This document shows, piece by piece, positions 1 through 64,000 of a stretch of DNA of 64,000 nt. Position 1 is the first letter of the stretch, and each line of letters opens with the position of its first letter. The translations under genes and the position numbers were made by a program. The DNA comes from a virus: positions 5,747 to 69,746 of IMG/VR virus record IMGVR_UViG_3300044644_002048, one strand, 5' to 3'. A model generated the notes under the pieces. It ran no database searches, was not told the origin of the DNA, and was given only the letters and a program-made list of their open reading frames with translations.

Positions 1-479
1 TACGATTTCCTCTTAGCTAAATTTTCCATGACATCTGCCATTTTACTAACGCTGTAAATTTTGTCTTTACTTTGGGCCATAATCGAGGTAAAATATATTC
101 TGGCTCTCTCTACCTTTGTGCCAAAAGTATCCTGCTCTATAGCAGCCTGTCTTCTTACCTCATATTTCATCCAGTTATCAAACTGTTTCCAAGATTTTGC
201 CACCATTCTGTTTATGATCTCTTCACACCACAAGATCTTAGGAAATATTTTATCACAACTTTTTCTTAAGAATAAACAGTAAGAATGCAATTTAAAAGCA
301 TAAGCACTAGCTTCTTCAGAAGTCAAACTGATAATATCCTCATGAGTTAAATCCAATATCGACTGCACTATTGGATCAAATTTACAATCAGGAATTAACG
401 CTTCTTCACAATATTTATCAACATATAAGCATAGTTCATCTAATCCCTTGATATCGTCGAATCTATTATCTGCTTCCAT
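1..479 (-). CDS. Hypothetical helical protein running off the window edge; possibly a UvsY-like recombination mediator
   Basis: Translated by hand (not in the ORF track): MEADNRFDDIKGLDELCLYVDKYCEE...VMENLAKRKS, open to position 1; two genes downstream of RecA. Confidence 0.6.
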   Translation of the reverse strand, partial: MEADNRFDDIKGLDELCLYVDKYCEEALIPDCKFDPIVQSILDLTHEDIISLTSEEASAYAFKLHSYCLFLRKSCDKIFPKILWCEEIINRMVAKSWKQFDNWMKYEVRRQAAIEQDTFGTKVERARIYFTSIMAQSKDKIYSVSKMADVMENLAKRKS

Positions 480-862
480 TTATCTTCCTCGTTATATGGT
501 AGTACTGCAAAAGATATATTGTTGATTCTTGCCCACTCAGCTTTATCTTTATCTGCTCGTAACGCAGAATAAAAGTCAGCCTTAGTTTTATGAAAGAAAG
601 ATACAAATTCGTAATGCTGTCTACCATGGACCTCGACTATCAGAGGTATTCCCGGTATAAAAATATCAGCATACAGACAATTAGATTTAAATCTTTTTGA
701 TCCGGGGAGAGTTATTTCCTCGTATATAGGGAAACCCGGAAAGACTTCATATAAAAGAGAAAGTGCAGCCTGATGGGGTGCTGACTTATTCCTATCGGAT
801 CTCTTTTTGAATTTGGCAAGATTTAATTTGTGCTCTCTCCCATCAAATCCAGTCACTATCAA
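440..862 (-). CDS. PD-(D/E)XK / DUF559-Vsr-like endonuclease
   Basis: Motifs YEEITLP, YADIFIP, IVEVHGRQHY, DKDKAEWARIN. Confidence 0.75.
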   Translation of the reverse strand: MIVTGFDGREHKLNLAKFKKRSDRNKSAPHQAALSLLYEVFPGFPIYEEITLPGSKRFKSNCLYADIFIPGIPLIVEVHGRQHYEFVSFFHKTKADFYSALRADKDKAEWARINNISFAVLPYNEEDKWKQIIDSTISRD

Positions 863-1872
863 GCTAACACCGATTTAATTTCTTGTTCGAGTTTTGAGAA
901 ATATTCAGGATTACTTGCAAATGCCTCATATAGATTTGCCGCACCTTGAAACTTCTGATCACCAGTTATAGATGGACATGAAAACCATGCCCCAGCCTTA
1001 TCTATAACGCCAAAAGCTTCTCCCAATTCCATTAACTCTTTTATTGAGTCAATACCTCTACCAAATCGCACATAAGAAGTTATAACACTCCCAGCAGATC
1101 CATTACCCGAACAGTCAATCTCTGCTGAGATTTTTATACCAACCTTATTTTCGCCTTCCATCCAATCTTCAGTCTTAACTATATCGATACGGTTAGAAGC
1201 CTGATATTGAATAAAAGTTCCACTATCGGCAACATTCTTCTTCCCATAGCCACTAGTATTTGTAATATAGTGGGTGATCAATATGAGGGAAATTTTATTT
1301 GCCGAAACCTTCTGTAGAATCTTTTTGCCCCAATGAGTAATTGTCTTTGGGAGATTAGCACGAAGAGTTCCTGAAATTTCTGCGTCCATTTCACTTCTCG
1401 GTAAAAGAGAAGATATGGAGTCGAGAACTATGACCGCCCCTTTGTTCGCTGGGTCTTTGATAATCGATTCTATGATAGTAAACACATCTTCTGCCGCTAG
1501 AGCTTCCTGATCTTCGTCTGGCCCTATAACACTCAACAGGTCTTGATCTAAACCATTAATACCTGAGAGGTTGTAATTTCTTAGGCGGCATTCTGTGTCA
1601 ACATAAAATCCTTTTTTCCCAATCTTTTGAGCATTCGCCAAAATTTGAAGGCAAATCGTGCTTTTCCCAGATTTTGGCAAGCCAGAAAGAACAGTCCAAG
1701 TACCTTCTAGAATTCCACCACCAAGACCATTATCAAAAGAAATACTTACAGGAATAGACTTAAGGTTATTATTCCTACTGAATATTTCGGCTCCTGTCCT
1801 AATGACATTCCCATACTTCTTTATAATCACAGCCATATTTGATGATGTAACTTCTTCTTTCTTCTTAGCCAC
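859..1872 (-). CDS. recA: RecA/UvsX-like recombinase
   Basis: LGGGI, Walker A GLPKSGKST, YVDTE, Walker B IVLDSISSL, C-terminal GVIDKAGAWF. Confidence 0.95.
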   Translation of the reverse strand: MAKKKEEVTSSNMAVIIKKYGNVIRTGAEIFSRNNNLKSIPVSISFDNGLGGGILEGTWTVLSGLPKSGKSTICLQILANAQKIGKKGFYVDTECRLRNYNLSGINGLDQDLLSVIGPDEDQEALAAEDVFTIIESIIKDPANKGAVIVLDSISSLLPRSEMDAEISGTLRANLPKTITHWGKKILQKVSANKISLILITHYITNTSGYGKKNVADSGTFIQYQASNRIDIVKTEDWMEGENKVGIKISAEIDCSGNGSAGSVITSYVRFGRGIDSIKELMELGEAFGVIDKAGAWFSCPSITGDQKFQGAANLYEAFASNPEYFSKLEQEIKSVLA

Positions 1873-2279
1873 TATAGATCCCCCAGTTTATTTTTCTTTC
1901 CGAACGCTTCTCTTGGTTTATTAAATTCAACCTTGCTTTTTTCTATAACTTTTTCTTTATCGGTTTTCGCTAGATGAATCCTTTCGACTATTTTAATATA
2001 GGCCGGATTTGTTACCGATAAAGCTTTACTTTCCTTGAATGCTGATATCAGCGTTGATATTGAATATGTCTTTAAGAGCTTATTGATATTTATCAATTGT
2101 CCGACATATTGTCCCTTGAATTTTTTATTCAACCACAATTCTTGAGGAACGGCATTTTTATCATACTCACCGCGTCTCTGAAAAATTAATTCACAAAGAT
2201 AGTTCGGTGCAGTTATATATCCCTCTTTGTATAAAGACTTAAACGGTCTAGCTTCGCTCTGGTCGTATCTTTTGGACAT
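1872..2279 (-). CDS. Hypothetical protein
   Basis: Tightly packed ORF; start adjusted to MSKRY. Confidence 0.6.
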   Translation of the reverse strand: MSKRYDQSEARPFKSLYKEGYITAPNYLCELIFQRRGEYDKNAVPQELWLNKKFKGQYVGQLININKLLKTYSISTLISAFKESKALSVTNPAYIKIVERIHLAKTDKEKVIEKSKVEFNKPREAFGKKNKLGDL

Positions 2280-2625
2280 GTTTTTGTAGCCTTGGTGACA
2301 TTTTTTGTCTCGTAGCATCCCCTAACTCAGATGCTGACTCAGTCATTACAACAACACCCTTACGTTTATTTTTCACCATAAGGTCATCAACTCTTGGCAC
2401 TGTTGCTTCTTGAACTTTTACAAGTCTTTCTAGTTCGATCTTTTTCTTCTCAGCTTCTTCCTCGGCCTTTTTTCTTCTTTCCAAAAGTTTTAAGTATCTA
2501 TTTACATACACAACTTTAACGTCTAAAGTTCTTGCAATTTCTTTTGCGGTTTTATGTGTATGACCCTCTATGTAAAATTTCTCTACAATACTTAGTGGTT
2601 TTGGTGGAATTGCTTTTGCCATCAT
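2248..2625 (-). CDS. Hypothetical protein with a possible N-terminal HTH
   Basis: KTAKEIARTLDVKVVYVNRYL followed by a coiled coil. Confidence 0.6.
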   Translation of the reverse strand: MMAKAIPPKPLSIVEKFYIEGHTHKTAKEIARTLDVKVVYVNRYLKLLERRKKAEEEAEKKKIELERLVKVQEATVPRVDDLMVKNKRKGVVVMTESASELGDATRQKMSPRLQKHVQKIRPERS

Positions 2626-2945
2626 CCTTCCTCTATATATTTAATCTTTTGCTTAAGTGTCATCTTATTGATTTCGTCAATTTCTCTTTTCTTTTTCTTC
2701 TTAGCTGTCTTTCCAGACTTATCATCCTCTTCCTGAATTTTTGCTCCCATTTTCTTGGTATTTCTTTCTGCGAGTTGTCCTAGAGTTGTTGCCTCTCTAG
2801 CCACGAACCCTATACAAGCAGAAATTAATCTCTCTAGCTTGTTTTTACCACAATCATCACATTTCTTTTTAGGAGCATCTTTTATATTCTGGAAAATTTC
2901 GCTCTCTTTTCCGCATGATCCACACTTATACTCATATATTGGCAT
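2622..2945 (-). CDS. FmdB-family zinc-ribbon protein
   Basis: MPIYEYKCGSCG...KKCDDCGKNKLERLIS signature. Confidence 0.85.
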   Translation of the reverse strand: MPIYEYKCGSCGKESEIFQNIKDAPKKKCDDCGKNKLERLISACIGFVAREATTLGQLAERNTKKMGAKIQEEDDKSGKTAKKKKKREIDEINKMTLKQKIKYIEEG

Positions 2946-2946
2946 A

Positions 2947-3147
2947 TTAAACTCTGTGTTTATCTTTTTCCACTAAATCATATTCCATTATATAGCAATC
3001 TTCTGATTTAATGTCTTTGTGTTTATTCTTTCTAAGAAACTGAATCAATGCAATCTTTGCATTTTTTAAGGACGTATATAATCCAAGCTTATTTGTCCTA
3101 TGGATTATCAAGGTTCCGTCCGTCTTGAAAAGTTTGAAAATTCTCAT
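2947..3147 (-). CDS. Hypothetical protein
   Basis: Fills the gap within the operon. Confidence 0.5.
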   Translation of the reverse strand: MRIFKLFKTDGTLIIHRTNKLGLYTSLKNAKIALIQFLRKNKHKDIKSEDCYIMEYDLVEKDKHRV

Positions 3148-3781
3148 TGTTTAGCCTTTTCATTATTGGGCCTATGATGGCGTTTCTTACGATGTCACCT
3201 GATGTAAATTTAATAGTGCCGACATCGAACATACCTTCAAGTGCTTTATAACAGAAACTTAGCCCATCTCTCTCTGCGAATTTTAGGTCTGTTTGGTCTG
3301 GATCACCATTAATAACCATTTTACATTTTCGACCTATACGAGATATCACTAGTCTGATTTGTTCTATAGTACAGTTTTGTGCTTCATCCAAAATAAAGAA
3401 GCAGTTGTGCATATTTCTGCCTCTAAGAAATTCTGGAGGACATATCTCTATAATACCCTCAAGTATCATTCTATCAACGGTAGTTTTACCCAACCATTTA
3501 TTAAATTCATCAAGCAAAGGCATCATATATGGAGTGCATTTCTCCAACATACTTCCCTTTAAAAATCCAATACCATTTCCTGATTCAACTATTGGCCTAC
3601 TTATTACTATCTTAGTTATTTCATTAGCAAGGATCTTTTCACAAGCTAAGGCTGCAGGTATTGCTGTTTTAGAAGTCCCAGCTGGACCTATAGCTATCGT
3701 GATTTGATTTTCAGCTATCAGACGAATATACTCTTCTTGTTTTTTGTTCCAAGGAGTAAATTTCTTTTGATCTTTTGCCAT
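3098..3781 (-). CDS. phoH: PhoH-family ATPase
   Basis: GPAGTSKT, ISRP, FLRGR, ILDEAQN, GDPDQTD, DIVRN. Confidence 0.95.
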   Translation of the reverse strand: MAKDQKKFTPWNKKQEEYIRLIAENQITIAIGPAGTSKTAIPAALACEKILANEITKIVISRPIVESGNGIGFLKGSMLEKCTPYMMPLLDEFNKWLGKTTVDRMILEGIIEICPPEFLRGRNMHNCFFILDEAQNCTIEQIRLVISRIGRKCKMVINGDPDQTDLKFAERDGLSFCYKALEGMFDVGTIKFTSGDIVRNAIIGPIMKRLNNENFQTFQDGRNLDNP

Positions 3782-3783
3782 TT

Positions 3784-5421
3784 TTATCCTTCACAAGATT
3801 TGCATTCTAAAATGCTACGAGTTAGCTCTTGACTTGGGTTATAGCCGCGTTGATAATAAAAACCTTTAATACCATTCTCCCAACCATATATTAGTAGTTG
3901 ACTAACATCTTTCGGTGGAGTTTTTGGAGAAATCATGAGATTCAGACTTTGACCCTGATCAATGTATTTTTGCCTTTGTATAGCTTGTATTACTATCTCT
4001 TTCTGGGAAATTTCCCCAAAAGTCTTAAATACTTCTTTATCATGGTCAGATAAAAAGGAAAGATGCTGTACTGAGCCGCCATGTTCCAATATAGAGGCCC
4101 ACGTTTGTGGGGTATCCTCATTCAGTTCTTTAAGTTTTATCTTTAGGTATGGATTTTTGTAGGTATGATTACCCTTTGATAATCTCTTAACGAAGTAATT
4201 ACTATTCAGAGCCTCAATACCTTGGGAAATTTGTCCCAAAATAGCTGAGTTTGACGTAGTTGGAGCAACAGCCATTCTGGTTGCCATTCTCTGGCCTGTA
4301 CCAACCATCAATTCTGGTTCACCAAATTTTTCGGCCAATTCAATACTTGCTAATAGAGTCTGCTCATTGATGTATTTAAATATTTCAGTATTCAGGAATT
4401 TGGCCTGCATACTTTCAAAAGCTATATTTTTAGACTGCAAATATGAATGCCACCCTAAAACTCCCAAACCTATTGCTCTTTGGCGTTTCGCAAAATTATG
4501 GGCGGATTTTAAGAACTTAATCGATTCTGTTTTTTCTACATATTCAGTAGTAACAGTATCGAGAAAATATGTTAGTACTTTAATTAGATCTGTGTTTTTC
4601 CATTCATCATAATGTAGTAAGTTTGCAGAAGATAGTACGCATACGTAAGATTCGTCTTCTTCCAAAGACAGCATTATTTCATTGCAAAGATTACTAGAAT
4701 AAATTTTCTTATTATGTTTCTTGTAAACTTCTGGTGCATTATTATTTGCATTATCAGTAAAAACAAGATAAGGATATCCAGACTCAAATCTCTTCTTTAT
4801 GATCTGACTCCAAATTTTTAGCTTATCTTTGTCTTTATTTTTTAGATCATTCATCCATTTGTCTGATATGCAGACTCCTATAGATAAATCCTGTATTGGA
4901 TTCCCGATACTTTTGATTCTTAGAAATTCGAGAATGTCCGGATGATCAACAGGCAAATAAGCCGCCATAGACCCTCTACGAATCGATGACTGAGATATGA
5001 CCGAGGTAATCTTGTCAAACAATTCCATGAAGTGTACGGGGCCACTAGACTCGCCACCAGTCGAAATTTTGGCCCCTCTAGGTCTCAACTCACCAAAATA
5101 AGCTGAAGTGCCAGCACCATATTTCGTCATTGACGCAATTTCTGCCATCTTAGACAAAATACTATCCATATTGTCTTTTATTAGGCTTGAATTACAAGAC
5201 GCAGGAAGTCCCCTGTTTGTTCCATAATTTGCCCATACTGGACTAGATAAGCCTATCCATCCCTTAAGGATATAATCTTCTATTTTATCAGCATATCCTT
5301 CTATACCCAAATGTTTTTCAGCAGTTTCAGCTATCTGCCTAATTCTTTCTTCTACTGTTTGTCCTTCTGCTAGATAACCTTTAGATAGGAAACTTCTGGA
5401 TTTTTCATTTAGCCATGTCAT
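3784..5421 (-). CDS. nrdA: Ribonucleotide reductase class Ia alpha subunit (short form, no ATP cone)
   Basis: SSPVWAN, SNLCNEI, YVCVLSS, RAIGLG, APTTS, IDQGQSLN, YYQR, C-terminal CKSCEG. Confidence 0.95.
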   Translation of the reverse strand: MTWLNEKSRSFLSKGYLAEGQTVEERIRQIAETAEKHLGIEGYADKIEDYILKGWIGLSSPVWANYGTNRGLPASCNSSLIKDNMDSILSKMAEIASMTKYGAGTSAYFGELRPRGAKISTGGESSGPVHFMELFDKITSVISQSSIRRGSMAAYLPVDHPDILEFLRIKSIGNPIQDLSIGVCISDKWMNDLKNKDKDKLKIWSQIIKKRFESGYPYLVFTDNANNNAPEVYKKHNKKIYSSNLCNEIMLSLEEDESYVCVLSSANLLHYDEWKNTDLIKVLTYFLDTVTTEYVEKTESIKFLKSAHNFAKRQRAIGLGVLGWHSYLQSKNIAFESMQAKFLNTEIFKYINEQTLLASIELAEKFGEPELMVGTGQRMATRMAVAPTTSNSAILGQISQGIEALNSNYFVKRLSKGNHTYKNPYLKIKLKELNEDTPQTWASILEHGGSVQHLSFLSDHDKEVFKTFGEISQKEIVIQAIQRQKYIDQGQSLNLMISPKTPPKDVSQLLIYGWENGIKGFYYQRGYNPSQELTRSILECKSCEG

Positions 5422-6389
5422 ATTAAGTCATTCTCGTCTACGAATAAATTGCGTTGATAATCTGTTGGTCGTTGATGGAAAAAGTCTGTTGAATTATTGG
5501 CCAATATTTCTTCATTCATCCATTCAAAGTCTCTTTCAACTTCTTCTTTTACTACGAATAATTGATTATAGCCAATATCACGAAGCGAATTGTTGATTCT
5601 TGACTGAATAAAACCCTTGATAATATCAGAAGAAATCCTAGTACCCACATAACCGGAAAGCATCCAATCCACTATTTTACACTCAGCCTTATAAGCTTCT
5701 TGAGCTTCGTGTAAAATTTTATCTTCAAGGTCTTTGTCAAATAATTCTGGATATTCTTTCTTTATGGTATTAATTAATTTGATACCAACTTTACTATGTA
5801 ATAATTCTTCATTCTTTGTATATGTGATTTGTTGTGTTGTATCTTTTAATACGTTTTTATATCTACCAAACCACAACATAATGTAGAATTGGGAAAATAA
5901 TGATACGTTTTCAACAAAGAGAGTGAACAATATAAGTGCATAAATATACTGTTTCTTGCTGTCTTTGTAGAATTTATGATTGTATTTCTTTAGGTAGTTT
6001 ACCCTGCCCTTGATACAATCAAGCTGCAAATTCTCAAGGAAGATATCTTCAATTCCGAGAACTTCTAATAATCGCAGATATGCGTTTGAGTGGATTACTT
6101 CTGAGGCACCAAGCACAACACCCAAGTCAGATAGACTCGGGTGTGGTAGATTATCTCCAAGTTTCGTCCAGAAGGTTTTTACAGCTACTTCAATTTGAGC
6201 AATAGCAGACAATGTGCGTACTACTATCTCTCTTTCTTCTTCGTTCAGTACAACCTTAAAATCCTGAATATCACTACTAAAACTAAATTCTTCGTCAGTC
6301 CAGAATCCAGCATGCATCGCTCTAATAAAATCTTTTGCCCATGGGTAATTGTCTGGTTTTCTTGAAATCTGCTCGTCAAAAATACCCAT
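5418..6389 (-). CDS. nrdB: Ribonucleotide reductase class Ia beta subunit
   Basis: FWTDEE, EVIHSNAY, VENVSLFSQF, EELLH, DFFHQRPTDY. Confidence 0.95.
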   Translation of the reverse strand: MGIFDEQISRKPDNYPWAKDFIRAMHAGFWTDEEFSFSSDIQDFKVVLNEEEREIVVRTLSAIAQIEVAVKTFWTKLGDNLPHPSLSDLGVVLGASEVIHSNAYLRLLEVLGIEDIFLENLQLDCIKGRVNYLKKYNHKFYKDSKKQYIYALILFTLFVENVSLFSQFYIMLWFGRYKNVLKDTTQQITYTKNEELLHSKVGIKLINTIKKEYPELFDKDLEDKILHEAQEAYKAECKIVDWMLSGYVGTRISSDIIKGFIQSRINNSLRDIGYNQLFVVKEEVERDFEWMNEEILANNSTDFFHQRPTDYQRNLFVDENDLI

Positions 6390-6422
6390 ATACTTTTCCT
6401 TTTTTAAGTGCTGTGCTTATAT

Positions 6423-7163
6423 CTATACGCTGATAAGTGAGACTTGTCGTTTTAGTTCACTCACTATCTTTTGTCTATCGCAATCGTACCAACCAGCAGA
6501 TAATAGACTATTTATTTCGACAACTTTCAGCGAGCCATTTTTAAGCCTACATATGTCTAAAGTCCACATTGGAGCAGGCTCTTGTAGGTCGGCGAGAACG
6601 GTTTCTGCGAATTTTTCGATTTCGGGTGTAACCTCTTCTATAGTAGGAGGATAGGGTGATCCCGTCAAGATTACCATGTCAGAAATGACAAATCGCCACT
6701 CGGCCACAATTTCCTTCAGAGGAGCCATTAATATAAGTTCTTCCGGGAAGAGAATCGGAAGATCGTATTTTATATCCTCATATTTGCCACCACTCATTGA
6801 TTTATATCCATTATTATCTTTAATGAATATATTATCATACTTTATGCTCTGAATTAAAAGATGGAAAGTTCCAGCTTCACAAAACATATGAGGGTTATTG
6901 AGTGCATTTAGTCCAAGCTGAGGTAGATACTTATTGCAGTCATAGACCTTATCGTAGAGCCAAGTTATTGCTCTCGGCATCGTTTTAGTGATTCTTCTCC
7001 CAATAGGAATTGAACCACGAAATAAAAATGGACCGGATACTTCTTGTGAAAATATCGGCCCATCTATTGACGATTCGCATGTTATTATGTCAAATTCAGA
7101 ATGTAGTACATCATAATCTTCAGGAAAAACTTCTGTCTGATATACTAGCTTATAATCTTTCAT
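6423..7163 (-). CDS. ATP-grasp domain protein (DUF4343-like)
   Basis: FIKDNNGYKSMSG, EWRFVI, WTLDIC, KVVEINSLLSAGWY; start adjusted to MKDYK. Confidence 0.75.
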   Translation of the reverse strand: MKDYKLVYQTEVFPEDYDVLHSEFDIITCESSIDGPIFSQEVSGPFLFRGSIPIGRRITKTMPRAITWLYDKVYDCNKYLPQLGLNALNNPHMFCEAGTFHLLIQSIKYDNIFIKDNNGYKSMSGGKYEDIKYDLPILFPEELILMAPLKEIVAEWRFVISDMVILTGSPYPPTIEEVTPEIEKFAETVLADLQEPAPMWTLDICRLKNGSLKVVEINSLLSAGWYDCDRQKIVSELKRQVSLISV

Positions 7164-7326
7164 TATATCTTTCCCAATAGACCCCAACCCAACATTCAGA
7201 ATAATCAGGCAAACAATCTTCTTCAAAAGAAAATCTATTGAAGCAAACTGGACATTCGCCAGCTTCCCATTCTTCGTATTCAAATTCATGCCCACATGAT
7301 GGACAATCTAAGTCTGTTTTGCTCAT
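7150..7326 (-). CDS. Small zinc-ribbon protein (58 aa)
   Basis: Translated by hand: MSKTDLDCPSCGHEFEYEEWEAGECPVCF. Confidence 0.6.
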   Translation of the reverse strand: MSKTDLDCPSCGHEFEYEEWEAGECPVCFNRFSFEEDCLPDYSECWVGVYWERYNERL

Positions 7327-7328
7327 AT

Positions 7329-7616
7329 TTAACCTGAAGCCATTATAGATTTGTTCTGTTCTACGTGAGAAGTACGCTCTCTTTTTATTTTAATTTCTAA
7401 CTTTATTAATTCTTCGAGCCATTCAATATTAGGATCTAATGATGCTCTTTTATATCTATTTATGGCTTCATATAAATCGTCTCTTCGTTTTTCAAGCCAC
7501 ACAATTTTGGGGTCTATTCCAATTGGAGGTTTGTCGATAGTTACATTAAGATATGGTGCGAATGGATGTTTAAGACCATCATATAGAGACCATTGAGGCC
7601 AATCACCAGTAGGCAT
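7329..7616 (-). CDS. Hypothetical protein
   Basis: ORF within the operon. Confidence 0.6.
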   Translation of the reverse strand: MPTGDWPQWSLYDGLKHPFAPYLNVTIDKPPIGIDPKIVWLEKRRDDLYEAINRYKRASLDPNIEWLEELIKLEIKIKRERTSHVEQNKSIMASG

Positions 7617-7627
7617 TATATTCTCCT

Positions 7628-8383
7628 TTATTGTTTTGATCCTATCAATGTATAAATTTCTCTACTTGTTGGTATTGTATGCATACCACCCGGACCGAAA
7701 TGAGGCTCGGCTTGCTCCCATATTCCTTTTTCTGGATATATCATCATTTGAGCCGCTAGTAAATCATGCATGGCTTTGTCATTAGATAAGTCATCATAAT
7801 ATTTTTTTATAGCGACTGGAAAAGCATTTCTTATTTTTGGATCTACATTTGATTTTTTGTATCCATGACACACATTCTTACCTACGTAGTATCTCTTATT
7901 TATTTCTGCCTTATCTCTTAGTAGGATAAAGTCTCTTCTCGCCCCATTTGGATTAAACGAAGGCACCGATGTTTTACCAACAAATTTTTCTAATGGTCTT
8001 ATGCTGTTCGCAGAATAGCCTCCTTGAAATACCATCTTGTTGCATTTTATCCAAAGTCCCTTTGGGGGTCCAATTACTAGTGCTGTAGAACATTCAATAG
8101 CTTCATAAGGCGATAGTTCTATGGATGAATCCGAACCAAGAGACAAGATTTCATTTATGGCTTTGGAGCCCTGATATTGCTTTAGCGGCTTATGAGAAGC
8201 GTATATTGTTGGTCGATTTAATCCAAATTGTCTATAGATAGAATCTACTATTAGTGCCTGTTCGGAGAATCCGGGATTAATAAAAACAATAGATGGAACA
8301 TAATCCCCTCTCGAAATCAAATATGACAGAGCGATTATATCATCAGGATCATGACCAATATCAGTGTGAAGTAGAAATGTCAT
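7628..8383 (-). CDS. Nucleoside hydrolase-like protein
   Basis: HTDIGHDPDDIIAL, FQGG, SFNP, AMHDLLAA. Confidence 0.7.
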   Translation of the reverse strand: MTFLLHTDIGHDPDDIIALSYLISRGDYVPSIVFINPGFSEQALIVDSIYRQFGLNRPTIYASHKPLKQYQGSKAINEILSLGSDSSIELSPYEAIECSTALVIGPPKGLWIKCNKMVFQGGYSANSIRPLEKFVGKTSVPSFNPNGARRDFILLRDKAEINKRYYVGKNVCHGYKKSNVDPKIRNAFPVAIKKYYDDLSNDKAMHDLLAAQMMIYPEKGIWEQAEPHFGPGGMHTIPTSREIYTLIGSKQ

Positions 8384-8840
8384 AATCTATTTCCCTATAT
8401 CCAAGTCCAACTTCTTCAATTATCGATCTTGAGAATTCAATATCATCTTTCCATCTGTCTGGAATACAAGTATTTTTTATACTAACTATTTCTGATATAC
8501 CAGCCTGTATCAAAGATACAAGGCATCTAGAGCACGGTGGTCCCGACCATAGTACCCCATTTGATTCAGCCGCTAAGTACATAGTACATCCTTGTACACG
8601 TATTCCCAGATTGGCTGCAGCCAATATGGCGTTCATTTCAGCATGTACAACCAACTTAAGCTTGACTTCTCGATCAAGCAATCGCTCGTCGTCTTTAACG
8701 CCTCTAGGGAATCCATTGAATCCAGCAGACACTACCTGTCTATCAGGTGTAACAATAACCGCCCCAACTTTTGTGGAGGGGTCCTTGCTTAGTTTGGCGT
8801 GAAGCCGACACATATCGATAAAGTGCTTATCCCACTTCAT
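8361..8840 (-). CDS. dCMP deaminase
   Basis: SKDPSTKVGAVI, GFNGFPRG, HAEMNAI, PCSRC. Confidence 0.93.
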   Translation of the reverse strand: MKWDKHFIDMCRLHAKLSKDPSTKVGAVIVTPDRQVVSAGFNGFPRGVKDDERLLDREVKLKLVVHAEMNAILAAANLGIRVQGCTMYLAAESNGVLWSGPPCSRCLVSLIQAGISEIVSIKNTCIPDRWKDDIEFSRSIIEEVGLGYREIDYDISTSH

Positions 8841-8910
8841 TCAATCATTTCCAAAGACTTTACTGCGGCTTCATCTAGGTCGTCAGTTATATTTAAGACT
8901 TCTTCGTTTG

Positions 8911-9324
8911 TTAAGCCCATGTAATTGCACTCTCCCCAGTATCTAAGTTAAAAATCTCATAATAATTATTCGGTGCTATATCTGGCCAAGTTGTTTTTTT
9001 TATATATTCTTCGTAGTCATGTTCTTTTTTAGATTCAAGTTTGATATAAATATTGTATGTAACATGGAAAATTATAATACCATTTTCTAGCAAGAATTCA
9101 TTATCGTATTCTTCATAGAAGCATGATGGCATCCTAAAATTTTTATTTATGGTGCGACATATTGGATTTAATGAAGATAATTCTGCTCTTTGGAACCTTT
9201 CATGATATGGCTTTGCATTCCCAAGCAATGGTAGATCCATAGATCTATTAGTGCTTGCACACTTACATCCAGCTAATCCGGCTAAAGCTATACCAAAAAG
9301 CTTTCTTCTTGAAATTGTGTTCAT
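8911..9324 (-). CDS. Putative Tat-exported lipoprotein
   Basis: N-terminal SRRKLF twin-arginine motif, hydrophobic stretch, lipobox LAGC. Confidence 0.55.
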   Translation of the reverse strand: MNTISRRKLFGIALAGLAGCKCASTNRSMDLPLLGNAKPYHERFQRAELSSLNPICRTINKNFRMPSCFYEEYDNEFLLENGIIIFHVTYNIYIKLESKKEHDYEEYIKKTTWPDIAPNNYYEIFNLDTGESAITWA

Positions 9325-9339
9325 AATTAATTCATCTCC

Positions 9340-9573
9340 TTAGCACCTATAAATTTCGCCAGTATCTTTATCGATTCCCCCAATTTTGGGCGGATTATGA
9401 ATCTTGTTTAGTTTTGCCTGATGTTCTTCCGAGCCTTGTGACGGATCTATATCATGCATGAAAACAAGAGCTAGATGTCTTTTTATTAGATCTGTTTGTT
9501 TTTTTGAAAGTGTTTTTGGATCACTTAATTCAAATAAGCCTTGTAGCCAATAACAAAAGTCTTGAGTTTTCAT
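9340..9573 (-). CDS. Hypothetical phage protein
   Basis: FCYWLQGLFE-type small ORF. Confidence 0.65.
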   Translation of the reverse strand: MKTQDFCYWLQGLFELSDPKTLSKKQTDLIKRHLALVFMHDIDPSQGSEEHQAKLNKIHNPPKIGGIDKDTGEIYRC

Positions 9574-9785
9574 TTAATTGTTGCTTTCCCTTCCAATATT
9601 TCCACTACACCAACACCCTTAATCACTATATGCGGCTGAGTCTTTCTTATGTGAGTCCAAGTTTTTACATTACAAACAATACCTTCTACGGAGTGGCAAG
9701 CCCCTCCGAAGTGAATCGTCATCATTGGCTTCCCTAGCTTTCTTGAAAGCGGTTTGTTGTAATGAAACCAGAAGACCCTTTTCAT
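9570..9785 (-). CDS. Hypothetical phage protein
   Basis: FWFHYNKP...QPHIVIKG; start and stop overlap its neighbours. Confidence 0.6.
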   Translation of the reverse strand: MKRVFWFHYNKPLSRKLGKPMMTIHFGGACHSVEGIVCNVKTWTHIRKTQPHIVIKGVGVVEILEGKATIK

Positions 9786-10807
9786 ACGGTAACTTCGCCC
9801 ATATCCATCTTCTCTTGCGGATTATATCCTATTAATTCCACTTCATCGTAAGTCCAGCTAAAAATATCAAACGTCCCATCCTGTTTTCGCTTGATCTTAA
9901 CTTGTGGTAGTGCTGATTCTTCTCTTTTTACTAGCTCCCTTACTGAAGGTAAGGTGTTTTCGTATAAGTGACAATCAGATAATACACCAACTAACTCTCC
10001 CGGCTCTAGACCGCTTTCTTCACATAAAAGAAGTAGGAGCAGTGCATATGATGCAATATTTGCCGGGACTCCGTGGCTAAGATCGCAAGATCTCTGGAAC
10101 CAAGTTAAATTTAGCTTATTACCATATACAACAACGTTAAACAAAATATGGCATGGCGGCAAAGCCATTAAAAACTCTTGATTAGGATTCCATGCCGAAC
10201 ATACCATACGACGATCATATGGGGAATTATGTAGCTTCGTTACAATAGAATGAAGTTGATCTTCACCTTCCATTAGTCCATTACAATCGGAAACAAAAGT
10301 ATGCTCAAGTTCTACAACCATATCTTTATTTGTATGATCAATATAATGTTTCCCAAAGTTTCTCCACTGTGCTCCATAAATCGGCCCTAAATCTATTCCT
10401 CCCTTTTTTATTCGCTTAATCACCTCATCTGCGGCAGCTTGTGAGCCACCAATTGGAACAGCTAAAATTTTGGCAAAATCTTCTCCATTTTCTGGTCCAG
10501 TTAAATATTCTGATACTGCCTTTGGGCTGCACCATTCATCCCAGAATTTACAGTTTCTATCTTGGAACCATCTTTTGTTAGTGATTCCCTTAATAAATCC
10601 TTCAAGTTCAACCCGAATAGACTTCCAAGGCATTTTACGAAGTGTTGTCAGAGGAAAGCCCTGACTCATGTCATGACGAAAGATTTCACAGAATGTCCCT
10701 ATAGTACCATTCTCTACTGGAATAACACTACCATCAGGAGCGTATCGTGTAGCTTGTTTTGGTTTTCCGTTAATGAGTACGTTTTTTACTATTTCTAAAT
10801 AGTTCAT
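9782..10807 (-). CDS. thyA: Thymidylate synthase
   Basis: GFPLTT, LGPIYGAQWR, RRM, AWNP, ALPPCH, QRSCD, PANIASY, DCHLYEN. Confidence 0.95.
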   Translation of the reverse strand: MNYLEIVKNVLINGKPKQATRYAPDGSVIPVENGTIGTFCEIFRHDMSQGFPLTTLRKMPWKSIRVELEGFIKGITNKRWFQDRNCKFWDEWCSPKAVSEYLTGPENGEDFAKILAVPIGGSQAAADEVIKRIKKGGIDLGPIYGAQWRNFGKHYIDHTNKDMVVELEHTFVSDCNGLMEGEDQLHSIVTKLHNSPYDRRMVCSAWNPNQEFLMALPPCHILFNVVVYGNKLNLTWFQRSCDLSHGVPANIASYALLLLLLCEESGLEPGELVGVLSDCHLYENTLPSVRELVKREESALPQVKIKRKQDGTFDIFSWTYDEVELIGYNPQEKMDMGEVTV

Positions 10808-10960
10808 TTGCTTACCTTAAAATAACTGGTCCAACTAATACCTAATCTTCCAAATAGCAATATTGTACTCGTCTTTACTGTCTTTTCACTTAATGAAGTC
10901 CATACTACTAATAGACCCAGCAAAGAAAATCCGTAGTACTCTATATGACTTTCAGTCATC

Positions 10961-11506
10961 TTATTGACCTAAAAAGTTAATCACGGTATCATAAGAGACC
11001 GTGTCTGTAGAAGATGGCCCACCACCAAACTGTATTCCGGTGACTACGTCACCGAAGAAGACGGGAGACCCAGACATTCCTGAAGTAGCTTCGCACGAAT
11101 ACCCAATAATCGGGTAACCGTCGACAGTACCATTATACAAAAATCCGCCGTTTCTTTCAACGCGATTCCCACCGATGTAGCCAATAATCTTGGCCGATTT
11201 TCCCTCTTTTGAGAGTTTGTGTCTTTTTATTTTTACGTATGTGGGTACTGCACATTCGTACAAAGCAATATCGGCAATCTTATTTTGCTTCGCGAGTTTA
11301 ATCTTGACCCCGATTATTTCAGTATCATTTTCAAAATAAGCTACACATTTTTGTTCGTCTGGATGTGCTACAGTTAAAACACCCTGCTCTATTAATACTC
11401 CGGACCACTGTTTATCATTAGTGGCAATTCGGCATATTCCATCAAATTCTTGAGCTACTACATGACTTGATAGTAGACTAAAAATCAATATTAAGACATT
11501 TTTCAT
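10961..11506 (-). CDS. Secreted trypsin-like serine protease
   Basis: Signal peptide; LTVAH, ADIAL, GMSGSP catalytic triad motifs. Confidence 0.8.
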   Translation of the reverse strand: MKNVLILIFSLLSSHVVAQEFDGICRIATNDKQWSGVLIEQGVLTVAHPDEQKCVAYFENDTEIIGVKIKLAKQNKIADIALYECAVPTYVKIKRHKLSKEGKSAKIIGYIGGNRVERNGGFLYNGTVDGYPIIGYSCEATSGMSGSPVFFGDVVTGIQFGGGPSSTDTVSYDTVINFLGQ

Positions 11507-11934
11507 TTTGCATTTACACTCCTAGCGTTTTCGACCGCGACTTTAAGCGTATCTCCAGAAACAGTAATTCCCAGATCCTTAAGTGTCTTTGATAAAAGAC
11601 CTATTGCTTTACCTACAGACTTACATTCAACTAATTCAGGCGTTAGCCTGTCTACATGGATTTGAATTTCTTCTAGTGTAGATTCAGAAGGCACATAGCT
11701 ACGTAGTAGCTCGATTTCCCTTCTCAGTTTCTGTGACTCACCACCTAGTTTTAGGGTCTCAGTATTGGCTTCAATAATCTTCCGGCAGATCTTGACTACT
11801 GTCTCATTAGATGGGTTGGTTTCGGCTCTTTCAGAGTCCGAAACAACTAGTCTCAGCACATCTTTGGCGACCTGATTGCTGGCTTTTAAAGCCAGCAGTA
11901 TGTCGCCCCTAATTCGTTCTAGTAACTGGCCCAT
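11503..11934 (-). CDS. GatB/YqeY domain protein
   Basis: IRGDILLALKA...DVLRLV...EIELLRSYVP...VGKAIG. Confidence 0.75.
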   Translation of the reverse strand: MGQLLERIRGDILLALKASNQVAKDVLRLVVSDSERAETNPSNETVVKICRKIIEANTETLKLGGESQKLRREIELLRSYVPSESTLEEIQIHVDRLTPELVECKSVGKAIGLLSKTLKDLGITVSGDTLKVAVENARSVNAK

Positions 11935-12398
11935 AAATTTTCTCCTATCCATTTTTCTAGAGTAAAATTGTCGAACTTTATCTCGCTAGCCTTTTTCCAT
12001 CCAGAAGGAATCGTGAAGAATTTATCACAATCATACAGACCCTTAATTCTAGAAATGTATATTTGATCTAATTCTATGGAGGATAATGCTGCCTTATAGA
12101 TTTCTTCTCCACCTATGATCCAATCAGCTTCGGATAATGCGGCATCCAGAGTGAAGAATCCAAACTCCCTGTGTCCATTAGCTGTATCACTCCAAAGAAG
12201 CGACTCATTTCTTGTAATTACCATATTATATCTATCGGTAAGTGGCCTTCTTATTGAAGACCACGTATTCATACCCATAGCAACTTTGTCACCAATTGTA
12301 AGTAGTTTAAACATCTGCTGGTCTTCTTTACAGACCCAAGGAATTTTGCCATTTTTTGCAATTCCACCAGCTTCATCAACAGCTACGATAAGTTTCAT
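11919..12398 (-). CDS. folA: Dihydrofolate reductase
   Basis: LIVAVDEAGGIAKNGKIPW, ED, MGMNTW, RPLTDRYN, IIGGEEIY, CDKFF. Confidence 0.92.
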   Translation of the reverse strand: MKLIVAVDEAGGIAKNGKIPWVCKEDQQMFKLLTIGDKVAMGMNTWSSIRRPLTDRYNMVITRNESLLWSDTANGHREFGFFTLDAALSEADWIIGGEEIYKAALSSIELDQIYISRIKGLYDCDKFFTIPSGWKKASEIKFDNFTLEKWIGENLWASY

Positions 12399-13050
12399 CT
12401 AGTATCATTACCTCCAGTTCAGCAAGACACACAAATCTAGTACCATCTATTACTTTATCGAAACTTTTATGATGATGACCAAAGACCCATAATTTTGGCC
12501 TATGTTCTTTTAAGCATTCATCACCTAACAAACTCGTGTTTTCCATAAATCCATCAGCAAAACCATATTTGCCTAATATTGAGTTTTCTCGATGTATATG
12601 ATTTATTACACAGGCTGGTGGAACATGGCTTAAAACTATATCTTGTTTACTATTCGAGTAATCGTCTAAACATATTCTCATTTCTGGAAATGTTAATTCT
12701 TCATTAGAGAACCAAGTTCTAGAAGATCCGGATAACCATTCCCCAACCCTATATGTTTTGTCTATAGACAGACCACCCCTAATAAAGAAAAAGGGTATAT
12801 TATTGAGTTGAGATGTCCCAAAATTGCCAAGAGAATACTGGGAATTTAAGCACATTGGGTATTGATCATGGTTACCACATATGATTTTATGTTTATTGTG
12901 GTCTAATCCGCTATATCCTAGATTATTCCAAGCTTAAGAAAATCCGAAATCTCCTAGTTGGATGGAATACTCAGAATTTTTGGCTATGTGTATATAATGG
13001 TCAAATTTACCATGTGTGTCACCAATCAGAGTAATTTCATATTGGCCCAT
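12376..13050 (-). pseudogene. Calcineurin-like metallophosphoesterase interrupted by an in-frame TAA
   Basis: One frame from ATG 13050: IGDTHG...QLGDFGFS*AWNN...ICGNHD...SHVPP...WVFGHHH; stop at 12934-12936. Confidence 0.75.
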
Positions 13051-13621
13051 ATGTGTCCCTATACCATTCAACCGGATCATGCCCAGTTTTTTTGTTTAAG
13101 ATTTCGTAAATCTGATTTTCATCAAAGATTCCAAAATCGCCAAAATGTCTCTTATAAGATTCAGGACAAACATCTAGGCTTTTTATGTTGCGTAGATATG
13201 GTATCTCGTTCCAAAAATCAGTTCTGGAATCGTGTACGTGCCCATAAAGATGAAAAGAGCCATAATGTGAGGAAGGCCAGATAAGATGGGGATAATGGGA
13301 TAAGAAAGTTTTTACCCCAGACATCTTGATTTCCAAAGTGTCGTATACTTTATCTTTACCGAAGGCCAATCGGCATTGTTCAAGCGATGGGCAATGATTA
13401 CCCTTTATTAAAATTACATTCTTAAGATTGATCTTAGATCGCCAATTATTTGGCTTAAATGCAAAATCGCCAAGAATATATAGAGTGTCACCCCTACTTG
13501 TTCTTTTATTGATTTCCCCAATGATCATTTCTTGCCATTGTGGAAGCAAAAAACCACGACGACCCGGAAACTTCACGGATCGTTCGTGGTCTAAGTGTAA
13601 ATCAGCAGTGAAAAATTTCAC
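13037..13621 (-). CDS. Calcineurin-like metallophosphoesterase
   Basis: FTADLHLDH, LGDF, KGNH, LSHYP, HLYGHVH. Confidence 0.9.
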   Translation of the reverse strand: MKFFTADLHLDHERSVKFPGRRGFLLPQWQEMIIGEINKRTSRGDTLYILGDFAFKPNNWRSKINLKNVILIKGNHCPSLEQCRLAFGKDKVYDTLEIKMSGVKTFLSHYPHLIWPSSHYGSFHLYGHVHDSRTDFWNEIPYLRNIKSLDVCPESYKRHFGDFGIFDENQIYEILNKKTGHDPVEWYRDTYGPI

Positions 13622-14052
13622 TTCTTCTTCTTCTTTCCGACTACGTATTTGGTCTTATTAAGAATTGCCCATTTAATGGTTCTGTGGTCAACCTGTCGTA
13701 GTCTATGACCATCGAGGATTTCGAGATCCTCAAAGTAAGATCTTCCCAGAAGAGGTTCTGTAGATAGGAGCCTACCGATCAGAACCCTTTCTCCACCTTC
13801 CTGCTTATCGAAACAAACAGTCATTGGAGTATTAAAACTTGTAGAAACAATAGTTGCAGCTTCTGTGAGTGTAACTTTTTCTTCTTTATCGGTTAATGCT
13901 GCAGACTTCAGAGCTTCAACTATAGGCTTTCCACGAATAGAAAACTCACTCTTATCGTCTACATCCTTTACGTCAACGTCTCCGTTAGTTTTAACATCTA
14001 CTACGTGAGCGTAGCGAACGATAGCAACCAAATCGCCCTTACTATGTCCCAT
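13618..14052 (-). CDS. Hypothetical protein
   Basis: ORF within the operon; LRQVDHRTIKW. Confidence 0.65.
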   Translation of the reverse strand: MGHSKGDLVAIVRYAHVVDVKTNGDVDVKDVDDKSEFSIRGKPIVEALKSAALTDKEEKVTLTEAATIVSTSFNTPMTVCFDKQEGGERVLIGRLLSTEPLLGRSYFEDLEILDGHRLRQVDHRTIKWAILNKTKYVVGKKKKK

Positions 14053-14743
14053 AAATTTCCTCGAACCCTAAAGAGACTAACTTATTTACCAAGTCCACTT
14101 TAGACATTGGTTCCAATGATTCAAAACAACTTTCCATTATTTCCTGAAAACCATATTTTGTCATATCGATTTCTACACATTCGTCAATATACTTATGTTT
14201 GTTCCAGAAAGACTTTTCAACAATATAAAATTGTGTGAATCCCTTCTTATCGAATAGTCCATCTTCTGCCAACATGAAATAATATGGCTTTTTATTTATG
14301 TCTTCAAGACACGAAGCTATATCTGCTGGAGAGTAAGATGGGCCTTTCACCCATTTTCCGTCATCGCGGCGATATCCGTCGATGAACTTACTCATGTTGC
14401 TTCTATCGACTTCTTCTAAAACTTTGCCAAAGTTGAAGCCGCACAATGCCGCAACACCACCACAACCTACCCAAAATATATCAGCAGCAGCATCTGCGAC
14501 ACCGATCATATCAAAGTTTTTCGAGGAGTCAATGGAAAAACCCAAAGATTCTTCAGTTAACTTCTGCCCATTCGCAACAACTTCGACCCCAAGAGCGTCA
14601 CAAAGCTCTAGGGCTTCTTCCAGAACTAATTTGGCTCTTAGTACCATTTCAGATTCTGAAGGAATCGTGATCGAATCTGGGGCGTTCTGTCCAGCACTCT
14701 TACTGAACTCTCTGATAATATCTACGTGTTCTGATATATCCAT
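14042..14743 (-). CDS. MazG-like (PRA-PH type) nucleotide pyrophosphohydrolase with an extra C-terminal domain
   Basis: LVLEEALEL, VADAAADIFWV, EVDRSNMSK, DGKWVKGPSY. Confidence 0.85.
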   Translation of the reverse strand: MDISEHVDIIREFSKSAGQNAPDSITIPSESEMVLRAKLVLEEALELCDALGVEVVANGQKLTEESLGFSIDSSKNFDMIGVADAAADIFWVGCGGVAALCGFNFGKVLEEVDRSNMSKFIDGYRRDDGKWVKGPSYSPADIASCLEDINKKPYYFMLAEDGLFDKKGFTQFYIVEKSFWNKHKYIDECVEIDMTKYGFQEIMESCFESLEPMSKVDLVNKLVSLGFEEIYGT

Positions 14744-14777
14744 TAATTATCTCCAAAAAGGAATTGGTTCAACACAT

Positions 14778-14806
14778 AGTATATAAACAGAAAAATCGTG
14801 TGTCAA
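14778..14806 (-). promoter_or_regulatory. Sigma70-type promoter for the nucleotide-metabolism operon
   Basis: TTGACA (14806-14801), 17-nt spacer, TATACT (14783-14778); GGAG SD before ATG 14743. Confidence 0.85.
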
Positions 14807-14807
14807 T

Positions 14808-14830
14808 AAAAAAGGCGGCAAATTGCCGCC
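14808..14830 (-). terminator. Rho-independent terminator
   Basis: GGCGGCA-ATT-TGCCGCC followed by TTTTTT on the minus strand. Confidence 0.85.
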
Positions 14831-14858
14831 CGGAATGGAAAAGATTTTGAGTTTATTT

Positions 14859-15368
14859 CTATGTTAGATTGCCGAGAACCGAATAAGAATAGCTCGCTCC
14901 AGATCCAGATACATCAAATAGCTGTATGTTTTTTTGGCTTGCACTTACTACGGTTTTCCATGGGTCTATATAGACATGAGAACCATATGGCCTAATAATT
15001 AGATTACCGCTTCCACCATTAAACATATTAGTGAAGGCATTAGAGCCAGTAGCCATAACCCTTATATTTCTGCCTGATTCAGTAGACAGGTTAGATATAA
15101 TAATTGCTTTTACACCAGATAGTGATACTGTTGAACTGTAATTCAAGTACGTTTTTGTCAAGCTATTAAGATTAATATTTAGGCTTCCGCCAGATGGTAG
15201 AACTCCTGTATTTTGAATAGCGGCATCTATTTCTAGAGTTCCACTCCCATATGTAAAATCTGCTACAGAAGATGTAGTAGATATATCTGACACCAGAAGT
15301 CCGTTAGAATTGGTATCTGAAAAGTTAAAATAAACTGAATTTTCAGCCTTTGCTACTACTGTTGTCAC
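14859..15368 (-). CDS. Ser/Thr/Asn/Gly-rich protein, possibly virion structural
   Basis: Composition only: beta-rich, low charge. Confidence 0.5.
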   Translation of the reverse strand: MTTVVAKAENSVYFNFSDTNSNGLLVSDISTTSSVADFTYGSGTLEIDAAIQNTGVLPSGGSLNINLNSLTKTYLNYSSTVSLSGVKAIIISNLSTESGRNIRVMATGSNAFTNMFNGGSGNLIIRPYGSHVYIDPWKTVVSASQKNIQLFDVSGSGASYSYSVLGNLT

Positions 15369-15648
15369 GAGACACCTCTATATCTGGAAGATTTTCTATA
15401 TCTATTTTGTAAGAAGTTGGTGTAATCGTAATCGAATTTAGTGTTGGAGAAAACCAATTTATAAAACGATAAGACCCAATCTTTTTAACAACTATCTTAT
15501 TTTCACTATCGAACTTTATAACTAACCCACGATCATAATGTAATGAAAAACTAACTTCTCCATTACAATGCAATTCTACACCATCATATATAGTACATAC
15601 TTTATCTTTTACTAGTTTTTCTATTAGTGCTAGATAATTTATCTCCAT
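15343..15648 (-). CDS. Hypothetical protein
   Basis: ORF overlapping both neighbours. Confidence 0.6.
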   Translation of the reverse strand: MEINYLALIEKLVKDKVCTIYDGVELHCNGEVSFSLHYDRGLVIKFDSENKIVVKKIGSYRFINWFSPTLNSITITPTSYKIDIENLPDIEVSRDNSSSKG

Positions 15649-15818
15649 CTATGATCCCTTTCGTGAAGATTGTTCAGCTGATCATCAGATAGATTATTTA
15701 GTGTTGACAAACTATGTTTACCCCTATGAATCCCATCAAGAAGAAGGTGCTTTATCAAAGTGTCACGAGATTCGTGTGAAGTTCCAATTCGTCCAAATAA
15801 ATTTGGATTTCTTGCTAC
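15639..15818 (-). CDS. 59-aa extension of 15815..16453 in the -1 frame
   Basis: Start-less open frame VARNPNLFGRIG...LHERDHRWR* beginning right after A_AAA_AAG and ending over the next ATG. Confidence 0.65.
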   Translation of the reverse strand, partial: VARNPNLFGRIGTSHESRDTLIKHLLLDGIHRGKHSLSTLNNLSDDQLNNLHERDHRWR

Positions 15819-16453
15819 TTTTTTTTTGGGGTCTGTGCGAAAGCGATAAAATCGCTATATGACATATAACCTACTGCCATTTTCTTTGAACCATCTTTAC
15901 TTAGGAAGTAAAATGTTGGTATGCTAGAATAAGGTAATTTAAGGTTTTCTATTTCTGCTATAGAGTCGGGTTCGCTTAAATCCAATACTTGAACATTAGC
16001 ATCTCTAGTATTAGAAACAACCCACCCAGACTTCTTGTGAGATTCGTCAGTCAGCTTCTTAAGAACATCCCTTTCTATATTTCTGCATGGAAGACAAGAT
16101 TTAACATGTGTTATTAAAACAACCCTTGGGAATTTTTCTGTGACTTCAGAAGCCCCTTTATTACTGTGTACACATCCACAATTGTTAGTCCCATTAGAAC
16201 ATTCACAATCAGTTAGAGATGTACCACCATCATATGAAATTTTCCCAGTTCTTTTATTACATTTACATTCTTGTTTAGGCTCAGGTTCAGGTTCAGGCTC
16301 TGGTTTAGATGATGTTGGAATATAAGTCATTAGACCCGCATAGGCAACAGCTTCTAAATCCTCATCAAATAAATCTAAATTCTTTTTTACCTGATCTGGT
16401 AGCAACATTATCAATATAGCTATAATTACAATTATGTTTCTCATTTTTACCAA
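15815..16453 (-). CDS. Membrane-anchored protein with a PE linker, Cys-rich segment and thioredoxin-like CxxC domain
   Basis: N-terminal TM, PEPEPEPEP, CKC/CEC/CGC, SCLPCR, SIPTFYF. Confidence 0.7.
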   Translation of the reverse strand: MVKMRNIIVIIAILIMLLPDQVKKNLDLFDEDLEAVAYAGLMTYIPTSSKPEPEPEPEPKQECKCNKRTGKISYDGGTSLTDCECSNGTNNCGCVHSNKGASEVTEKFPRVVLITHVKSCLPCRNIERDVLKKLTDESHKKSGWVVSNTRDANVQVLDLSEPDSIAEIENLKLPYSSIPTFYFLSKDGSKKMAVGYMSYSDFIAFAQTPKKK

Positions 16454-17334
16454 CTTATTGTTGAATCTATAGGTCGTTTAAATCCTTGAAACCCACTAAT
16501 AGACCAAGCGTCCCCATTCCTCATATGCTCATCTACTTTTTCAGCGTCAACCCAAAAAGTGCCATCTGGTTGATTAAGTTTACGCTTACGTATCTTTAGC
16601 CATCGACGACCCCAAGAGTTAACACAAAGTGCCCCTTTTCTCTTTGAGTCATCATCCACAGCACAATAATACATGTCATGACCCCATGTCGTAGTGTGCT
16701 TACAAAATCCTTCATCATCAGTTTCTGATGAAAAACCAAGTCTAGAACCAACAGATACCGGAAAACCATTAGCGATACTATCTCTAAGTTCTTCCCAAGA
16801 TTTTACCCTAGCAATAGTTAGTACTATATTATCTTTAGAGATTTCTTCTAAGCTCTTTGGGAAACCGCTATTACTGCCCCATTTTCTGCATCTATCAGCA
16901 GAATAATTAGTAAGATCAATATTTCCATATTTCTTTTTTACAAGTGTGCCATATTGATTGACATATTGTGCAGCATATGCAGACACAGCACCATCGCCCC
17001 TTATTCTATTTTTACCGATTACTACTCTAGCACCATAGTATATCGGCTCAATAGCAGTTTCATTTACGTATAGCTCTCTCTCGCCATTAGCGATCTCTGT
17101 AGCTTTTAATACGTCTATCTGACCAGATTTTGATGCGGCTACGCAACTTCCAACTGGACCCTGATCTGTATAGCAAAATTCTTCTCCTATCTTCGTAAAG
17201 CTCTCATGAAGACAGACTATTTTACCTTTACCAGACCCTGTCAAAAAATTAGCGGCAGAACCAAAGACTCCCATCATTGCTTCTACCGCGTCGGATGCTT
17301 CTGGGTTTTCTACCCAGCCAAAATTATCTGGCAT
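16447..17334 (-). CDS. Papain-like (C1) cysteine peptidase
   Basis: DQGPVGSCVA (Gln/Cys), WGHDM (His), VNSWG (Asn), DGTFWV. Confidence 0.85.
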   Translation of the reverse strand: MPDNFGWVENPEASDAVEAMMGVFGSAANFLTGSGKGKIVCLHESFTKIGEEFCYTDQGPVGSCVAASKSGQIDVLKATEIANGERELYVNETAIEPIYYGARVVIGKNRIRGDGAVSAYAAQYVNQYGTLVKKKYGNIDLTNYSADRCRKWGSNSGFPKSLEEISKDNIVLTIARVKSWEELRDSIANGFPVSVGSRLGFSSETDDEGFCKHTTTWGHDMYYCAVDDDSKRKGALCVNSWGRRWLKIRKRKLNQPDGTFWVDAEKVDEHMRNGDAWSISGFQGFKRPIDSTISW

Positions 17335-17701
17335 TTTTAATAGCCTCTTTTAGTCCTTCGCTTATGTTATTAAGTTCGGAACTTAATTTATTCTTGTTGT
17401 CTTCTGTGAAATCCATAGCCTCAAATTCTTTCAAACTTGTTGCTTTAACAAAATTTACATTGCCTTTAGTTGGTAGATTTTTATCTCTGACAACTCGAAG
17501 CTTATCAAATACATCACCAAAGTCTTTACAACCTACAGCATCGTATTCTTTGACGTAAATATACGCTCCCTTATAGATAGAATACCATTTACGCATATCT
17601 TGTTCAGACATACCGTCTTCTTTTACTGAGTCTGTTACAACTTTCGGATCAGCAGCGTTAGAAACGACACATAAAAGTAAAAGTATACTAAGAATTCGCA
17701 T
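17324..17701 (-). CDS. Secreted hypothetical protein
   Basis: Signal peptide MRILSILLLLCVVSNA. Confidence 0.65.
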   Translation of the reverse strand: MRILSILLLLCVVSNAADPKVVTDSVKEDGMSEQDMRKWYSIYKGAYIYVKEYDAVGCKDFGDVFDKLRVVRDKNLPTKGNVNFVKATSLKEFEAMDFTEDNKNKLSSELNNISEGLKEAIKNAR

Positions 17702-17987
17702 TTTTAGCTCCAACGTGTAGATCGTAGAATTTACCGTCCACACTTTTAATTACATTGACGAGATCCTTATCCCCACACTCCACTGCTCTCTTTCTAAGAT
17801 GTCTCATAGCCGCCTGATCAGCTTCTTCTACGTCTACTTCAACTTCAACAACCTTAGATAGACCAGAAAGGCTAGGTAGAGATGGTAATTTGATCTTTGA
17901 CAAAAGTGTTTTTAGTTGTGGGAAAAATAGGCTAAGAATAATCATAGCCCCACCGATTGCATATTTATTTTGTACGAGAAAGTCCAT
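17688..17987 (-). CDS. Single-TM membrane protein
   Basis: N-terminal hydrophobic helix YAIGGAMIILSLFF. Confidence 0.6.
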   Translation of the reverse strand: MDFLVQNKYAIGGAMIILSLFFPQLKTLLSKIKLPSLPSLSGLSKVVEVEVDVEEADQAAMRHLRKRAVECGDKDLVNVIKSVDGKFYDLHVGAKNANS

Positions 17988-18231
17988 TGTCTTTTATAAA
18001 CCTCATTAAAAAGTCTGTAGAAACAGCTATAACAAGAGCAGCAAGCATAGAATGATTGCCGAACATATCTGGTTTTAAATTTCCCAAAATTTCTACTACT
18101 GTGGTTGATCCACCAACTAGTAATGCAGTTCTTACAACTTTTACAATATCGGTTGCGTTAACAGAAACTGGACCAGATGTATCTGGTAAAGTCTTAACAA
18201 TACTCGCTTTCAATTTTTCGAAGATATTCAT
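17965..18231 (-). CDS. Holin-like two-TM protein
   Basis: 88 aa, two hydrophobic segments, C-terminal RFIKDN; GGAGG SD. Confidence 0.55.
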   Translation of the reverse strand: MNIFEKLKASIVKTLPDTSGPVSVNATDIVKVVRTALLVGGSTTVVEILGNLKPDMFGNHSMLAALVIAVSTDFLMRFIKDNGLSRTK

Positions 18232-18242
18232 AAAGCCTCCAA

Positions 18243-18266
18243 TTGGGCCAGAATTAACTGGCCCAA
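18243..18266. terminator. Stem-loop, probable terminator
   Basis: TTGGGCCAG-AATTAA-CTGGCCCAA, perfect 9-bp stem just after the stop of 18281..18925. Confidence 0.6.
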
Positions 18267-18280
18267 TCTTTTAATTGATA

Positions 18281-18925
18281 CTAAGTGGTTTTGGCTGGAT
18301 AATCTCTAGCAGCTGGATTAATACCAGAAGCACCCATGAACACTAATTCGCCGGGTATGCTACGATATGTAACATAATTTGCTTCGTCATCAGCGTTAAC
18401 AGCATTATTAGTTGTTGACTTGTATGTATAATTCATGCTTGTTGGAGCAGTAGTCCAGTTAGTACGCTGTGCTGTAGCACCAGTACCAACCTTTGTAAAG
18501 CTGAAATAACCAGCACGAAACGCAGTTCCAAAACCATAGCCCTTAGACTTATTAGTTTCTGAGCTTCTAGGTCTTAGACCTTCAATACCGGGAATAGCTA
18601 GAACATTACTTGCTGAACCATTAACCTTTGTGCTATATCCATTAATGAGAAATTCTCGTTCAGGATTATACTGGAAGGTTCCACCAGTCATAGCTGTTTT
18701 AACACTGTACGCATGAGCAGCACCGCTCGCCTGAACAACAACAACTCTACGATTTCCACCCTTATAAGTGTTGTCATAGATCGGCATTGTAGCAGTCAAA
18801 GGATTACCAGTAGTAACCTGAGTCGCACTTGTGATGCCCATTGCAGCACCACCAATCTGTTCTGTTGGACTAACGTTGTGAACACCATTTGTGCCTACAA
18901 CATATCCGGTTGGTAACATCGCCAT
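18281..18925 (-). CDS. Putative virion structural protein
   Basis: Thr/Ala/Gly/Asn-rich; own upstream motif and downstream hairpin. Confidence 0.5.
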   Translation of the reverse strand: MAMLPTGYVVGTNGVHNVSPTEQIGGAAMGITSATQVTTGNPLTATMPIYDNTYKGGNRRVVVVQASGAAHAYSVKTAMTGGTFQYNPEREFLINGYSTKVNGSASNVLAIPGIEGLRPRSSETNKSKGYGFGTAFRAGYFSFTKVGTGATAQRTNWTTAPTSMNYTYKSTTNNAVNADDEANYVTYRSIPGELVFMGASGINPAARDYPAKTT

Positions 18926-19002
18926 TTTAATATCTCCACATTGTGTGGCTTATCCAAGTTTCCAAATATAAATTTCCCGTGTTTTCCTATATTATTATAC
19001 GT

Positions 19003-19533
19003 TTATTTGTCTTCGGACGTTATTATATTTAGTGGCTCTGTTAATTTTAACTCCATCAATTCTTCTTCGAACGATTCTTTTGATGGTAAAACAGTTTTAT
19101 GTGTTCCATCTTTATAGATAGCAACCAACCAAAAACTTTGGCCTTCTATTTCCTTTAGTATTTTCTCTTTTGCTGACTCTTTGTTTATACTTAAGGCTAT
19201 TTCTATCTTTGGCCTTACGTCTGTTAGACTGAATAATTTACCAATACCGACAAAGAATCTATATCTACTCATAATTCGAAGTATTTCTACGCCATCGATA
19301 TTATTTAGTATGTATTTTTCTTTATGAGTTATGGGGAAATTAGTATGTCCTATCCAACAATCAAACATTTTATTTGGAGACATAGATTCAGATGGATTAA
19401 ACATACCCAGCGGGGTTCTTATCATAATCGGGATTAATTGCATACCCTCTTCCATTTCTTCGTCTATAGATAATTCTGAAGAGTTATCAAAATCAATCCA
19501 TTGTTCCCATGCCATTTTTCTCATATCACACAC
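19003..19533 (-). CDS. Hypothetical protein
   Basis: FDCWIGHTNFPIT...IDGVEILRIMSRYRFFVGIGKLF. Confidence 0.65.
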   Translation of the reverse strand: MCDMRKMAWEQWIDFDNSSELSIDEEMEEGMQLIPIMIRTPLGMFNPSESMSPNKMFDCWIGHTNFPITHKEKYILNNIDGVEILRIMSRYRFFVGIGKLFSLTDVRPKIEIALSINKESAKEKILKEIEGQSFWLVAIYKDGTHKTVLPSKESFEEELMELKLTEPLNIITSEDK

Positions 19534-19799
19534 TCGCTTGGGCTAATGCCCGTGTCAATAGAGTCAATAAATAGGTTTGCCGAATCTACTTGGCCATTTT
19601 TTCTTAGAGTTTCATATATGAGGGCTATTGAAGCATCTCTAACTTTCAAGTTTAGAACATGATCAGCCACAGCTATTAGTTCTTCAATATCATTATACTG
19701 AAATTCTATTTTTAGATTGCCATCAAGAATAAAATATTTTATATATGTTTCTTCTTTTACTTCTTTTTTCTTAAACAATTTTTTTAGAAAGTTTATCAA
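19521..19799 (-). CDS. Hypothetical protein
   Basis: ORF within the operon. Confidence 0.55.
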   Translation of the reverse strand: MINFLKKLFKKKEVKEETYIKYFILDGNLKIEFQYNDIEELIAVADHVLNLKVRDASIALIYETLRKNGQVDSANLFIDSIDTGISPSECVI

Positions 19800-20799
19800 T
19801 ACTATTCTCCCATGTAAATTCTTTAGAATCTTTTACACCATTTGAGTTTATGATATAACTTCTATTCTTATGAAATTCTCTCATGTAATTTACTAGTTGA
19901 TCGAATTGATCCTTACCAAGAGATCTCCACTTAGATGCTCCATTAAAGAATACGCCATCATAGGCCGATTCAAATTTATCGGGCATGTCTATCATCATTG
20001 AGTTATTGGAGTTAGCATATTCCTTATGTCCAGTACAATCACTTATGATTAGGTGTTTTCCACATGCTAACAGTTCTAGAGGTTCTAAATTCCAACCTTC
20101 TGCTCTAGCTGGGAATACGCCACAATGAATTTGGTTCATAACATGGGCTACATCTTTATGATTAGGTAATCTAGGAACTATTTGAACTTTAGATCCTAAC
20201 TTAGAATTAAGATACATCTTTTCCCAAGCCGATCTTTGTGTTTCAGATAAGAATGGGTTAGAAGGCATCATAACTAATGTGACATTATCATCCTTCTCAA
20301 AAGCTGCGTTAAATGCTCTGATAAGAACATCGTGACCCTTGCGAATTTCCCACTTACCAAAATTCCCAAAGATTGTGTGGTCTTTTTCTTCCTGCGGAGT
20401 AGGATAAAAGATTTCATGATCATAACCTAATGGAACAACTGATGCGTTAATCCCATGATTTTCACACACCTTTTGAGCCCATTTAGATGCAACTATCAAT
20501 TTGTCTGGATATTTCATATTCCAAACTTCATTCTCATTAAGATCTTCAAGCTCAAATACTGTAAAACCTATTTTGGGGCTTCCAGTGAAACCAGATAAAT
20601 CGAATTGATGCCAAATTTTTAAGCATGGTGCATCATAATGAAATTTTTCTTTACCGAACGAAAACTTTTCGTCTGGATTATTTTGTCCAATTGGTAAATG
20701 TCTTACATCCCACCCCATCTTTGATAGGTAGTGATATGTATAACTTGAATGATAACCATAACTAGTAGTGTTCAATGGTGCAAATAAATTAAGCTTCAT
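19771..20799 (-). CDS. GT-B glycosyltransferase (GT4-like)
   Basis: GKWEIRKGHDVLIRAF, FPARAEGWNLEPLELLACG. Confidence 0.9.
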   Translation of the reverse strand: MKLNLFAPLNTTSYGYHSSYTYHYLSKMGWDVRHLPIGQNNPDEKFSFGKEKFHYDAPCLKIWHQFDLSGFTGSPKIGFTVFELEDLNENEVWNMKYPDKLIVASKWAQKVCENHGINASVVPLGYDHEIFYPTPQEEKDHTIFGNFGKWEIRKGHDVLIRAFNAAFEKDDNVTLVMMPSNPFLSETQRSAWEKMYLNSKLGSKVQIVPRLPNHKDVAHVMNQIHCGVFPARAEGWNLEPLELLACGKHLIISDCTGHKEYANSNNSMMIDMPDKFESAYDGVFFNGASKWRSLGKDQFDQLVNYMREFHKNRSYIINSNGVKDSKEFTWENSIDKLSKKIV

Positions 20800-21184
20800 T
20801 AATATTCTCTCCGTCAAAATAAAATACTCTAATACCCAAAGGTTCTAATATGTTAGTGCAGGATTTACATGGTTTACTTATCATCAACTCATTTTTCTTA
20901 TTTAGCCTTAGACTGACTAGAGACATTTTAGGCCCAATATGAGTGTTTCCCCATAATTTGGCAATCGCATCAATCTCGGCATGTAAAAAAGGAAATGTGA
21001 TGGTTTTTTCTGCACCGAATCTCCGGCCAAATCTGTAAGCTTTAGCTGACGTAGTCTCCATATCGTTCTGGCCAATACTCAACAGCTTATTACGGACGTA
21101 TATAAACGCAAAATGCCTATGGGTTTTATCCGCATAGACATTTAGTTTCGTTGCTATTCTTATGGAAGAATCAAATATCTTCAT
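20789..21184 (-). CDS. Cytidine-deaminase-fold protein
   Basis: HFAFI...GQN, HAEIDAI, KPCKSC zinc motifs. Confidence 0.8.
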   Translation of the reverse strand: MKIFDSSIRIATKLNVYADKTHRHFAFIYVRNKLLSIGQNDMETTSAKAYRFGRRFGAEKTITFPFLHAEIDAIAKLWGNTHIGPKMSLVSLRLNKKNELMISKPCKSCTNILEPLGIRVFYFDGENINEA

Positions 21185-21323
21185 TACTTAAATTCACTCA
21201 TGGTTTTTTATCTCTTTCAAAAATTTTTCGACTTTTGCTGACTCTATCAATTTCTTACGTTTTGCAGCTAATTTCGCCTTAACTTTAGCTTCCCTATCAT
21301 ACTTCTTTTTTAACTGTGTCTTT

Positions 21324-21542
21324 TTATGACTCATACTTGCACGATATATACCTTATGTTCTTTAATGGAATTAATACGTTTTCAAGATGCTCCTCTTCAT
21401 TGTTGACAGATATATCAAGACATTGATCCAACAATTCACCAGAGCATAGTTTATAAAACTGATCCATTATATCGTCAGCACCTTTATTCGATAGAATGGA
21501 AACTATGTCTTTATCTCCAAGAGATACGGTTATTTTTTTCAT
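21324..21542 (-). CDS. Hypothetical protein
   Basis: Small ORF. Confidence 0.5.
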   Translation of the reverse strand: MKKITVSLGDKDIVSILSNKGADDIMDQFYKLCSGELLDQCLDISVNNEEEHLENVLIPLKNIRYISCKYES

Positions 21543-21552
21543 AGTATCGCTT

Positions 21553-21792
21553 TTAATTCTGATCTTCCGTTAAAGAGAAAATAAAATCTTCACAAAGATC
21601 CAAACTCATTATTATATTTCTGATAAATTTCCTCTGCTCGGAATTAAATTCTAACTTATTATCATTAAGAGGACCACCTATACCACATATTCTACTTTTG
21701 ATGTTTACAATTTCTTGTTTTATTTTTAAGACGACATCTTTCATTTCTTCATTACTTTTGACCAGTCTACAAACCAATTCTTCATTCGTCAT
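21553..21792 (-). CDS. Hypothetical protein
   Basis: First gene of the leftward unit; CGIGGPLNDN. Confidence 0.55.
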   Translation of the reverse strand: MTNEELVCRLVKSNEEMKDVVLKIKQEIVNIKSRICGIGGPLNDNKLEFNSEQRKFIRNIIMSLDLCEDFIFSLTEDQN

Positions 21793-22048
21793 TTTTTGAC
21801 CTATTTTCCCGTAAAAAGCAGATAAGACAAACACACAGTAAAAAAGGAATGTATATTGGGTGACTCACATACTGCTTCTCTTTTAAGAGTGTCCTGCTAT
21901 GCGTTAAAACAGTTTTGTTTCACAGATGGTTTGTTTGAACATAACACAATGTTAGATTTGTTTTTTGCTTCGTAAAGACAGAAAAAATAAAAATTTCCAA
22001 AAACAGAAAAACCAAGGAAAAACGCCATGACCGCTTCTTCCCAGAAGA

Positions 22049-22055
22049 GTATAAT
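22049..22055 (+). promoter_or_regulatory. -10 box for the plus-strand glycosylation island
   Basis: GTATAAT about 30 nt before ATG 22085, with an AGGGG SD; no clear -35. Confidence 0.45.
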
Positions 22056-22084
22056 AGAAGTGTTTACAACTCAAAGGGGAAATC

Positions 22085-22894
22085 ATGCAGAAGATCAATA
22101 TAAGAAATAGAGACATATACTTTTATGACAATGGATGTAATGTTGAGGAATGGCTAAAACAAGGTAGTTTATATGGAGAAGCAAACTACAAAATTCTTTC
22201 TAAGTTGATCATAAATCAATTTGGGTGGATTTTAGACTGTGGAGCCCATATAGGAACTTTTTCTTTACCTGCAGAGCTTGACGGTAGAAAAGTTATCAAA
22301 ATAGAGGCAGCTGCTAAAAATATAGAATGCCTCAATAAGACTTTTGATAGTGAAGTATATCAAGCTATATTGGCTGATTCGAAAAGGATGTGTCGATTTT
22401 CTGAAGAATCCGGCCCATTTGGATGGATTATTGAAGATGAAAATGGAGATGTTCTAACTGATACAATAGATAGTATTGTAGGTGATAGAAAAATCATCGG
22501 CATCAAGTTAGATATTGAGGGTGGAGAAATAAAAGCATTAGATGGGGCAATTAAAACATTGCAAAGAGACAAGCCGCCAATTTTAATGGAAGTAAATGGT
22601 TGGTGTCTAATGCAGCAGGGTAAGAGGTCTGAAGATCTACTAAAGAAAATAGAATCTTTTGGTTATGTGTCTTTTGTAATAATTAACAATAGATTTTTCA
22701 AAGTAGACACTAGTAAGCTATTCCCATTTTGTAATATAGATGCTATATGTATTCATCGTGAAAATTTACCCAATTATCATTTCAATATTTCCCATATTTT
22801 ATCCGATCATGATATTGAGTATATCTCAAAAGAGATGTGTATGAGATCTAATGAGGAATGTAAGAAATACTTTAAATCGATAGGAATCGAATGA
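22085..22894 (+). CDS. FkbM-family methyltransferase
   Basis: LDCGAHIGTFS, IEA, IKLDIEGGEIKALDGA, PPILME. Confidence 0.9.
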   Translation: MQKINIRNRDIYFYDNGCNVEEWLKQGSLYGEANYKILSKLIINQFGWILDCGAHIGTFSLPAELDGRKVIKIEAAAKNIECLNKTFDSEVYQAILADSKRMCRFSEESGPFGWIIEDENGDVLTDTIDSIVGDRKIIGIKLDIEGGEIKALDGAIKTLQRDKPPILMEVNGWCLMQQGKRSEDLLKKIESFGYVSFVIINNRFFKVDTSKLFPFCNIDAICIHRENLPNYHFNISHILSDHDIEYISKEMCMRSNEECKKYFKSIGIE

Positions 22895-23706
22895 AAATAT
22901 CAGTACTTGCCCTGTTTAGGGACAGCGAAAAGATTATATACAGAACGCTAGGTCTATTAGACAATCTTGAACGTTCGACAGATGCCCAATTCTCTTTTTT
23001 CTTTTATGAGAATGATTCTGTAGATAATACCGCAAAAATTCTAGAAGATTGGCTATCCACAAAAGAAGGCAAGCTAATTTCTGAGAAACTAAACTATCCT
23101 AAATTTGGAAGCGTGTCTTCTGAAGAGAGATTTAGTTTGATGAGTTATTACAGAAATAAACTGGCCGAGTCTGTTAAACCATTAGATTCAGATTTTACTT
23201 TAATACTTGACTCTGATGTTATCATATATAATGATTTAATAAATGACTATATGAAATACATGACTCATAATTCAGTTATGTTGACTTCTAATACAGTAGT
23301 CAAAAGTATAGATTGTAAAATGGGTGGTTCTGGTCCTGTGTATTATGACAGTCTTGCCCTAACCGATATTCACGGATATAGTGGTATGACTTGGTCATCT
23401 TGCCCATTCTATCATGCGAGTGATCGACAGAAGTGGGAAATAGGTTCACCAGTCCTTGTCAAACACGCATTCGGTGGTGCTGCTCTGATAAGATCATCAA
23501 TACTAAACATAATTGATTGGTCATCGACTGGATATTGTGAACATTGGGCTTTTTGTGATCAAGCTGGATTATTTGGGGATATTTTTGTAGTTCCAACTAT
23601 AATGTGTGAAGTTGAAGCATCTATAGACGATATTCCTCAAACACATATAAATTCTGTTATAGAAAATCAGAAGAGAAATTATGATTTCATTAATTTTAAA
23701 CACTAG
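22891..23706 (+). CDS. GT-A glycosyltransferase (Anp1/CAP59-like)
   Basis: YENDSVDNT, RNKL, LILDSD, YYDSLAL, AFGGAAL, CEH. Confidence 0.8.
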   Translation: MKISVLALFRDSEKIIYRTLGLLDNLERSTDAQFSFFFYENDSVDNTAKILEDWLSTKEGKLISEKLNYPKFGSVSSEERFSLMSYYRNKLAESVKPLDSDFTLILDSDVIIYNDLINDYMKYMTHNSVMLTSNTVVKSIDCKMGGSGPVYYDSLALTDIHGYSGMTWSSCPFYHASDRQKWEIGSPVLVKHAFGGAALIRSSILNIIDWSSTGYCEHWAFCDQAGLFGDIFVVPTIMCEVEASIDDIPQTHINSVIENQKRNYDFINFKH

Positions 23707-24370
23707 AAAAAGAGTTGTATTATTAAACAATCTACTTAGGAGCATACAAGAAACAGCATCTTATCCAGAGGATATTCAAGTCATAATAAATTATGATGCT
23801 GATGATGATGAAACAGATCTTTTCACACGATCATTATTAGATACAAAATTTGATATTCAGTGGGTCACTGGAGATAGGCCAAATAACCTACATAAATCAT
23901 TAAATATAATGGCTAATTTTGCTTATGATAGTTCAACTAAATATATCTTTGTACTTAATGATGATGTAGAGTTTTTAACCAAGGGATGGGATGATCAAAT
24001 AAGAAAAATTCCTTCAGACGAGATTTGGTATATAAGCACAAATGATAATAGTGCGGATAAAGAAAATACAGCACAGTATGCATCTTTCCCTATACTTACA
24101 AGAGCTGCATATGAGGCTTTAGGCTATTTTATGTCAGAGAAATTTGTGGGTCTTGGTGCTGACGTACATCTTTGGCGAATTTTTGATTCGGTTAACAGGA
24201 TCAAGGAAACAGAAATAGAGCTTGATCACGTATGTCATAGAACAGTATTACACGTTCATAATCCAGATACGGTTGCTGCGGAGATGCGTAATAATTCTTG
24301 GTCGAATTATGTTGATTGTTGGAACGTTGAGATATCTGAAGATGTCGAGAGGGTTAGAGCATGTCTTTGA
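23681..24370 (+). CDS. GT-A (GT2-like) glycosyltransferase
   Basis: YDADDD, FVLNDD, GWD, FPILTR, GAD. Confidence 0.8.
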   Translation: MISLILNTRKRVVLLNNLLRSIQETASYPEDIQVIINYDADDDETDLFTRSLLDTKFDIQWVTGDRPNNLHKSLNIMANFAYDSSTKYIFVLNDDVEFLTKGWDDQIRKIPSDEIWYISTNDNSADKENTAQYASFPILTRAAYEALGYFMSEKFVGLGADVHLWRIFDSVNRIKETEIELDHVCHRTVLHVHNPDTVAAEMRNNSWSNYVDCWNVEISEDVERVRACL

Positions 24371-24942
24371 AGCTAAATCTTGGGTGTTATGATAGAAAAA
24401 TTCACGGATGGACCAATATTGATATTCGTCCAGATGTAAATCCTGATATTGTTGATGATGCATTCAAGCTTGAAAAGTTTGAGCCTAATACAGTAGATAT
24501 GATCTACTGTTCTCACATGCTTGAACATCTTACTTTTACTGAAGCTCATATGGCGTTGAGAAGATGGTATGACCTTCTTAAAGAAGGAGGAATACTTCGT
24601 CTCGCAGTGCCCGATATGGATGCTGTTTTTGCCCATTATTTCTACTGGAAAAAGTTGCCACTATTATACAGTGCTTTATGGGGAAGTCAACGGCATGAGT
24701 TTGACTATCATAAGTCAGGGTGGGATTTTCAGACTCTTAAAGAGAAATTAGAAGATATTGGGTTCGATAATATCGAAAGATGGTATCCAGAGTATACAGA
24801 TCCTCATAATTACATAGATGATTATTCTCAGGCTTATTATCCTGATGGATGTAAGCCGATGTTAATGAAAAATGGCAATGTTGTCGATCTTGGCGGAAAA
24901 TTAATGAGTCTTAACATTCAGGGTCAAAAATGCTCTCTATAA
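24361..24942 (+). CDS. Class I SAM-dependent methyltransferase
   Basis: LNLGC, NIDI, IYCSHMLEH, LKEGGILRLAVPD. Confidence 0.9.
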   Translation: MSLKLNLGCYDRKIHGWTNIDIRPDVNPDIVDDAFKLEKFEPNTVDMIYCSHMLEHLTFTEAHMALRRWYDLLKEGGILRLAVPDMDAVFAHYFYWKKLPLLYSALWGSQRHEFDYHKSGWDFQTLKEKLEDIGFDNIERWYPEYTDPHNYIDDYSQAYYPDGCKPMLMKNGNVVDLGGKLMSLNIQGQKCSL

Positions 24943-25709
24943 TAGTCCCCGGCATTAGAACGCATCTGTGGCAAAGATTTATAACTAGTGTCGACAAGTC
25001 GTGCAAAGAAATGCCACATGAAGTTGTCTTTATTAGCCCATTTGATTTGCCGGAATTGCAGACAACGAGTGAAGTTAAGCACATTAAGTCTTATTCTTCT
25101 GTTCCTGTGTGTTTACAAATTGGAACTTTAGCAGCAAAATATCCTGTTATATGTCATGCTGTAGACGATTCAGTATTTCACAAAGAAACATTATCTCATA
25201 GTTATGATTATTTTATCATGTCAAATTATGATGTAGTAGGATTAACCTACCAAGAAAATACAAACCTAATGTCTGCTGAGAAATGGAAGATCAAAAACAT
25301 ATCTGAGTTCAATAATATTCCGCTAGATGGTGAGTGGATAACGTTTGTTCAGCCGATGATGGATAAATCTCGTTTTATTAATATGGGTGGATTTGATTGC
25401 TCTTTTGAATATAGTAATCATTGCCACCATGATTTAGCGTTTAGAATGTGGATGATGGGTTTTAATATTGATGTTGTTCCATTCACTGTTTCTTATGCGA
25501 GCCATATGCCAGAAAGAACCGGAGATCATGCAGCTATTCATGATGCTCAGACTGGTCCTGACGAAAAGAGATTCCGTGATAAATGGAAAGAGCCAAATAC
25601 TGTAGATCTTGTTATTGATTACAACAACTACCGTCAATATGATGTTCCTTGGATAAGAAGATTCAAAAAAGAGTACTCGTCTTACGAAGAAATGGTAAAA
25701 GACCAATGA
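24930..25709 (+). CDS. GT2-like glycosyltransferase
   Basis: LSIIVPGIR, VDDS, MGGFD, DLAFR. Confidence 0.8.
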   Translation: MLSIIVPGIRTHLWQRFITSVDKSCKEMPHEVVFISPFDLPELQTTSEVKHIKSYSSVPVCLQIGTLAAKYPVICHAVDDSVFHKETLSHSYDYFIMSNYDVVGLTYQENTNLMSAEKWKIKNISEFNNIPLDGEWITFVQPMMDKSRFINMGGFDCSFEYSNHCHHDLAFRMWMMGFNIDVVPFTVSYASHMPERTGDHAAIHDAQTGPDEKRFRDKWKEPNTVDLVIDYNNYRQYDVPWIRRFKKEYSSYEEMVKDQ

Positions 25710-26569
25710 AGATATTAGTTACTGGCTCTAATGGATTTATGGCATCTGAATTAATCAGACAGGCTAATAGTAGAGGATTGGTAACATTTGGCGTGTCTAG
25801 AAAAACCCATGGAGAACTTTGGTATAAGTTTCCATATTTGCATGTGGTTGATGCTGGATATGACGACATAGCTGAAATTATTCGTAAGTGTGACATAGAC
25901 ATAATCTATCATTTTGCAGCAAACCCACTTGTATCAGCGACAGAAAACATAATTGAGTCAAATGTTGTTCTTACGGATAAAATTTGTAGAGCATCTATTG
26001 GTAGGAAGTTAGTTTTTGCATCTTCAGTCAGCGTGTATGGCTGTAAGCAAAAGACTTTTACTTTAGACGACCCAGTAGATCCAGAAACTTTGTATGCTGT
26101 GACTAAAGTGCAGTCAGAGGAACTTATCAAGTTTTATTGCAAGAGAGGTTTAAATGCCACATGTATTCGTTATGTAACAAACGTAGGTCGTGGTTCTACT
26201 CATGGTGTTCTTCCGGATATTATTTCTAAAATTAAAGATTCTATACATGATAGATTTAATGTAATAGAAGTGTTCGGAGAGTATCCCGGATCTTGTAAGC
26301 CTTACTTACATGTTGCAGATGCTATGAAAGCAACTTTGGATATTGATATTAAGCCCGGATTCAATGTTATTAATATGTCGCCAGACGATAATATTTGTGT
26401 AAGTGACATAATTAATATTGTACAAGAGCAATTAGACACAAGTGTTAGTAGATATTGGAATCCAAACCGCGTTTGGCAGGGAGACCAAAAGTATTTTAGG
26501 GTTAAATCAGATATAAAGTTTCGTCCAAGCAAAGAAGCCATCATTATGGCAACTAAGGAACTCATATGA
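25706..26569 (+). CDS. NAD-dependent epimerase/dehydratase (extended SDR)
   Basis: VTGSNGFMA, HFAA, ASSVSVYG, YAVTK. Confidence 0.9.
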   Translation: MKILVTGSNGFMASELIRQANSRGLVTFGVSRKTHGELWYKFPYLHVVDAGYDDIAEIIRKCDIDIIYHFAANPLVSATENIIESNVVLTDKICRASIGRKLVFASSVSVYGCKQKTFTLDDPVDPETLYAVTKVQSEELIKFYCKRGLNATCIRYVTNVGRGSTHGVLPDIISKIKDSIHDRFNVIEVFGEYPGSCKPYLHVADAMKATLDIDIKPGFNVINMSPDDNICVSDIINIVQEQLDTSVSRYWNPNRVWQGDQKYFRVKSDIKFRPSKEAIIMATKELI

Positions 26570-27489
26570 AGTTATTAATAACTGGATCTTCTTCAATGGT
26601 TGGGCAGGCTTTATTAAGAAATGAGTCGCTACGAGAAAAATATGACTTAATTCAATGTGACCATTATGAATATGATCTTACATCTAAAGAGGCAACAAGA
26701 TCTTTATTCAGAAAACATAAGCCAAATTATGTTATACATCTAGCCTCATTAAATGGTAATATTGCATTCAACGACGAAAACCCAGCTAGTATATTTCTCG
26801 ACACAACAGAAATAGCCATGAATGTTTTGAGGACAGCATGTGAGTTCGGCGTATCGAAGGTTGTGTCAGCTATATCGTCGTGTGCATACCCATCAATTCC
26901 TCTTTTACGGGAATCTGATTTCTTCTTTGGTGAGCCGCATGGATCAATTGAGTCACACGGATTCGCAAAACGATATATTATTGAGTTAAGTAGACAGCTT
27001 TATCGTCAGTACGGCTTTATGTCCGTTGGAATGTGTTTTAACACAGCATACGGTCCTCATGACAGCTTCGATCTAAAAAAGACTAAGGTTATGGGGTCTT
27101 TGATCAAACGCTTCGTAGAGGCAAGGAGAGCCGATTCTAACGAGGTTATCTTATGGGGTTCTGGATCTCCAAGAAGAGAATTTATATATGTAGATGATGT
27201 GGCCAGAATGTTTGATCTTGTCTTACACAAATATAATGATCCACTCTATCCAATCAATGTTGGTTCAAAAACTGATATATCAATATCTCACTTATCCACG
27301 CTAGTGGCAGGGATAGTTGGCTATAAAGGAAGAATTGTATTTGATATGTCTAAGCCAGACGGTCAGATGAAAAAACTTCTATCTAACGAAAAAATGCAGA
27401 AACATTTTGGACAACAGATGTTCACTTCTCTTGAAGACGGAATTAAAAGGACTGTTGATTGGTATGAATCTAACTATAATAATTCCTAG
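26566..27489 (+). CDS. GDP-L-fucose synthase / ColC-like epimerase-reductase
   Basis: TGSSSMVG, SSCAYP, HGFAKR, YGPHD, WGSGSPRREFIYVDD, KPDGQ. Confidence 0.85.
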   Translation: MKLLITGSSSMVGQALLRNESLREKYDLIQCDHYEYDLTSKEATRSLFRKHKPNYVIHLASLNGNIAFNDENPASIFLDTTEIAMNVLRTACEFGVSKVVSAISSCAYPSIPLLRESDFFFGEPHGSIESHGFAKRYIIELSRQLYRQYGFMSVGMCFNTAYGPHDSFDLKKTKVMGSLIKRFVEARRADSNEVILWGSGSPRREFIYVDDVARMFDLVLHKYNDPLYPINVGSKTDISISHLSTLVAGIVGYKGRIVFDMSKPDGQMKKLLSNEKMQKHFGQQMFTSLEDGIKRTVDWYESNYNNS

Positions 27490-28195
27490 TATAAGAATTA
27501 ATAAATGGCCAGAATTAATCGAGTCGATCAAAAAATCTTGTAAGAATTACAGTTATGAGATTATATTTGTAGGCCCAGAAATTAATCACGTCATAGACGA
27601 ATATAAAAACATTAAGTACGTTAGGGACTTTGGTCATCCTAACAGATGTCAACAAATTGGCGTTCTTCTCTCCGAAGGAGAGTATATTACTTGGGGATCT
27701 GATGATGGTTTATATGTCGAAGATGCTATTGACTCATGCTTACATGAAATATATGAAAATAAGCTTGACTATTTGGCAACAGGATATAATGAGGGTGGTA
27801 ATGTTGCCGTTAATAATTACTCAATTAGATCATGTTATTTTGTTGGAAAAGAGGTAAAGCCTGAGTATTTTATTTTCAATGTCGCATTTATAAAACGCGA
27901 AATACTTGAGCATGAAGGCTTTGATACAACATTTGAAGTAACATGTATTGGTCATACGGATTTAGCATGGAGAATTCAAAAAAAATACAAGAATGGAAAG
28001 CTACTTGTAAAAGAAATAATGAATTGCGAGCATATGGAAGGAAGGTCAGGAGATCATGGACCTATCTATGATGCACAGACATTCTATGACGCACCTAAAC
28101 TCGCCATGAAAACTCATGATAGTATTTATGCTTCAGTCAAGTGGAATGAGTGGAAATATAATACAACACCTGTTTGGGAGAGAAGATTTGGTTGA
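27464..28195 (+). CDS. GT2-like glycosyltransferase
   Basis: LTIIIPSIR, GSDDG, GFD, DLAWR; paralog of 24930 and 28188. Confidence 0.8.
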   Translation: MNLTIIIPSIRINKWPELIESIKKSCKNYSYEIIFVGPEINHVIDEYKNIKYVRDFGHPNRCQQIGVLLSEGEYITWGSDDGLYVEDAIDSCLHEIYENKLDYLATGYNEGGNVAVNNYSIRSCYFVGKEVKPEYFIFNVAFIKREILEHEGFDTTFEVTCIGHTDLAWRIQKKYKNGKLLVKEIMNCEHMEGRSGDHGPIYDAQTFYDAPKLAMKTHDSIYASVKWNEWKYNTTPVWERRFG

Positions 28196-28934
28196 TTTAA
28201 CTGTGGTTGTACCAAGTATTAGGCCGGAAAAGATTAAAAGAATGGCCGATAGTCTAAAAGAGGCTGTTGGAGAGTATTCGTATGAGCTAATTGTTGCTGG
28301 TCCTTATGACGCTAGTAAGATTGTTGACTGTTTATGGCTTGAAAGCTTGGCATCACCAAACCTTTGTGTACATAAAGCAATCGTTGAAAAGGCAAATGGC
28401 AAGTATGTAAAATGGTCAACAGATGACGCCGTTTACTACCGTAACGGGATTTCTAACCTTCTCAATAAAATGAGAGGGAAGGATTGTTTTGGTGTTGTTA
28501 AGTACACAGAAGAAGGCCCACCCGGATATCCTTCAGGAAGAGATGATATTTATTATACAGCAGTAACACATGCAGACTTAAGAAGACTTCCCGGAGTAAA
28601 AAGTCATTACAAAATTGCTCCTGTTGCTATATATCATAAGACTGAATTTATTGCATTGGGAGGTCTTGATTGCAGATACGAACATATAAATCTATCAACT
28701 CATGACTTAGCATTTAGAATGCAGGAGTATGGTGAAGAAGCCATTATATCAGACGAAGTCGTTATGCATTGCGACTCTGATGGACAGGCAGTAGATCATA
28801 GACCTCTTGATTTTGCCCATTTTAATAATGACTACCCAATATTTGCAGATAAATATAAAGAGATGTTAAATAAAGCTCATATATCTCTAGCCAATTATCT
28901 TGCATATGACAAACCTTGGAGAAGATTTCAATGA
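28188..28934 (+). CDS. GT2-like glycosyltransferase
   Basis: TTG start after GGAG; LTVVVPSIR, STDDA, LGGLD, DLAFR. Confidence 0.8.
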   Translation: MVDLTVVVPSIRPEKIKRMADSLKEAVGEYSYELIVAGPYDASKIVDCLWLESLASPNLCVHKAIVEKANGKYVKWSTDDAVYYRNGISNLLNKMRGKDCFGVVKYTEEGPPGYPSGRDDIYYTAVTHADLRRLPGVKSHYKIAPVAIYHKTEFIALGGLDCRYEHINLSTHDLAFRMQEYGEEAIISDEVVMHCDSDGQAVDHRPLDFAHFNNDYPIFADKYKEMLNKAHISLANYLAYDKPWRRFQ

Positions 28935-29860
28935 GAATACTTGTAACTGGGTCTAATGGGCTTTGTGGAAATGCAATAAAAGAAGAATCTAGGGGTAGTG
29001 ATCATGTATTCCATTTTGCTACTCGTAAGGATGCTGATTTAACAAATAGAGACGCTGTCCGACGCTTGATCTATCATTCAAAACCAGACTGTGTAATTCA
29101 CACAAGTGCGAAGTGTGGAGGCATAGGAGGGAATCAAGCATTCCATTCTGATTTCTTCGTAGATAACATACTAATGAATACAAATATATTAGAAGAGGCT
29201 CGATGGGCTGGGATTAAGAAAGTTTTCGCGTTTAGTTCTGTGTGCGTTTTCCCACATGATCTTTCTCTTTTACAAGAAGACAAGATGCATGATGGTCCTG
29301 TTTATGGGGCGAACTTTGCATATGGCTACGCAAAACGAATGGTAGATGTTCAAATTAGGGCTATAAAAGAACAGTATGGTTTGAATTACTGCTCAATTAT
29401 TCCCGGCAATATTTATGGATGCAATGATCTTTACTCTATAGAGTATGGGCATATTATACCATCACTAATTCACAAACTATATAGGGCTAAACATTATGGG
29501 GAAAAATTTGTAGTTTGGGGAGATGGGTTAAGTTGCAGAGAATTCATTTATGTTAATGATCTAGCACAGATTATTCTAAAACTAGTTGATATTGATGATA
29601 TTCCACAACGTATCATAGTATCAGGTAAAGAGGAAATACCAATTAGAGATGTAGTTAATATTCTTGTAAGAGTTTCGGGATATGAAGGAGAGGTAGTCTG
29701 GGATAAAACAAAACCGAACGGTCAACGAAATCGGCCTTCTGACAAGAGCGTTCTAGACGGAATTGTATCACACAACTATACTATTTTGGAAGAAGGTTTG
29801 CAAAAATCTTGGGATTGGTTTTCTAGTAACTTCCCAAATATTCGGACTAAATACACATGA
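28931..29860 (+). CDS. GDP-L-fucose synthase-like epimerase-reductase
   Basis: VTGSNGLCG, AKCGGIGGN, SSVCVFP, YGYAKR, NIYG, WGDGLSCREFIY, KPNGQ. Confidence 0.9.
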   Translation: MRILVTGSNGLCGNAIKEESRGSDHVFHFATRKDADLTNRDAVRRLIYHSKPDCVIHTSAKCGGIGGNQAFHSDFFVDNILMNTNILEEARWAGIKKVFAFSSVCVFPHDLSLLQEDKMHDGPVYGANFAYGYAKRMVDVQIRAIKEQYGLNYCSIIPGNIYGCNDLYSIEYGHIIPSLIHKLYRAKHYGEKFVVWGDGLSCREFIYVNDLAQIILKLVDIDDIPQRIIVSGKEEIPIRDVVNILVRVSGYEGEVVWDKTKPNGQRNRPSDKSVLDGIVSHNYTILEEGLQKSWDWFSSNFPNIRTKYT

Positions 29861-30471
29861 TATCAAAACAAGAGTTAATTGATTTTGAAAAAGATATAGA
29901 ACAGATATACCAAACTAGTGTTATTCGTGGACCCATTCACTTAAGAGATGGGAACGAAGACCACTTAATATCAATCTTTAAGTATTACCATCGAAAGGGA
30001 GATTATGTTTTTTCTACTTGGGCAAATCACCTGCACGCTTTACTTGCTGGGATTCCGAAAGAAAAAGTGAAGGCTAGGATTCTGGAAGGTCAGTCAATGG
30101 CGATGAACTTTCCAGAGTATAACTTTTATACATCGGCTATCGTCGCAGGAATATTACCAATAGCTGTTGGTGTTGCTAGTACAATAGAACAAAAATCAGG
30201 TCATGATAGGGTTCTGTGTTTTATTGGAGATATGGCGGTTAGAACTGGTATTGCTCATGAATCAATTATTTATGCTGCAAATAATCAACTACCTATTTTG
30301 TTCGTTGTTGAAGATAATGGCAAATCCGTAGGAACTATAACTGACGATGTATGTCCAAATAGTATAGTTGATCTTGTTGATTTTTATAGCGATCTTGGTG
30401 CTGATATTACTTATTACAAGTATGATCTAAAGTATCCTCATAGTGGGACGGGGAATTTTATTGCATTCTAA
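29857..30471 (+). CDS. TPP-dependent E1 alpha-like subunit (short)
   Basis: IRGPIHLRDGNE, SAIVAG, FIGD, VEDN. Confidence 0.85.
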   Translation: MISKQELIDFEKDIEQIYQTSVIRGPIHLRDGNEDHLISIFKYYHRKGDYVFSTWANHLHALLAGIPKEKVKARILEGQSMAMNFPEYNFYTSAIVAGILPIAVGVASTIEQKSGHDRVLCFIGDMAVRTGIAHESIIYAANNQLPILFVVEDNGKSVGTITDDVCPNSIVDLVDFYSDLGADITYYKYDLKYPHSGTGNFIAF

Positions 30472-30544
30472 ACACATACGTATCGTTTGTGTTTTTTTGG
30501 CGTATATATTATTGGTATTATATCATCACCAAAAGGAGCAAATA

Positions 30545-31153
30545 ATGTATTCGCAAGAACTAAGAGACAAAGTGATAGATTTAAGAAGACAAAATAAGAG
30601 TATTAGAGATATAGCTCTAGAAGTTGGTAAGACTAATGCGGCTATTAGAACTTTTCTTTCAAAAAACAAAATATTGAAGTATGATCAAAAGAAAACAACT
30701 ATAGACTTATTATCTAGTGAAGAGTTAGCTTATATAGCTGGAATTATAGATGGAGAAGGTTCCATAATAATAAGTAAACAAAAGCCAAATAAGAAAAAGG
30801 GTGAAATTAATATTAGGTATCAATTATTTTGTAAGGTTGTAAATACTGATAAAAGACTTATAGAATATTTATCTAAAAAAACTGGACAACTTATATTTTC
30901 AGAAAAAACTAGAGATAATAAAATTAATTGTAGAAATACATTTAGTATACATTGGCCTGTCAAGGTAACAACTTATCTTTTAAAAAAAATTAGAGATTAT
31001 TTGGTTATAAAAAAAGAACAGGTTGATTTAGCTGTTAAATTTATAGACACATTTCATGGTTGCGGTCATACTGATGCTGATAAAAATATTATGCAGTTAA
31101 GGGAAGAGTGTTATATTGAAATGAAAATGCTACATAGGAGAGAGTTCATTTGA
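30545..31153 (+). mobile_element. Free-standing LAGLIDADG homing endonuclease with an N-terminal HTH
   Basis: LAYIAGIIDGEGS, VNTD, YLVIKKEQ; lower GC than its neighbours. Confidence 0.88.
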
Positions 31154-32088
31154 ACATATTATTTTGTACTGAGAAATGGTGCGATGCATCACCTGATCGT
31201 GGACTAACAAATAATTTCCACAATCTTTTTAATTCGTTTGAGCAATCTCGCCCAGAAGATACAATAAATACATTACATCTTGATGAGTGTAGTCTTGTAT
31301 ATGGTAGATCAATCGATAGCATACTACTATCTTACTGTTCCCAAAACAAAACTGATGTAGTTATTTTTAGTCTATTAGGAAATTCTCCACTAAATCCATC
31401 TATTGAAACTATTAATAGCTTAAAAGCGGTTGGTATAAAAACCGTGTTTATGTGGCCAGATACTTCCGAGTGGGCTCTTAATCAGATTTTTAGTTTAGAT
31501 GGTATAGCTGACCTAAGTGTTTCTTGGGATAATGCATATTCAGATAGACACAACTCAATAAAATATCCGGCCAATCATAGGAATATGTGGGTTCCACAAG
31601 ATTCCAGTATGTTTTCTTTTCAATACCAGAATATGAAAAACATCGATGTTAGTTTTGTTGGGTCAATATATGCTGATAGGGCTATGTTCTTAGCACTCTC
31701 TTCAAAGGATATATCTATTTATGGTGGACAGAGAGGTAAAAGACTTAGTTCATATCAGTATGCCGACGTTATAAGAAATAGTAAGATATCACTCAACTTC
31801 CCACTTAGTCCATGTAATACTTTCTATCAAATAAAAGGAAGAGTATATGAGATTTTCTCGTGTGGATCTATGCTTCTTGAGATGAAGAACGATACAACAC
31901 CTAAATTATTCAGGCCCGGAATAGATTATGTTGAATTTGATTCTGTTTCAAATATGGATGAAGCTATAGAGTATTATCTAAATAATGAATACGAAAGAGA
32001 AAAGATTGCAATAAGTGGCAGTATAAAATATGTCAATATGTATAGTTCAAAAATATTTTGGGACACAATAATTAATGAAATACATTGA
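31150..32088 (+). CDS. GT-B glycosyltransferase (CgeB / Glyco_trans_1_2-like)
   Basis: IDVSFVGS, SKISLNF, KGRVYEIFSCG, YYLNNEYEREKIA. Confidence 0.85.
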   Translation: MNILFCTEKWCDASPDRGLTNNFHNLFNSFEQSRPEDTINTLHLDECSLVYGRSIDSILLSYCSQNKTDVVIFSLLGNSPLNPSIETINSLKAVGIKTVFMWPDTSEWALNQIFSLDGIADLSVSWDNAYSDRHNSIKYPANHRNMWVPQDSSMFSFQYQNMKNIDVSFVGSIYADRAMFLALSSKDISIYGGQRGKRLSSYQYADVIRNSKISLNFPLSPCNTFYQIKGRVYEIFSCGSMLLEMKNDTTPKLFRPGIDYVEFDSVSNMDEAIEYYLNNEYEREKIAISGSIKYVNMYSSKIFWDTIINEIH

Positions 32089-32599
32089 TGAAATTCAAAA
32101 GGGTATGGATCTGTTAAGTTCTGCCGGGGCAGTATTCGTTGGTCAAGCGGTAAGATACAAAGGAACTTCTATTACTAATCAAGTAAAGAATTATCCAGAT
32201 GATCAACTAATTGAACTTCCAGTTGCCGAAGAATTCCAGATGGGATTTTGTTTGGGTATGGCGATAGGAGGGAAATTACCAGTAAGTATATATCCTAGAG
32301 CGAATTTTGCAATTCTCGCCTGCAACCAATTGGTAAACCATATCGATAAATGGCACGCTATGGGTGGTAGGAACGAAAAAGTCATCGTTAAAATAGCGGT
32401 AGGGTCTTCTTACCCATTAGACCCCGGCGAGCAACACAAGGCCAATTATGCAGAAGCTTTTAGGTCTATGTGTACCTCAGTAGTGGTGCATGATCTACTA
32501 TATCCACATCAGATTTATCCTGCCTATCGGCAGGCGTTAGAATCTGAAGGATCTCACATATTGATAGAACACGCTGATTTATATAGGTTAGAAGTATGA
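32075..32599 (+). CDS. TPP-dependent E1 beta-like subunit (pyrimidine-binding domain only)
   Basis: FVGQ, ELPVAEEFQMG, GMAIGG, NQLVNH, PGEQH. Confidence 0.85.
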   Translation: MKYIDEIQKGMDLLSSAGAVFVGQAVRYKGTSITNQVKNYPDDQLIELPVAEEFQMGFCLGMAIGGKLPVSIYPRANFAILACNQLVNHIDKWHAMGGRNEKVIVKIAVGSSYPLDPGEQHKANYAEAFRSMCTSVVVHDLLYPHQIYPAYRQALESEGSHILIEHADLYRLEV

Positions 32600-34107
32600 C
32601 TAGAAAAATGATTGATCTATTATTAATTTCGCCGAATTCAAAAAAAATGTATCAGGATTTGGCTGAAAAATATAGTGCCATAGAAACAAATCCAAGATTA
32701 GGGTATCTAGCGGCATGTGTTAGAAATAAATTTGGTGTTTCAATATACGATATGGAAGCAGAACCCCCAAAGAGCGATATCGATATTATAAATAAGGTTA
32801 ACGAATGTAATCCTAAAACTATAGTTTTTGTAGCAGAAGGGCAAAATGTTAATGCTAGTGCTTGTGTGATGAGTGCTGTTTGTGATACTGCCGAAATAAT
32901 ACGAAATTATATACCAGATATAAAAATTGGTGTTTGTGGAGGATATTGTTCTGCACTCCCAGACAAAGTTCTTAATGACCATTCATTTATAGATTTTGTT
33001 TTTTTGAACGAAGGATTTTATTCATTAAAGAATCTTTTGGAAAATAATGGAAGTCCAGAAGGTATTCCGGGAATTTGGTACAAAAGTAATGGCAGGATCG
33101 AGATTAATAAGCCGGAGAGAGTCGTTCCTCAAGATCTTATGGCGAGGGATATAGGGCACTGTGCATACGACTTGATGCCAAGTTTAGATAAATATAGATG
33201 TCCATTATGGCATTCTGAATATTCGGATGACACAACACCATATGCTTCAATTTATACGAGCTTTGGATGCCCATACCAGTGTCAATTTTGTGCTGCTGCT
33301 AATTCTCTTAATAGAAACAGCAATGATTTAAATAAGACTGCTGCTGATTTTAATATATTTAGACATTTTGATCCTGAATTTATAATAAAAGATTTTGAAT
33401 ACTTGGCAAGTAAAGGTGTTAGAAATATAAAGATAACAGACGAATTATTTGTGTTAAAGAAAACTCATTTTTTACCCATATGTAATTTAATAAAGGAAAG
33501 ATTTGGTAACTACTTTAGAATTTGGTGTTATTCTCGTATCAATACTATTAGAAGTGAGTACTTAAAATCTCTTAAAGATGCCGGGGTATTTTCTTTAGCT
33601 TTGGGAATAGAGGCTTCAAGCCAAGTTGTTCGACAAGAAATAGACAAGGGTAGGTTTACAGACGTTGATATTAGAACAATAGTTAGGATGATAGAGGAAT
33701 CAGGAATACAGTGTTGTAACAACTTTATAGTTGGATTGCAGGGGGATACTTGGGAGACTATGCAAGAAACTCTAAATTTAGCACTGGAATTACTCGGCAC
33801 AAATACTAATATATACAGTGCATGTGCGTTGCCGGGTTCTCCATTATATTTGATGGATAAGTCGGCTGGAAAGAGAGTGCCAGAAAAATATTCAGAATTT
33901 GGTTTTTTGAGTTACGACCATGTGTGTTCTTCAACAGACACACTATCTTCTGCTGATGTACTCTCTTTTAGAGATTATTTTTTTACTACAGTATTTGAAA
34001 ATCCAAGATTTCACAACAAGATAAAAAATCTATATGGAGAAAATGCTGTGCAAAATATTAAAGATATGACTAAGATTAAACTAAAAAGAAAACTTCTCGG
34101 AGATTAG
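32596..34107 (+). CDS. B12-binding radical SAM enzyme (class B methyltransferase-like)
   Basis: N-terminal cobalamin-binding region, GCPYQCQFC, DELF, GIE, FIVG, PGSPLY. Confidence 0.9.
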   Translation: MTRKMIDLLLISPNSKKMYQDLAEKYSAIETNPRLGYLAACVRNKFGVSIYDMEAEPPKSDIDIINKVNECNPKTIVFVAEGQNVNASACVMSAVCDTAEIIRNYIPDIKIGVCGGYCSALPDKVLNDHSFIDFVFLNEGFYSLKNLLENNGSPEGIPGIWYKSNGRIEINKPERVVPQDLMARDIGHCAYDLMPSLDKYRCPLWHSEYSDDTTPYASIYTSFGCPYQCQFCAAANSLNRNSNDLNKTAADFNIFRHFDPEFIIKDFEYLASKGVRNIKITDELFVLKKTHFLPICNLIKERFGNYFRIWCYSRINTIRSEYLKSLKDAGVFSLALGIEASSQVVRQEIDKGRFTDVDIRTIVRMIEESGIQCCNNFIVGLQGDTWETMQETLNLALELLGTNTNIYSACALPGSPLYLMDKSAGKRVPEKYSEFGFLSYDHVCSSTDTLSSADVLSFRDYFFTTVFENPRFHNKIKNLYGENAVQNIKDMTKIKLKRKLLGD

Positions 34108-34108
34108 T

Positions 34109-35236
34109 GTGAAACGCATAGAATTTGGTGAGTTGAGAATAGGGACTCTAGCAAGAGATCATATCAAGGACTGCCTAGATCGCAACTGGATCAGCATGGG
34201 TCCAAAGGTAGAGTTGCTTGAAAAAGAGTTCGCTATGATTATGGGGACTCGGTATGCCGTTGCTACCTCAAGCGGAACAAGTTCTATCGTAGCAATGACT
34301 CTTGCTTTACCAGAGCTTTGTAAGAGAAAGGTTGTAAGAGGTAAAAGTAATATTTTATGTCCTGCACTTGGTTTCATCGCAAATAGTTCTGCGATTGTAT
34401 CTGGCAGATTAATTCCTAGACCAATAGAAATAAAGTGTGAAGATCTTAATATAGACGAAAATTTAGTTGAAGAATCTATAGATGATAATACTGTGGCTAT
34501 TTATGCTATAGGGACAATGGGCTGTCCTTCAAATATGGATAAGCTTAAAGACATTGCCGATAGATATGATTTAATCTTATTTGAAGATGGATGTGAAAAT
34601 TATGGTAGCAAGATTAATGGAGAATTTTCTCACAAAAGAGCTATAGCTGGATGTAGTTCTTTATATACTGCTCATTTAGTTGTTGCATCAGAAGGATCAT
34701 TAATATATACCGATAGTGAAGTTCTTAGAGATTTGCTTAAAAGTATACGTTCACACGGAAGACATCCAGACTCACAATTTTTTGACCATATCAGATTTGG
34801 TAGTAATTTTAAAATGACTGACTTAGCTGCTTCTATAGGTCTTGAGGGCGTAGCCAAGTTTCACGAGAATATTGCTTTACGAAAACGGAACTGGCAGTCA
34901 TTAGTCGATTTTACTGAACAGTTTAAAGACAGGGCTTGGTTTAGTAATGAGCCAGATGGGGTAGAGGTTATGCCTCATGGTTTTAGTATTACGATTAAAC
35001 CAGATTCAGGATTAGATATAAATAATTTGATTAGAATTCTTGATGAAGCAAATATTCATTGGAAGAAAAATTTTGGAGCAATATATACTCATCCAGCGAT
35101 GTCAGAATTTAAGTACAAAGATTGTCCAAAGGCAGAGTGGTGCGGAAATAATGGGATACATGTTGGTGTCCACAGATATTTGGAAGAAGAAGATATTACT
35201 AGAATTTGTAAATCGATACAAGAATTTTTTAATTAA
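34109..35236 (+). CDS. DegT/DnrJ-fold PLP enzyme with His in place of the catalytic Lys (ColD/E1-type 3-dehydratase)
   Basis: SSGTS, EDGCE, SSLYTAHLVVASEG, RSHGR, GSNFKMTD. Confidence 0.8.
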   Translation: MKRIEFGELRIGTLARDHIKDCLDRNWISMGPKVELLEKEFAMIMGTRYAVATSSGTSSIVAMTLALPELCKRKVVRGKSNILCPALGFIANSSAIVSGRLIPRPIEIKCEDLNIDENLVEESIDDNTVAIYAIGTMGCPSNMDKLKDIADRYDLILFEDGCENYGSKINGEFSHKRAIAGCSSLYTAHLVVASEGSLIYTDSEVLRDLLKSIRSHGRHPDSQFFDHIRFGSNFKMTDLAASIGLEGVAKFHENIALRKRNWQSLVDFTEQFKDRAWFSNEPDGVEVMPHGFSITIKPDSGLDINNLIRILDEANIHWKKNFGAIYTHPAMSEFKYKDCPKAEWCGNNGIHVGVHRYLEEEDITRICKSIQEFFN

Positions 35237-35242
35237 GAGTAT

Positions 35243-36025
35243 TTGATGTTACATATACCAAGAATTGAAAAAGATCTGACCGGATTAAAATTTGGTTATT
35301 GGACTATTTTGGGTCTTGGAGAAAGAGCTAAAAACGGTCGAATTATGTGGAATTGCGTATGTGATTGTGGCAAATTTGGTTCTGTCAGCACATCGCATTT
35401 AAACTCTGGTAGAAGTAAGCGATGTAGAAATTGTAATGGTACAGAGAAACATTCTGAAGAATATCTAAAATCTAAAATAGGAACTAAAGTAAAAAATAGA
35501 ACTATAATAGGGTATGTCAGTAAAAACAAAAGTTACAAATTAATATTGTCTTGCGATTGTGGATCAGAATCTATATACTCTCCGTCTGTTATAGAGAACG
35601 GATATGTGCCAGACAAATGTAAAAGTTGTACTAGTTGGGAAGGTTCTGGAGAAATTTCTTTAACATATTTTTCTGAAATACAAAGAAGTGCAAAAGGTAG
35701 AAATATTGTTTTTGATGTCAATATAGAGTATTTATGGGATCTTTTTCTATCTCAAAATAAAAAGTGCATATATTCTGGAGTAGAATTAAATTTCTATAGA
35801 GATAAAAATAAATCACAATCAGCCTCATTAGATAGAATAGATAGTCGTGATGGTTATATAAAATATAATGTTCAATGGGTACACAAAAGAATTAATGTTA
35901 TGAAACATAATATTCCAGATAAAGAATTTAAAGATATATGCTGTATGGTTGTAAAAAATTGCAATCTTGACATAGAAGACATTCAAACGACAGAATTTAC
36001 TAAAATTTCATATATTAAGGACTAA
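35243..36025 (+). mobile_element. Free-standing HNH-type homing endonuclease
   Basis: WNCVCDCG repeats, KCIYSG, ASLDRIDS, NVQWVHKRINVMK. Confidence 0.85.
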
Positions 36026-36026
36026 C

Positions 36027-36959
36027 ATGAAAATAGTTGTAACTGGTGCTGGCGGATATATTGGATCAAATCTTACTGGTATGTTGTCTGCAATGTCATC
36101 AATCGGTTTTAAGGTGACAGCGTTTGATAACTTCTTTTACAATCAATCTGATCTTGTACAGGATTTGTATAGTAAGTGTGATTTCAACTATGAGTCGATA
36201 CTAAAGTGGAGTCCTAAGTTATGCAAAGCCATAGAAGAGGCTGACGTAATTTATCACTTAGCCGCTTTGGTTGGTGCTCCACTGTGCGATAAATATCCTG
36301 AGCTTTGTGTAGAATTAAATGAAAAGTGGTCAGAGAAACTACTTAAAAGACTCAGTAATCAGATTGTAGTTTATCCAAACACAAACTCTTCATATGGTAG
36401 CAATCCGGGAGTATGTACTGAAGAAACCCCAATTAATCCTCTCTCTCTTTATGCGAAAACTAAGCAGGCATCTGAAGATACTCTTATGAGCTACAAAAAT
36501 ACTACTGCGTTTAGATTGGCCACTGTCTTTGGTGGTTCAAGACGTAATAGAGTAGATCTTCTAATTAATAACCTTGTAGGAAATTCCCTTAAAGGTGAAA
36601 TAGAAGTTTTTGATGGCCATTTCAGAAGAAACTACATCCATATCGCTGATGTAGTACAGGCTATGATAATGCCAACTTATAATGAAGATATGCGACAGCA
36701 AATCTATAATCTTGGCAATGACTCAATAAATTCTACTAAGTTAAAGCTTGTACAAGATATTTGTGAGATTACTGGTGGTAAGTACAAAGTCGTAGATAAT
36801 AAAACAGATCCAGATAAAAGAGATTATGAAGTAAGTAGCGAAAAACTATATTCGCTTGGATTTAAACCATATTTTTCACTTAGCGACGGTGTCAAAGAAA
36901 TGATATCTATTTACAAAGGTGGTTTGTCTTTAGATGACCTAAGATGTAGGAACTACTAA
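36027..36959 (+). CDS. NAD-dependent epimerase/dehydratase/reductase
   Basis: VTGAGGYIGS, HLAALVG, YAKTK, RLATVFG, RVDLLIN, DKRDY. Confidence 0.9.
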   Translation: MKIVVTGAGGYIGSNLTGMLSAMSSIGFKVTAFDNFFYNQSDLVQDLYSKCDFNYESILKWSPKLCKAIEEADVIYHLAALVGAPLCDKYPELCVELNEKWSEKLLKRLSNQIVVYPNTNSSYGSNPGVCTEETPINPLSLYAKTKQASEDTLMSYKNTTAFRLATVFGGSRRNRVDLLINNLVGNSLKGEIEVFDGHFRRNYIHIADVVQAMIMPTYNEDMRQQIYNLGNDSINSTKLKLVQDICEITGGKYKVVDNKTDPDKRDYEVSSEKLYSLGFKPYFSLSDGVKEMISIYKGGLSLDDLRCRNY

Positions 36960-37903
36960 TGATTATATGTAAAACTCCATACAGGGTATCATTATTTGGT
37001 GGCTCGACTGATTATGCGAATTACTATGAAGAGTATGGTTCTCTCCTAATTGGGTTCGCCTTAAAACAATATAATTACACGACCATTAGATATACACCTA
37101 AGTTGCTTAGTTATAAAACCAAGGTGTCTTATTCTCAGACTGAATATGTCGACGATAATAGGAATATAAAGAATAATGCAGCTAGGGGAGTCCTTGAATT
37201 CTTGGGAATTTCAGATGCGGTAGAAATTACCCACATGTCTGATCTCCCAGCACAAACAGGCATAGGATCTTCTTCTTCTTTTATTGTGGGATTATTGAAT
37301 GCAGCATATTCCCTGATGGGCGAGCCCACGAATAAAGAAAAAATAGCTAAGGAAGCCGTATACATAGAGAGAGTACTACTAGATGAGCCCGGTGGGTGTC
37401 AGGATAGTATATGGGCGAGTTATGGTGGTCTTAATTCTATACACATAGATAAAACTGGGGAATTTGATGTAAGACCCTTACCGTTATCACAAGAATTTAC
37501 CCAGAAATTAATGGATAGATCTATTATGGTCTATACTGGTAATTCTAGACAATCTTTTGATTTGGCTAGATCACACAAACCAGATAAAAAAGAAATTCAC
37601 AGATTGGCCAAATATGCATTACTTTCTTTTTATGAGTGTGATTTAAATAGTGTGGCTAGACTACTAGGAGAGACTTGGGAAGCGAAGAAAGCCATATCAG
37701 ATCAAATTACCACCCCAGAAGTTGACGCAATATATAATGATTTAAAATCTATGGGGATGATTGGTGGTAAATTACTTGGGGCTGGTGGTTCTGGTTTTAT
37801 CTTTGGTATTCTGTCTGAAGATTTCGATAGAATGATTTACACTAAGTATGGTAACCTTATGGTTCCTGTTGGTATTGACTATAAAGGGTCTAATATCTTA
37901 TGA
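36959..37903 (+). CDS. GHMP sugar kinase (HddA, heptose-7-phosphate 1-kinase-like)
   Basis: PYRVSLFGGSTD, PAQTGIGSSS, GCQD, GGKLLGAGGSGF. Confidence 0.9.
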   Translation: MIICKTPYRVSLFGGSTDYANYYEEYGSLLIGFALKQYNYTTIRYTPKLLSYKTKVSYSQTEYVDDNRNIKNNAARGVLEFLGISDAVEITHMSDLPAQTGIGSSSSFIVGLLNAAYSLMGEPTNKEKIAKEAVYIERVLLDEPGGCQDSIWASYGGLNSIHIDKTGEFDVRPLPLSQEFTQKLMDRSIMVYTGNSRQSFDLARSHKPDKKEIHRLAKYALLSFYECDLNSVARLLGETWEAKKAISDQITTPEVDAIYNDLKSMGMIGGKLLGAGGSGFIFGILSEDFDRMIYTKYGNLMVPVGIDYKGSNIL

Positions 37904-38265
37904 GCGATAAAAGATACACGGTATTTGTAGATTTTGATGGTACATGTTGTTATCACTGGGAAACCCTAACAGAGATAATGAAGCATGGTGGAGAAGTTCT
38001 GGATGGGGTTTTTGAGAAGTTTCAGGAGTGGCGGTCTAAAGACTATTACGTTGTTTTAACGACGGCACGTCCAGAATCTCTCAGAGCCTTCACAACGCAA
38101 CAGATCGTTGATATGGGCCTTCACTTCGACCAGCTTGTTATGGGCCTTCCTACTGGTCCCAGAGTGGTTATAAACGACGAGAAGCCCAATGGGATGGTTA
38201 CGGCGTTCGCAAAATGTGTTAGAAGGAATAAAGGTCTCAGACATGTAGATATTGAAGGTCTATGA
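37900..38265 (+). CDS. HAD-family phosphatase (capsule-biosynthesis type)
   Basis: FVDFDGT, TTAR, FDQLVMG, INDEK. Confidence 0.8.
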   Translation: MSDKRYTVFVDFDGTCCYHWETLTEIMKHGGEVLDGVFEKFQEWRSKDYYVVLTTARPESLRAFTTQQIVDMGLHFDQLVMGLPTGPRVVINDEKPNGMVTAFAKCVRRNKGLRHVDIEGL

Positions 38266-38408
38266 GGGATGATGAGGACTCAATATTAGAACGGATATTC
38301 ATGTTTGTATTTTGGTTGTTCTTAGTATTTCTTTTATTTGTTGTATTTTTGCACTTTATTTATGATTGTGGTATAACTGCATATGAAGAAAGAAGGCGTA
38401 ATAATTAA

Positions 38409-38855
38409 ATGTTTATTGGTGTAGCAAGCGGATTCTTTAACCCACTTCACGCAGGTCACGTAGATTACCTAGAATACGCAGCTTCTAGATGTGATATGCT
38501 GATTGTCATCGTAAACAACGACTTACAGGTGAGCCTGAAAGGCTCAGTTCCATTCCTTGATCAGAATGAGCGAATGAAAATCGTTGCTGCATTACATGCG
38601 GTGAATGAGGTAGTTCTTTCTATTGACACTGATTCTAGCGTATCTAAAACTTTAAGGATGATAGCTGAGGACAAATGTTTACCCATGAGATTCTTTAACT
38701 CGGGCGACAGATCGCCCGATAATCAGTCCTCTAAAGAAGATGAAGTTTGTAGAGAATTAGGTATTGAGCAGGTTTTTCTTGATCTACCTAAAGTAAATTC
38801 TTCGTCTAGTATTAAAACAAAAATAGCCCAGTCTTTCGACAGGGCTACTTTATAA
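38409..38855 (+). CDS. HIGH-family cytidylyl/adenylyltransferase (RfaE-II/TagD-like)
   Basis: SGFFNPLHAGH, VIVNND, ERMKIV, SGDR, SSS. Confidence 0.88.
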   Translation: MFIGVASGFFNPLHAGHVDYLEYAASRCDMLIVIVNNDLQVSLKGSVPFLDQNERMKIVAALHAVNEVVLSIDTDSSVSKTLRMIAEDKCLPMRFFNSGDRSPDNQSSKEDEVCRELGIEQVFLDLPKVNSSSSIKTKIAQSFDRATL

Positions 38856-38987
38856 TGATGCGGGTTGGAATCGAACCAACCAACGCGAGGAGCTACCTCT
38901 ATTGCTATTCCAAATCAAGCTGGGAATCGAACCCAGAGCACCCGCCAAGGGATCACGGAATCGAACCGTGTACGTTCCATTCGCATC
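38856..38987 (-). ncRNA. tRNA-like RNA with three T-arms
   Basis: Closing stem GATGCG/CGCATC; three different 5-bp stems, each capped by TTCGATT. Confidence 0.7.
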
Positions 38988-39003
38988 GTTTATCATTAAT
39001 ATA

Positions 39004-39282
39004 TTACATCGAAGTACCGCATTCTCGAAACGATGCTGGATAGTGAAATGCTCGACGTTCCTGCATCTGTGATGTAATATCTAAAGACAAGTCGTAGACT
39101 TCCATGATTATCTGCATATTCTTTCCATTGTACTGGGCATGTTTTTGTTTAAACTCAGCCTCAGTGCAAAAGACTGGGTAATCTTCGTGATCATACGTGT
39201 CGCACACGACAATTACGAAATCCGCACCATTCGTCTTACCACGAATCAACCATCCCATGATATCTTGTGACGTTGCTGCCAT
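39004..39282 (-). CDS. Hypothetical phage protein
   Basis: IVVCDTYDHEDYPVF...QIIMEVYDL. Confidence 0.7.
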   Translation of the reverse strand: MAATSQDIMGWLIRGKTNGADFVIVVCDTYDHEDYPVFCTEAEFKQKHAQYNGKNMQIIMEVYDLSLDITSQMQERRAFHYPASFRECGTSM

Positions 39283-39342
39283 AAAGCACCACCTAACAAT
39301 CGAATATGAGAATCACACGCCGCAATCGTGTGATTGGTAACG

Positions 39343-39486
39343 TTATGATATTTTCCACACAGCTAGACATATCCCAAAGATTGAAATACCAACAACTAGT
39401 GGTACTCCCATAGTTGCTGAAGACAAAGCTCCACACAAAGCCCCAAAGAAGAAACTGGCGAATGCTATAAATTTAAGTTTATTCAT
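39343..39486 (-). CDS. Small membrane protein
   Basis: Two hydrophobic segments. Confidence 0.45.
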   Translation of the reverse strand: MNKLKFIAFASFFFGALCGALSSATMGVPLVVGISIFGICLAVWKIS

Positions 39487-39697
39487 TTTCAAATTTTTCC
39501 GAATGTCCAGTTTCAGGATTCCATTTCCATCCAGTCCAAGATGATTTTGGTGCAATATACAAACAAAAGCAACCAATTACGATTTCTACAAAAGGTTCGC
39601 ACCCAATAAGTCTTCGTGGTTTCATGATTAAAAACCCGAAACCGCAAATAGGTTTAATGCACCAACAAATATTTTTTGTGAGTCCGTATGTTCGCAT
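39479..39697 (-). CDS. Hypothetical protein
   Basis: ORF within the operon. Confidence 0.45.
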   Translation of the reverse strand: MRTYGLTKNICWCIKPICGFGFLIMKPRRLIGCEPFVEIVIGCFCLYIAPKSSWTGWKWNPETGHSEKFENE

Positions 39698-39918
39698 TAT
39701 TTATTAATCTCCATATGGAATTTAAACCCACCACCCTCTAGCTCTGTATTTTTGGTAGCTTCTTTCCATACAGGATCTATTTTTTCTATGATACTATCTT
39801 CTGTTGTAGCATAAATCTTTGCTCCAGAGAGCCTCACAGATAGATACATAAAGAAAAATACCCAACCGACTAAGACTGGAATCAAACTTACGCGGTTGAA
39901 AAACTCTATTTTTGTCAT
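39697..39918 (-). CDS. Small membrane protein
   Basis: N-terminal TM. Confidence 0.5.
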   Translation of the reverse strand: MTKIEFFNRVSLIPVLVGWVFFFMYLSVRLSGAKIYATTEDSIIEKIDPVWKEATKNTELEGGGFKFHMEINK

Positions 39919-40796
39919 TAGAATTCCTCGTCATTCTGGTTACAATCGAACACATGTAGTCCAATACTTACCCACATTCTTTTAACTGACTTTCTGTCGT
40001 CATATACAGATACGACGTGGTACAAATCACGAACAATATTAAACATTTCGTATTTGACCTGCGTATCCTGACGCATATCATTCTTAGAACGCATTAGCAA
40101 AAGATCATATCCAATATTGTTATTTTCAAGCCACTGCATCGTTTCCTCATGGCATACAGAGTCTCGACCGCTAAAGATTAAGATATTATATCCACGCTCC
40201 ATATAGGTACGCAAAGCTTCAACGACTGGATAATTTGGGCTATCTAGGCCGACCTTTTTCCAATCGTATGGACTTCGATCACCCATTATAGCTAAAGTGC
40301 CATCGATATCAAATATAACAGCCTTTGGCCTACTAACGTCTGGGACGTACTTTATCATATCGATTTTGTCGTAGAAGTCATCAAAATCCTTCCTGACTTT
40401 ATCGTAATTATTGTGCATGTTTTTAATTACGCTGTCTGGAACCTTCATTTCTCTTAGAGAGTTTCTCTCCATAGCTTCTTTAAGACTAATGTCAAAAAAC
40501 TGTAGAGAAACGTCATCAAGGTATTGGCAAAAACTAATAAGCTTTCGCAAATACTTTGGGTTACAGTTAGTCTGATCTACGATTACGTCGTATCCCTCCG
40601 ATACAGCCTGTCTTATGGAAGACTCAACCAGCTGGGATACGAGTTCTTCTCCCTTACCCTGCATCATCTGGGATGACTGCAACATCTGTCTGAAATCATC
40701 TCGACAGATTCTAACTATGCCTTGGTCTCGCTTAGACTCAGCTTTTGACCATGTGCTTTTTCCACTAGCTGGAATACCTACTGTTAAAGTAATCAC
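39918..40796 (-). CDS. pseT: Polynucleotide 5'-kinase/3'-phosphatase (T4 PseT-like)
   Basis: GIPASGKST, RDDFR, IVDQTN, FDIDGTLA, SGR, YDDR. Confidence 0.93.
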   Translation of the reverse strand: MITLTVGIPASGKSTWSKAESKRDQGIVRICRDDFRQMLQSSQMMQGKGEELVSQLVESSIRQAVSEGYDVIVDQTNCNPKYLRKLISFCQYLDDVSLQFFDISLKEAMERNSLREMKVPDSVIKNMHNNYDKVRKDFDDFYDKIDMIKYVPDVSRPKAVIFDIDGTLAIMGDRSPYDWKKVGLDSPNYPVVEALRTYMERGYNILIFSGRDSVCHEETMQWLENNNIGYDLLLMRSKNDMRQDTQVKYEMFNIVRDLYHVVSVYDDRKSVKRMWVSIGLHVFDCNQNDEEF

Positions 40797-40818
40797 GAGT
40801 TACACTTGACCTTTCTTA

Positions 40819-41004
40819 TTAATTTAATTCCCCAGATTTTCTTTGTATTTCTTTTGGTACGTGCTCTTTACATAAATTACACGCATGTTTTATTGGACCA
40901 CCCATTTTTACCCAAACCCAGTCCTTTGGTAATCCACTATTAACTGTGGCGTTACATCCACAATAATCACAACGAAATACTTCGACTGATCCTAGATAAG
41001 TCAT
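40819..41004 (-). CDS. Small zinc-finger protein
   Basis: CDYC...HACNLC. Confidence 0.5.
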   Translation of the reverse strand: MTYLGSVEVFRCDYCGCNATVNSGLPKDWVWVKMGGPIKHACNLCKEHVPKEIQRKSGELN

Positions 41005-44000
41005 AGTTCTACTGCTCTATTAATAACCAAGGAACCCTTTTGACTCTTTTCCCCGAATATACCAACAAAAGCCCCCGGATACAAGAACCTTCCGAACATT
41101 TCGTACTCTTTTTTGAAAATCACAGCATCTAATTCCCCAGTGTCATCCTCAATCGTCAGAAAAGCCATTTTACTATCATCTTTGAGGACGTGTTCTTTTA
41201 TTTCCTTAACTTTGATATTCAGGGACATCTTACCAGATCTTCCGTTCTTAAAATCTTGGCATGTGGCATCAGCTGTTCCTGCTGCGAGGCAGGAGTCCAT
41301 ATACCCACAAGATAATGGAATACCTATAAGATCGTCTTCAATGCTCGCTATGCGAGCCGGAGTGTCTTCTAGGGATCTTCCGGGATTTATCAGAACTTCA
41401 TAGATCGCCTGCAATTTAGGAAGTCTAGCCGCAGTAGAAGCTGCTCCACCTTCCTTCTTCAGCCTAGCTGACTCTAAGACAGCAGTTTCGAAGCTGTCAA
41501 ATTTATTCTTCTTGAAGAATTCTACTTCTTTTGCTGTGAACATGTTGCTACAGGTGTAGTAGTGTAAGAGCTTCGCTCTAGAAATTCCTAAATAGCCGAA
41601 TGCTCCACAATTTATGAGTGATTCACATGTTCTTTTGTTAATGTGTTGAAGCACATCAAATAAAAGAGAGGGAATACTTAGTATTACTCCGTACTCAGTC
41701 AGTAGTTGGAATAGCTTATCAAGCTCTTTTGAGCTTACTCCCTTAATATGGGTCAGGCCAAAATGAACCCTGCCTTCCCTAATGAAGAATTCTGGAGTCA
41801 AGAATTTTACAGATGGCGGCTCTATTTCATAATTATCTGCTCTTGCAGAAAGTACAAGATTACGAACTTCTGCGTGTGGATCTAATTTGTGATCTGATGT
41901 GTTTAACCATTCTCTATAGAATTCTAAGGGCTTAGTTTTTTTTGTATAAGCTGACCAATAGGATAAATAGGAATAAGAAATAGAATGCGATTTATTAAAC
42001 AAATATCTGCTAGATTTTTTAATCGTATCAAATAGTGTCTTTGCTTCTGACTCATTAATCACATTAACTTTTTTACATCCATCAAGGAATTGTTGCTCTA
42101 AAGAAAATAGTAACTTAGCGTTTTTCTTACCGACACTATTATGAACTAAAATACCATTTATAAATCCACAATGATTTGAGTCTTCAGTTTCATAATCAAA
42201 AGTTTCTATTTTTCCAACACTAATAATATCTTTTACCTGAACATAATAAAAGTCTGAGTCTAAAACCTCCTGCATAAAAGGAGAACAGACTAATTTATTA
42301 AGATATCTTGCCTTGTCTACGGTCAGACTGTTGTTATAACATTGGCCAGCATTAATAAAGTGCCCAATTATAGAATTTAGTTTTTCTGATCCAAAACAAG
42401 ACTGAACTATCTCTTCTGGAATCCTAAATTTATTGGTAGACATTTCATCATTATAATCTTGCTCTATAATAGATAGGATTTTATTTTTTTTGTTTTCACA
42501 AATAAATTCCGTATACAAATTATAGAATTTACTAACATCTCTTTTGGTAAGTATGTTAAGATTGTAGTAGTATTTTTCGTAATTTTTATCATACTTTTGA
42601 GATATAGAAGAATATATTCCGTCGCATAATAAAATAGATTGTACTTGTCTCAATAGAATTAATGACGCTGATGTTAATTGAACATTATTTTTACTAATAG
42701 TTCCATCACCATCAAACATACAAGATATTATTGTTCTAAGATGATTTTGAGGAAGAGTTATGAATCTTTGTGGGATAAATTTTTCTGCTGATTTATTTTT
42801 TTGAAAATTATCAACGATGAACTTTCTTGCCTTAGATAAAAGTCTTATATCCATAACACCATTTTCGAAATTGGTTTTCCCGACTGAATCATCGCCAAAT
42901 TCTGATTTGATGCTTTTTTCCAATAAATCTATTACGTTTTGATCCTTATTAGTAATTTTAGGATACGGCGTAAGTTCTGTATAACATCCTTCTGTAATAA
43001 AATAACCGATGATAATAGATTTTTCTTTCGAATGGATATATCCACGATCATAATTATAGTTTTTGGGTATAACTATATAATGGCTCTCATCAATTTCAGA
43101 TAATTTTAACCATCCCCTACTTGTTAAGATTTGATGATTTTGGGTTACATCTATACTGAACCCATTGGCAGATCTTATTCTGAAAACTTCTTGTTCTCCT
43201 GTCGACCAGACTCGCTTAATTTTGGCGAAATAAGACTTCCCATTATTCACCGAGAGAATTTCTTCTCCAGAAGAAACAGCATCTATTCTTTTCGGCCCTT
43301 TTCTAGTGTAGACCAATGAGTCACAAGAAATGCACTTCATCATCTTAATAGAACTGGCACTATTAAATCCGGCCAACTCTTTACAGATCTTCAATAGGGT
43401 TTCTTGATAAATAAGAACGCCATATGTGTCAATTACCTTATTGATATTGTTGTCTGGTATTTCCTCTAGACCGTTTTTCCTTTCACAATAAACTTTGGTC
43501 ATACTACGACCAGATTCATCCTTACTAGAAAGTGTTCCCGGTCTTAAAATGGCTGTCAGTGCTCCAAGCTGCTCTATATTTTCTGGACCTAATTCTTTGG
43601 CCCAATGCATTCCAAGCTTACCTTCAAGCTGGAAGAATCCCTTAGTGTTGCCAGACTGAATAAGTTCCCACGTATCTTCATCATCTAATGGTGCTGATAG
43701 AATCTCGGCCCCCATAACTGCGGAAATCTTATTTAGAATATCCACCCCAAGAAAGTCGAACTTAACAAGTCCTACTTTTTCTAAGTCCTGCATATCTAAT
43801 GCGGCAACTGAGCTTCCATCCTTAGCTGGAGCCATAGGACTTATATCTGAGATCTTCTCGGATGAAATTATAACGCCAGCTGCGTGTTTCCCTATGGTTT
43901 GAAAAGTCCCTTCAAGTTTTAGGGCTTTCTTAAAAGCATCAGCATATTCCCCAAGGATTTCGTCATTTTCCCCGAGATAAGCGTAGTCATTGATTTCTTT

Positions 44001-44504
44001 TACATGCTCTAAACACCACAATAAAATAGAAGGGGTATCCATTTCTTCTAGTTGGTCTGAGATAGCTGCTTCGTCTGGAATATGTTCTGTTATTAAATTT
44101 TGTGTATAAGAGTCACATAACTCGGCTGTACGTAGCACAGCTTTAAGTGCTGATCGTCCAGATAGTCGCCCAAAGGTTACAATTTGGCAAACCTTATCCG
44201 AACCGTACTTGTTTCGGACATAGTCGATGGCTACTTCTCGGTAATCTGTGGGGAAGTCCGTATCAATATCTGGTAGTGCTGTTGCACTTTTTGTGAATGA
44301 GCATGGTTTAGTTAGGTCGATGCTATCAACCATTCCCAACAAATACATATAGTATGAGTTTTTGGGATTAGAACGGTCGAGAACAACATTTTGTACTACG
44401 TAGTTATAATAATCTACTCCGTCTGGTATAGCTTTTAGAACTTCAAGTTCTTCCTGATAAAATGGCGATGCGAGGGCTTTTTGTTCTATTTCTTCTCTTG
44501 TCAT
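41001..44504 (-). CDS. dnaE: DNA polymerase III alpha, C-terminal part (palm to OB fold), intein-containing
   Basis: LPDIDTDF, GKHAAGVII, GLVKFDFLG, GFFQLE, RPG, TYGVLIYQE, YLFNKSHS, FGLTHIKG, MAFLTIED. Confidence 0.93.
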   Translation of the reverse strand: MTREEIEQKALASPFYQEELEVLKAIPDGVDYYNYVVQNVVLDRSNPKNSYYMYLLGMVDSIDLTKPCSFTKSATALPDIDTDFPTDYREVAIDYVRNKYGSDKVCQIVTFGRLSGRSALKAVLRTAELCDSYTQNLITEHIPDEAAISDQLEEMDTPSILLWCLEHVKEINDYAYLGENDEILGEYADAFKKALKLEGTFQTIGKHAAGVIISSEKISDISPMAPAKDGSSVAALDMQDLEKVGLVKFDFLGVDILNKISAVMGAEILSAPLDDEDTWELIQSGNTKGFFQLEGKLGMHWAKELGPENIEQLGALTAILRPGTLSSKDESGRSMTKVYCERKNGLEEIPDNNINKVIDTYGVLIYQETLLKICKELAGFNSASSIKMMKCISCDSLVYTRKGPKRIDAVSSGEEILSVNNGKSYFAKIKRVWSTGEQEVFRIRSANGFSIDVTQNHQILTSRGWLKLSEIDESHYIVIPKNYNYDRGYIHSKEKSIIIGYFITEGCYTELTPYPKITNKDQNVIDLLEKSIKSEFGDDSVGKTNFENGVMDIRLLSKARKFIVDNFQKNKSAEKFIPQRFITLPQNHLRTIISCMFDGDGTISKNNVQLTSASLILLRQVQSILLCDGIYSSISQKYDKNYEKYYYNLNILTKRDVSKFYNLYTEFICENKKNKILSIIEQDYNDEMSTNKFRIPEEIVQSCFGSEKLNSIIGHFINAGQCYNNSLTVDKARYLNKLVCSPFMQEVLDSDFYYVQVKDIISVGKIETFDYETEDSNHCGFINGILVHNSVGKKNAKLLFSLEQQFLDGCKKVNVINESEAKTLFDTIKKSSRYLFNKSHSISYSYLSYWSAYTKKTKPLEFYREWLNTSDHKLDPHAEVRNLVLSARADNYEIEPPSVKFLTPEFFIREGRVHFGLTHIKGVSSKELDKLFQLLTEYGVILSIPSLLFDVLQHINKRTCESLINCGAFGYLGISRAKLLHYYTCSNMFTAKEVEFFKKNKFDSFETAVLESARLKKEGGAASTAARLPKLQAIYEVLINPGRSLEDTPARIASIEDDLIGIPLSCGYMDSCLAAGTADATCQDFKNGRSGKMSLNIKVKEIKEHVLKDDSKMAFLTIEDDTGELDAVIFKKEYEMFGRFLYPGAFVGIFGEKSQKGSLVINRAVEL
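42138..43334 (-). mobile_element. Intein (399 aa) with a LAGLIDADG endonuclease in DnaE
   Basis: MMK|CISCDSLV...TQNH...IGYFITEG...MFDGDG...FINGILVHN|SVGKK; splicing restores MMKSVGKK. Confidence 0.92.
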
Positions 44505-44698
44505 TGTTTTACTCTGCCAAAGGTTATATTGTTCACAACTACTATATCTTTTGGGCGATATTCCCATATTTCGCCCGTAGATTTAACTATACAGGTGAAT
44601 ATCTTTTCTGTCTCATATCCATATTCTGTTACTAGCCATATTGTAGCACGACCTTTCGGCGTGTCAACCTCTACGCAGTTCTGTGGCTCAAGTATCAT
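44501..44698 (-). CDS. Hypothetical phage protein
   Basis: VDTPKG...TGEIW...NITFGR. Confidence 0.65.
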   Translation of the reverse strand: MILEPQNCVEVDTPKGRATIWLVTEYGYETEKIFTCIVKSTGEIWEYRPKDIVVVNNITFGRVKQ

Positions 44699-45350
44699 TT
44701 ATCACGACCCTAGAATCTCTTAAGCATAATTGATTGTATAATTCTTTGTCTGAGGACCACTCTACTCCAGTCCACCATTCGGCCCCTTTAAAATTCATCT
44801 TATAGATGGAACTCTTTTCATATCCGCCAAGAATATAGACATAATCTATTTTTTCTTTATTGGCGAATTCACATTCATACCACTGGGAAATCTTACCCAT
44901 AGAAATGTCGCTACAACAAAAATCGTAGATAAATTGTAGGGACACTAATGATTTATGGTATCTTTTTGAAAATGTACAGGCCACTAATCGCCCATCTTTC
45001 TCAAAAAGAAAAAATGTGTCTGATGCTGAGATAATAGCGGATAGATCTATTGTTCTTGTGAAACCATGACGATCACAATATTTTTTGTATATTGTCTCAA
45101 GAGTAGAAATATCATCTATATTGTTCAATATTTTACAGGTGATTTTGCCCTTTGGTTTTTTGTGCTTAATATGTTCAGAAGCTTTAATTCTTACTGATCT
45201 TATATTATACAGTTTTTCTTCCCATAAGATCCATCCACGAGACAGAAGAACATCCATATCATCTAAAGTATCTGGAATTCTATAACACGGTGCGTGTATA
45301 AAATCCTTCTCTTCGACTTTGCCGAATCCAGAGATATGGTCAAAAACTAT
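44688..45350 (-). CDS. Aminoacyl-tRNA-protein transferase-like protein (ATE/Bpt fold); start uncertain
   Basis: Open frame extends upstream of 45257 (IVFDHISGFGK); LSRGW, RSVRI, MGKIS, YVYILGGY, YKMNF. Confidence 0.65.
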   Translation of the reverse strand: MVFDHISGFGKVEEKDFIHAPCYRIPDTLDDMDVLLSRGWILWEEKLYNIRSVRIKASEHIKHKKPKGKITCKILNNIDDISTLETIYKKYCDRHGFTRTIDLSAIISASDTFFLFEKDGRLVACTFSKRYHKSLVSLQFIYDFCCSDISMGKISQWYECEFANKEKIDYVYILGGYEKSSIYKMNFKGAEWWTGVEWSSDKELYNQLCLRDSRVVINDT

Positions 45351-45357
45351 GATAGTA

Positions 45358-45792
45358 TCACCCGACTTCTGTAATGAAATGAAGTGCTATTGGTAGATCA
45401 AATCTACCCTCTAAATTTCCCTTAAGTTCACGCAATACCTCAATATCTAGACTTCCTGTAAGGAGATCAACTCTACCATAATTTTCTGTATCTCCCAATT
45501 CATAGCCGACCCAGAGATAATTATCATCATCAGACCAGAAAGTTCCAGCTTCAAATCCATAGTCTGATTTGATCATGTTAACCAGATTATATAGATCGTC
45601 AGCAACAATATCGACAAACTTAAAATAAGACTCTTCCTCTCTAATCATCACTTTTTCTTTATGTGTCTCTTTACCAGTTTTTGTATCATATCTCGATTGT
45701 AGCTCGAACTGCTCCTCTTGGTCGATTACCGTGAGTTCTTTTTTAGAAAGAATGAAACCGACGATACACTTTTGTTCAAAATTAGTTCCCAT
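45358..45792 (-). CDS. Hypothetical protein
   Basis: ORF within the operon. Confidence 0.6.
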   Translation of the reverse strand: MGTNFEQKCIVGFILSKKELTVIDQEEQFELQSRYDTKTGKETHKEKVMIREEESYFKFVDIVADDLYNLVNMIKSDYGFEAGTFWSDDDNYLWVGYELGDTENYGRVDLLTGSLDIEVLRELKGNLEGRFDLPIALHFITEVG

Positions 45793-45794
45793 TT

Positions 45795-46037
45795 TTATTC
45801 CTTTTGAATATAAAGATTAAAGTTGTTTGTTTCTATTACGTATCCGGGACCAAAAAGTCTGGGCGGTTGTTCATGCCCACAACGTGGGCAGGTAAACGCC
45901 CCAATACACAAACAAATTTCATCTGATACTATGCAGCCGCACTTATCGCAAGCGGCTATGTCGGTACATCCACCATATTTCTGAGGCTGATTGTATTTTG
46001 ATGGTTCTGTAGTAGTTCTACCTGTGTCTTTAGCCAT
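45795..46037 (-). CDS. Zinc-ribbon protein
   Basis: CDKC...CPRCG. Confidence 0.55.
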   Translation of the reverse strand: MAKDTGRTTTEPSKYNQPQKYGGCTDIAACDKCGCIVSDEICLCIGAFTCPRCGHEQPPRLFGPGYVIETNNFNLYIQKE

Positions 46038-46076
46038 ATTGTTTCTCTAACATAATCTTATTTACATGACTACGTC

Positions 46077-46646
46077 CTAAAACTTGATGCGAATTTTTAC
46101 AAAACCTAGTTCATCTTGTTTAGAAATTGTTTTGCCATACTTTATCGGTGTTTTACGCCATGTAATTTTGTCACTTTTGGCGTCGTAATATAGTTTTTGT
46201 CCTACTGGAAGTTGCCAATTCAAAGGGAACTTTCCAGATATTTCTCCCGATTTCATTATACCAATTTTACCACCAATGGCTACGTCAGACAACCTATATG
46301 ATTGATAAATATTCATATCCATGGTCACCATATTATAAATACTAACGCCTATTGGTAATCCTTCTGGTTTTTTTGTAACTAGCATTTGATTTGTTGGATG
46401 CTGAAACAAAAGATCGCCAATTTTTATTTCTTCTTGAGCGAAGTATGATATATCAACACCCATTATGTCTGAGCAACCACAAGCTAATTTAACATCATAA
46501 GCTTCAGACTCAACTATTCTGGCTAGTTTTGATCTATACTCTGATATTTTCTGGCCAAGAATTCTTACTCGTTCGTCTTTATGATTCTTGCAGAACTTAT
46601 CTATTTCAGGAATCCCGAATTTCTGTGTCTTCATATATGTGCCCAT
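46077..46646 (-). CDS. Hypothetical protein; C-terminus resembles capsid cement/decoration proteins
   Basis: PIGV...VAIGGKIGIMKSG...VGQKLY...GKTISKQDELGFVKIRI. Confidence 0.5.
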   Translation of the reverse strand: MGTYMKTQKFGIPEIDKFCKNHKDERVRILGQKISEYRSKLARIVESEAYDVKLACGCSDIMGVDISYFAQEEIKIGDLLFQHPTNQMLVTKKPEGLPIGVSIYNMVTMDMNIYQSYRLSDVAIGGKIGIMKSGEISGKFPLNWQLPVGQKLYYDAKSDKITWRKTPIKYGKTISKQDELGFVKIRIKF

Positions 46647-47028
46647 CTATTTTCAGATGCGTAGTATTATTAGTTAAGCTTTTGTATTCATATAAAAAAG
46701 TATCATCATCAAGATACCAACATAATCTATCTTCATTCCATGAAACTTCCCATCTACCCCAATCATCTTCACTTTCGAAGTATAATAGAATATCGCCTTC
46801 AAAGATTTCGACACCTTCCGAATCGAAGATTCCAGTACTTTGTTGGATAACTATATCATCTTCATTAAGAGATATCCAGCCCCTTTTATCTCTGTCATAG
46901 ACAGCAACATCTACGCCCCACTTACTATCAGTATAATCTTTGAGATTAAAAATAGGGTCTTCCTCGTCCCACGGATCTAGGAATCTCTTCTCAATCTTGT
47001 GCCAAACTCGAAAGTGAAATTTCCTCAA
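46606..47028 (-). CDS. YopX-family protein
   Basis: FRVWHK, QQSTGIFDSEGVEIFEGDIL, GHIYE. Confidence 0.85.
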   Translation of the reverse strand: MRKFHFRVWHKIEKRFLDPWDEEDPIFNLKDYTDSKWGVDVAVYDRDKRGWISLNEDDIVIQQSTGIFDSEGVEIFEGDILLYFESEDDWGRWEVSWNEDRLCWYLDDDTFLYEYKSLTNNTTHLKIDGHIYEDTEIRDS

Positions 47029-47052
47029 AGTATATCATCCTCTCTGGCCATC

Positions 47053-48009
47053 TTAGATGGCCACATCTCGCCACACGTCCACGAAGGGGCACTCATCAAA
47101 GCTTAAATGCTTAGGATAAGATCTGGCTGCGTTAAAGAACCGACTAAATAGGAGTCCGTAGGGTAAGGGATCGATTAGTGTGATACCAGTAAGGTAAGAT
47201 ACTAAACAGCCCGAAGCCGACCCTCTTCCTGCCCCGACCAATACACCTTTTTGTCTAGCTTCGTTGCAGAAGTCCTGAACAATAAGAAAATAACCAGCCA
47301 AATTATTTAGCTCAATTACCTTCATCTCTTTGTTGAGTCGATCCCTATATCTAGGGATCTCGTCAACCGGGATCATTTTACTAAAGCCAATTTCAACAAG
47401 GTCTCGTAGTAATTCAATCTCAGGCTTGTCTCCAGCGAAACCGGGCAGCTTAGGACTCGTAAAAAAGGAATAGGGCTCTATAAGACCAAGGAATTCAGAC
47501 ATTCTCGGGGCGACTATTTCAGACGGAAACTCATAGCCCTTAGTATTTTCTACTAATTTGGTTATGGTTGTCTTGTTTGCCATAGCCCTAAGAATTCTGT
47601 ATGATTCTTCATCAGACACATCAATATATCTGCAATCTCTAAGACCTAAATCAGTCTCAGAGAAGCGAATTTTGAACTTTTCTTCATCGGAAACGAAGAT
47701 AAGGTTTTCTGACTGGAATACAGAAGGCTCAATCGGCATAGAATGGGCGATGTTGTTAACTAAACTAATTAACTCATACCATCCAGTTAGATTTCTAGCG
47801 AAGACTTTGTACTGTAAGTCACAACCAATTATGGGAATAATCCCATGATTTTGGCAACATTCCACGAAATCTACTGCTGCTGATAGTGTACCGAAATCAC
47901 ATAGGCCGACATGAGTATGTCCAAGTTTTTTTGCAGCCAACACCAAATCTATTGGCTTATTAAAAGCTTGTAGTACTGAATAATGAGTACGATTAAGTAA
48001 TTGGGCCAT
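47053..48009 (-). CDS. dnaE: DNA polymerase III alpha, N-terminal part (PHP to start of palm)
   Basis: RTHYSVL, GLCDFG, PIIGC, ARNLTGWYEL, YFLIVQDF, GAGRGSASGCLVSYLTGIT, LLFSRFFN. Confidence 0.92.
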   Translation of the reverse strand: MAQLLNRTHYSVLQAFNKPIDLVLAAKKLGHTHVGLCDFGTLSAAVDFVECCQNHGIIPIIGCDLQYKVFARNLTGWYELISLVNNIAHSMPIEPSVFQSENLIFVSDEEKFKIRFSETDLGLRDCRYIDVSDEESYRILRAMANKTTITKLVENTKGYEFPSEIVAPRMSEFLGLIEPYSFFTSPKLPGFAGDKPEIELLRDLVEIGFSKMIPVDEIPRYRDRLNKEMKVIELNNLAGYFLIVQDFCNEARQKGVLVGAGRGSASGCLVSYLTGITLIDPLPYGLLFSRFFNAARSYPKHLSFDECPFVDVWRDVAI

Positions 48010-48131
48010 TTTATTTCCTTGATGTTGGTACAACCGTAGTTATAAGACCTACGAATAGAAAAAATCCCCAACCACCTTTGTCTTGTGAAGCCAAATAAGC
48101 TGCTGATACTATTGACGTGATTGATACGAGA

Positions 48132-48524
48132 TTATACAGAAGAACCATGGAACACAGCCTTTCTATTTTCGTCAATAAATTGCCCAATTTCTACATGAGT
48201 CATATCACTATTATCATTTAGACTAACTAGACTTGTGTGTGGTTCTATTCGTTCAAGCCATTTTTTCTTTACATATTCTTTTTTTATATTTCCGGCACCG
48301 GATACGCCAATAGCTTTTCCAGTTAACTTAAAGTCGTCAAGATCCTCATTATGTAATCCTTCTACCTCATTCCTATTAGGCAATTCTTCTATTCCACAAA
48401 CCTTAACGGCAACACCTAAGCAACACATACACTGGTTAAGTGTGTTCATAGCCCCTTTAAGTTTTCGGGTTTTCCCCGATTTGAGGGTGTCGATCCATAG
48501 CTTTTGATATTTGTTCAGTCTCAT
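48132..48524 (-). CDS. Hypothetical phage protein
   Basis: WIDTLKSG, MCCLGV, LNDN...EIGQFI. Confidence 0.7.
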   Translation of the reverse strand: MRLNKYQKLWIDTLKSGKTRKLKGAMNTLNQCMCCLGVAVKVCGIEELPNRNEVEGLHNEDLDDFKLTGKAIGVSGAGNIKKEYVKKKWLERIEPHTSLVSLNDNSDMTHVEIGQFIDENRKAVFHGSSV

Positions 48525-48663
48525 TTATCTTCTCCTAATAATGTAACCACGACCAAATGGCCTGATCATTTCTTTTTTACTGATATACCCGTTTCCAAAC
48601 TTTCGTACTATATCCGTAGAACCATTTCGTGTAACGATTATATTTTGGCCAAATTTACGAATT

Positions 48664-49080
48664 TCATCCCCCAGACTCTGGGAAGATATCGCTAGGATGA
48701 TCAATAGGAAAAAAGATCGGCAAATTATACCATTCACCATTGAAGAAATCTGATGGTTTTTTGCCGGACGATTGGAGGGTATCAACAAGAACCTCCCATA
48801 TTTCTCTAACAGGCGATGAAAAAGCATTTTTAGATCCTTTGTTGCTACTTAACCAAAATTCAATAGAACCACTTATATCTGATGGCTGCACTGAATATTC
48901 TGGTAGGAGTGTTTCAGTAAATGAAATCAAAACATCTTCGTGTACTGGAATGAATGGGCATTGTGCCTTTAGTTTATTACTAACATAGGAGATAGCGATA
49001 AACCATATGGGCGTATCTTCGTCTTTACCGACAATCATCACATGATAATAACCATCGAAATAAACTTCGCCGATCTTCAT
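48664..49080 (-). CDS. Hypothetical protein
   Basis: ORF within the operon. Confidence 0.5.
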   Translation of the reverse strand: MKIGEVYFDGYYHVMIVGKDEDTPIWFIAISYVSNKLKAQCPFIPVHEDVLISFTETLLPEYSVQPSDISGSIEFWLSSNKGSKNAFSSPVREIWEVLVDTLQSSGKKPSDFFNGEWYNLPIFFPIDHPSDIFPESGG

Positions 49081-49340
49081 TATACCTTCCTTTTTGGTGG
49101 AGTCCAGCCTTGTTCTAGTAAATCTTTCTCTAATTTCTGGGTCATTTTGGTATGAGGCATATAAAAGAAAAGATGACCTGATACGTTACCGAAAACAAAA
49201 GAAACAAACGGGGATGCAAAGATAGAATCCTGCACGAATCTACTGATTGATGAATCTACCCCATAGAAGCATACTACAATAAGATCATATATACCGAGAC
49301 CTATCATGCATGCAAGGCAAATTATAGCTGTTTTAGACAT
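49080..49340 (-). CDS. Small membrane protein
   Basis: Two TM-like segments; SISR, GHLF. Confidence 0.6.
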   Translation of the reverse strand: MSKTAIICLACMIGLGIYDLIVVCFYGVDSSISRFVQDSIFASPFVSFVFGNVSGHLFFYMPHTKMTQKLEKDLLEQGWTPPKRKV

Positions 49341-49599
49341 ACTTATCTTCTATAACCTCGAAAAAAACTTTTGGCACATTAATTAAATATTGACGATCTC
49401 CATCTATACAACCATCTGACCAAACTAATATATTACAATAATCTGGTTTTCTTCCAGTTAAAGTCTTTGGTGGCGTTTCTACAGATATGACTTCGAATGG
49501 GACTGGTTTTATTTGTATCGCTTTTGTTTCGTAAAGTCCCATAAAGCCACCACCTTTTTGTTCTAACACAAAAGTTGGTTCATGAAATTTTATAATCAT
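49333..49599 (-). CDS. Hypothetical protein
   Basis: ORF within the operon. Confidence 0.55.
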   Translation of the reverse strand: MIIKFHEPTFVLEQKGGGFMGLYETKAIQIKPVPFEVISVETPPKTLTGRKPDYCNILVWSDGCIDGDRQYLINVPKVFFEVIEDKYV

Positions 49600-49605
49600 T
49601 AGTAC

Positions 49606-50109
49606 TCAAAATTTCTCCCTAGTGTCTTCGACACTCGATAAAGTAGAAATATGATTTAATTGGTCGATCCTTATAGACCTACAATCTTCTTTCACTTCAA
49701 AAGACCCATCCATATCTCCCTTCTTTTGGGCGATTCCGTCAGACAAAAGTCTTTCTTTCGTTATATACCCCAAAAGCCAGCACTTCTTCTTAGTGAGATC
49801 TACCCTAGCGAATACGTATTGATCTGTATCGTTGCCAAGCTGGTATTCCATTACAGAGCATAGATAATTCCCCTTTGGTTTTGACGAGGCTGATTTGGTC
49901 TTTACATCCACCCTCTTTTCTTTTATGAGGATATCATGATCATAATTATCAACTATAATCCCGCCAGTATATTTAGCGGTTATAATTTCCCCTATGAAAC
50001 CTACAACATTTCCTTTACCATAGAGTCTTGACGATGACAATATGCCCATCAATTCACTACGTCTCTCAGCTTCGATGATATCATCATCATATATGTCAAA
50101 CTCTATCAT
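49606..50109 (-). CDS. Putative PD-(D/E)XK nuclease-fold protein
   Basis: GFIGE, YDHD, VDVKTK, YVFARV, WLLG. Confidence 0.6.
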   Translation of the reverse strand: MIEFDIYDDDIIEAERRSELMGILSSSRLYGKGNVVGFIGEIITAKYTGGIIVDNYDHDILIKEKRVDVKTKSASSKPKGNYLCSVMEYQLGNDTDQYVFARVDLTKKKCWLLGYITKERLLSDGIAQKKGDMDGSFEVKEDCRSIRIDQLNHISTLSSVEDTREKF

Positions 50110-50281
50110 TTTTTACTCCGTTGTAGGATCTCAGAAATCTGTTCGAGTTCTAGGGAACTTAAACCTTTTCTGTATTCATGATCAGAAACAAGCTGGGAAA
50201 ATTTACCTTCCTTAGTAATCTGCCCAACTATTTTGTTTTGTGTATCCACCACTAAAGTTTTCGTTTTATCTAAATAGAACA

Positions 50282-50623
50282 TTATTCCTCCACTATTTTT
50301 AATTCCCCAACAAAATTTGATACAACCTGATATGCACTACATCTCAACTTTTGACAACTACAATCAGTTGGTATAGATACCACATCAGCCGGATGAATCT
50401 TGCATATCATTATGTGATGATGTGATTTAACATATTCTAGGGTTCCCACATGGAATCCACTACCACAACCGTTATTCCTATTATCGTCAACCTTATTTCT
50501 TGGCATATGATTATGGTCGCCAATGTTATTTCTATATGAACGACTATGAGCATCAACGAAATCCCCATTTTTTAGGGGTCTTCCAAGAGCATCTAACTTG
50601 TCTGGCCCAGATCTGTTAATATG
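50282..50623 (-). pseudogene. C-terminal remnant of an rIIB-like gene
   Basis: FVDAHSRSYRNNIG..MPRNKVDDNRNNGCGSGFHVG..PADVVSIP..KLRC..YQVV; frame closed upstream by TAG; N-terminal part absent. Confidence 0.65.
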
Positions 50624-50681
50624 CTAAAATCTACTTGGGATCAAGAATCTTTCATACAAATTTGTAGAAATGTTGCAAAAA

Positions 50682-51131
50682 CTAATCCAGAGAATAAATA
50701 AACCATTTACCAAAATTAGTAAAAGGTTCTAGTATTTCTAGAACTATCTTTTTATTTGCTCCACCCAAATTGCAACCTATCCAAGGTAGACCTATATGTT
50801 TGCTAGAAAGATCAAAATCTCTAACAAAACATTCTAGGCTTCTTTTGAGGGCACCATACTCGAATCTTCTGTAGTTTGTACCATAGTCAAACTGAGTATA
50901 TAAGTTTACCACAGTAAGTCTATTATAAATTGTATGTGAATAGCCACCTATCCGTTCGGCTGGAGTTCTAACATCCTCAATATCTACCTTATAGGCTGAT
51001 GGCCAAGTAGATCTGATTAGTTTGGCTACTCCTGCCCCCATAGTAGAATAACAATTACATCCATGTAAAAGAAAATCTATCTCATTTGAGAGACCGGCTT
51101 TAATAAGATCGCCCTTCACTATCTCAATCAT
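50682..51131 (-). CDS. Macro domain protein (ADP-ribose hydrolase, T4 Tk.4-like)
   Basis: KGDL, HGCNCYSTMGAGVA, NLYTQ, PWIGCNLGG. Confidence 0.9.
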   Translation of the reverse strand: MIEIVKGDLIKAGLSNEIDFLLHGCNCYSTMGAGVAKLIRSTWPSAYKVDIEDVRTPAERIGGYSHTIYNRLTVVNLYTQFDYGTNYRRFEYGALKRSLECFVRDFDLSSKHIGLPWIGCNLGGANKKIVLEILEPFTNFGKWFIYSLD

Positions 51132-51293
51132 CTAATCTAATCCTAAATGCTACTGGTAGTACTAAAAACATAGCGATAATTCCTGTTATTGTAGATGCTC
51201 CATCGTCGAAACCAAAACTTTCTGCTATGTGACAATATCCATTACATACGCCAATCAAAAACATGTATATAATTACGAATCTACAAATCTCTT

Positions 51294-51518
51294 TCATATT
51301 AACTTTTTCCTTTTAAGGAGCGTTCTTATATTCTTATATTCCTTGTATACACAAACAAAAAAGGGCTCAGACCATAAGTCAGAACCCTTATCTTTATGCA
51401 TTTCTTCGTAATATTTTTCCCAATCACGAAGTTTTCTAATTGCTGCTTGTACTACATATTGGCTTGGGTCTTTGAATGAAAGTTCGTATTCGAGTTCTGA
51501 TATGAAGTCTCTAGCCAC
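51294..51518 (-). CDS. Hypothetical protein
   Basis: Small ORF. Confidence 0.45.
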   Translation of the reverse strand: MARDFISELEYELSFKDPSQYVVQAAIRKLRDWEKYYEEMHKDKGSDLWSEPFFVCVYKEYKNIRTLLKRKKLI

Positions 51519-51988
51519 TTTTTAAATTCCTCAATTGTAAAACAGAAGAAACCTTCTATATTTACCATCTTATCCAGATATACCATTATACATGTTTTAC
51601 CATATGGTTTTGGTACTTCTGAAAATTCTCCGTCTGTTATGACTATAAGTAGATCTGGTTTCATCTCGTAGTGGGAAACATGGTCTACCGCTTGTTTCGG
51701 GTAGATTCCACCTCCACCAAGACATCTTATACCACGACGAAGGGATTGATCAAGGGCTAATCCATAATAATCGGGAACTTTTTCGGTGATATCTGTTTTG
51801 GTGTAGTCATCACCACCAGACGCATAAATAGTCAGACTTTCACATCGTTCCTTTAGTTCAACAACCAAACTTATAGCAGAGTCAAGCATAGATTCTATAA
51901 ATAGCATAGAACATGATGAATCTACTATAAGTAAGGTTTCCCCACCAATTTTTGGTAAAGAAGCGAGATGTTGAATATCGTACATCAT
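51452..51988 (-). CDS. vWA-like domain protein
   Basis: IVDSSCSM, GGGG, IVITDG. Confidence 0.7.
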   Translation of the reverse strand: MMYDIQHLASLPKIGGETLLIVDSSCSMLFIESMLDSAISLVVELKERCESLTIYASGGDDYTKTDITEKVPDYYGLALDQSLRRGIRCLGGGGIYPKQAVDHVSHYEMKPDLLIVITDGEFSEVPKPYGKTCIMVYLDKMVNIEGFFCFTIEEFKKWLETSYQNSNTNFHSKTQANM

Positions 51989-52596
51989 CCGAAAATTCCC
52001 ATAGTTTGTTTTTCTGATGTGTCGTAGCTGTTCACTACGATCTCATTACGACTTGATTGACCTCTCATACGTGTAACTTTAGAGATTGTTGCATCGTACA
52101 TACCAGTGGTTTTTACTTTCTGGTCCACAGCATAAGCATCAGCAACAGTCTGCATGTCTGTTGCTAAACCAATATCTGTACACAGAAATGTAGTTTCAAA
52201 TCCAGAGTTCCTGATAGCATTAATAGCTTCAGTCTTCGTCGTAGAACCCTGATTATTTAAACCATCTGTAACAACAACAAAAATAACAAGGGGCTTTTTC
52301 TTCTTGTTCTTCTTGATCTTGTTTACATATGTGGTGGTTTCATTGACAGCCTGTACAATGGTATTATAAAGGCGGGTCATCCCTCTTGGAACAAGTGTGT
52401 AAGACTTATCCTTAATAGGTGTATTTCTATACACAACATTAATATCACTATCAAACTCATAAAGGGAAAGTGTACAATCTCCTAAGTTTGCGTCTGATTG
52501 AGATGCTAGAAATCGATTAATACCGTTTTCGGCTTCTCGCTTGATTGAATCCATACTTCCTGAACGATCAATTACCATACAAATGTGAGTGTTCAT
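51985..52596 (-). CDS. vWA domain protein
   Basis: MIDAS motif DRSGSM, PRGMTRLY, VVTDGLNN. Confidence 0.88.
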   Translation of the reverse strand: MNTHICMVIDRSGSMDSIKREAENGINRFLASQSDANLGDCTLSLYEFDSDINVVYRNTPIKDKSYTLVPRGMTRLYNTIVQAVNETTTYVNKIKKNKKKKPLVIFVVVTDGLNNQGSTTKTEAINAIRNSGFETTFLCTDIGLATDMQTVADAYAVDQKVKTTGMYDATISKVTRMRGQSSRNEIVVNSYDTSEKQTMGIFG

Positions 52597-52651
52597 ATTT
52601 TCCCCTTTAAGTGTTGTTAACCAAAACCTTCACTATATTATAGTCTGAAAA

Positions 52652-53113
52652 TCAGAATAATTCCTTAGCCGTATTCTCGAAAATGCGGATAAGTTGTGGG
52701 CTCATTTCAAAACGTTGTCCATTTATCTCAATAGACTTCAAAATGTTGCCGTCATTATGTCTCTCGCTCGCAGCCTTCCAATCCGCCAGCATTTCAACTA
52801 GGTCGAGGAGCGTCATATCGTCGATACCTCGCTTATGATGCTCTGGGTGATGTCGATTATTAGCGTAGTGATGATCTAACGCAGGCTTGATTGCTGCTAA
52901 ATACCCTTTATATTCATCACTACCATAAGTACATGTCGCCAACTTTGGAGTATATTCTGTAAAAGCTTCAACCTCTGGCGACTCAAGCTTGCTCTGATCG
53001 TGTTTTTCTCCCCTATCGAGAAGATTACGAATTACCAAATTAAGGTAGTTCCTAACCTTTTCGATATGACGCATTGTTACGTAGTTTGTAGCTTGTTGAT
53101 CAGGTGTTAGCAT
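52652..53113 (-). CDS. HD-like protein (DUF5662-type)
   Basis: HIEKV, HDQSK, HHYANNRHHPEH, EMLADW. Confidence 0.8.
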   Translation of the reverse strand: MLTPDQQATNYVTMRHIEKVRNYLNLVIRNLLDRGEKHDQSKLESPEVEAFTEYTPKLATCTYGSDEYKGYLAAIKPALDHHYANNRHHPEHHKRGIDDMTLLDLVEMLADWKAASERHNDGNILKSIEINGQRFEMSPQLIRIFENTAKELF

Positions 53114-53439
53114 TTATAGAAACCCTCTAGAACTTGTTTAAAAATTTCAGGATCGATTTGACAGTCGTCATCTTGGATTAATGGTTCTTGTCTATATCCC
53201 CTAACAATCTCTTGCGTAGCAAAGCATTTTGCATCATGTAACTCATAATGCTCATAATCATCTATTTTAAGAATTGTGGCTATAATCCACCCAAAGTCTG
53301 GATTGTAAACCATAAATCCAACATCATACGTATGACCTTTAATACATCTACATGTATCAATTATTTCCCCGCGAAGTGTAATATCTGGAGAATCTTGAAT
53401 ACATAAAATGCGATCTTTATTTTTGAATGGCGGATTCAT
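53107..53439 (-). CDS. Hypothetical protein
   Basis: ORF within the operon. Confidence 0.5.
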   Translation of the reverse strand: MNPPFKNKDRILCIQDSPDITLRGEIIDTCRCIKGHTYDVGFMVYNPDFGWIIATILKIDDYEHYELHDAKCFATQEIVRGYRQEPLIQDDDCQIDPEIFKQVLEGFYKC

Positions 53440-53650
53440 AATTTTTCCTATTTACAGACCACCTATTAGCATCAGCCAATCCAGTATCCAGTCTGCTTCG
53501 TAGAGTCTTATATACTCCACGTTCGTCTTTACAGAGAACTTCGTCTTCAGACAAGATATGCCCATCAAGATTTACGATCATATCAGTATGAGATCCGTAG
53601 GGCGATTTTCCAGTCCAAATTGTACCAACATCATGCTTGCTTTTTGCCAT
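53417..53650 (-). CDS. Hypothetical protein
   Basis: SPYGSH...DERG.Y.T..RLDTGLADANR. Confidence 0.6.
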   Translation of the reverse strand: MAKSKHDVGTIWTGKSPYGSHTDMIVNLDGHILSEDEVLCKDERGVYKTLRSRLDTGLADANRWSVNRKNYESAIQK

Positions 53651-54459
53651 TAGTCAACACCTTCTTCAGAATAAGACTGTAACGACGTATTTTCCAGAGC
53701 GAAATACCAACCCTTTAGGTTTAGGGAAACGTGTTGAGGATGACTGACGGATGGTGTTCTAAACACAGGAATGGGATTCCCACCATTTATATTAAGCGTG
53801 TCCTCAACTAGATAAGCTCGACTAAAACTTACCTTGTGTGGATTTGATGTAATTTTATCATTTCTACCTCTAAGAATGTAGCAACTATCGCTAATTTTTT
53901 CTTTGATGTAGTCTTTTGGATCATCTGTTTTAACGAAAAACCATTCGCCCTGACGATGAAAGTCCATATCTCTAATATATTCTGGAATAAGACACTCATA
54001 CGCATGTTCTATAGAATAAACAGTTTCTGGTAATAAAACTCCAAAATACTGATCATCATCTATTCCTAGTAAAATAGACTTACTTCCATAACCGAACAGA
54101 ACAGATGCTGGTTTATGCCAGTAATCTTTTGCTATTTTTGTAAATCCAAATCCCGGAGAGGTTTTAGAATGTGTTCTAATATCTGTGCTACTATCTCTCA
54201 GATGTAGATGAATCATAGAATCTAGATATTTTGTGTAATTATAATTAGGCTCTGAAGATCCTGACATGAATCTAGACAGGCATCTAAAAGAGATAGTTAT
54301 TGCATCGTCATCATCTGCGTATGTGTTTGCGTCCTGATCACCATTAAGAAATAATTTGTCATCAATAAAAGTAGCAGATGGTACTTTATGATTTCTCCTA
54401 TAGAAACAACCGTGTCTTTCTCGGCATGATCTCAAAAAACTAAAGGTATCGTAGTTCAT
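53650..54459 (-). CDS. Hypothetical protein
   Basis: AYECLIP, RQGEWFF, H...HPQH, terminal GVD. Confidence 0.7.
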   Translation of the reverse strand: MNYDTFSFLRSCRERHGCFYRRNHKVPSATFIDDKLFLNGDQDANTYADDDDAITISFRCLSRFMSGSSEPNYNYTKYLDSMIHLHLRDSSTDIRTHSKTSPGFGFTKIAKDYWHKPASVLFGYGSKSILLGIDDDQYFGVLLPETVYSIEHAYECLIPEYIRDMDFHRQGEWFFVKTDDPKDYIKEKISDSCYILRGRNDKITSNPHKVSFSRAYLVEDTLNINGGNPIPVFRTPSVSHPQHVSLNLKGWYFALENTSLQSYSEEGVD

Positions 54460-54508
54460 GTTAATTCTTTCTATGAAAAGTGATTATTAAATTCCTATGT
54501 AGGAATTA

Positions 54509-54578
54509 AGGGAAGTTTGGGAGTTGAACCCAACACTCGGGATTGAAGGCCCGATACTACACCTCGTAGTTACCTCCC
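54509..54578 (-). tRNA. Atypical tRNA with 8-nt anticodon loop CCUUCAAU (UUCA four-base or UCA opal anticodon)
   Basis: GGGAGGT-A-ACTAC/GAGGT/GTAGT-A-TCGGG/CCTTCAAT/CCCGA-GTG-TTGGG/TTCAACT/CCCAA-ACTTCCC-T. Confidence 0.8.
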
Positions 54579-54584
54579 GGCAGA

Positions 54585-54902
54585 CTATGTCTGCAACCAG
54601 TCCAACACTTCCTGCTGAGTTATTGACCTAGACCAACCACAGAACTTACATAGTTTACCACATAATTTCTTGATGTCAATAGGTTTTTTGGAAGTTTCCA
54701 CCCTTGATCTTGGCATTCCCTTTAGGAAGCCGAGGGCTAAATGGGCCAACCTCGCTTCTGGCTTAACGATCAAGGTTTTATGATTCCATAGCCTTGATTT
54801 TACCAGTGGATCTTTTGTTTTGGCCATCTCTTGGCGAATTATGGCAGCTTCTGCGGCCAAGCTTTTGATATTAATTCTTGCGACATGAATTTCAGTTTTC
54901 AT
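54585..54902 (-). CDS. Basic 105-aa protein apparently under leader-peptide control
   Basis: GAGGT SD; IKSLAAEAAIIR...EARLAHLALGFLKG. Confidence 0.75.
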   Translation of the reverse strand: MKTEIHVARINIKSLAAEAAIIRQEMAKTKDPLVKSRLWNHKTLIVKPEARLAHLALGFLKGMPRSRVETSKKPIDIKKLCGKLCKFCGWSRSITQQEVLDWLQT

Positions 54903-54906
54903 AATT

Positions 54907-54993
54907 ACCTCATAAAAGAAAAAGTATACATGGATGAACATAGTACTACTTTCTCTTTATGGTGGTCTGCATTCAGAACATGGCTCTGCTCCT
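54907..54993 (-). promoter_or_regulatory. Leader ORF and SD-sequestering hairpin (putative translational attenuator)
   Basis: AGGAG-7nt-ATG TTC TGAA TGC AGA CCA CCA TAA; ACCACCATAAAGAGAAAGTA pairs with TACTTTTTCTTTTATGAGGT. Confidence 0.7.
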
Positions 54994-55039
54994 AATCAAA
55001 TAGTTTTTAATAATACATACGCAATCTCGCGATTGCGAG

Positions 55040-55293
55040 TGGAACTTTCCGGGATCGAACCGGAGTCTTAACAACATCAATAATAGAGATGTACATGCTT
55101 CTCGGCTATGCCGAGGGTTTTAGCTTATATTACAGAACGTTCTGGATTTTGTTAATAAGGCATCCAGAGACCCCATCAGCTACGCTGCAACAGCAAAAGA
55201 TTTTGCGTTTATTTTTTTTAGCCATTATTTTGGAGTTGGCTAACTCCGCATGTATCTATTACATCAAATTATTAATCAAGTCCATTAAGTCCC
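55040..55293 (-). ncRNA. ssrA: tmRNA (compact, 254 nt); tag (A)AKSFAVAA
   Basis: Acceptor GGGACTT/AAGTTCC-A with G3-U70; T arm CCGG-TTCGATC-CCGG; PK1 GGAG/CTCC with TTAGCC/GGCTAA; tag ORF at 55206-55180. Confidence 0.9.
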
Positions 55294-57024
55294 AAAAAGG
55301 TTTATGAAAGTACTTTTATCAATCTTATTAACCGAAAGATCTAGTCCCCTATCTGGACTATCTACAATATTTGCACCAAGATGCTTAACTAAAGTCTTGA
55401 AATTTAATGGTGTTTCATACTGTTCGTACAGTGCCTGTAGACCATTAGAATTTCTTGATACTTTAGCCTGTCCACTGCCACAATTAATTAGGACAAATGA
55501 CTGTCCTTTTTCTTCTGGTAGAACAATACCAAAAATCATCTGATTTTGTACAGAGCAGGTTTTGATTTCAGCCATAACCTTATTAGGGTCCATCATATAA
55601 GGCTTAGAGATTTCATCACCAGATCCAACAACAATCTTATATCCAGTAGTGTCAGAGCCACGGAAGATATTAATATTGACTATTTTTGGACCGAATACAT
55701 TCTGGAAATGCAGATATTCAACAGCCCCATTCGGTGCATATGTTATATCTCCACTATAGATTACATCTTTTGTAGAGTATCTAGAGTTCCATCCAATCTT
55801 ATGGTTATTGATATCAGTACATGACAAGTCAATATCACGAGCACCCCAACTATTTTCCCAATATACTCCAATAGCTAATTTTTCACCATGGAATTTTGTT
55901 CCGGCAGGAATATTGCCGACAAACATCTTTTCAGACGTAGGTACAGCATATTCAACGCCTTCTGGAATGAAAATGTTCACACCAGACATATCCCATCGTT
56001 TTTTAGCATAATCCATGAGCATACTAAAATTCGAAGCAAGTAAATCAAGATTTGCAGAAGTATTTTCACCAACCCATGATTTTCCATTACGAATTCTATA
56101 ACAGAAAGAGGTCTGACCCTGCATTCTACTATGGATAGCTGCCAATGCCTTAAAGAAGGCAAATGGTGTAGCATTATCTAACCAGTGCAAATCCTTTTCG
56201 GACAGTCTTTTGTTAGTAACCTGATTCAGTGGATTAGATACTAAAGGCTTATGATTCACCTTAGAATATCTAGCAATGACATTAATAGTATGCGGACACT
56301 TTTTCTTGAATGCTAAAAATAGTGGCTTAAATCTATTGAAGATTTTGCCTAAGTTATCCACTCCATGCTTCTGGAATATAGAAGATGGGTCAAATTCACT
56401 AGACTTAATAGCCTGAATAGATGCCGCATTCTTAATAAGAAGAGATTTGCCCGTAGCCTTGTAGATACAATACCGGAATAGTTCGGTTGTATCGGCTGGC
56501 ATTATCCCGTGCAGATCGGCAATCTTAATTATTGCTTCTCTGTTCTTAATGTTTTCTTTACCAGTGAACTTATATCCGACTTCATCCAGTACGGATAGAA
56601 TGTCATCTATAGTTTCTTCTTTAAGGGCTACGCCACCAAGCATCGTCAGACACTTAGAGATGATTTCTTCTTTTGTCAATCCCCGAACTACTCTGAATGA
56701 GAGCTTTGCTTCAGGAATTTCCAAAATTTCGTCTGGAATATAGATTTCGCCTTCAAAATTTGTCCCGTATGTGGAACAGTAATGGCGAATCTGATCGGCA
56801 AGAAGTTCTGCCCGAGAAGAAGACTGAACTTTCTGAAAGCTCTTGTGGAAAGATTTGTTTAGATCATTACCACTTAACTTTTGGTCTCTATAGTATTTTA
56901 CTATGTGACTGTGTGCCCAGTCTGCTGAACTATCTATTACGAGACCAAATTCAAGGTCAACCGTATTAGATTTTGATTTTGGTGCTTTTGCGACAACAGC
57001 ATTGAACAAAGAAAGAGTCTTCAT
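55285..57024 (-). CDS. 579-aa protein: large helical N-terminal region and C-terminal TerD-like domain
   Basis: QIRHYCSTYG, IFNRFKPLFLAFK, RIRNGK, SEKMFVGNIP, GVYWEN..DIDLS..GWN..YSGDITYAPNGAVEY. Confidence 0.7.
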   Translation of the reverse strand: MKTLSLFNAVVAKAPKSKSNTVDLEFGLVIDSSADWAHSHIVKYYRDQKLSGNDLNKSFHKSFQKVQSSSRAELLADQIRHYCSTYGTNFEGEIYIPDEILEIPEAKLSFRVVRGLTKEEIISKCLTMLGGVALKEETIDDILSVLDEVGYKFTGKENIKNREAIIKIADLHGIMPADTTELFRYCIYKATGKSLLIKNAASIQAIKSSEFDPSSIFQKHGVDNLGKIFNRFKPLFLAFKKKCPHTINVIARYSKVNHKPLVSNPLNQVTNKRLSEKDLHWLDNATPFAFFKALAAIHSRMQGQTSFCYRIRNGKSWVGENTSANLDLLASNFSMLMDYAKKRWDMSGVNIFIPEGVEYAVPTSEKMFVGNIPAGTKFHGEKLAIGVYWENSWGARDIDLSCTDINNHKIGWNSRYSTKDVIYSGDITYAPNGAVEYLHFQNVFGPKIVNINIFRGSDTTGYKIVVGSGDEISKPYMMDPNKVMAEIKTCSVQNQMIFGIVLPEEKGQSFVLINCGSGQAKVSRNSNGLQALYEQYETPLNFKTLVKHLGANIVDSPDRGLDLSVNKIDKSTFINLFGT

Positions 57025-57036
57025 TTTAAGTCCTAA

Positions 57037-57207
57037 AAAACGGGGAGTAATTAAGTTGAATCCCCGAAGGGATGAATAGGAACTCCGTATGTTTTACAAC
57101 AAGAGCGAAAGGTAATTTACATTAAAAGTGTTTATAGGAACCTTTTGTGCTCATTTTCTTCATAGCGAGAGGTAATTTACCAAAAAATTATAGGAACCTC
57201 TTGTGCT
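57037..57207 (-). repeat. Three tandem covarying hairpin units (putative small-RNA array)
   Basis: Units at 57037-57095, 57103-57152 and 57164-57207; minus-strand core GTTCCTAT-variable-AATTAC. Confidence 0.85.
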
Positions 57208-57212
57208 TATGT

Positions 57213-57218
57213 ATTATA
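57213..57218 (-). promoter_or_regulatory. -10 box upstream of the hairpin array
   Basis: TATAAT 5 nt before the first unit. Confidence 0.55.
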
Positions 57219-57354
57219 GTAGGCTTTCAATAAATTTCTTGGCCATGCATCTTTTCTTCTTAGCCTTAAACTTCATCCACCTACATTCAGCACATTTTTT
57301 CTTTTTATGGCTGATGTATCTATCTCCACACCATTTACAAAGCTTTTTCATAAA

Positions 57355-57428
57355 TGCGATAGACAAGACTTGAACTTGCAACCTTTTGTTTGGAAAACAA
57401 ACACTCTAGCCAATTGAGTTACTATCGC
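57355..57428 (-). tRNA. tRNA-Gly(TCC)
   Basis: GCGATAG/CTATCGC acceptor; TTTGT-TTTCCAA-ACAAA; GTTCAAG. Confidence 0.9.
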
Positions 57429-57431
57429 AGA

Positions 57432-57599
57432 TTAAACTTGGATTTCTTTTATTTCCCTCATGAATACGTAATACTGACCAAAATTACTATCGCTCGATAC
57501 TGCTGTATGTGATATTAATTTCCAGCCATTAGAGCCAAGTTCATTTAACTGCTTGTCTGAAAGTTTCCACTGAAAAGATACATATTCATACTTTTGCAT
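57432..57599 (-). CDS. DUF4177-like small protein
   Basis: Translated by hand: MQKYEYV..LNELGSNGWKLIS..YVFMRE. Confidence 0.65.
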   Translation of the reverse strand: MQKYEYVSFQWKLSDKQLNELGSNGWKLISHTAVSSDSNFGQYYVFMREIKEIQV

Positions 57600-58094
57600 T
57601 TATGGTTTCCATATTCTTACCGTATATCCAGCTTTTTCAAAACATTCTTTTTGGTACTCATATGTTGCATCAGTATTACAAGTAATACATGATTCCATGC
57701 AGTAATTAAATCCTTTGGGCTGAATAGGTGTACATCCAAATTCATCTACGAAATCATCGAATTCCTCATCTGACATATTGTCTGGCTTGTCCCACTCCCA
57801 CCCATCGGGACAATGCCCATGTTCGTCAAAGTATTTGATTGGTGCAACCCACCAGTAATCACTTTCTTTATCGTACAGGGCATACCATCCATCACCCCAG
57901 ATTTCAGGGACTTGCTGGACCGTTGGTTTCGCAAGATCTTCCTTGATTCGGCTGATTAAGTCGATTATATCAGAGACTCTTACATAGTCAAGATCTTCTC
58001 GAAAAGTTTCTCTAGTTTTTCCCCATCTTTGATCGAAATAAACGCCGACCTTTTCGAGCGATTCTAATTCAGAGACAATTTCTTCGGGAGTCAT
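57600..58094 (-). CDS. Hypothetical protein
   Basis: Acidic; C-terminal GFNYCMESC. Confidence 0.6.
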   Translation of the reverse strand: MTPEEIVSELESLEKVGVYFDQRWGKTRETFREDLDYVRVSDIIDLISRIKEDLAKPTVQQVPEIWGDGWYALYDKESDYWWVAPIKYFDEHGHCPDGWEWDKPDNMSDEEFDDFVDEFGCTPIQPKGFNYCMESCITCNTDATYEYQKECFEKAGYTVRIWKP

Positions 58095-58117
58095 CGTTTT
58101 AACCAATAAAAATGAAG

Positions 58118-58203
58118 CGGAAGAGAAGGGAATCCCACCCTTGAGGCGTTTTACCGCCCAGCCGTTTTCAAGACGGTGTCCTCGTGTATGCCGGACCTCT
58201 TCC
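58118..58203 (-). tRNA. tRNA-Ser(TGA) with an atypical T-loop
   Basis: GGAAGAG/CTCTTCC-G; CCGT-CTTGAAA-ACGG; long variable arm GGCG-GTAAAA-CGCC; T-loop TGGGATT. Confidence 0.8.
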
Positions 58204-58249
58204 GAAAAAGAGATGTTCGAATCATTAAAGCGTATATAGTTGTGAGCCT

Positions 58250-58861
58250 ATGAATCAAACACTTCTTGGAGCCAAAATGAGTAATCTAAAATCTGATATT
58301 TTAAAACTTAGAGCAGAAGGAAAATCTTATTCACAAATTAGTACTGAGCTTTCGTGTAATAAGTCTACAGTGTGTTATTACTGTGGGACAAATCAACGAT
58401 CAAAAGCTAATCAGAGACAAAATGTATTAAGAAATTCTTCAACTAATATTCTTAGTAGAAAACTAGAACATTTTAAAAGAAGATCTAAGCGAGATCTTAA
58501 GCGGAAAAATATTAATCAAAAAAGTATATCAAAAATGCTATCTACGAAAAGATATGATTTTTTAACAAGGGGAAGAGAGTTGTCAAACAAAGATTTTTCA
58601 GTAGAAGATCTAATAAAGCATATAGGAGACAATCCTGTTTGTTATCTTACTGGTACTCCAATAGACCTATCTAAGCACGCAGAGTTTACATTTGATCATA
58701 AAATTCCGGTATCTGCTGGCGGAGATAACTCTCTTGAAAATCTAGGATTGTGTACAAAAACTGTTAATATGTCTAAAACTAATATGACGCCAGATCAATA
58801 TATTCATCTGTGTAAGCAAGTTTTAGAATACAACGGATATAGTGTTGAAAAAATGTGTTGA
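58250..58861 (+). mobile_element. HNH homing endonuclease (with HTH) inserted antisense in the tRNA cluster
   Basis: KSYSQISTELSCNKSTV, CYLTG, FDHKIPVSAGG, NLG, VNMSK. Confidence 0.88.
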
Positions 58862-58938
58862 GTAAGATTTGAACTTACGTACCCGATTAAGGGAACAGAT
58901 TTACAGTCTGCTTGCTTTAACCACTTGCATATCAACAC
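58854..58938 (-). tRNA. tRNA-Tyr(GTA)
   Basis: GTGTTGA/TCAACAC; GCAGA-CTGTAAA-TCTGT; long variable arm. Confidence 0.9.
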
Positions 58939-58949
58939 TACGAATTAAA

Positions 58950-59023
58950 TGGGCCTGCTGGGATTCGAACCCAGATCTTGCACGTTAAAAGCATGAGATA
59001 ATTGCCGTTTATACTACAAGCCC
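58950..59023 (-). tRNA. tRNA-Lys(TTT)
   Basis: GGGCTTG/CAGGCCC; loop CTTTTAA; CTGGG-TTCGAAT-CCCAG. Confidence 0.85.
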
Positions 59024-59069
59024 ATATATTAGGGCTTACGTTTATAAATGTTATACATAATTATTACCT

Positions 59070-59267
59070 TTAAACGTATCTTATAAAGATGACACCTGAT
59101 ATCAAGTATAATAAAAAACCAATCCATAAAGACAAAATAGCAAAAGATGTTTTAATACTATAGGCTTCATGAGTAATTCCACGCAACTTGTCGATTTTGT
59201 TCATGATAAAAGGCACTGATGTAAACATAGATCCAATTATCAATAGAATAAAAGCTAAATTAATCAT
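59070..59267 (-). CDS. Small two-TM membrane protein
   Basis: Two hydrophobic segments. Confidence 0.55.
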   Translation of the reverse strand: MINLAFILLIIGSMFTSVPFIMNKIDKLRGITHEAYSIKTSFAILSLWIGFLLYLISGVIFIRYV

Positions 59268-59294
59268 TTTCCATTCCTAGATAAAATTTAGCAT

Positions 59295-59366
59295 TCAGGT
59301 ATTCGGACTCGAACCGAAATTTTGCCGCCCCAAACGGCATGGGTTAACCAAATTACCCTATACCCG
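59295..59366 (-). tRNA. tRNA-Pro(TGG)
   Basis: CGGGTAT/ATACCTG; TGCCG-TTTGGGG-CGGCA; TTCGAGT. Confidence 0.9.
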
Positions 59367-59372
59367 AAAAAT

Positions 59373-59435
59373 AATATGACCAATGAAGAATTTATTACTA
59401 TGTGCCAAAAAGTTGTAGATTATCAAAATACAAAA
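59373..59435 (+). pseudogene. Relic C-terminus of an HNH endonuclease
   Basis: NMTNEEFITMCQKVVDYQ resembles NMTPDQYIHLCKQVLEYN of 58250..58861. Confidence 0.55.
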
Positions 59436-59508
59436 CTGCCTAGCCCCGAGTCGAACGAGGAACCTTCAGAGTAACAATCTGCTACACTACCAATTGTGTT
59501 ACTAGGCA
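59436..59508 (-). tRNA. tRNA-Asn(GTT)
   Basis: TGCCTAG/CTAGGCA-G; CAGA-TTGTTAC-TCTG; TTCGACT. Confidence 0.88.
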
Positions 59509-59608
59509 ATATGTCCCCTTGTCGCGGGACGGTGGAAACACGCTATCATTTAATGTCATATAGTGACAGATCATGTATATTTATCAGTGTCGCTGATTTA
59601 AGAATTCA

Positions 59609-59682
59609 AGTCCTCAGCAGGTTGCAACCCGCTTACATACTACTCTTAGTGTTTCGAACCACCAAATATACACTATAAAGAC
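59609..59682 (-). ncRNA. tRNA-like element lacking an anticodon arm
   Basis: GTCTTTA/TGAGGAC acceptor; GCGGG-TTGCAAC-CTGC T-like arm; internal GGTTCGAA. Confidence 0.45.
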
Positions 59683-59747
59683 GGGGTGTAAAATACCCTT
59701 GTCTCGAATAATCTAATCCGCGAAATCAGATTACCGTCTAGTCTTTA

Positions 59748-59818
59748 AGCCCAATGTAGGAATCGAACCCACGTATTCGCATTACAAGTGCGACATAATA
59801 CCACTATACCAAATGGGC
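59748..59818 (-). tRNA. tRNA-Thr(TGT)
   Basis: GCCCATT/ATTGGGC; TCGCA-CTTGTAA-TGCGA; TTCGATT. Confidence 0.88.
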
Positions 59819-59987
59819 CGAATTGACCAACATACTACTAGCGTTAGACTTACGTCTTCATATGAAGGTCAAAGTGCGGTTTTTGAGTGAACGCCCGTGG
59901 TCCCAAACCTGCTGAAAAACACCCCACCGACTTTATGCTTTACGAGTGTCTATTTCGTAAGAACATAAAGATTGTCACGCCTTAAAT

Positions 59988-60063
59988 TGGCTGTCATGAG
60001 AATCGAACTCATTTCATTGCAACAGTTTATGAGACTGGCTAGATGCCTTACCTACCGACAGCG
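59988..60063 (-). tRNA. tRNA with CAT anticodon (Met/fMet/Ile2), atypical
   Basis: CGCTGTC/GACAGCC (C1-C72 mismatch); CAGT-CTCATAA-ACTG; ATGAG-TTCGATT-CTCAT. Confidence 0.75.
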
Positions 60064-60323
60064 TTAAATCCCCAAACCTCTTTAATTCGCCCAGCTTCCG
60101 CAGGAGACAGAGTTTCTACAAGATGACAATCATCTAATCTAAACCCACTACCAACTTTCCCACCAGAATCATGTGTCAAACCATTAGTAAGGTCAAGAAA
60201 TGTGACTATGTCAAATCCATATTCTTCATCGTAATGTTTTTCCGCGACAACTAAGCACGGAGACATTCCGTATGAATCACCAGTAACCACTACTTGATTT
60301 AATTTGCAATCATAAAGGTTCAT
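60048..60323 (-). CDS. Hypothetical protein
   Basis: ORF whose 3' end overlaps the CAT tRNA. Confidence 0.55.
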   Translation of the reverse strand: MNLYDCKLNQVVVTGDSYGMSPCLVVAEKHYDEEYGFDIVTFLDLTNGLTHDSGGKVGSGFRLDDCHLVETLSPAEAGRIKEVWGFNAVGR

Positions 60324-60340
60324 TTTTTTTATACGCCTTT

Positions 60341-60640
60341 TTATGGAAAACTTCCACTTTCTCCGCACACTAAACAGGTTTCTTCTATATCTGAACCGCC
60401 AGATGGATCATAACTAACTTTTGTAAACTCATGAGTGCATATAATTTCACCCATTAGTTTTTTGATTTTAGAATCTGCGTCCTTTTTGATCTCTTCTATT
60501 TTTCTTTTACGGTTTTCCATTTTCACCCTAATAGATTCAAGATCTTTAATCAAGGCAGCAGACTTTTCTGGGTCTCCACGCACAGATCCGATTACTTTAA
60601 CTAGAAGTTCCCTAGACAAAGTCATACACATTTTCCCCAA
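60341..60640 (-). CDS. Coiled-coil and zinc-finger protein
   Basis: CTH...DPSGG...CLVCG. Confidence 0.6.
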   Translation of the reverse strand: MGKMCMTLSRELLVKVIGSVRGDPEKSAALIKDLESIRVKMENRKRKIEEIKKDADSKIKKLMGEIICTHEFTKVSYDPSGGSDIEETCLVCGESGSFP

Positions 60641-60978
60641 ACAACCCCATTATCCTGTTTCATTTGTATTTGTTTTAACTCGCAGCATGAAGTGTTCTGT
60701 AAATAAGAACTTATATGTGCTAGGAACAAATCATCAACAGCCCCAAAAAATTCCATTTCTTTTTTATCGTCCCACCCCAATCTCTGAAGTGCTTGACCAA
60801 TAATACATCCGTCGCATTCTGGTCCTAAAGCCGAACCTTTATTATAGAAACATTTTACCCCAATATTTTGTGGGGCATATAAAAAATCAGGCTTTTCTTC
60901 TGCCAATTTCTTAACTTCATTAAGCACAACAGATAAAAAAGAATCTGAATGTATGTTGTATATTTCTTGTAGGTTCAT
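60622..60978 (-). CDS. Hypothetical phage protein
   Basis: PDFLY, CFY, GCIIGQAL, QMKQDNGVVWG. Confidence 0.65.
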   Translation of the reverse strand: MNLQEIYNIHSDSFLSVVLNEVKKLAEEKPDFLYAPQNIGVKCFYNKGSALGPECDGCIIGQALQRLGWDDKKEMEFFGAVDDLFLAHISSYLQNTSCCELKQIQMKQDNGVVWGKCV

Positions 60979-60979
60979 G

Positions 60980-61336
60980 CTATCCTTCCAATATTTTAAT
61001 GGCGGATTCTGGCCACTTTGTGTTTTCGTTCCACTCACATTCTATAGACCAACAAGGAATTTCCTCGTCATCCATAATAAGTGTTGGAATAGCCCACATA
61101 GAACTGAGGTAGGTGTATTCGTCATATACGGGAGCACCATTATAGATTACACCACCAGTATAGCTCCAATCACCAGCTAAACCAGCTTCTGCAAGCTTTG
61201 GTTTTTTATCACGGATAAGTTGTGCAGCCCTGTCCCAATCAAATGTCTTCATCGGAGTGTTCTGCTCACGAAGTGTTATAGCCTTCATTACCAGATCAAT
61301 ATCCATGAACGGAATATATTGCGATTTTGCAGTCAT
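60980..61336 (-). CDS. Hypothetical phage protein
   Basis: FDWDRAAQLI, AGLAGDWSYTGG, YLSSMWAIP. Confidence 0.7.
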   Translation of the reverse strand: MTAKSQYIPFMDIDLVMKAITLREQNTPMKTFDWDRAAQLIRDKKPKLAEAGLAGDWSYTGGVIYNGAPVYDEYTYLSSMWAIPTLIMDDEEIPCWSIECEWNENTKWPESAIKILEG

Positions 61337-61728
61337 TTTACAACCTTTCTTCCGTGCGTCAGCACGGTAACGCCATCCTTATTAACTTCATACCACGTAT
61401 CTTCCCAAGGTCCACGAAATGTTAAAGCATATGTAACTTTATGTGCTAGAACACGATGAACATTAGATCTTGGAGTAAACTTTGGCCAAATTGATGGGCC
61501 GAATTGCTTCATCTCTCCCGATAGTTTAACTTCCGTTACCCTTCCTGTCAAGAAAAAAGTCAGGGCATTAAAAGCGTGGGAATGGTAACTGAGTCTTGAC
61601 CCAGTATTAAATCTTAAAATTCCCACAGAGAAGAATTTCTTCCACTCGATAAGAAAATACCCAGTGACACCTGATTCTTTTCCACCATCATATTTCTTGT
61701 AGAAGAATTTAGGTATATAGGTGTTCAT
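61333..61728 (-). CDS. Cupin-like protein
   Basis: YHSHAFNA...HRV...TFRGPW. Confidence 0.65.
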   Translation of the reverse strand: MNTYIPKFFYKKYDGGKESGVTGYFLIEWKKFFSVGILRFNTGSRLSYHSHAFNALTFFLTGRVTEVKLSGEMKQFGPSIWPKFTPRSNVHRVLAHKVTYALTFRGPWEDTWYEVNKDGVTVLTHGRKVVK

Positions 61729-62054
61729 TATGCCCAATCTACCTCAAAATGTTTATAAACTGGCCACAATTTACTACCTATATTTGCTGGATCTAGTGTT
61801 ACATTCCTGTTCCACACGGTCCAATGTTCCCTATTCCCATTTGGGTCTTTGTGCTTCTGGATGGCGACAACACCTTCTTGGGGCTTTCCTGAGACCATGA
61901 GTGCGTCAGAACCGATTACCTCATACATCTCTTCGTCATTCATTATACCATCGTGTCCGACGATTGCAATAGCTTCTTCGAGAGGAATTTCAAAAACCAT
62001 TGCCACACAACACTGCCCACACGAAGTCCGCGTTTTCTGTTTAATTAGTTTCAT
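61728..62054 (-). CDS. C39-like cysteine peptidase
   Basis: KQ..SCGQCCVAM, HWTVW, LDP. Confidence 0.7.
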   Translation of the reverse strand: MKLIKQKTRTSCGQCCVAMVFEIPLEEAIAIVGHDGIMNDEEMYEVIGSDALMVSGKPQEGVVAIQKHKDPNGNREHWTVWNRNVTLDPANIGSKLWPVYKHFEVDWA

Positions 62055-62601
62055 TTACAATCTTCTCAAGTTTCTTGCATGTCCGTTTGCCACACTGTAT
62101 CTTTTCACAGACATAGTGGTGTTTATCATAATAATTGATAGATTCCCCATAACTTATATTCCTCTTTAAGAGGCAATCATATTCGTCATGGTATCTAAGG
62201 AATTTTTTCCAAAGAAATTTCACTTCGTAATAATGAAACTCTTTGAACTTTACGGCGTACCAGAACTCACTCTTAACAAATTCTAAACCGCCCATTCTAA
62301 CGGTCTTGAATTTTTTTGTACGAGTACGTATGTATTTCTTTCTCTTTTTTTCTTTGAGGATTCCATCTTCAACGAAAAAGTGCCAACCAAGAAATCTGTC
62401 TTTATATTCGATTAAATACTTGTACATTTCCTTGTGTGGGCCATATTTTGACCGATGTACAATATCAGAATATATCTGGTCAAATCTTTCTCCAACTCTT
62501 GAACCAAGAAATCTTTCGCCTTCGGACCAATATGATGGAGTTCGCTTATCCTGATCAAACGGAATCCTGATAGGTTCTTTCGTTGGTAGATCTGAGTCCA
62601 T
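62041..62601 (-). CDS. Hypothetical protein
   Basis: FLGSRVG, FFVEDGIL. Confidence 0.6.
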   Translation of the reverse strand: MDSDLPTKEPIRIPFDQDKRTPSYWSEGERFLGSRVGERFDQIYSDIVHRSKYGPHKEMYKYLIEYKDRFLGWHFFVEDGILKEKKRKKYIRTRTKKFKTVRMGGLEFVKSEFWYAVKFKEFHYYEVKFLWKKFLRYHDEYDCLLKRNISYGESINYYDKHHYVCEKIQCGKRTCKKLEKIVNETN

Positions 62602-62971
62602 TTAATATCTCCTGAATCGCGTTAATCATTCTTTGTGGATCACTACTAAAAAACCAATGTAGAAATGGGCCGGAAGGATCAGAACATACACCATATGAAT
62701 ATAGTGGACAACGTCCGCAAGCACCAGAGTGTAATGCATAGTAATTATGACACCAAACACACTCTTCTGTAGAAAATTTAAAAACATTTCCAGCAATATC
62801 ACTTATATTAACTGATCCTAAAGATTTTACTAGTTCATGTTTTTCTAGATTTTCTTTTAGTGCCCCTGTCCATTTTATGTATGCGTGTTCAGCCTGAACT
62901 AATGGACTTTCATTCACAATCTGTGTCGCAGGCACAGGATAGAATTCAGCTTTCCAAGATTCGATACTCAT
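62555..62971 (-). CDS. Cys-rich hypothetical protein
   Basis: KWTG, CVWC, CGRCPL. Confidence 0.65.
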   Translation of the reverse strand: MSIESWKAEFYPVPATQIVNESPLVQAEHAYIKWTGALKENLEKHELVKSLGSVNISDIAGNVFKFSTEECVWCHNYYALHSGACGRCPLYSYGVCSDPSGPFLHWFFSSDPQRMINAIQEILNGLRSTNERTYQDSV

Positions 62972-63228
62972 GGTTGTTTTCCAATTGCTGCGTGATAACC
63001 CATCATATATGATTGGTCTTTTGAATTTTGAATACCGTCTGCAATACCCTGCTCATAAGTTTTAGCTGCTCTAGCAGAAGCCAACTGTTCTGAAAGGTCA
63101 TTCATCTGATCTAACAGAATGTTATTCCTCTGTTCTAAAACTTCAGCCCTAAACTTGGCAATCTTATATTCATTTAAGACAAGATAAGTAAGAACAACAG
63201 AAATAAAAATTACAATGAAATTCTTCAT
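62968..63228 (-). CDS. Membrane-anchored coiled-coil protein
   Basis: N-terminal TM; GYHAA. Confidence 0.6.
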   Translation of the reverse strand: MKNFIVIFISVVLTYLVLNEYKIAKFRAEVLEQRNNILLDQMNDLSEQLASARAAKTYEQGIADGIQNSKDQSYMMGYHAAIGKQP

Positions 63229-63695
63229 ACGTTTCCTCTTTTTAACTTTTCTATTATCTTTAGTCTTGTTTTTCTGACATTCTCACCAGATCGCCCTATT
63301 TTTTGTCCAGTTTCATGTAGGGTATCTCCACGCATCATACCTTTTAATACAATCATGTCTAATCGGCTTAGATTAGCCCTTTTTATCCTGACACCCAAAT
63401 CCTCAAGATCATCCATCACTCTCTTTTTTACTGGCTGCTTTTTCTGATAATTTTGTTTGTTTTTGTTTTTCTTTAATTCGCCTAGCAACCAATAAGTCTT
63501 TTTGTATATGAATGTTGTGTCTTCTATATCTTGTTTTGGTAGAGATCTCGTCCAAATTGAATAGGCTACATCATTAATAAAATCTTCTACATCTAACTTC
63601 AGAGACTTTATAGTTGGATATAGATTGTATTTTGTTATAGCAGCCTTTACTAAGTGTCTAAAATCCGGCCTAGACACTATATCTTCTTTGTTCAT
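63225..63695 (-). CDS. Sigma70 region-4 / ECF-like protein
   Basis: DVEDFINDV; LSRLDMIVL..GDTLHETGQKIGRSGENVRK. Confidence 0.65.
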   Translation of the reverse strand: MNKEDIVSRPDFRHLVKAAITKYNLYPTIKSLKLDVEDFINDVAYSIWTRSLPKQDIEDTTFIYKKTYWLLGELKKNKNKQNYQKKQPVKKRVMDDLEDLGVRIKRANLSRLDMIVLKGMMRGDTLHETGQKIGRSGENVRKTRLKIIEKLKRGNV

Positions 63696-64000
63696 AGTCC
63701 ACTCTTCCCACTGCATATTTTAAAATGCAATGAATATTTTGTCTGGAGCATTTCATCTTTTGAGCTATTTCTATATTATCAAAACCATCCATTCTAAGCT
63801 TTAAAACACTAGCTTGTTTTGGTGTTAACTTACCCAGTATTCTATCACTTTCTTCGCGAGAGTCAACTTCGTCGAAGGAAGAATCTGAATAAAAGTTATC
63901 AACTTTGAGAAAACGTTTCTTTTTATTTCTTTGTTTAACGTATTTACAGCTTACCCATATGCAATGCTTTATAACAAAATGGGCCATAGATATTTTATTT
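63670..64000 (-). CDS. Sigma70 region-4 / ECF-like protein, N-terminus outside the window
   Basis: LTPKQASVLKLRMDGFDNIEIAQKMKCSRQNI; frame open to the window end. Confidence 0.65.
   Translation of the reverse strand, partial: NKISMAHFVIKHCIWVSCKYVKQRNKKKRFLKVDNFYSDSSFDEVDSREESDRILGKLTPKQASVLKLRMDGFDNIEIAQKMKCSRQNIHCILKYAVGRVDYEQRRYSV

What the first reader, a model, noticed from the sequence alone, without database searches (positions are those of the whole stretch)
54509..54993. Candidate natural four-base-codon switch: UUCA tRNA, UGAA leader ORF and SD-sequestering hairpin
Seen (minus strand, in transcription order): a strong SD AGGAG (54993-54989), 7 nt, then ATG TTC TGA. Read in triplets this stops after two residues. 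If TGAA (54975-54972) is read as one codon, it continues TGC AGA CCA CCA TAA, giving M-F-X-C-R-P-P-stop. That +1 frame has no start codon of its own. The Pro-Pro-stop codons and the next about 12 nt pair almost perfectly (about 15 bp, plus ACC/GGT) with the sequence up to and including the GAGGT SD of the 105-aa gene (54902-54585). Six nt after that gene's stop is a tRNA whose 8-nt loop CC-UUCA-AU is exactly complementary to UGAA. Established: tRNAs with 8-nt anticodon loops cause +1 decoding (suf-type frameshift suppressors); C-terminal Pro-Pro-stop stalls ribosomes; stalled leaders free downstream SDs (secM/ermC logic). Inference: a three-part module in which the gene is translated only when its own dedicated tRNA is intact and charged. 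It could be a sentinel for anticodon nucleases or tRNA status, or a feedback loop. I do not recognise it as a described system.
Basis: partly seen in the sequence, partly recalled or inferred. Interest (0 to 1): 0.95.

Follow-up and report, generated by a model that had tools for sequence, protein, structure and literature searches.

The report
Phage four-base-codon tRNA gene switch
A freshwater phage carries an odd tRNA with one extra anticodon-loop base next to a tiny leader gene that reaches its ribosome-stalling end only if the stop codon UGA plus the next A is read as one unit, which should uncover the start site of the neighbouring gene; dozens of distant phages keep the same matched set.

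Summary

The window's three parts recur together:
- a leader, SD-AUG-UUC-UGA-A, whose +1 frame reads Cys-Arg-Pro-Pro-stop;
- a hairpin that hides the Shine-Dalgarno site of a 105-aa gene;
- a tRNA with the 8-nt anticodon loop CC-UUCA-AU, 6 nt after that gene.

I compared 55 non-redundant loci that encode homologs of the 105-aa protein.
- 46 have a UGAA (45) or UAGA (1) leader.
- 39 of those 46 read a Pro-Pro motif in the +1 frame, mostly C-R-(G/S/A/D)-P-P. These are the published RAPP/RGPP ribosome-arrest motifs.
- 7 of the 46 run straight into the protein gene in the +1 frame.

Codon, anticodon and frame change together.
- 40 of 40 UUCA-loop tRNAs sit with UGAA leaders.
- The one UCUA tRNA sits with UAGA.
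- Four 7-nt-loop CUA tRNAs sit with an in-frame UAG.

The best reading is a translational switch gated by the phage's own stop-reading tRNA. Nothing has been tested at the bench. The protein is a confidently modelled helical hairpin of unknown function.

My paper searches found no description of this. The same scan has already noted this module on other DNA (at least 8 earlier notes).

The parts
54989..54993 (-). Shine-Dalgarno AGGAG of the leader ORF, 7 nt before its AUG
   Evidence: Read directly from the sequence. SD-like purine runs precede the leader AUG in most related loci.
54973..54981 (-). Leader ORF in frame 0: AUG UUC UGA (Met-Phe-stop)
   Evidence: Short SD-AUG-(1-8 codons)-UGA leaders occur in related loci.
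54972..54975 (-). UGAA, the proposed four-base codon
   Evidence: It is complementary to UUCA in the tRNA loop. 45 UGAA and 1 UAGA leaders were found among 55 loci.
54957..54971 (-). +1-frame continuation UGC AGA CCA CCA UAA = Cys-Arg-Pro-Pro-stop (RAPP-like stall, or slow Pro-Pro-stop termination)
   Evidence: Among 46 quadruplet leaders the first +1 codon is Cys in 34 (TGC 27, TGT 7). The next residue is Arg in 29, encoded by six different codons. Motif literature: PMC12992588.
54907..54966 (-). Hairpin whose 5' arm starts in the Arg/Pro codons and whose 3' arm holds the GAGGU SD (54911-54907) of the 105-aa gene
   Evidence: The same anti-SD placement, within -9 to +16 nt of the Pro-Pro codons, is seen in 16 of 25 measurable loci. 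L030 is borderline and 5 more are partial.
54585..54902 (-). Gated gene: 105-aa helical-hairpin protein of unknown function (motif R-V/I-N-V/I-K-S-L-A-A-E ... E-A-R-x-A-H-L-A-L)
   Evidence: Homologs. Family size: 3113 cluster representatives at E<=0.001. AF2 model: pLDDT 96.4. No family or fold assignment.
54509..54578 (-). tRNA with the 8-nt anticodon loop CCUUCAAU (loop 54549-54542; UUCA 54547-54544). It has 1 nt between the acceptor and D stems, a 5-bp D stem, a 3-nt variable loop, a U discriminator and no encoded CCA.
   Evidence: Cloverleaf covariation is shown. It scores 73.2 bits against model R1, of whose training set it is a member. Independent assemblies are identical.
54490..54507 (-). 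Perfect 8-bp hairpin (AAUUCCUA-CA-UAGGAAUU) starting 2 nt after the tRNA. It may be a processing or termination element.
   Evidence: Read only; not tested.
55037..55293 (-). Context: phage tmRNA gene directly upstream. It is followed by a terminator-like hairpin at 55037-55020, and the leader SD comes 26 nt after that.
   Evidence: (Rfam 73.9 bits). The same tmRNA-leader-gene-tRNA order is present in L008.

Best explanation
This is a self-contained phage cassette of a leader, a gene and a tRNA, in which translation of the 105-aa gene is gated by the phage's own stop-reading tRNA.

Proposed mechanism:
1. Ribosomes start at the leader AUG and meet UGA at codon 3.
2. If release factor 2 wins, the ribosome leaves after Met-Phe. 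The hairpin keeps the gene's Shine-Dalgarno site paired and the gene stays off.
3. If the 8-nt-loop tRNA (UUCA) decodes UGA together with the next A, the ribosome moves on in the +1 frame. This could happen by four-base pairing, or by triplet pairing followed by a +1 step at translocation.
4. In the +1 frame the ribosome reads Cys-Arg-Pro-Pro and pauses on that RAPP-like Pro-Pro-stop sequence.
5. The paused ribosome sits on the 5' arm of the hairpin, frees the Shine-Dalgarno site and lets the gene be translated.

What is shown here: the sequence anatomy, its conservation, and the joint change of codon, anticodon and frame. What is inferred: charging of the tRNA, +1 decoding, the stall and the unmasking.

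The purpose is not settled. My preferred guess, at low confidence, is that the protein's level is tied to the activity of this tRNA, as a feedback or a timing/commitment device.
For: All counts below are on 55 non-redundant loci encoding homologs at 31-57% identity by the tblastn matches.

1. Linkage.
- 46 loci have a UGAA (45) or UAGA (1) leader or N-terminus.
- 5 have an in-frame UAG.
- 4 have none.
- A strict motif was scored: a start within 12 codons, then TGAA or TAGA, then R-x-P-P or C/Y-x(1-3)-P-P in the +1 frame. It occurs upstream in 33 of 55 loci. Elsewhere in these loci it occurs once in 479 kb.

2. The +1 frame is the coding frame.
- Cys is the first +1 residue in 34 of 46 leaders (TGC 27, TGT 7).
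- Arg follows in 29, encoded by AGA, AGG, CGT, CGA, CGC and CGG.
- Frame 0 hits a stop within 3 codons in 15 of 46.

3. In 7 loci (L013, L014, L033, L045, L056, L057, L058) the +1 frame runs directly into the protein gene. L014 has no other in-frame start.

4. tRNA.
- 40 loci hold a tRNA with UUCA in an 8-nt loop, and all 40 have UGAA leaders.
- L028 has UCUA with UAGA.
- L059, L060, L065 (Stenotrophomonas phage DLP5) and L066 (phage DSS3_MAL1) have 7-nt-loop CUA tRNAs. There the Pro-Pro motif or the gene lies in frame 0 after UAG.
- The cloverleaf shows covariation: 85.7% of cells are paired against 64% in shuffles and 39-52% in slid controls. 19 of 22 pairs have changes on both sides.

5. 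The peptides CRGPP, CRSPP, CRAPP and CRDPP match arrest motifs shown to stall ribosomes and to resist EF-P (PMC12992588).

6. The anti-SD arm lies within -9 to +16 nt of the Pro-Pro codons in 16 of 25 measurable loci. L030 is borderline and 5 are partial. In L004, L016, L021 and L035 the +1 frame ends on the gene's start codon.

7. Joint decay or absence: L022 has both a broken leader and a broken anticodon arm. L024 and L064 have neither element.

8. Only the protein, the leader and the tRNA travel together. No other ORF family is shared by more than 4 loci.
Against: - No experiment or RNA data exist.
- The window's motif is R-P-P-stop, not the tested R-x-P-P spacing. The nascent chain would be only 7 residues, far shorter than in studied arrest peptides.
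- The contig's own genes do not avoid TGAA: 15 of 40 TGA-ending ORFs among 103 ORFs end in it. General UGAA decoding must therefore be weak, or dependent on context.
- The window's loop has C, not U, before UUCA. The invariant U could equally be U33 of a UCA opal anticodon, so true four-base pairing is not shown.
- L061 pairs a UGAA leader with a UUUA-loop tRNA-like gene. Its protein is also truncated.
- OLIVR1 (L068) has an 8-nt loop GCCCUAAC beside UAG-A, where frame 0 gives KPP-stop.
- Seven of the 55 loci show no such tRNA in the DNA fetched.
- Eight of the 40 UUCA loops were read by eye from weak CM hits or MFE folds. L046 scores only 20.4 bits.
- 3 of 25 loci show no anti-SD pairing near the Pro-Pro codons.
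- Which amino acid the tRNA carries is unknown.
Confidence: 0.78

Rival explanations
1. The +1 shift is a tRNA-independent programmed frameshift at UGA, as in prfB, that reports release factor 2 activity. On this view the nearby tRNA is an ordinary opal suppressor or is unrelated.
For: A UGA at a recoding site, with competition against RF2, is the logic of prfB autoregulation (recalled, not from a call). The gene would still be gated by the efficiency of termination.
Against: The codon before the quadruplet takes 17 different forms in 46 leaders (ACG 10, TTG 5, ACA 5, ACC 5, TTC 4 and others). None allows re-pairing in the +1 frame. The tRNA changes with the codon (UCUA with UAGA). Its loop size changes with the frame (7-nt CUA with frame 0). 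Leader and tRNA decay together in L022.
Confidence: 0.07
2. The tRNA is a plain triplet UGA suppressor serving other phage genes. On this view the leader's resemblance to a gate is incidental.
For: The loop can be read as N-N-U33-UCA-A37-N. Natural 8-nt loops can read triplets, as in yeast mitochondrial tRNA-Thr (PMC7609411, passage read).
Against: In-frame read-through of UGA gives no conserved product, and 15 of 46 leaders stop again within 3 codons. Under the standard code the contig is 91% coding, with 40 of 103 ORFs ending in TGA. None of the 6 TGAA +1 junctions with long open frames needs recoding. The 600-fold upstream enrichment of the +1 motif is not incidental.
Confidence: 0.05
3. 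The leader acts like a T-box: UGAA pairs directly with the tRNA anticodon as RNA, without being translated, and so remodels the hairpin.
For: Covariation of codon and anticodon alone would also fit direct RNA-RNA pairing.
Against: No T-box or other riboswitch match appears in 54300-55400 even at E<=1. The leader is under 100 nt, with an SD and an AUG in register. The downstream +1 frame is conserved as a peptide with synonymous changes. Loop size changes with the reading frame, which matters only to a ribosome.
Confidence: 0.03
4. The finding is an assembly artefact or a decaying pseudo-tRNA beside a chance mini-ORF.
For: Default ARAGORN and Rfam's gathering threshold both miss the tRNA.
Against: Contigs from two other studies are identical across it. 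All four stems are paired. 40 loci show the same loop.
Confidence: 0.01

Closest known systems
+1 frameshift-suppressor tRNAs (sufD, sufA6/SufB2, sufJ) and engineered quadruplet-decoding tRNAs
   Same: An intact tRNA with an 8-nt anticodon loop whose extra base lets the ribosome advance four bases. UAGN and other four-base decoders work in E. coli (PMC4764823 and PMC9094753, abstracts seen in listings; the suf names are recalled).
   Different: Those are laboratory mutants or designs that rescue mutations or carry unnatural amino acids. Here the tRNA is a natural, conserved phage gene. It has its own dedicated target site, it reads a stop-containing quadruplet, and it is used for regulation.
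RAPP/RGPP arrest-peptide leaders (ApdA, ApdP, ApcA, Streptomyces uORFs) and SecM-secA
   Same: A small upstream ORF ends in R-(A/G/S/D)-P-P. The stalled ribosome is thought to open a hairpin that hides the SD of the next gene (PMC12992588, read in part; PMC10951233 and PMC10987492, listings only).
   Different: Known examples are 50-300 aa secretory or membrane proteins whose stall is relieved by the export machinery. Here the leader is 6-20 codons and has no sensor domain. The arrest motif is out of frame and is reached only through a tRNA-dependent frame change. The window's copy reads R-P-P-stop.
prfB (release factor 2) programmed +1 frameshift
   Same: A UGA early in a message decides between termination and continuing in the +1 frame, so output depends on the efficiency of termination (recalled).
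   Different: prfB uses a slippery CUU-U and an internal SD, with no special tRNA. Here the preceding codon varies and a dedicated tRNA changes along with the site.
Natural 8-nt-loop organellar tRNAs (yeast mitochondrial tRNA-Thr UAG; Vischeria mitochondrial tRNA-X)
   Same: These are natural tRNAs with enlarged loops. tRNA-X was speculated to suppress a stop inside rps3 (PMC7609411 and PMC4824035, passages read).
   Different: They serve ordinary decoding of protein genes and are read as triplets or left as speculation. They have no leader, no arrest motif and no regulatory hairpin.
Suppressor tRNAs of phages (e.g. 'Sup-CTA' listed for Stenotrophomonas phages DLP3 and DLP5)
   Same: DLP5's annotated Sup-CTA tRNA lies 7 nt after a homolog of the 105-aa gene. 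A leader AUG-AAG-UAG-...-Lys-Pro-Pro-stop lies upstream. This is the same cassette in amber, in-frame form.
   Different: The papers only list the tRNA (PMC7326821, passages read). No link to a leader or to the neighbouring gene is made there. Stop-codon-recoded phages use such tRNAs genome-wide, which is not the case in this contig.

Membership tests
Frameshift-suppressor / quadruplet-decoding tRNA | Otherwise intact cloverleaf with an 8-nt anticodon loop | tested here: met
   for the window. 22-sequence alignment: 85.7% of cells paired against 64% in shuffles, and 19 of 22 pairs with changes on both sides.
Frameshift-suppressor / quadruplet-decoding tRNA | Four loop bases complementary to a four-base site in a message that needs a +1 step | tested here: met
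   UUCA with UGAA in 40 of 40 loci that have such a tRNA. UCUA with UAGA in L028. One mismatch, L061.
Frameshift-suppressor / quadruplet-decoding tRNA | Demonstrated aminoacylation and +1 decoding | not testable with these tools
   No RNA run is listed as holding the stretch. No bench data exist.
RAPP-type arrest-peptide leader | R-(A/G/S/D)-P-P at or near the C-terminus of a small upstream ORF | tested here: inconclusive
   The window has C-R-P-P-stop with no middle residue. Relatives have CRGPP, CRSPP, CRAPP and CRDPP. A Pro-Pro occurs in 39 of 46 +1 frames.
RAPP-type arrest-peptide leader | Hairpin hiding the downstream SD, with its 5' arm under the stalled ribosome | tested here: met
   Window. 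16 of 25 measurable loci, plus L030 borderline and 5 partial.
RAPP-type arrest-peptide leader | N-terminal signal or membrane segment that relieves the stall (monitoring substrate) | tested here: not met
   The leader is Met-Phe-X-Cys-Arg-Pro-Pro, 7 residues with no such segment. It works like an arrest leader but is not a member of the Sec/YidC-monitoring class.
prfB-type programmed +1 frameshift | Slippery P-site codon that re-pairs in the +1 frame, plus an internal SD 3 nt upstream | tested here: not met
   17 different preceding codons, none slippery. In the window the only SD ends 13 nt before the UGA.
T-box leader | Stem I specifier loop and a T-box sequence pairing with the tRNA 3' end | tested here: not met
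   No Rfam T-box match in 54300-55400 at E<=1. The leader is too short.
Stop-codon-recoded phage with suppressor tRNA | Many phage genes interrupted by the reassigned stop | tested here: not met
   91% coding under code 11. 40 of 103 ORFs end in TGA. No TGAA junction needs recoding. The contig is only about 43% of the genome.

The most novel reading that the evidence does not exclude
Phages have evolved a private codon-tRNA pair, a stop-containing four-base codon read only by their own 8-nt-loop tRNA, and use it as a genetic lock. The small helical protein can be made only in a cell where that tRNA is expressed, matured, charged and able to beat release factor. This would be natural quadruplet decoding used for regulation. 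The cassette could act as a commitment or timer circuit.
Probability: 0.55. Interest if true: 0.95.

Novelty: categorically new. Interest (0 to 1): 0.9.

Why it matters
If bench work confirms it, this would be the first natural system in bacteria or their viruses in which a dedicated tRNA reads a four-base codon as a regulatory device. That adds a new class of gene control, gating by a tRNA through a frame change onto an arrest peptide.

It would also supply synthetic biology with quadruplet tRNA and site pairs already refined by evolution. The amber and UAGA variants offer further orthogonal pairs.

It would explain part of the 'tRNA-???' and 'Sup' calls that phage annotations leave uninterpreted. 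It would attach a regulatory context to a large unannotated phage protein family, with 3113 cluster representatives at E<=0.001.

Cultured phages carry variants of the cassette: DLP5, Summit, DSS3_MAL1, OLIVR1-3 and NCTB. The idea can therefore be tested directly.

Tried and rejected
**Searches that gave nothing**
- Nucleotide search of the region in GenBank phages: no match.
- Exact 18-nt anticodon-arm pattern in IMG/VR: 0 matches.
- Single-protein locus search in IMG/VR: 0 confirmed. The alignment-based searches worked afterwards.
- GTDB genome contigs with alignment A3: 0 confirmed, so no prophage copies were found there.

**Attempts to name the protein**
- PHROGs, Pfam and NCBIfam: no family.
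- PDB sequence profile: 0 hits at E<=1.
- Foldseek against PDB: best E 0.64.
- VIA-align wide: best Z 8.2, to the LidA coiled coil, with ferritin-like EncB at Z 7.7. This is in the range the tool calls generic for helical hairpins.
- ESM Atlas: best score 0.86, unnamed clusters.
- Cluster names: only 'hypothetical protein' and one stray 'chitinase'.

**Other tests**
- Other clients of the tRNA: 6 TGAA junctions have 50 or more open codons on both sides, against 12 for TGAT. All 6 are ordinary neighbouring or overlapping genes.
- No gene of 70 aa or more ends in TGAATG[CT]. Zero is also roughly what chance predicts.
- RF-1 (PF00472) and PTH2 (PF01981) in the contig: none. The record is only about 43% complete.
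- Conserved neighbour genes: none shared by more than 4 of the loci.
- RNA evidence: no RNA holder is listed for the stretch.
- The promoter and terminator scan gave only consensus matches.

**Papers**
- Seven searches found no description of a natural phage UGAA-reading tRNA or of a tRNA-gated arrest leader.
- The library lacks most subscription journals, and supplements were closed. The supplementary uORF lists of PMC12992588 could bear on this and were not seen.

**Tool closure**
Full report
**What is in the window.**
- AGGAG is at 54993-54989, followed by 7 nt.
- AUG UUC UGA is at 54981-54973.
- Taking UGAA (54975-54972) as one unit, the next codons are UGC AGA CCA CCA UAA, which reads Cys-Arg-Pro-Pro-stop.
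- That +1 frame has no start codon of its own back to the nearest upstream stop.

RNAfold pairs 54966-54947 with the stretch ending in the GAGGU Shine-Dalgarno site (54911-54907) of the 105-aa ORF (54902-54585). The energy is -25.4 kcal/mol, z -2.5, with 2 of 200 shuffles as good. On a 79-nt cut z is -3.2.

Six nt after the ORF's stop lies a 70-nt cloverleaf (54578-54509). It has four fully paired stems, the 8-nt loop CCUUCAAU, a 3-nt variable loop, a U discriminator and no encoded CCA. Default ARAGORN and Rfam's threshold both miss it.

The window is 64 kb of a single 69.7-kb virus record. CheckV estimates the record at about 43% complete. It has 36% G+C, a tmRNA and seven ordinary tRNAs. The stretch occurs in lake and freshwater metagenomes. 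Contigs from two other studies (X3, X4) cover the tRNA and the leader with no difference. The extra bases are therefore real.

**Relatives.**
The 105-aa protein has no named family. It does have homologs. A profile finds 3113 cluster representatives at E<=0.001 and 1582 at E<=1e-10.

Alignment-based locus searches gave 36 + 28 loci. A tblastn search of GenBank phages gave 9 records, 4 of which I fetched.

I dropped 7 re-fetches (L037-41, L043, L044). I also dropped 7 loci that looked like duplicates of a retained locus on the stretches printed: L012, L023, L025, L031, L036, L050 and L053. That leaves 55 non-redundant loci, counting the window.

**The leader is conserved, and it is conserved in the +1 frame.**
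- 46 of 55 loci have a short SD-AUG-(1 to about 8 codons) leader or N-terminus. It runs into UGAA in 45 and into UAGA in 1.
- 5 have an in-frame UAG.
- 4 have nothing, or a wreck (L022, L024, L048, L064).

Among the 46, the first +1 codon is Cys in 34 (TGC 27, TGT 7). The next is Arg in 29, written with six codons from both Arg codon families. 39 contain Pro-Pro. Frame 0 meets another stop within three codons in 15.

A strict version of the motif is found upstream of the gene in 33 of 55 loci. It occurs only once in the remaining 479 kb of both strands.

The peptides are CRGPP, CRSPP, CRAPP and CRDPP, with CRPP-stop in the window and its nearest relatives L007 and L008. RGPP and RAPP are the strongest known bacterial arrest motifs and are refractory to EF-P. 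RSPP and RDPP are partly permissive (PMC12992588, abstract and passages).

**The leader is wired to the gene in three ways.**
- In 16 of 25 loci where it can be measured, at least 7 of the 12 nt around the gene's SD pair with a segment lying -9 to +16 nt from the end of the Pro-Pro codons. That is where a ribosome paused on those codons would sit. L030 is borderline, 5 loci are partial and 3 show nothing. L013 has a perfect 12-bp anti-SD/SD pair.
- In L004, L016, L021 and L035 the +1 frame ends on the gene's start codon (TAATG, ATGA, TGATG).
- In 7 loci (L013, L014, L033, L045, L056, L057, L058) the +1 frame runs straight into the protein. There the protein itself cannot be made without the four-base step.

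**The tRNA travels with the leader and matches it.**
40 loci hold a tRNA whose 8-nt loop contains UUCA. The loop is mostly C-U-UUCA-A-U. It is C-C-UUCA-A-U in the window, L046, L056 and L058. All 40 have UGAA leaders. Eight of these loops were read by eye from weak hits.

L028 has C-U-UCUA-A-U and its leader has UAGA.

L059, L060, DLP5 (L065) and DSS3_MAL1 (L066) have CUA tRNAs called with normal 7-nt loops. The anticodon stems of the L065 and L066 copies pair imperfectly. In all four the leader has UAG, and the Pro-Pro motif or the gene follows in frame 0:
- L060: ...Ala-Arg-Gly-Pro-Pro.
- DLP5: Val-Tyr-Lys-Pro-Pro-stop.
- DSS3_MAL1: Ile-Arg-Pro-Pro-Pro-stop.
- L059: fused to the gene.

So codon, anticodon, loop size and reading frame change together.

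The cloverleaf is supported by covariation. 85.7% of cells are paired, against 64% in shuffles and 39-52% in slid controls. 19 of 22 pairs have changes on both sides.

Exceptions:
- L061 has a UGAA leader, a UUUA loop and a truncated protein.
- OLIVR1 has the 8-nt loop GCCCUAAC beside UAG-A, with KPP-stop in frame 0.
- In L022 the leader and the anticodon arm are both broken.
- 7 loci show no such tRNA in the DNA fetched.

No other gene is shared by more than 4 loci, so the cassette is self-contained.

**Rivals.**
- A prfB-like slip is unlikely. 17 different codons precede the quadruplet and none can re-pair.
- A plain opal suppressor does not explain the conserved +1 peptide.
- A T-box-like RNA contact does not explain the SD-AUG, the synonymous changes or the link between loop size and frame. 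No T-box match is seen.
- An artefact is excluded.

What I cannot decide is whether four bases really pair, or whether UCA pairs with UGA and the enlarged loop causes a +1 step afterwards. The invariant U fits either reading.

**Limits.**
- General UGAA decoding cannot be efficient: 15 of 40 TGA-ending ORFs in this contig end in TGAA.
- No other gene in the contig needs the tRNA, but more than half of the genome is missing.
- The window's R-P-P-stop and its 7-residue chain lie outside what has been tested for RAPP arrest.
- The protein's function is unknown. It is modelled with high confidence (pLDDT 96.4) as a long helical hairpin plus three short helices, with only generic structural neighbours.
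- Four loci keep the protein without the gate, so the protein does not strictly need it.

**Novelty.**
Seven paper searches found laboratory frameshift suppressors, engineered quadruplet tRNAs, organellar 8-nt-loop tRNAs and RAPP arrest peptides. None described this combination. The DLP3/DLP5 papers merely list 'Sup-CTA'.

The scan's own notebook shows the same module reported from at least 8 other genomes in the past days, with the same reading. I had reached the RAPP reading before opening those notes. I verified the claims on my own loci.

Noticed in passing
window 55037-55293 (-) and L008 3604-3863: A phage-encoded tmRNA (tag AKSFAVAA) sits directly upstream of the leader, both in the window and in its relative L008. 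A ribosome-rescue RNA placed next to a leader built to stall ribosomes may or may not be a coincidence.
   Followed up: partly
window 54652-54679 (-): A promoter-like site (TTGACA, 16 nt, TG-TAAACT; 10 of 12 matches) lies inside the 105-aa gene, upstream of the tRNA. It could let the tRNA be transcribed independently of the gated mRNA. This is a consensus match only.
   Followed up: no
L068 = Agrobacterium phage OLIVR1 MT234338.1, 40274-40918: The homolog (gp84) is annotated 'putative structural protein'. The tRNA upstream, annotated tRNA-Val, has the 8-nt loop GCCCUAAC. The leader reads GUG-...-UAG-A, with Lys-Lys-Pro-Pro-stop in frame 0, while the +1 frame is open into the gene. Which frame is used is unclear.
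   Followed up: partly
L065 = Stenotrophomonas phage DLP5 MG189906.1, about 49840-50342: A cultured temperate phage carries the amber form of the cassette: leader AUG-AAG-UAG-GUC-UAC-AAG-CCG-CCC-UAA, then the homolog DLP05_071, then the annotated tRNA-Sup-CTA 7 nt after it. It is a ready test bed.
   Followed up: partly
L022 3900-4395: Leader and tRNA appear to have decayed together. There is no leader start, the Arg-Ala-Pro-Pro codons are out of register, and the anticodon arm has a deletion. The protein gene is still intact.
   Followed up: partly
L046 2223-2295; L056 2327-2395; L058 2318-2386: These tRNA-like genes have the window's loop variant CCUUCAAU. Their bodies are unusual, with weak or missing D arm and low CM scores of 20-33 bits.
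   Followed up: no
window 54509-54578 (-): The tRNA body is compact, recalling tRNA-Pyl proportions from memory: 1 nt between the acceptor and D stems, a 5-bp D stem with a 5-nt loop, and a 3-nt variable loop. It keeps a normal T loop. Discriminator bases differ among relatives, so no amino-acid identity could be assigned.
   Followed up: partly
window 46606-48033 (-): An ORF resembling the N-terminal part of a DNA polymerase III alpha (PHP) domain is followed by two short overlapping ORFs. It is possibly a split or interrupted polymerase gene. I judged this by eye from the translations and did not search it.
   Followed up: no
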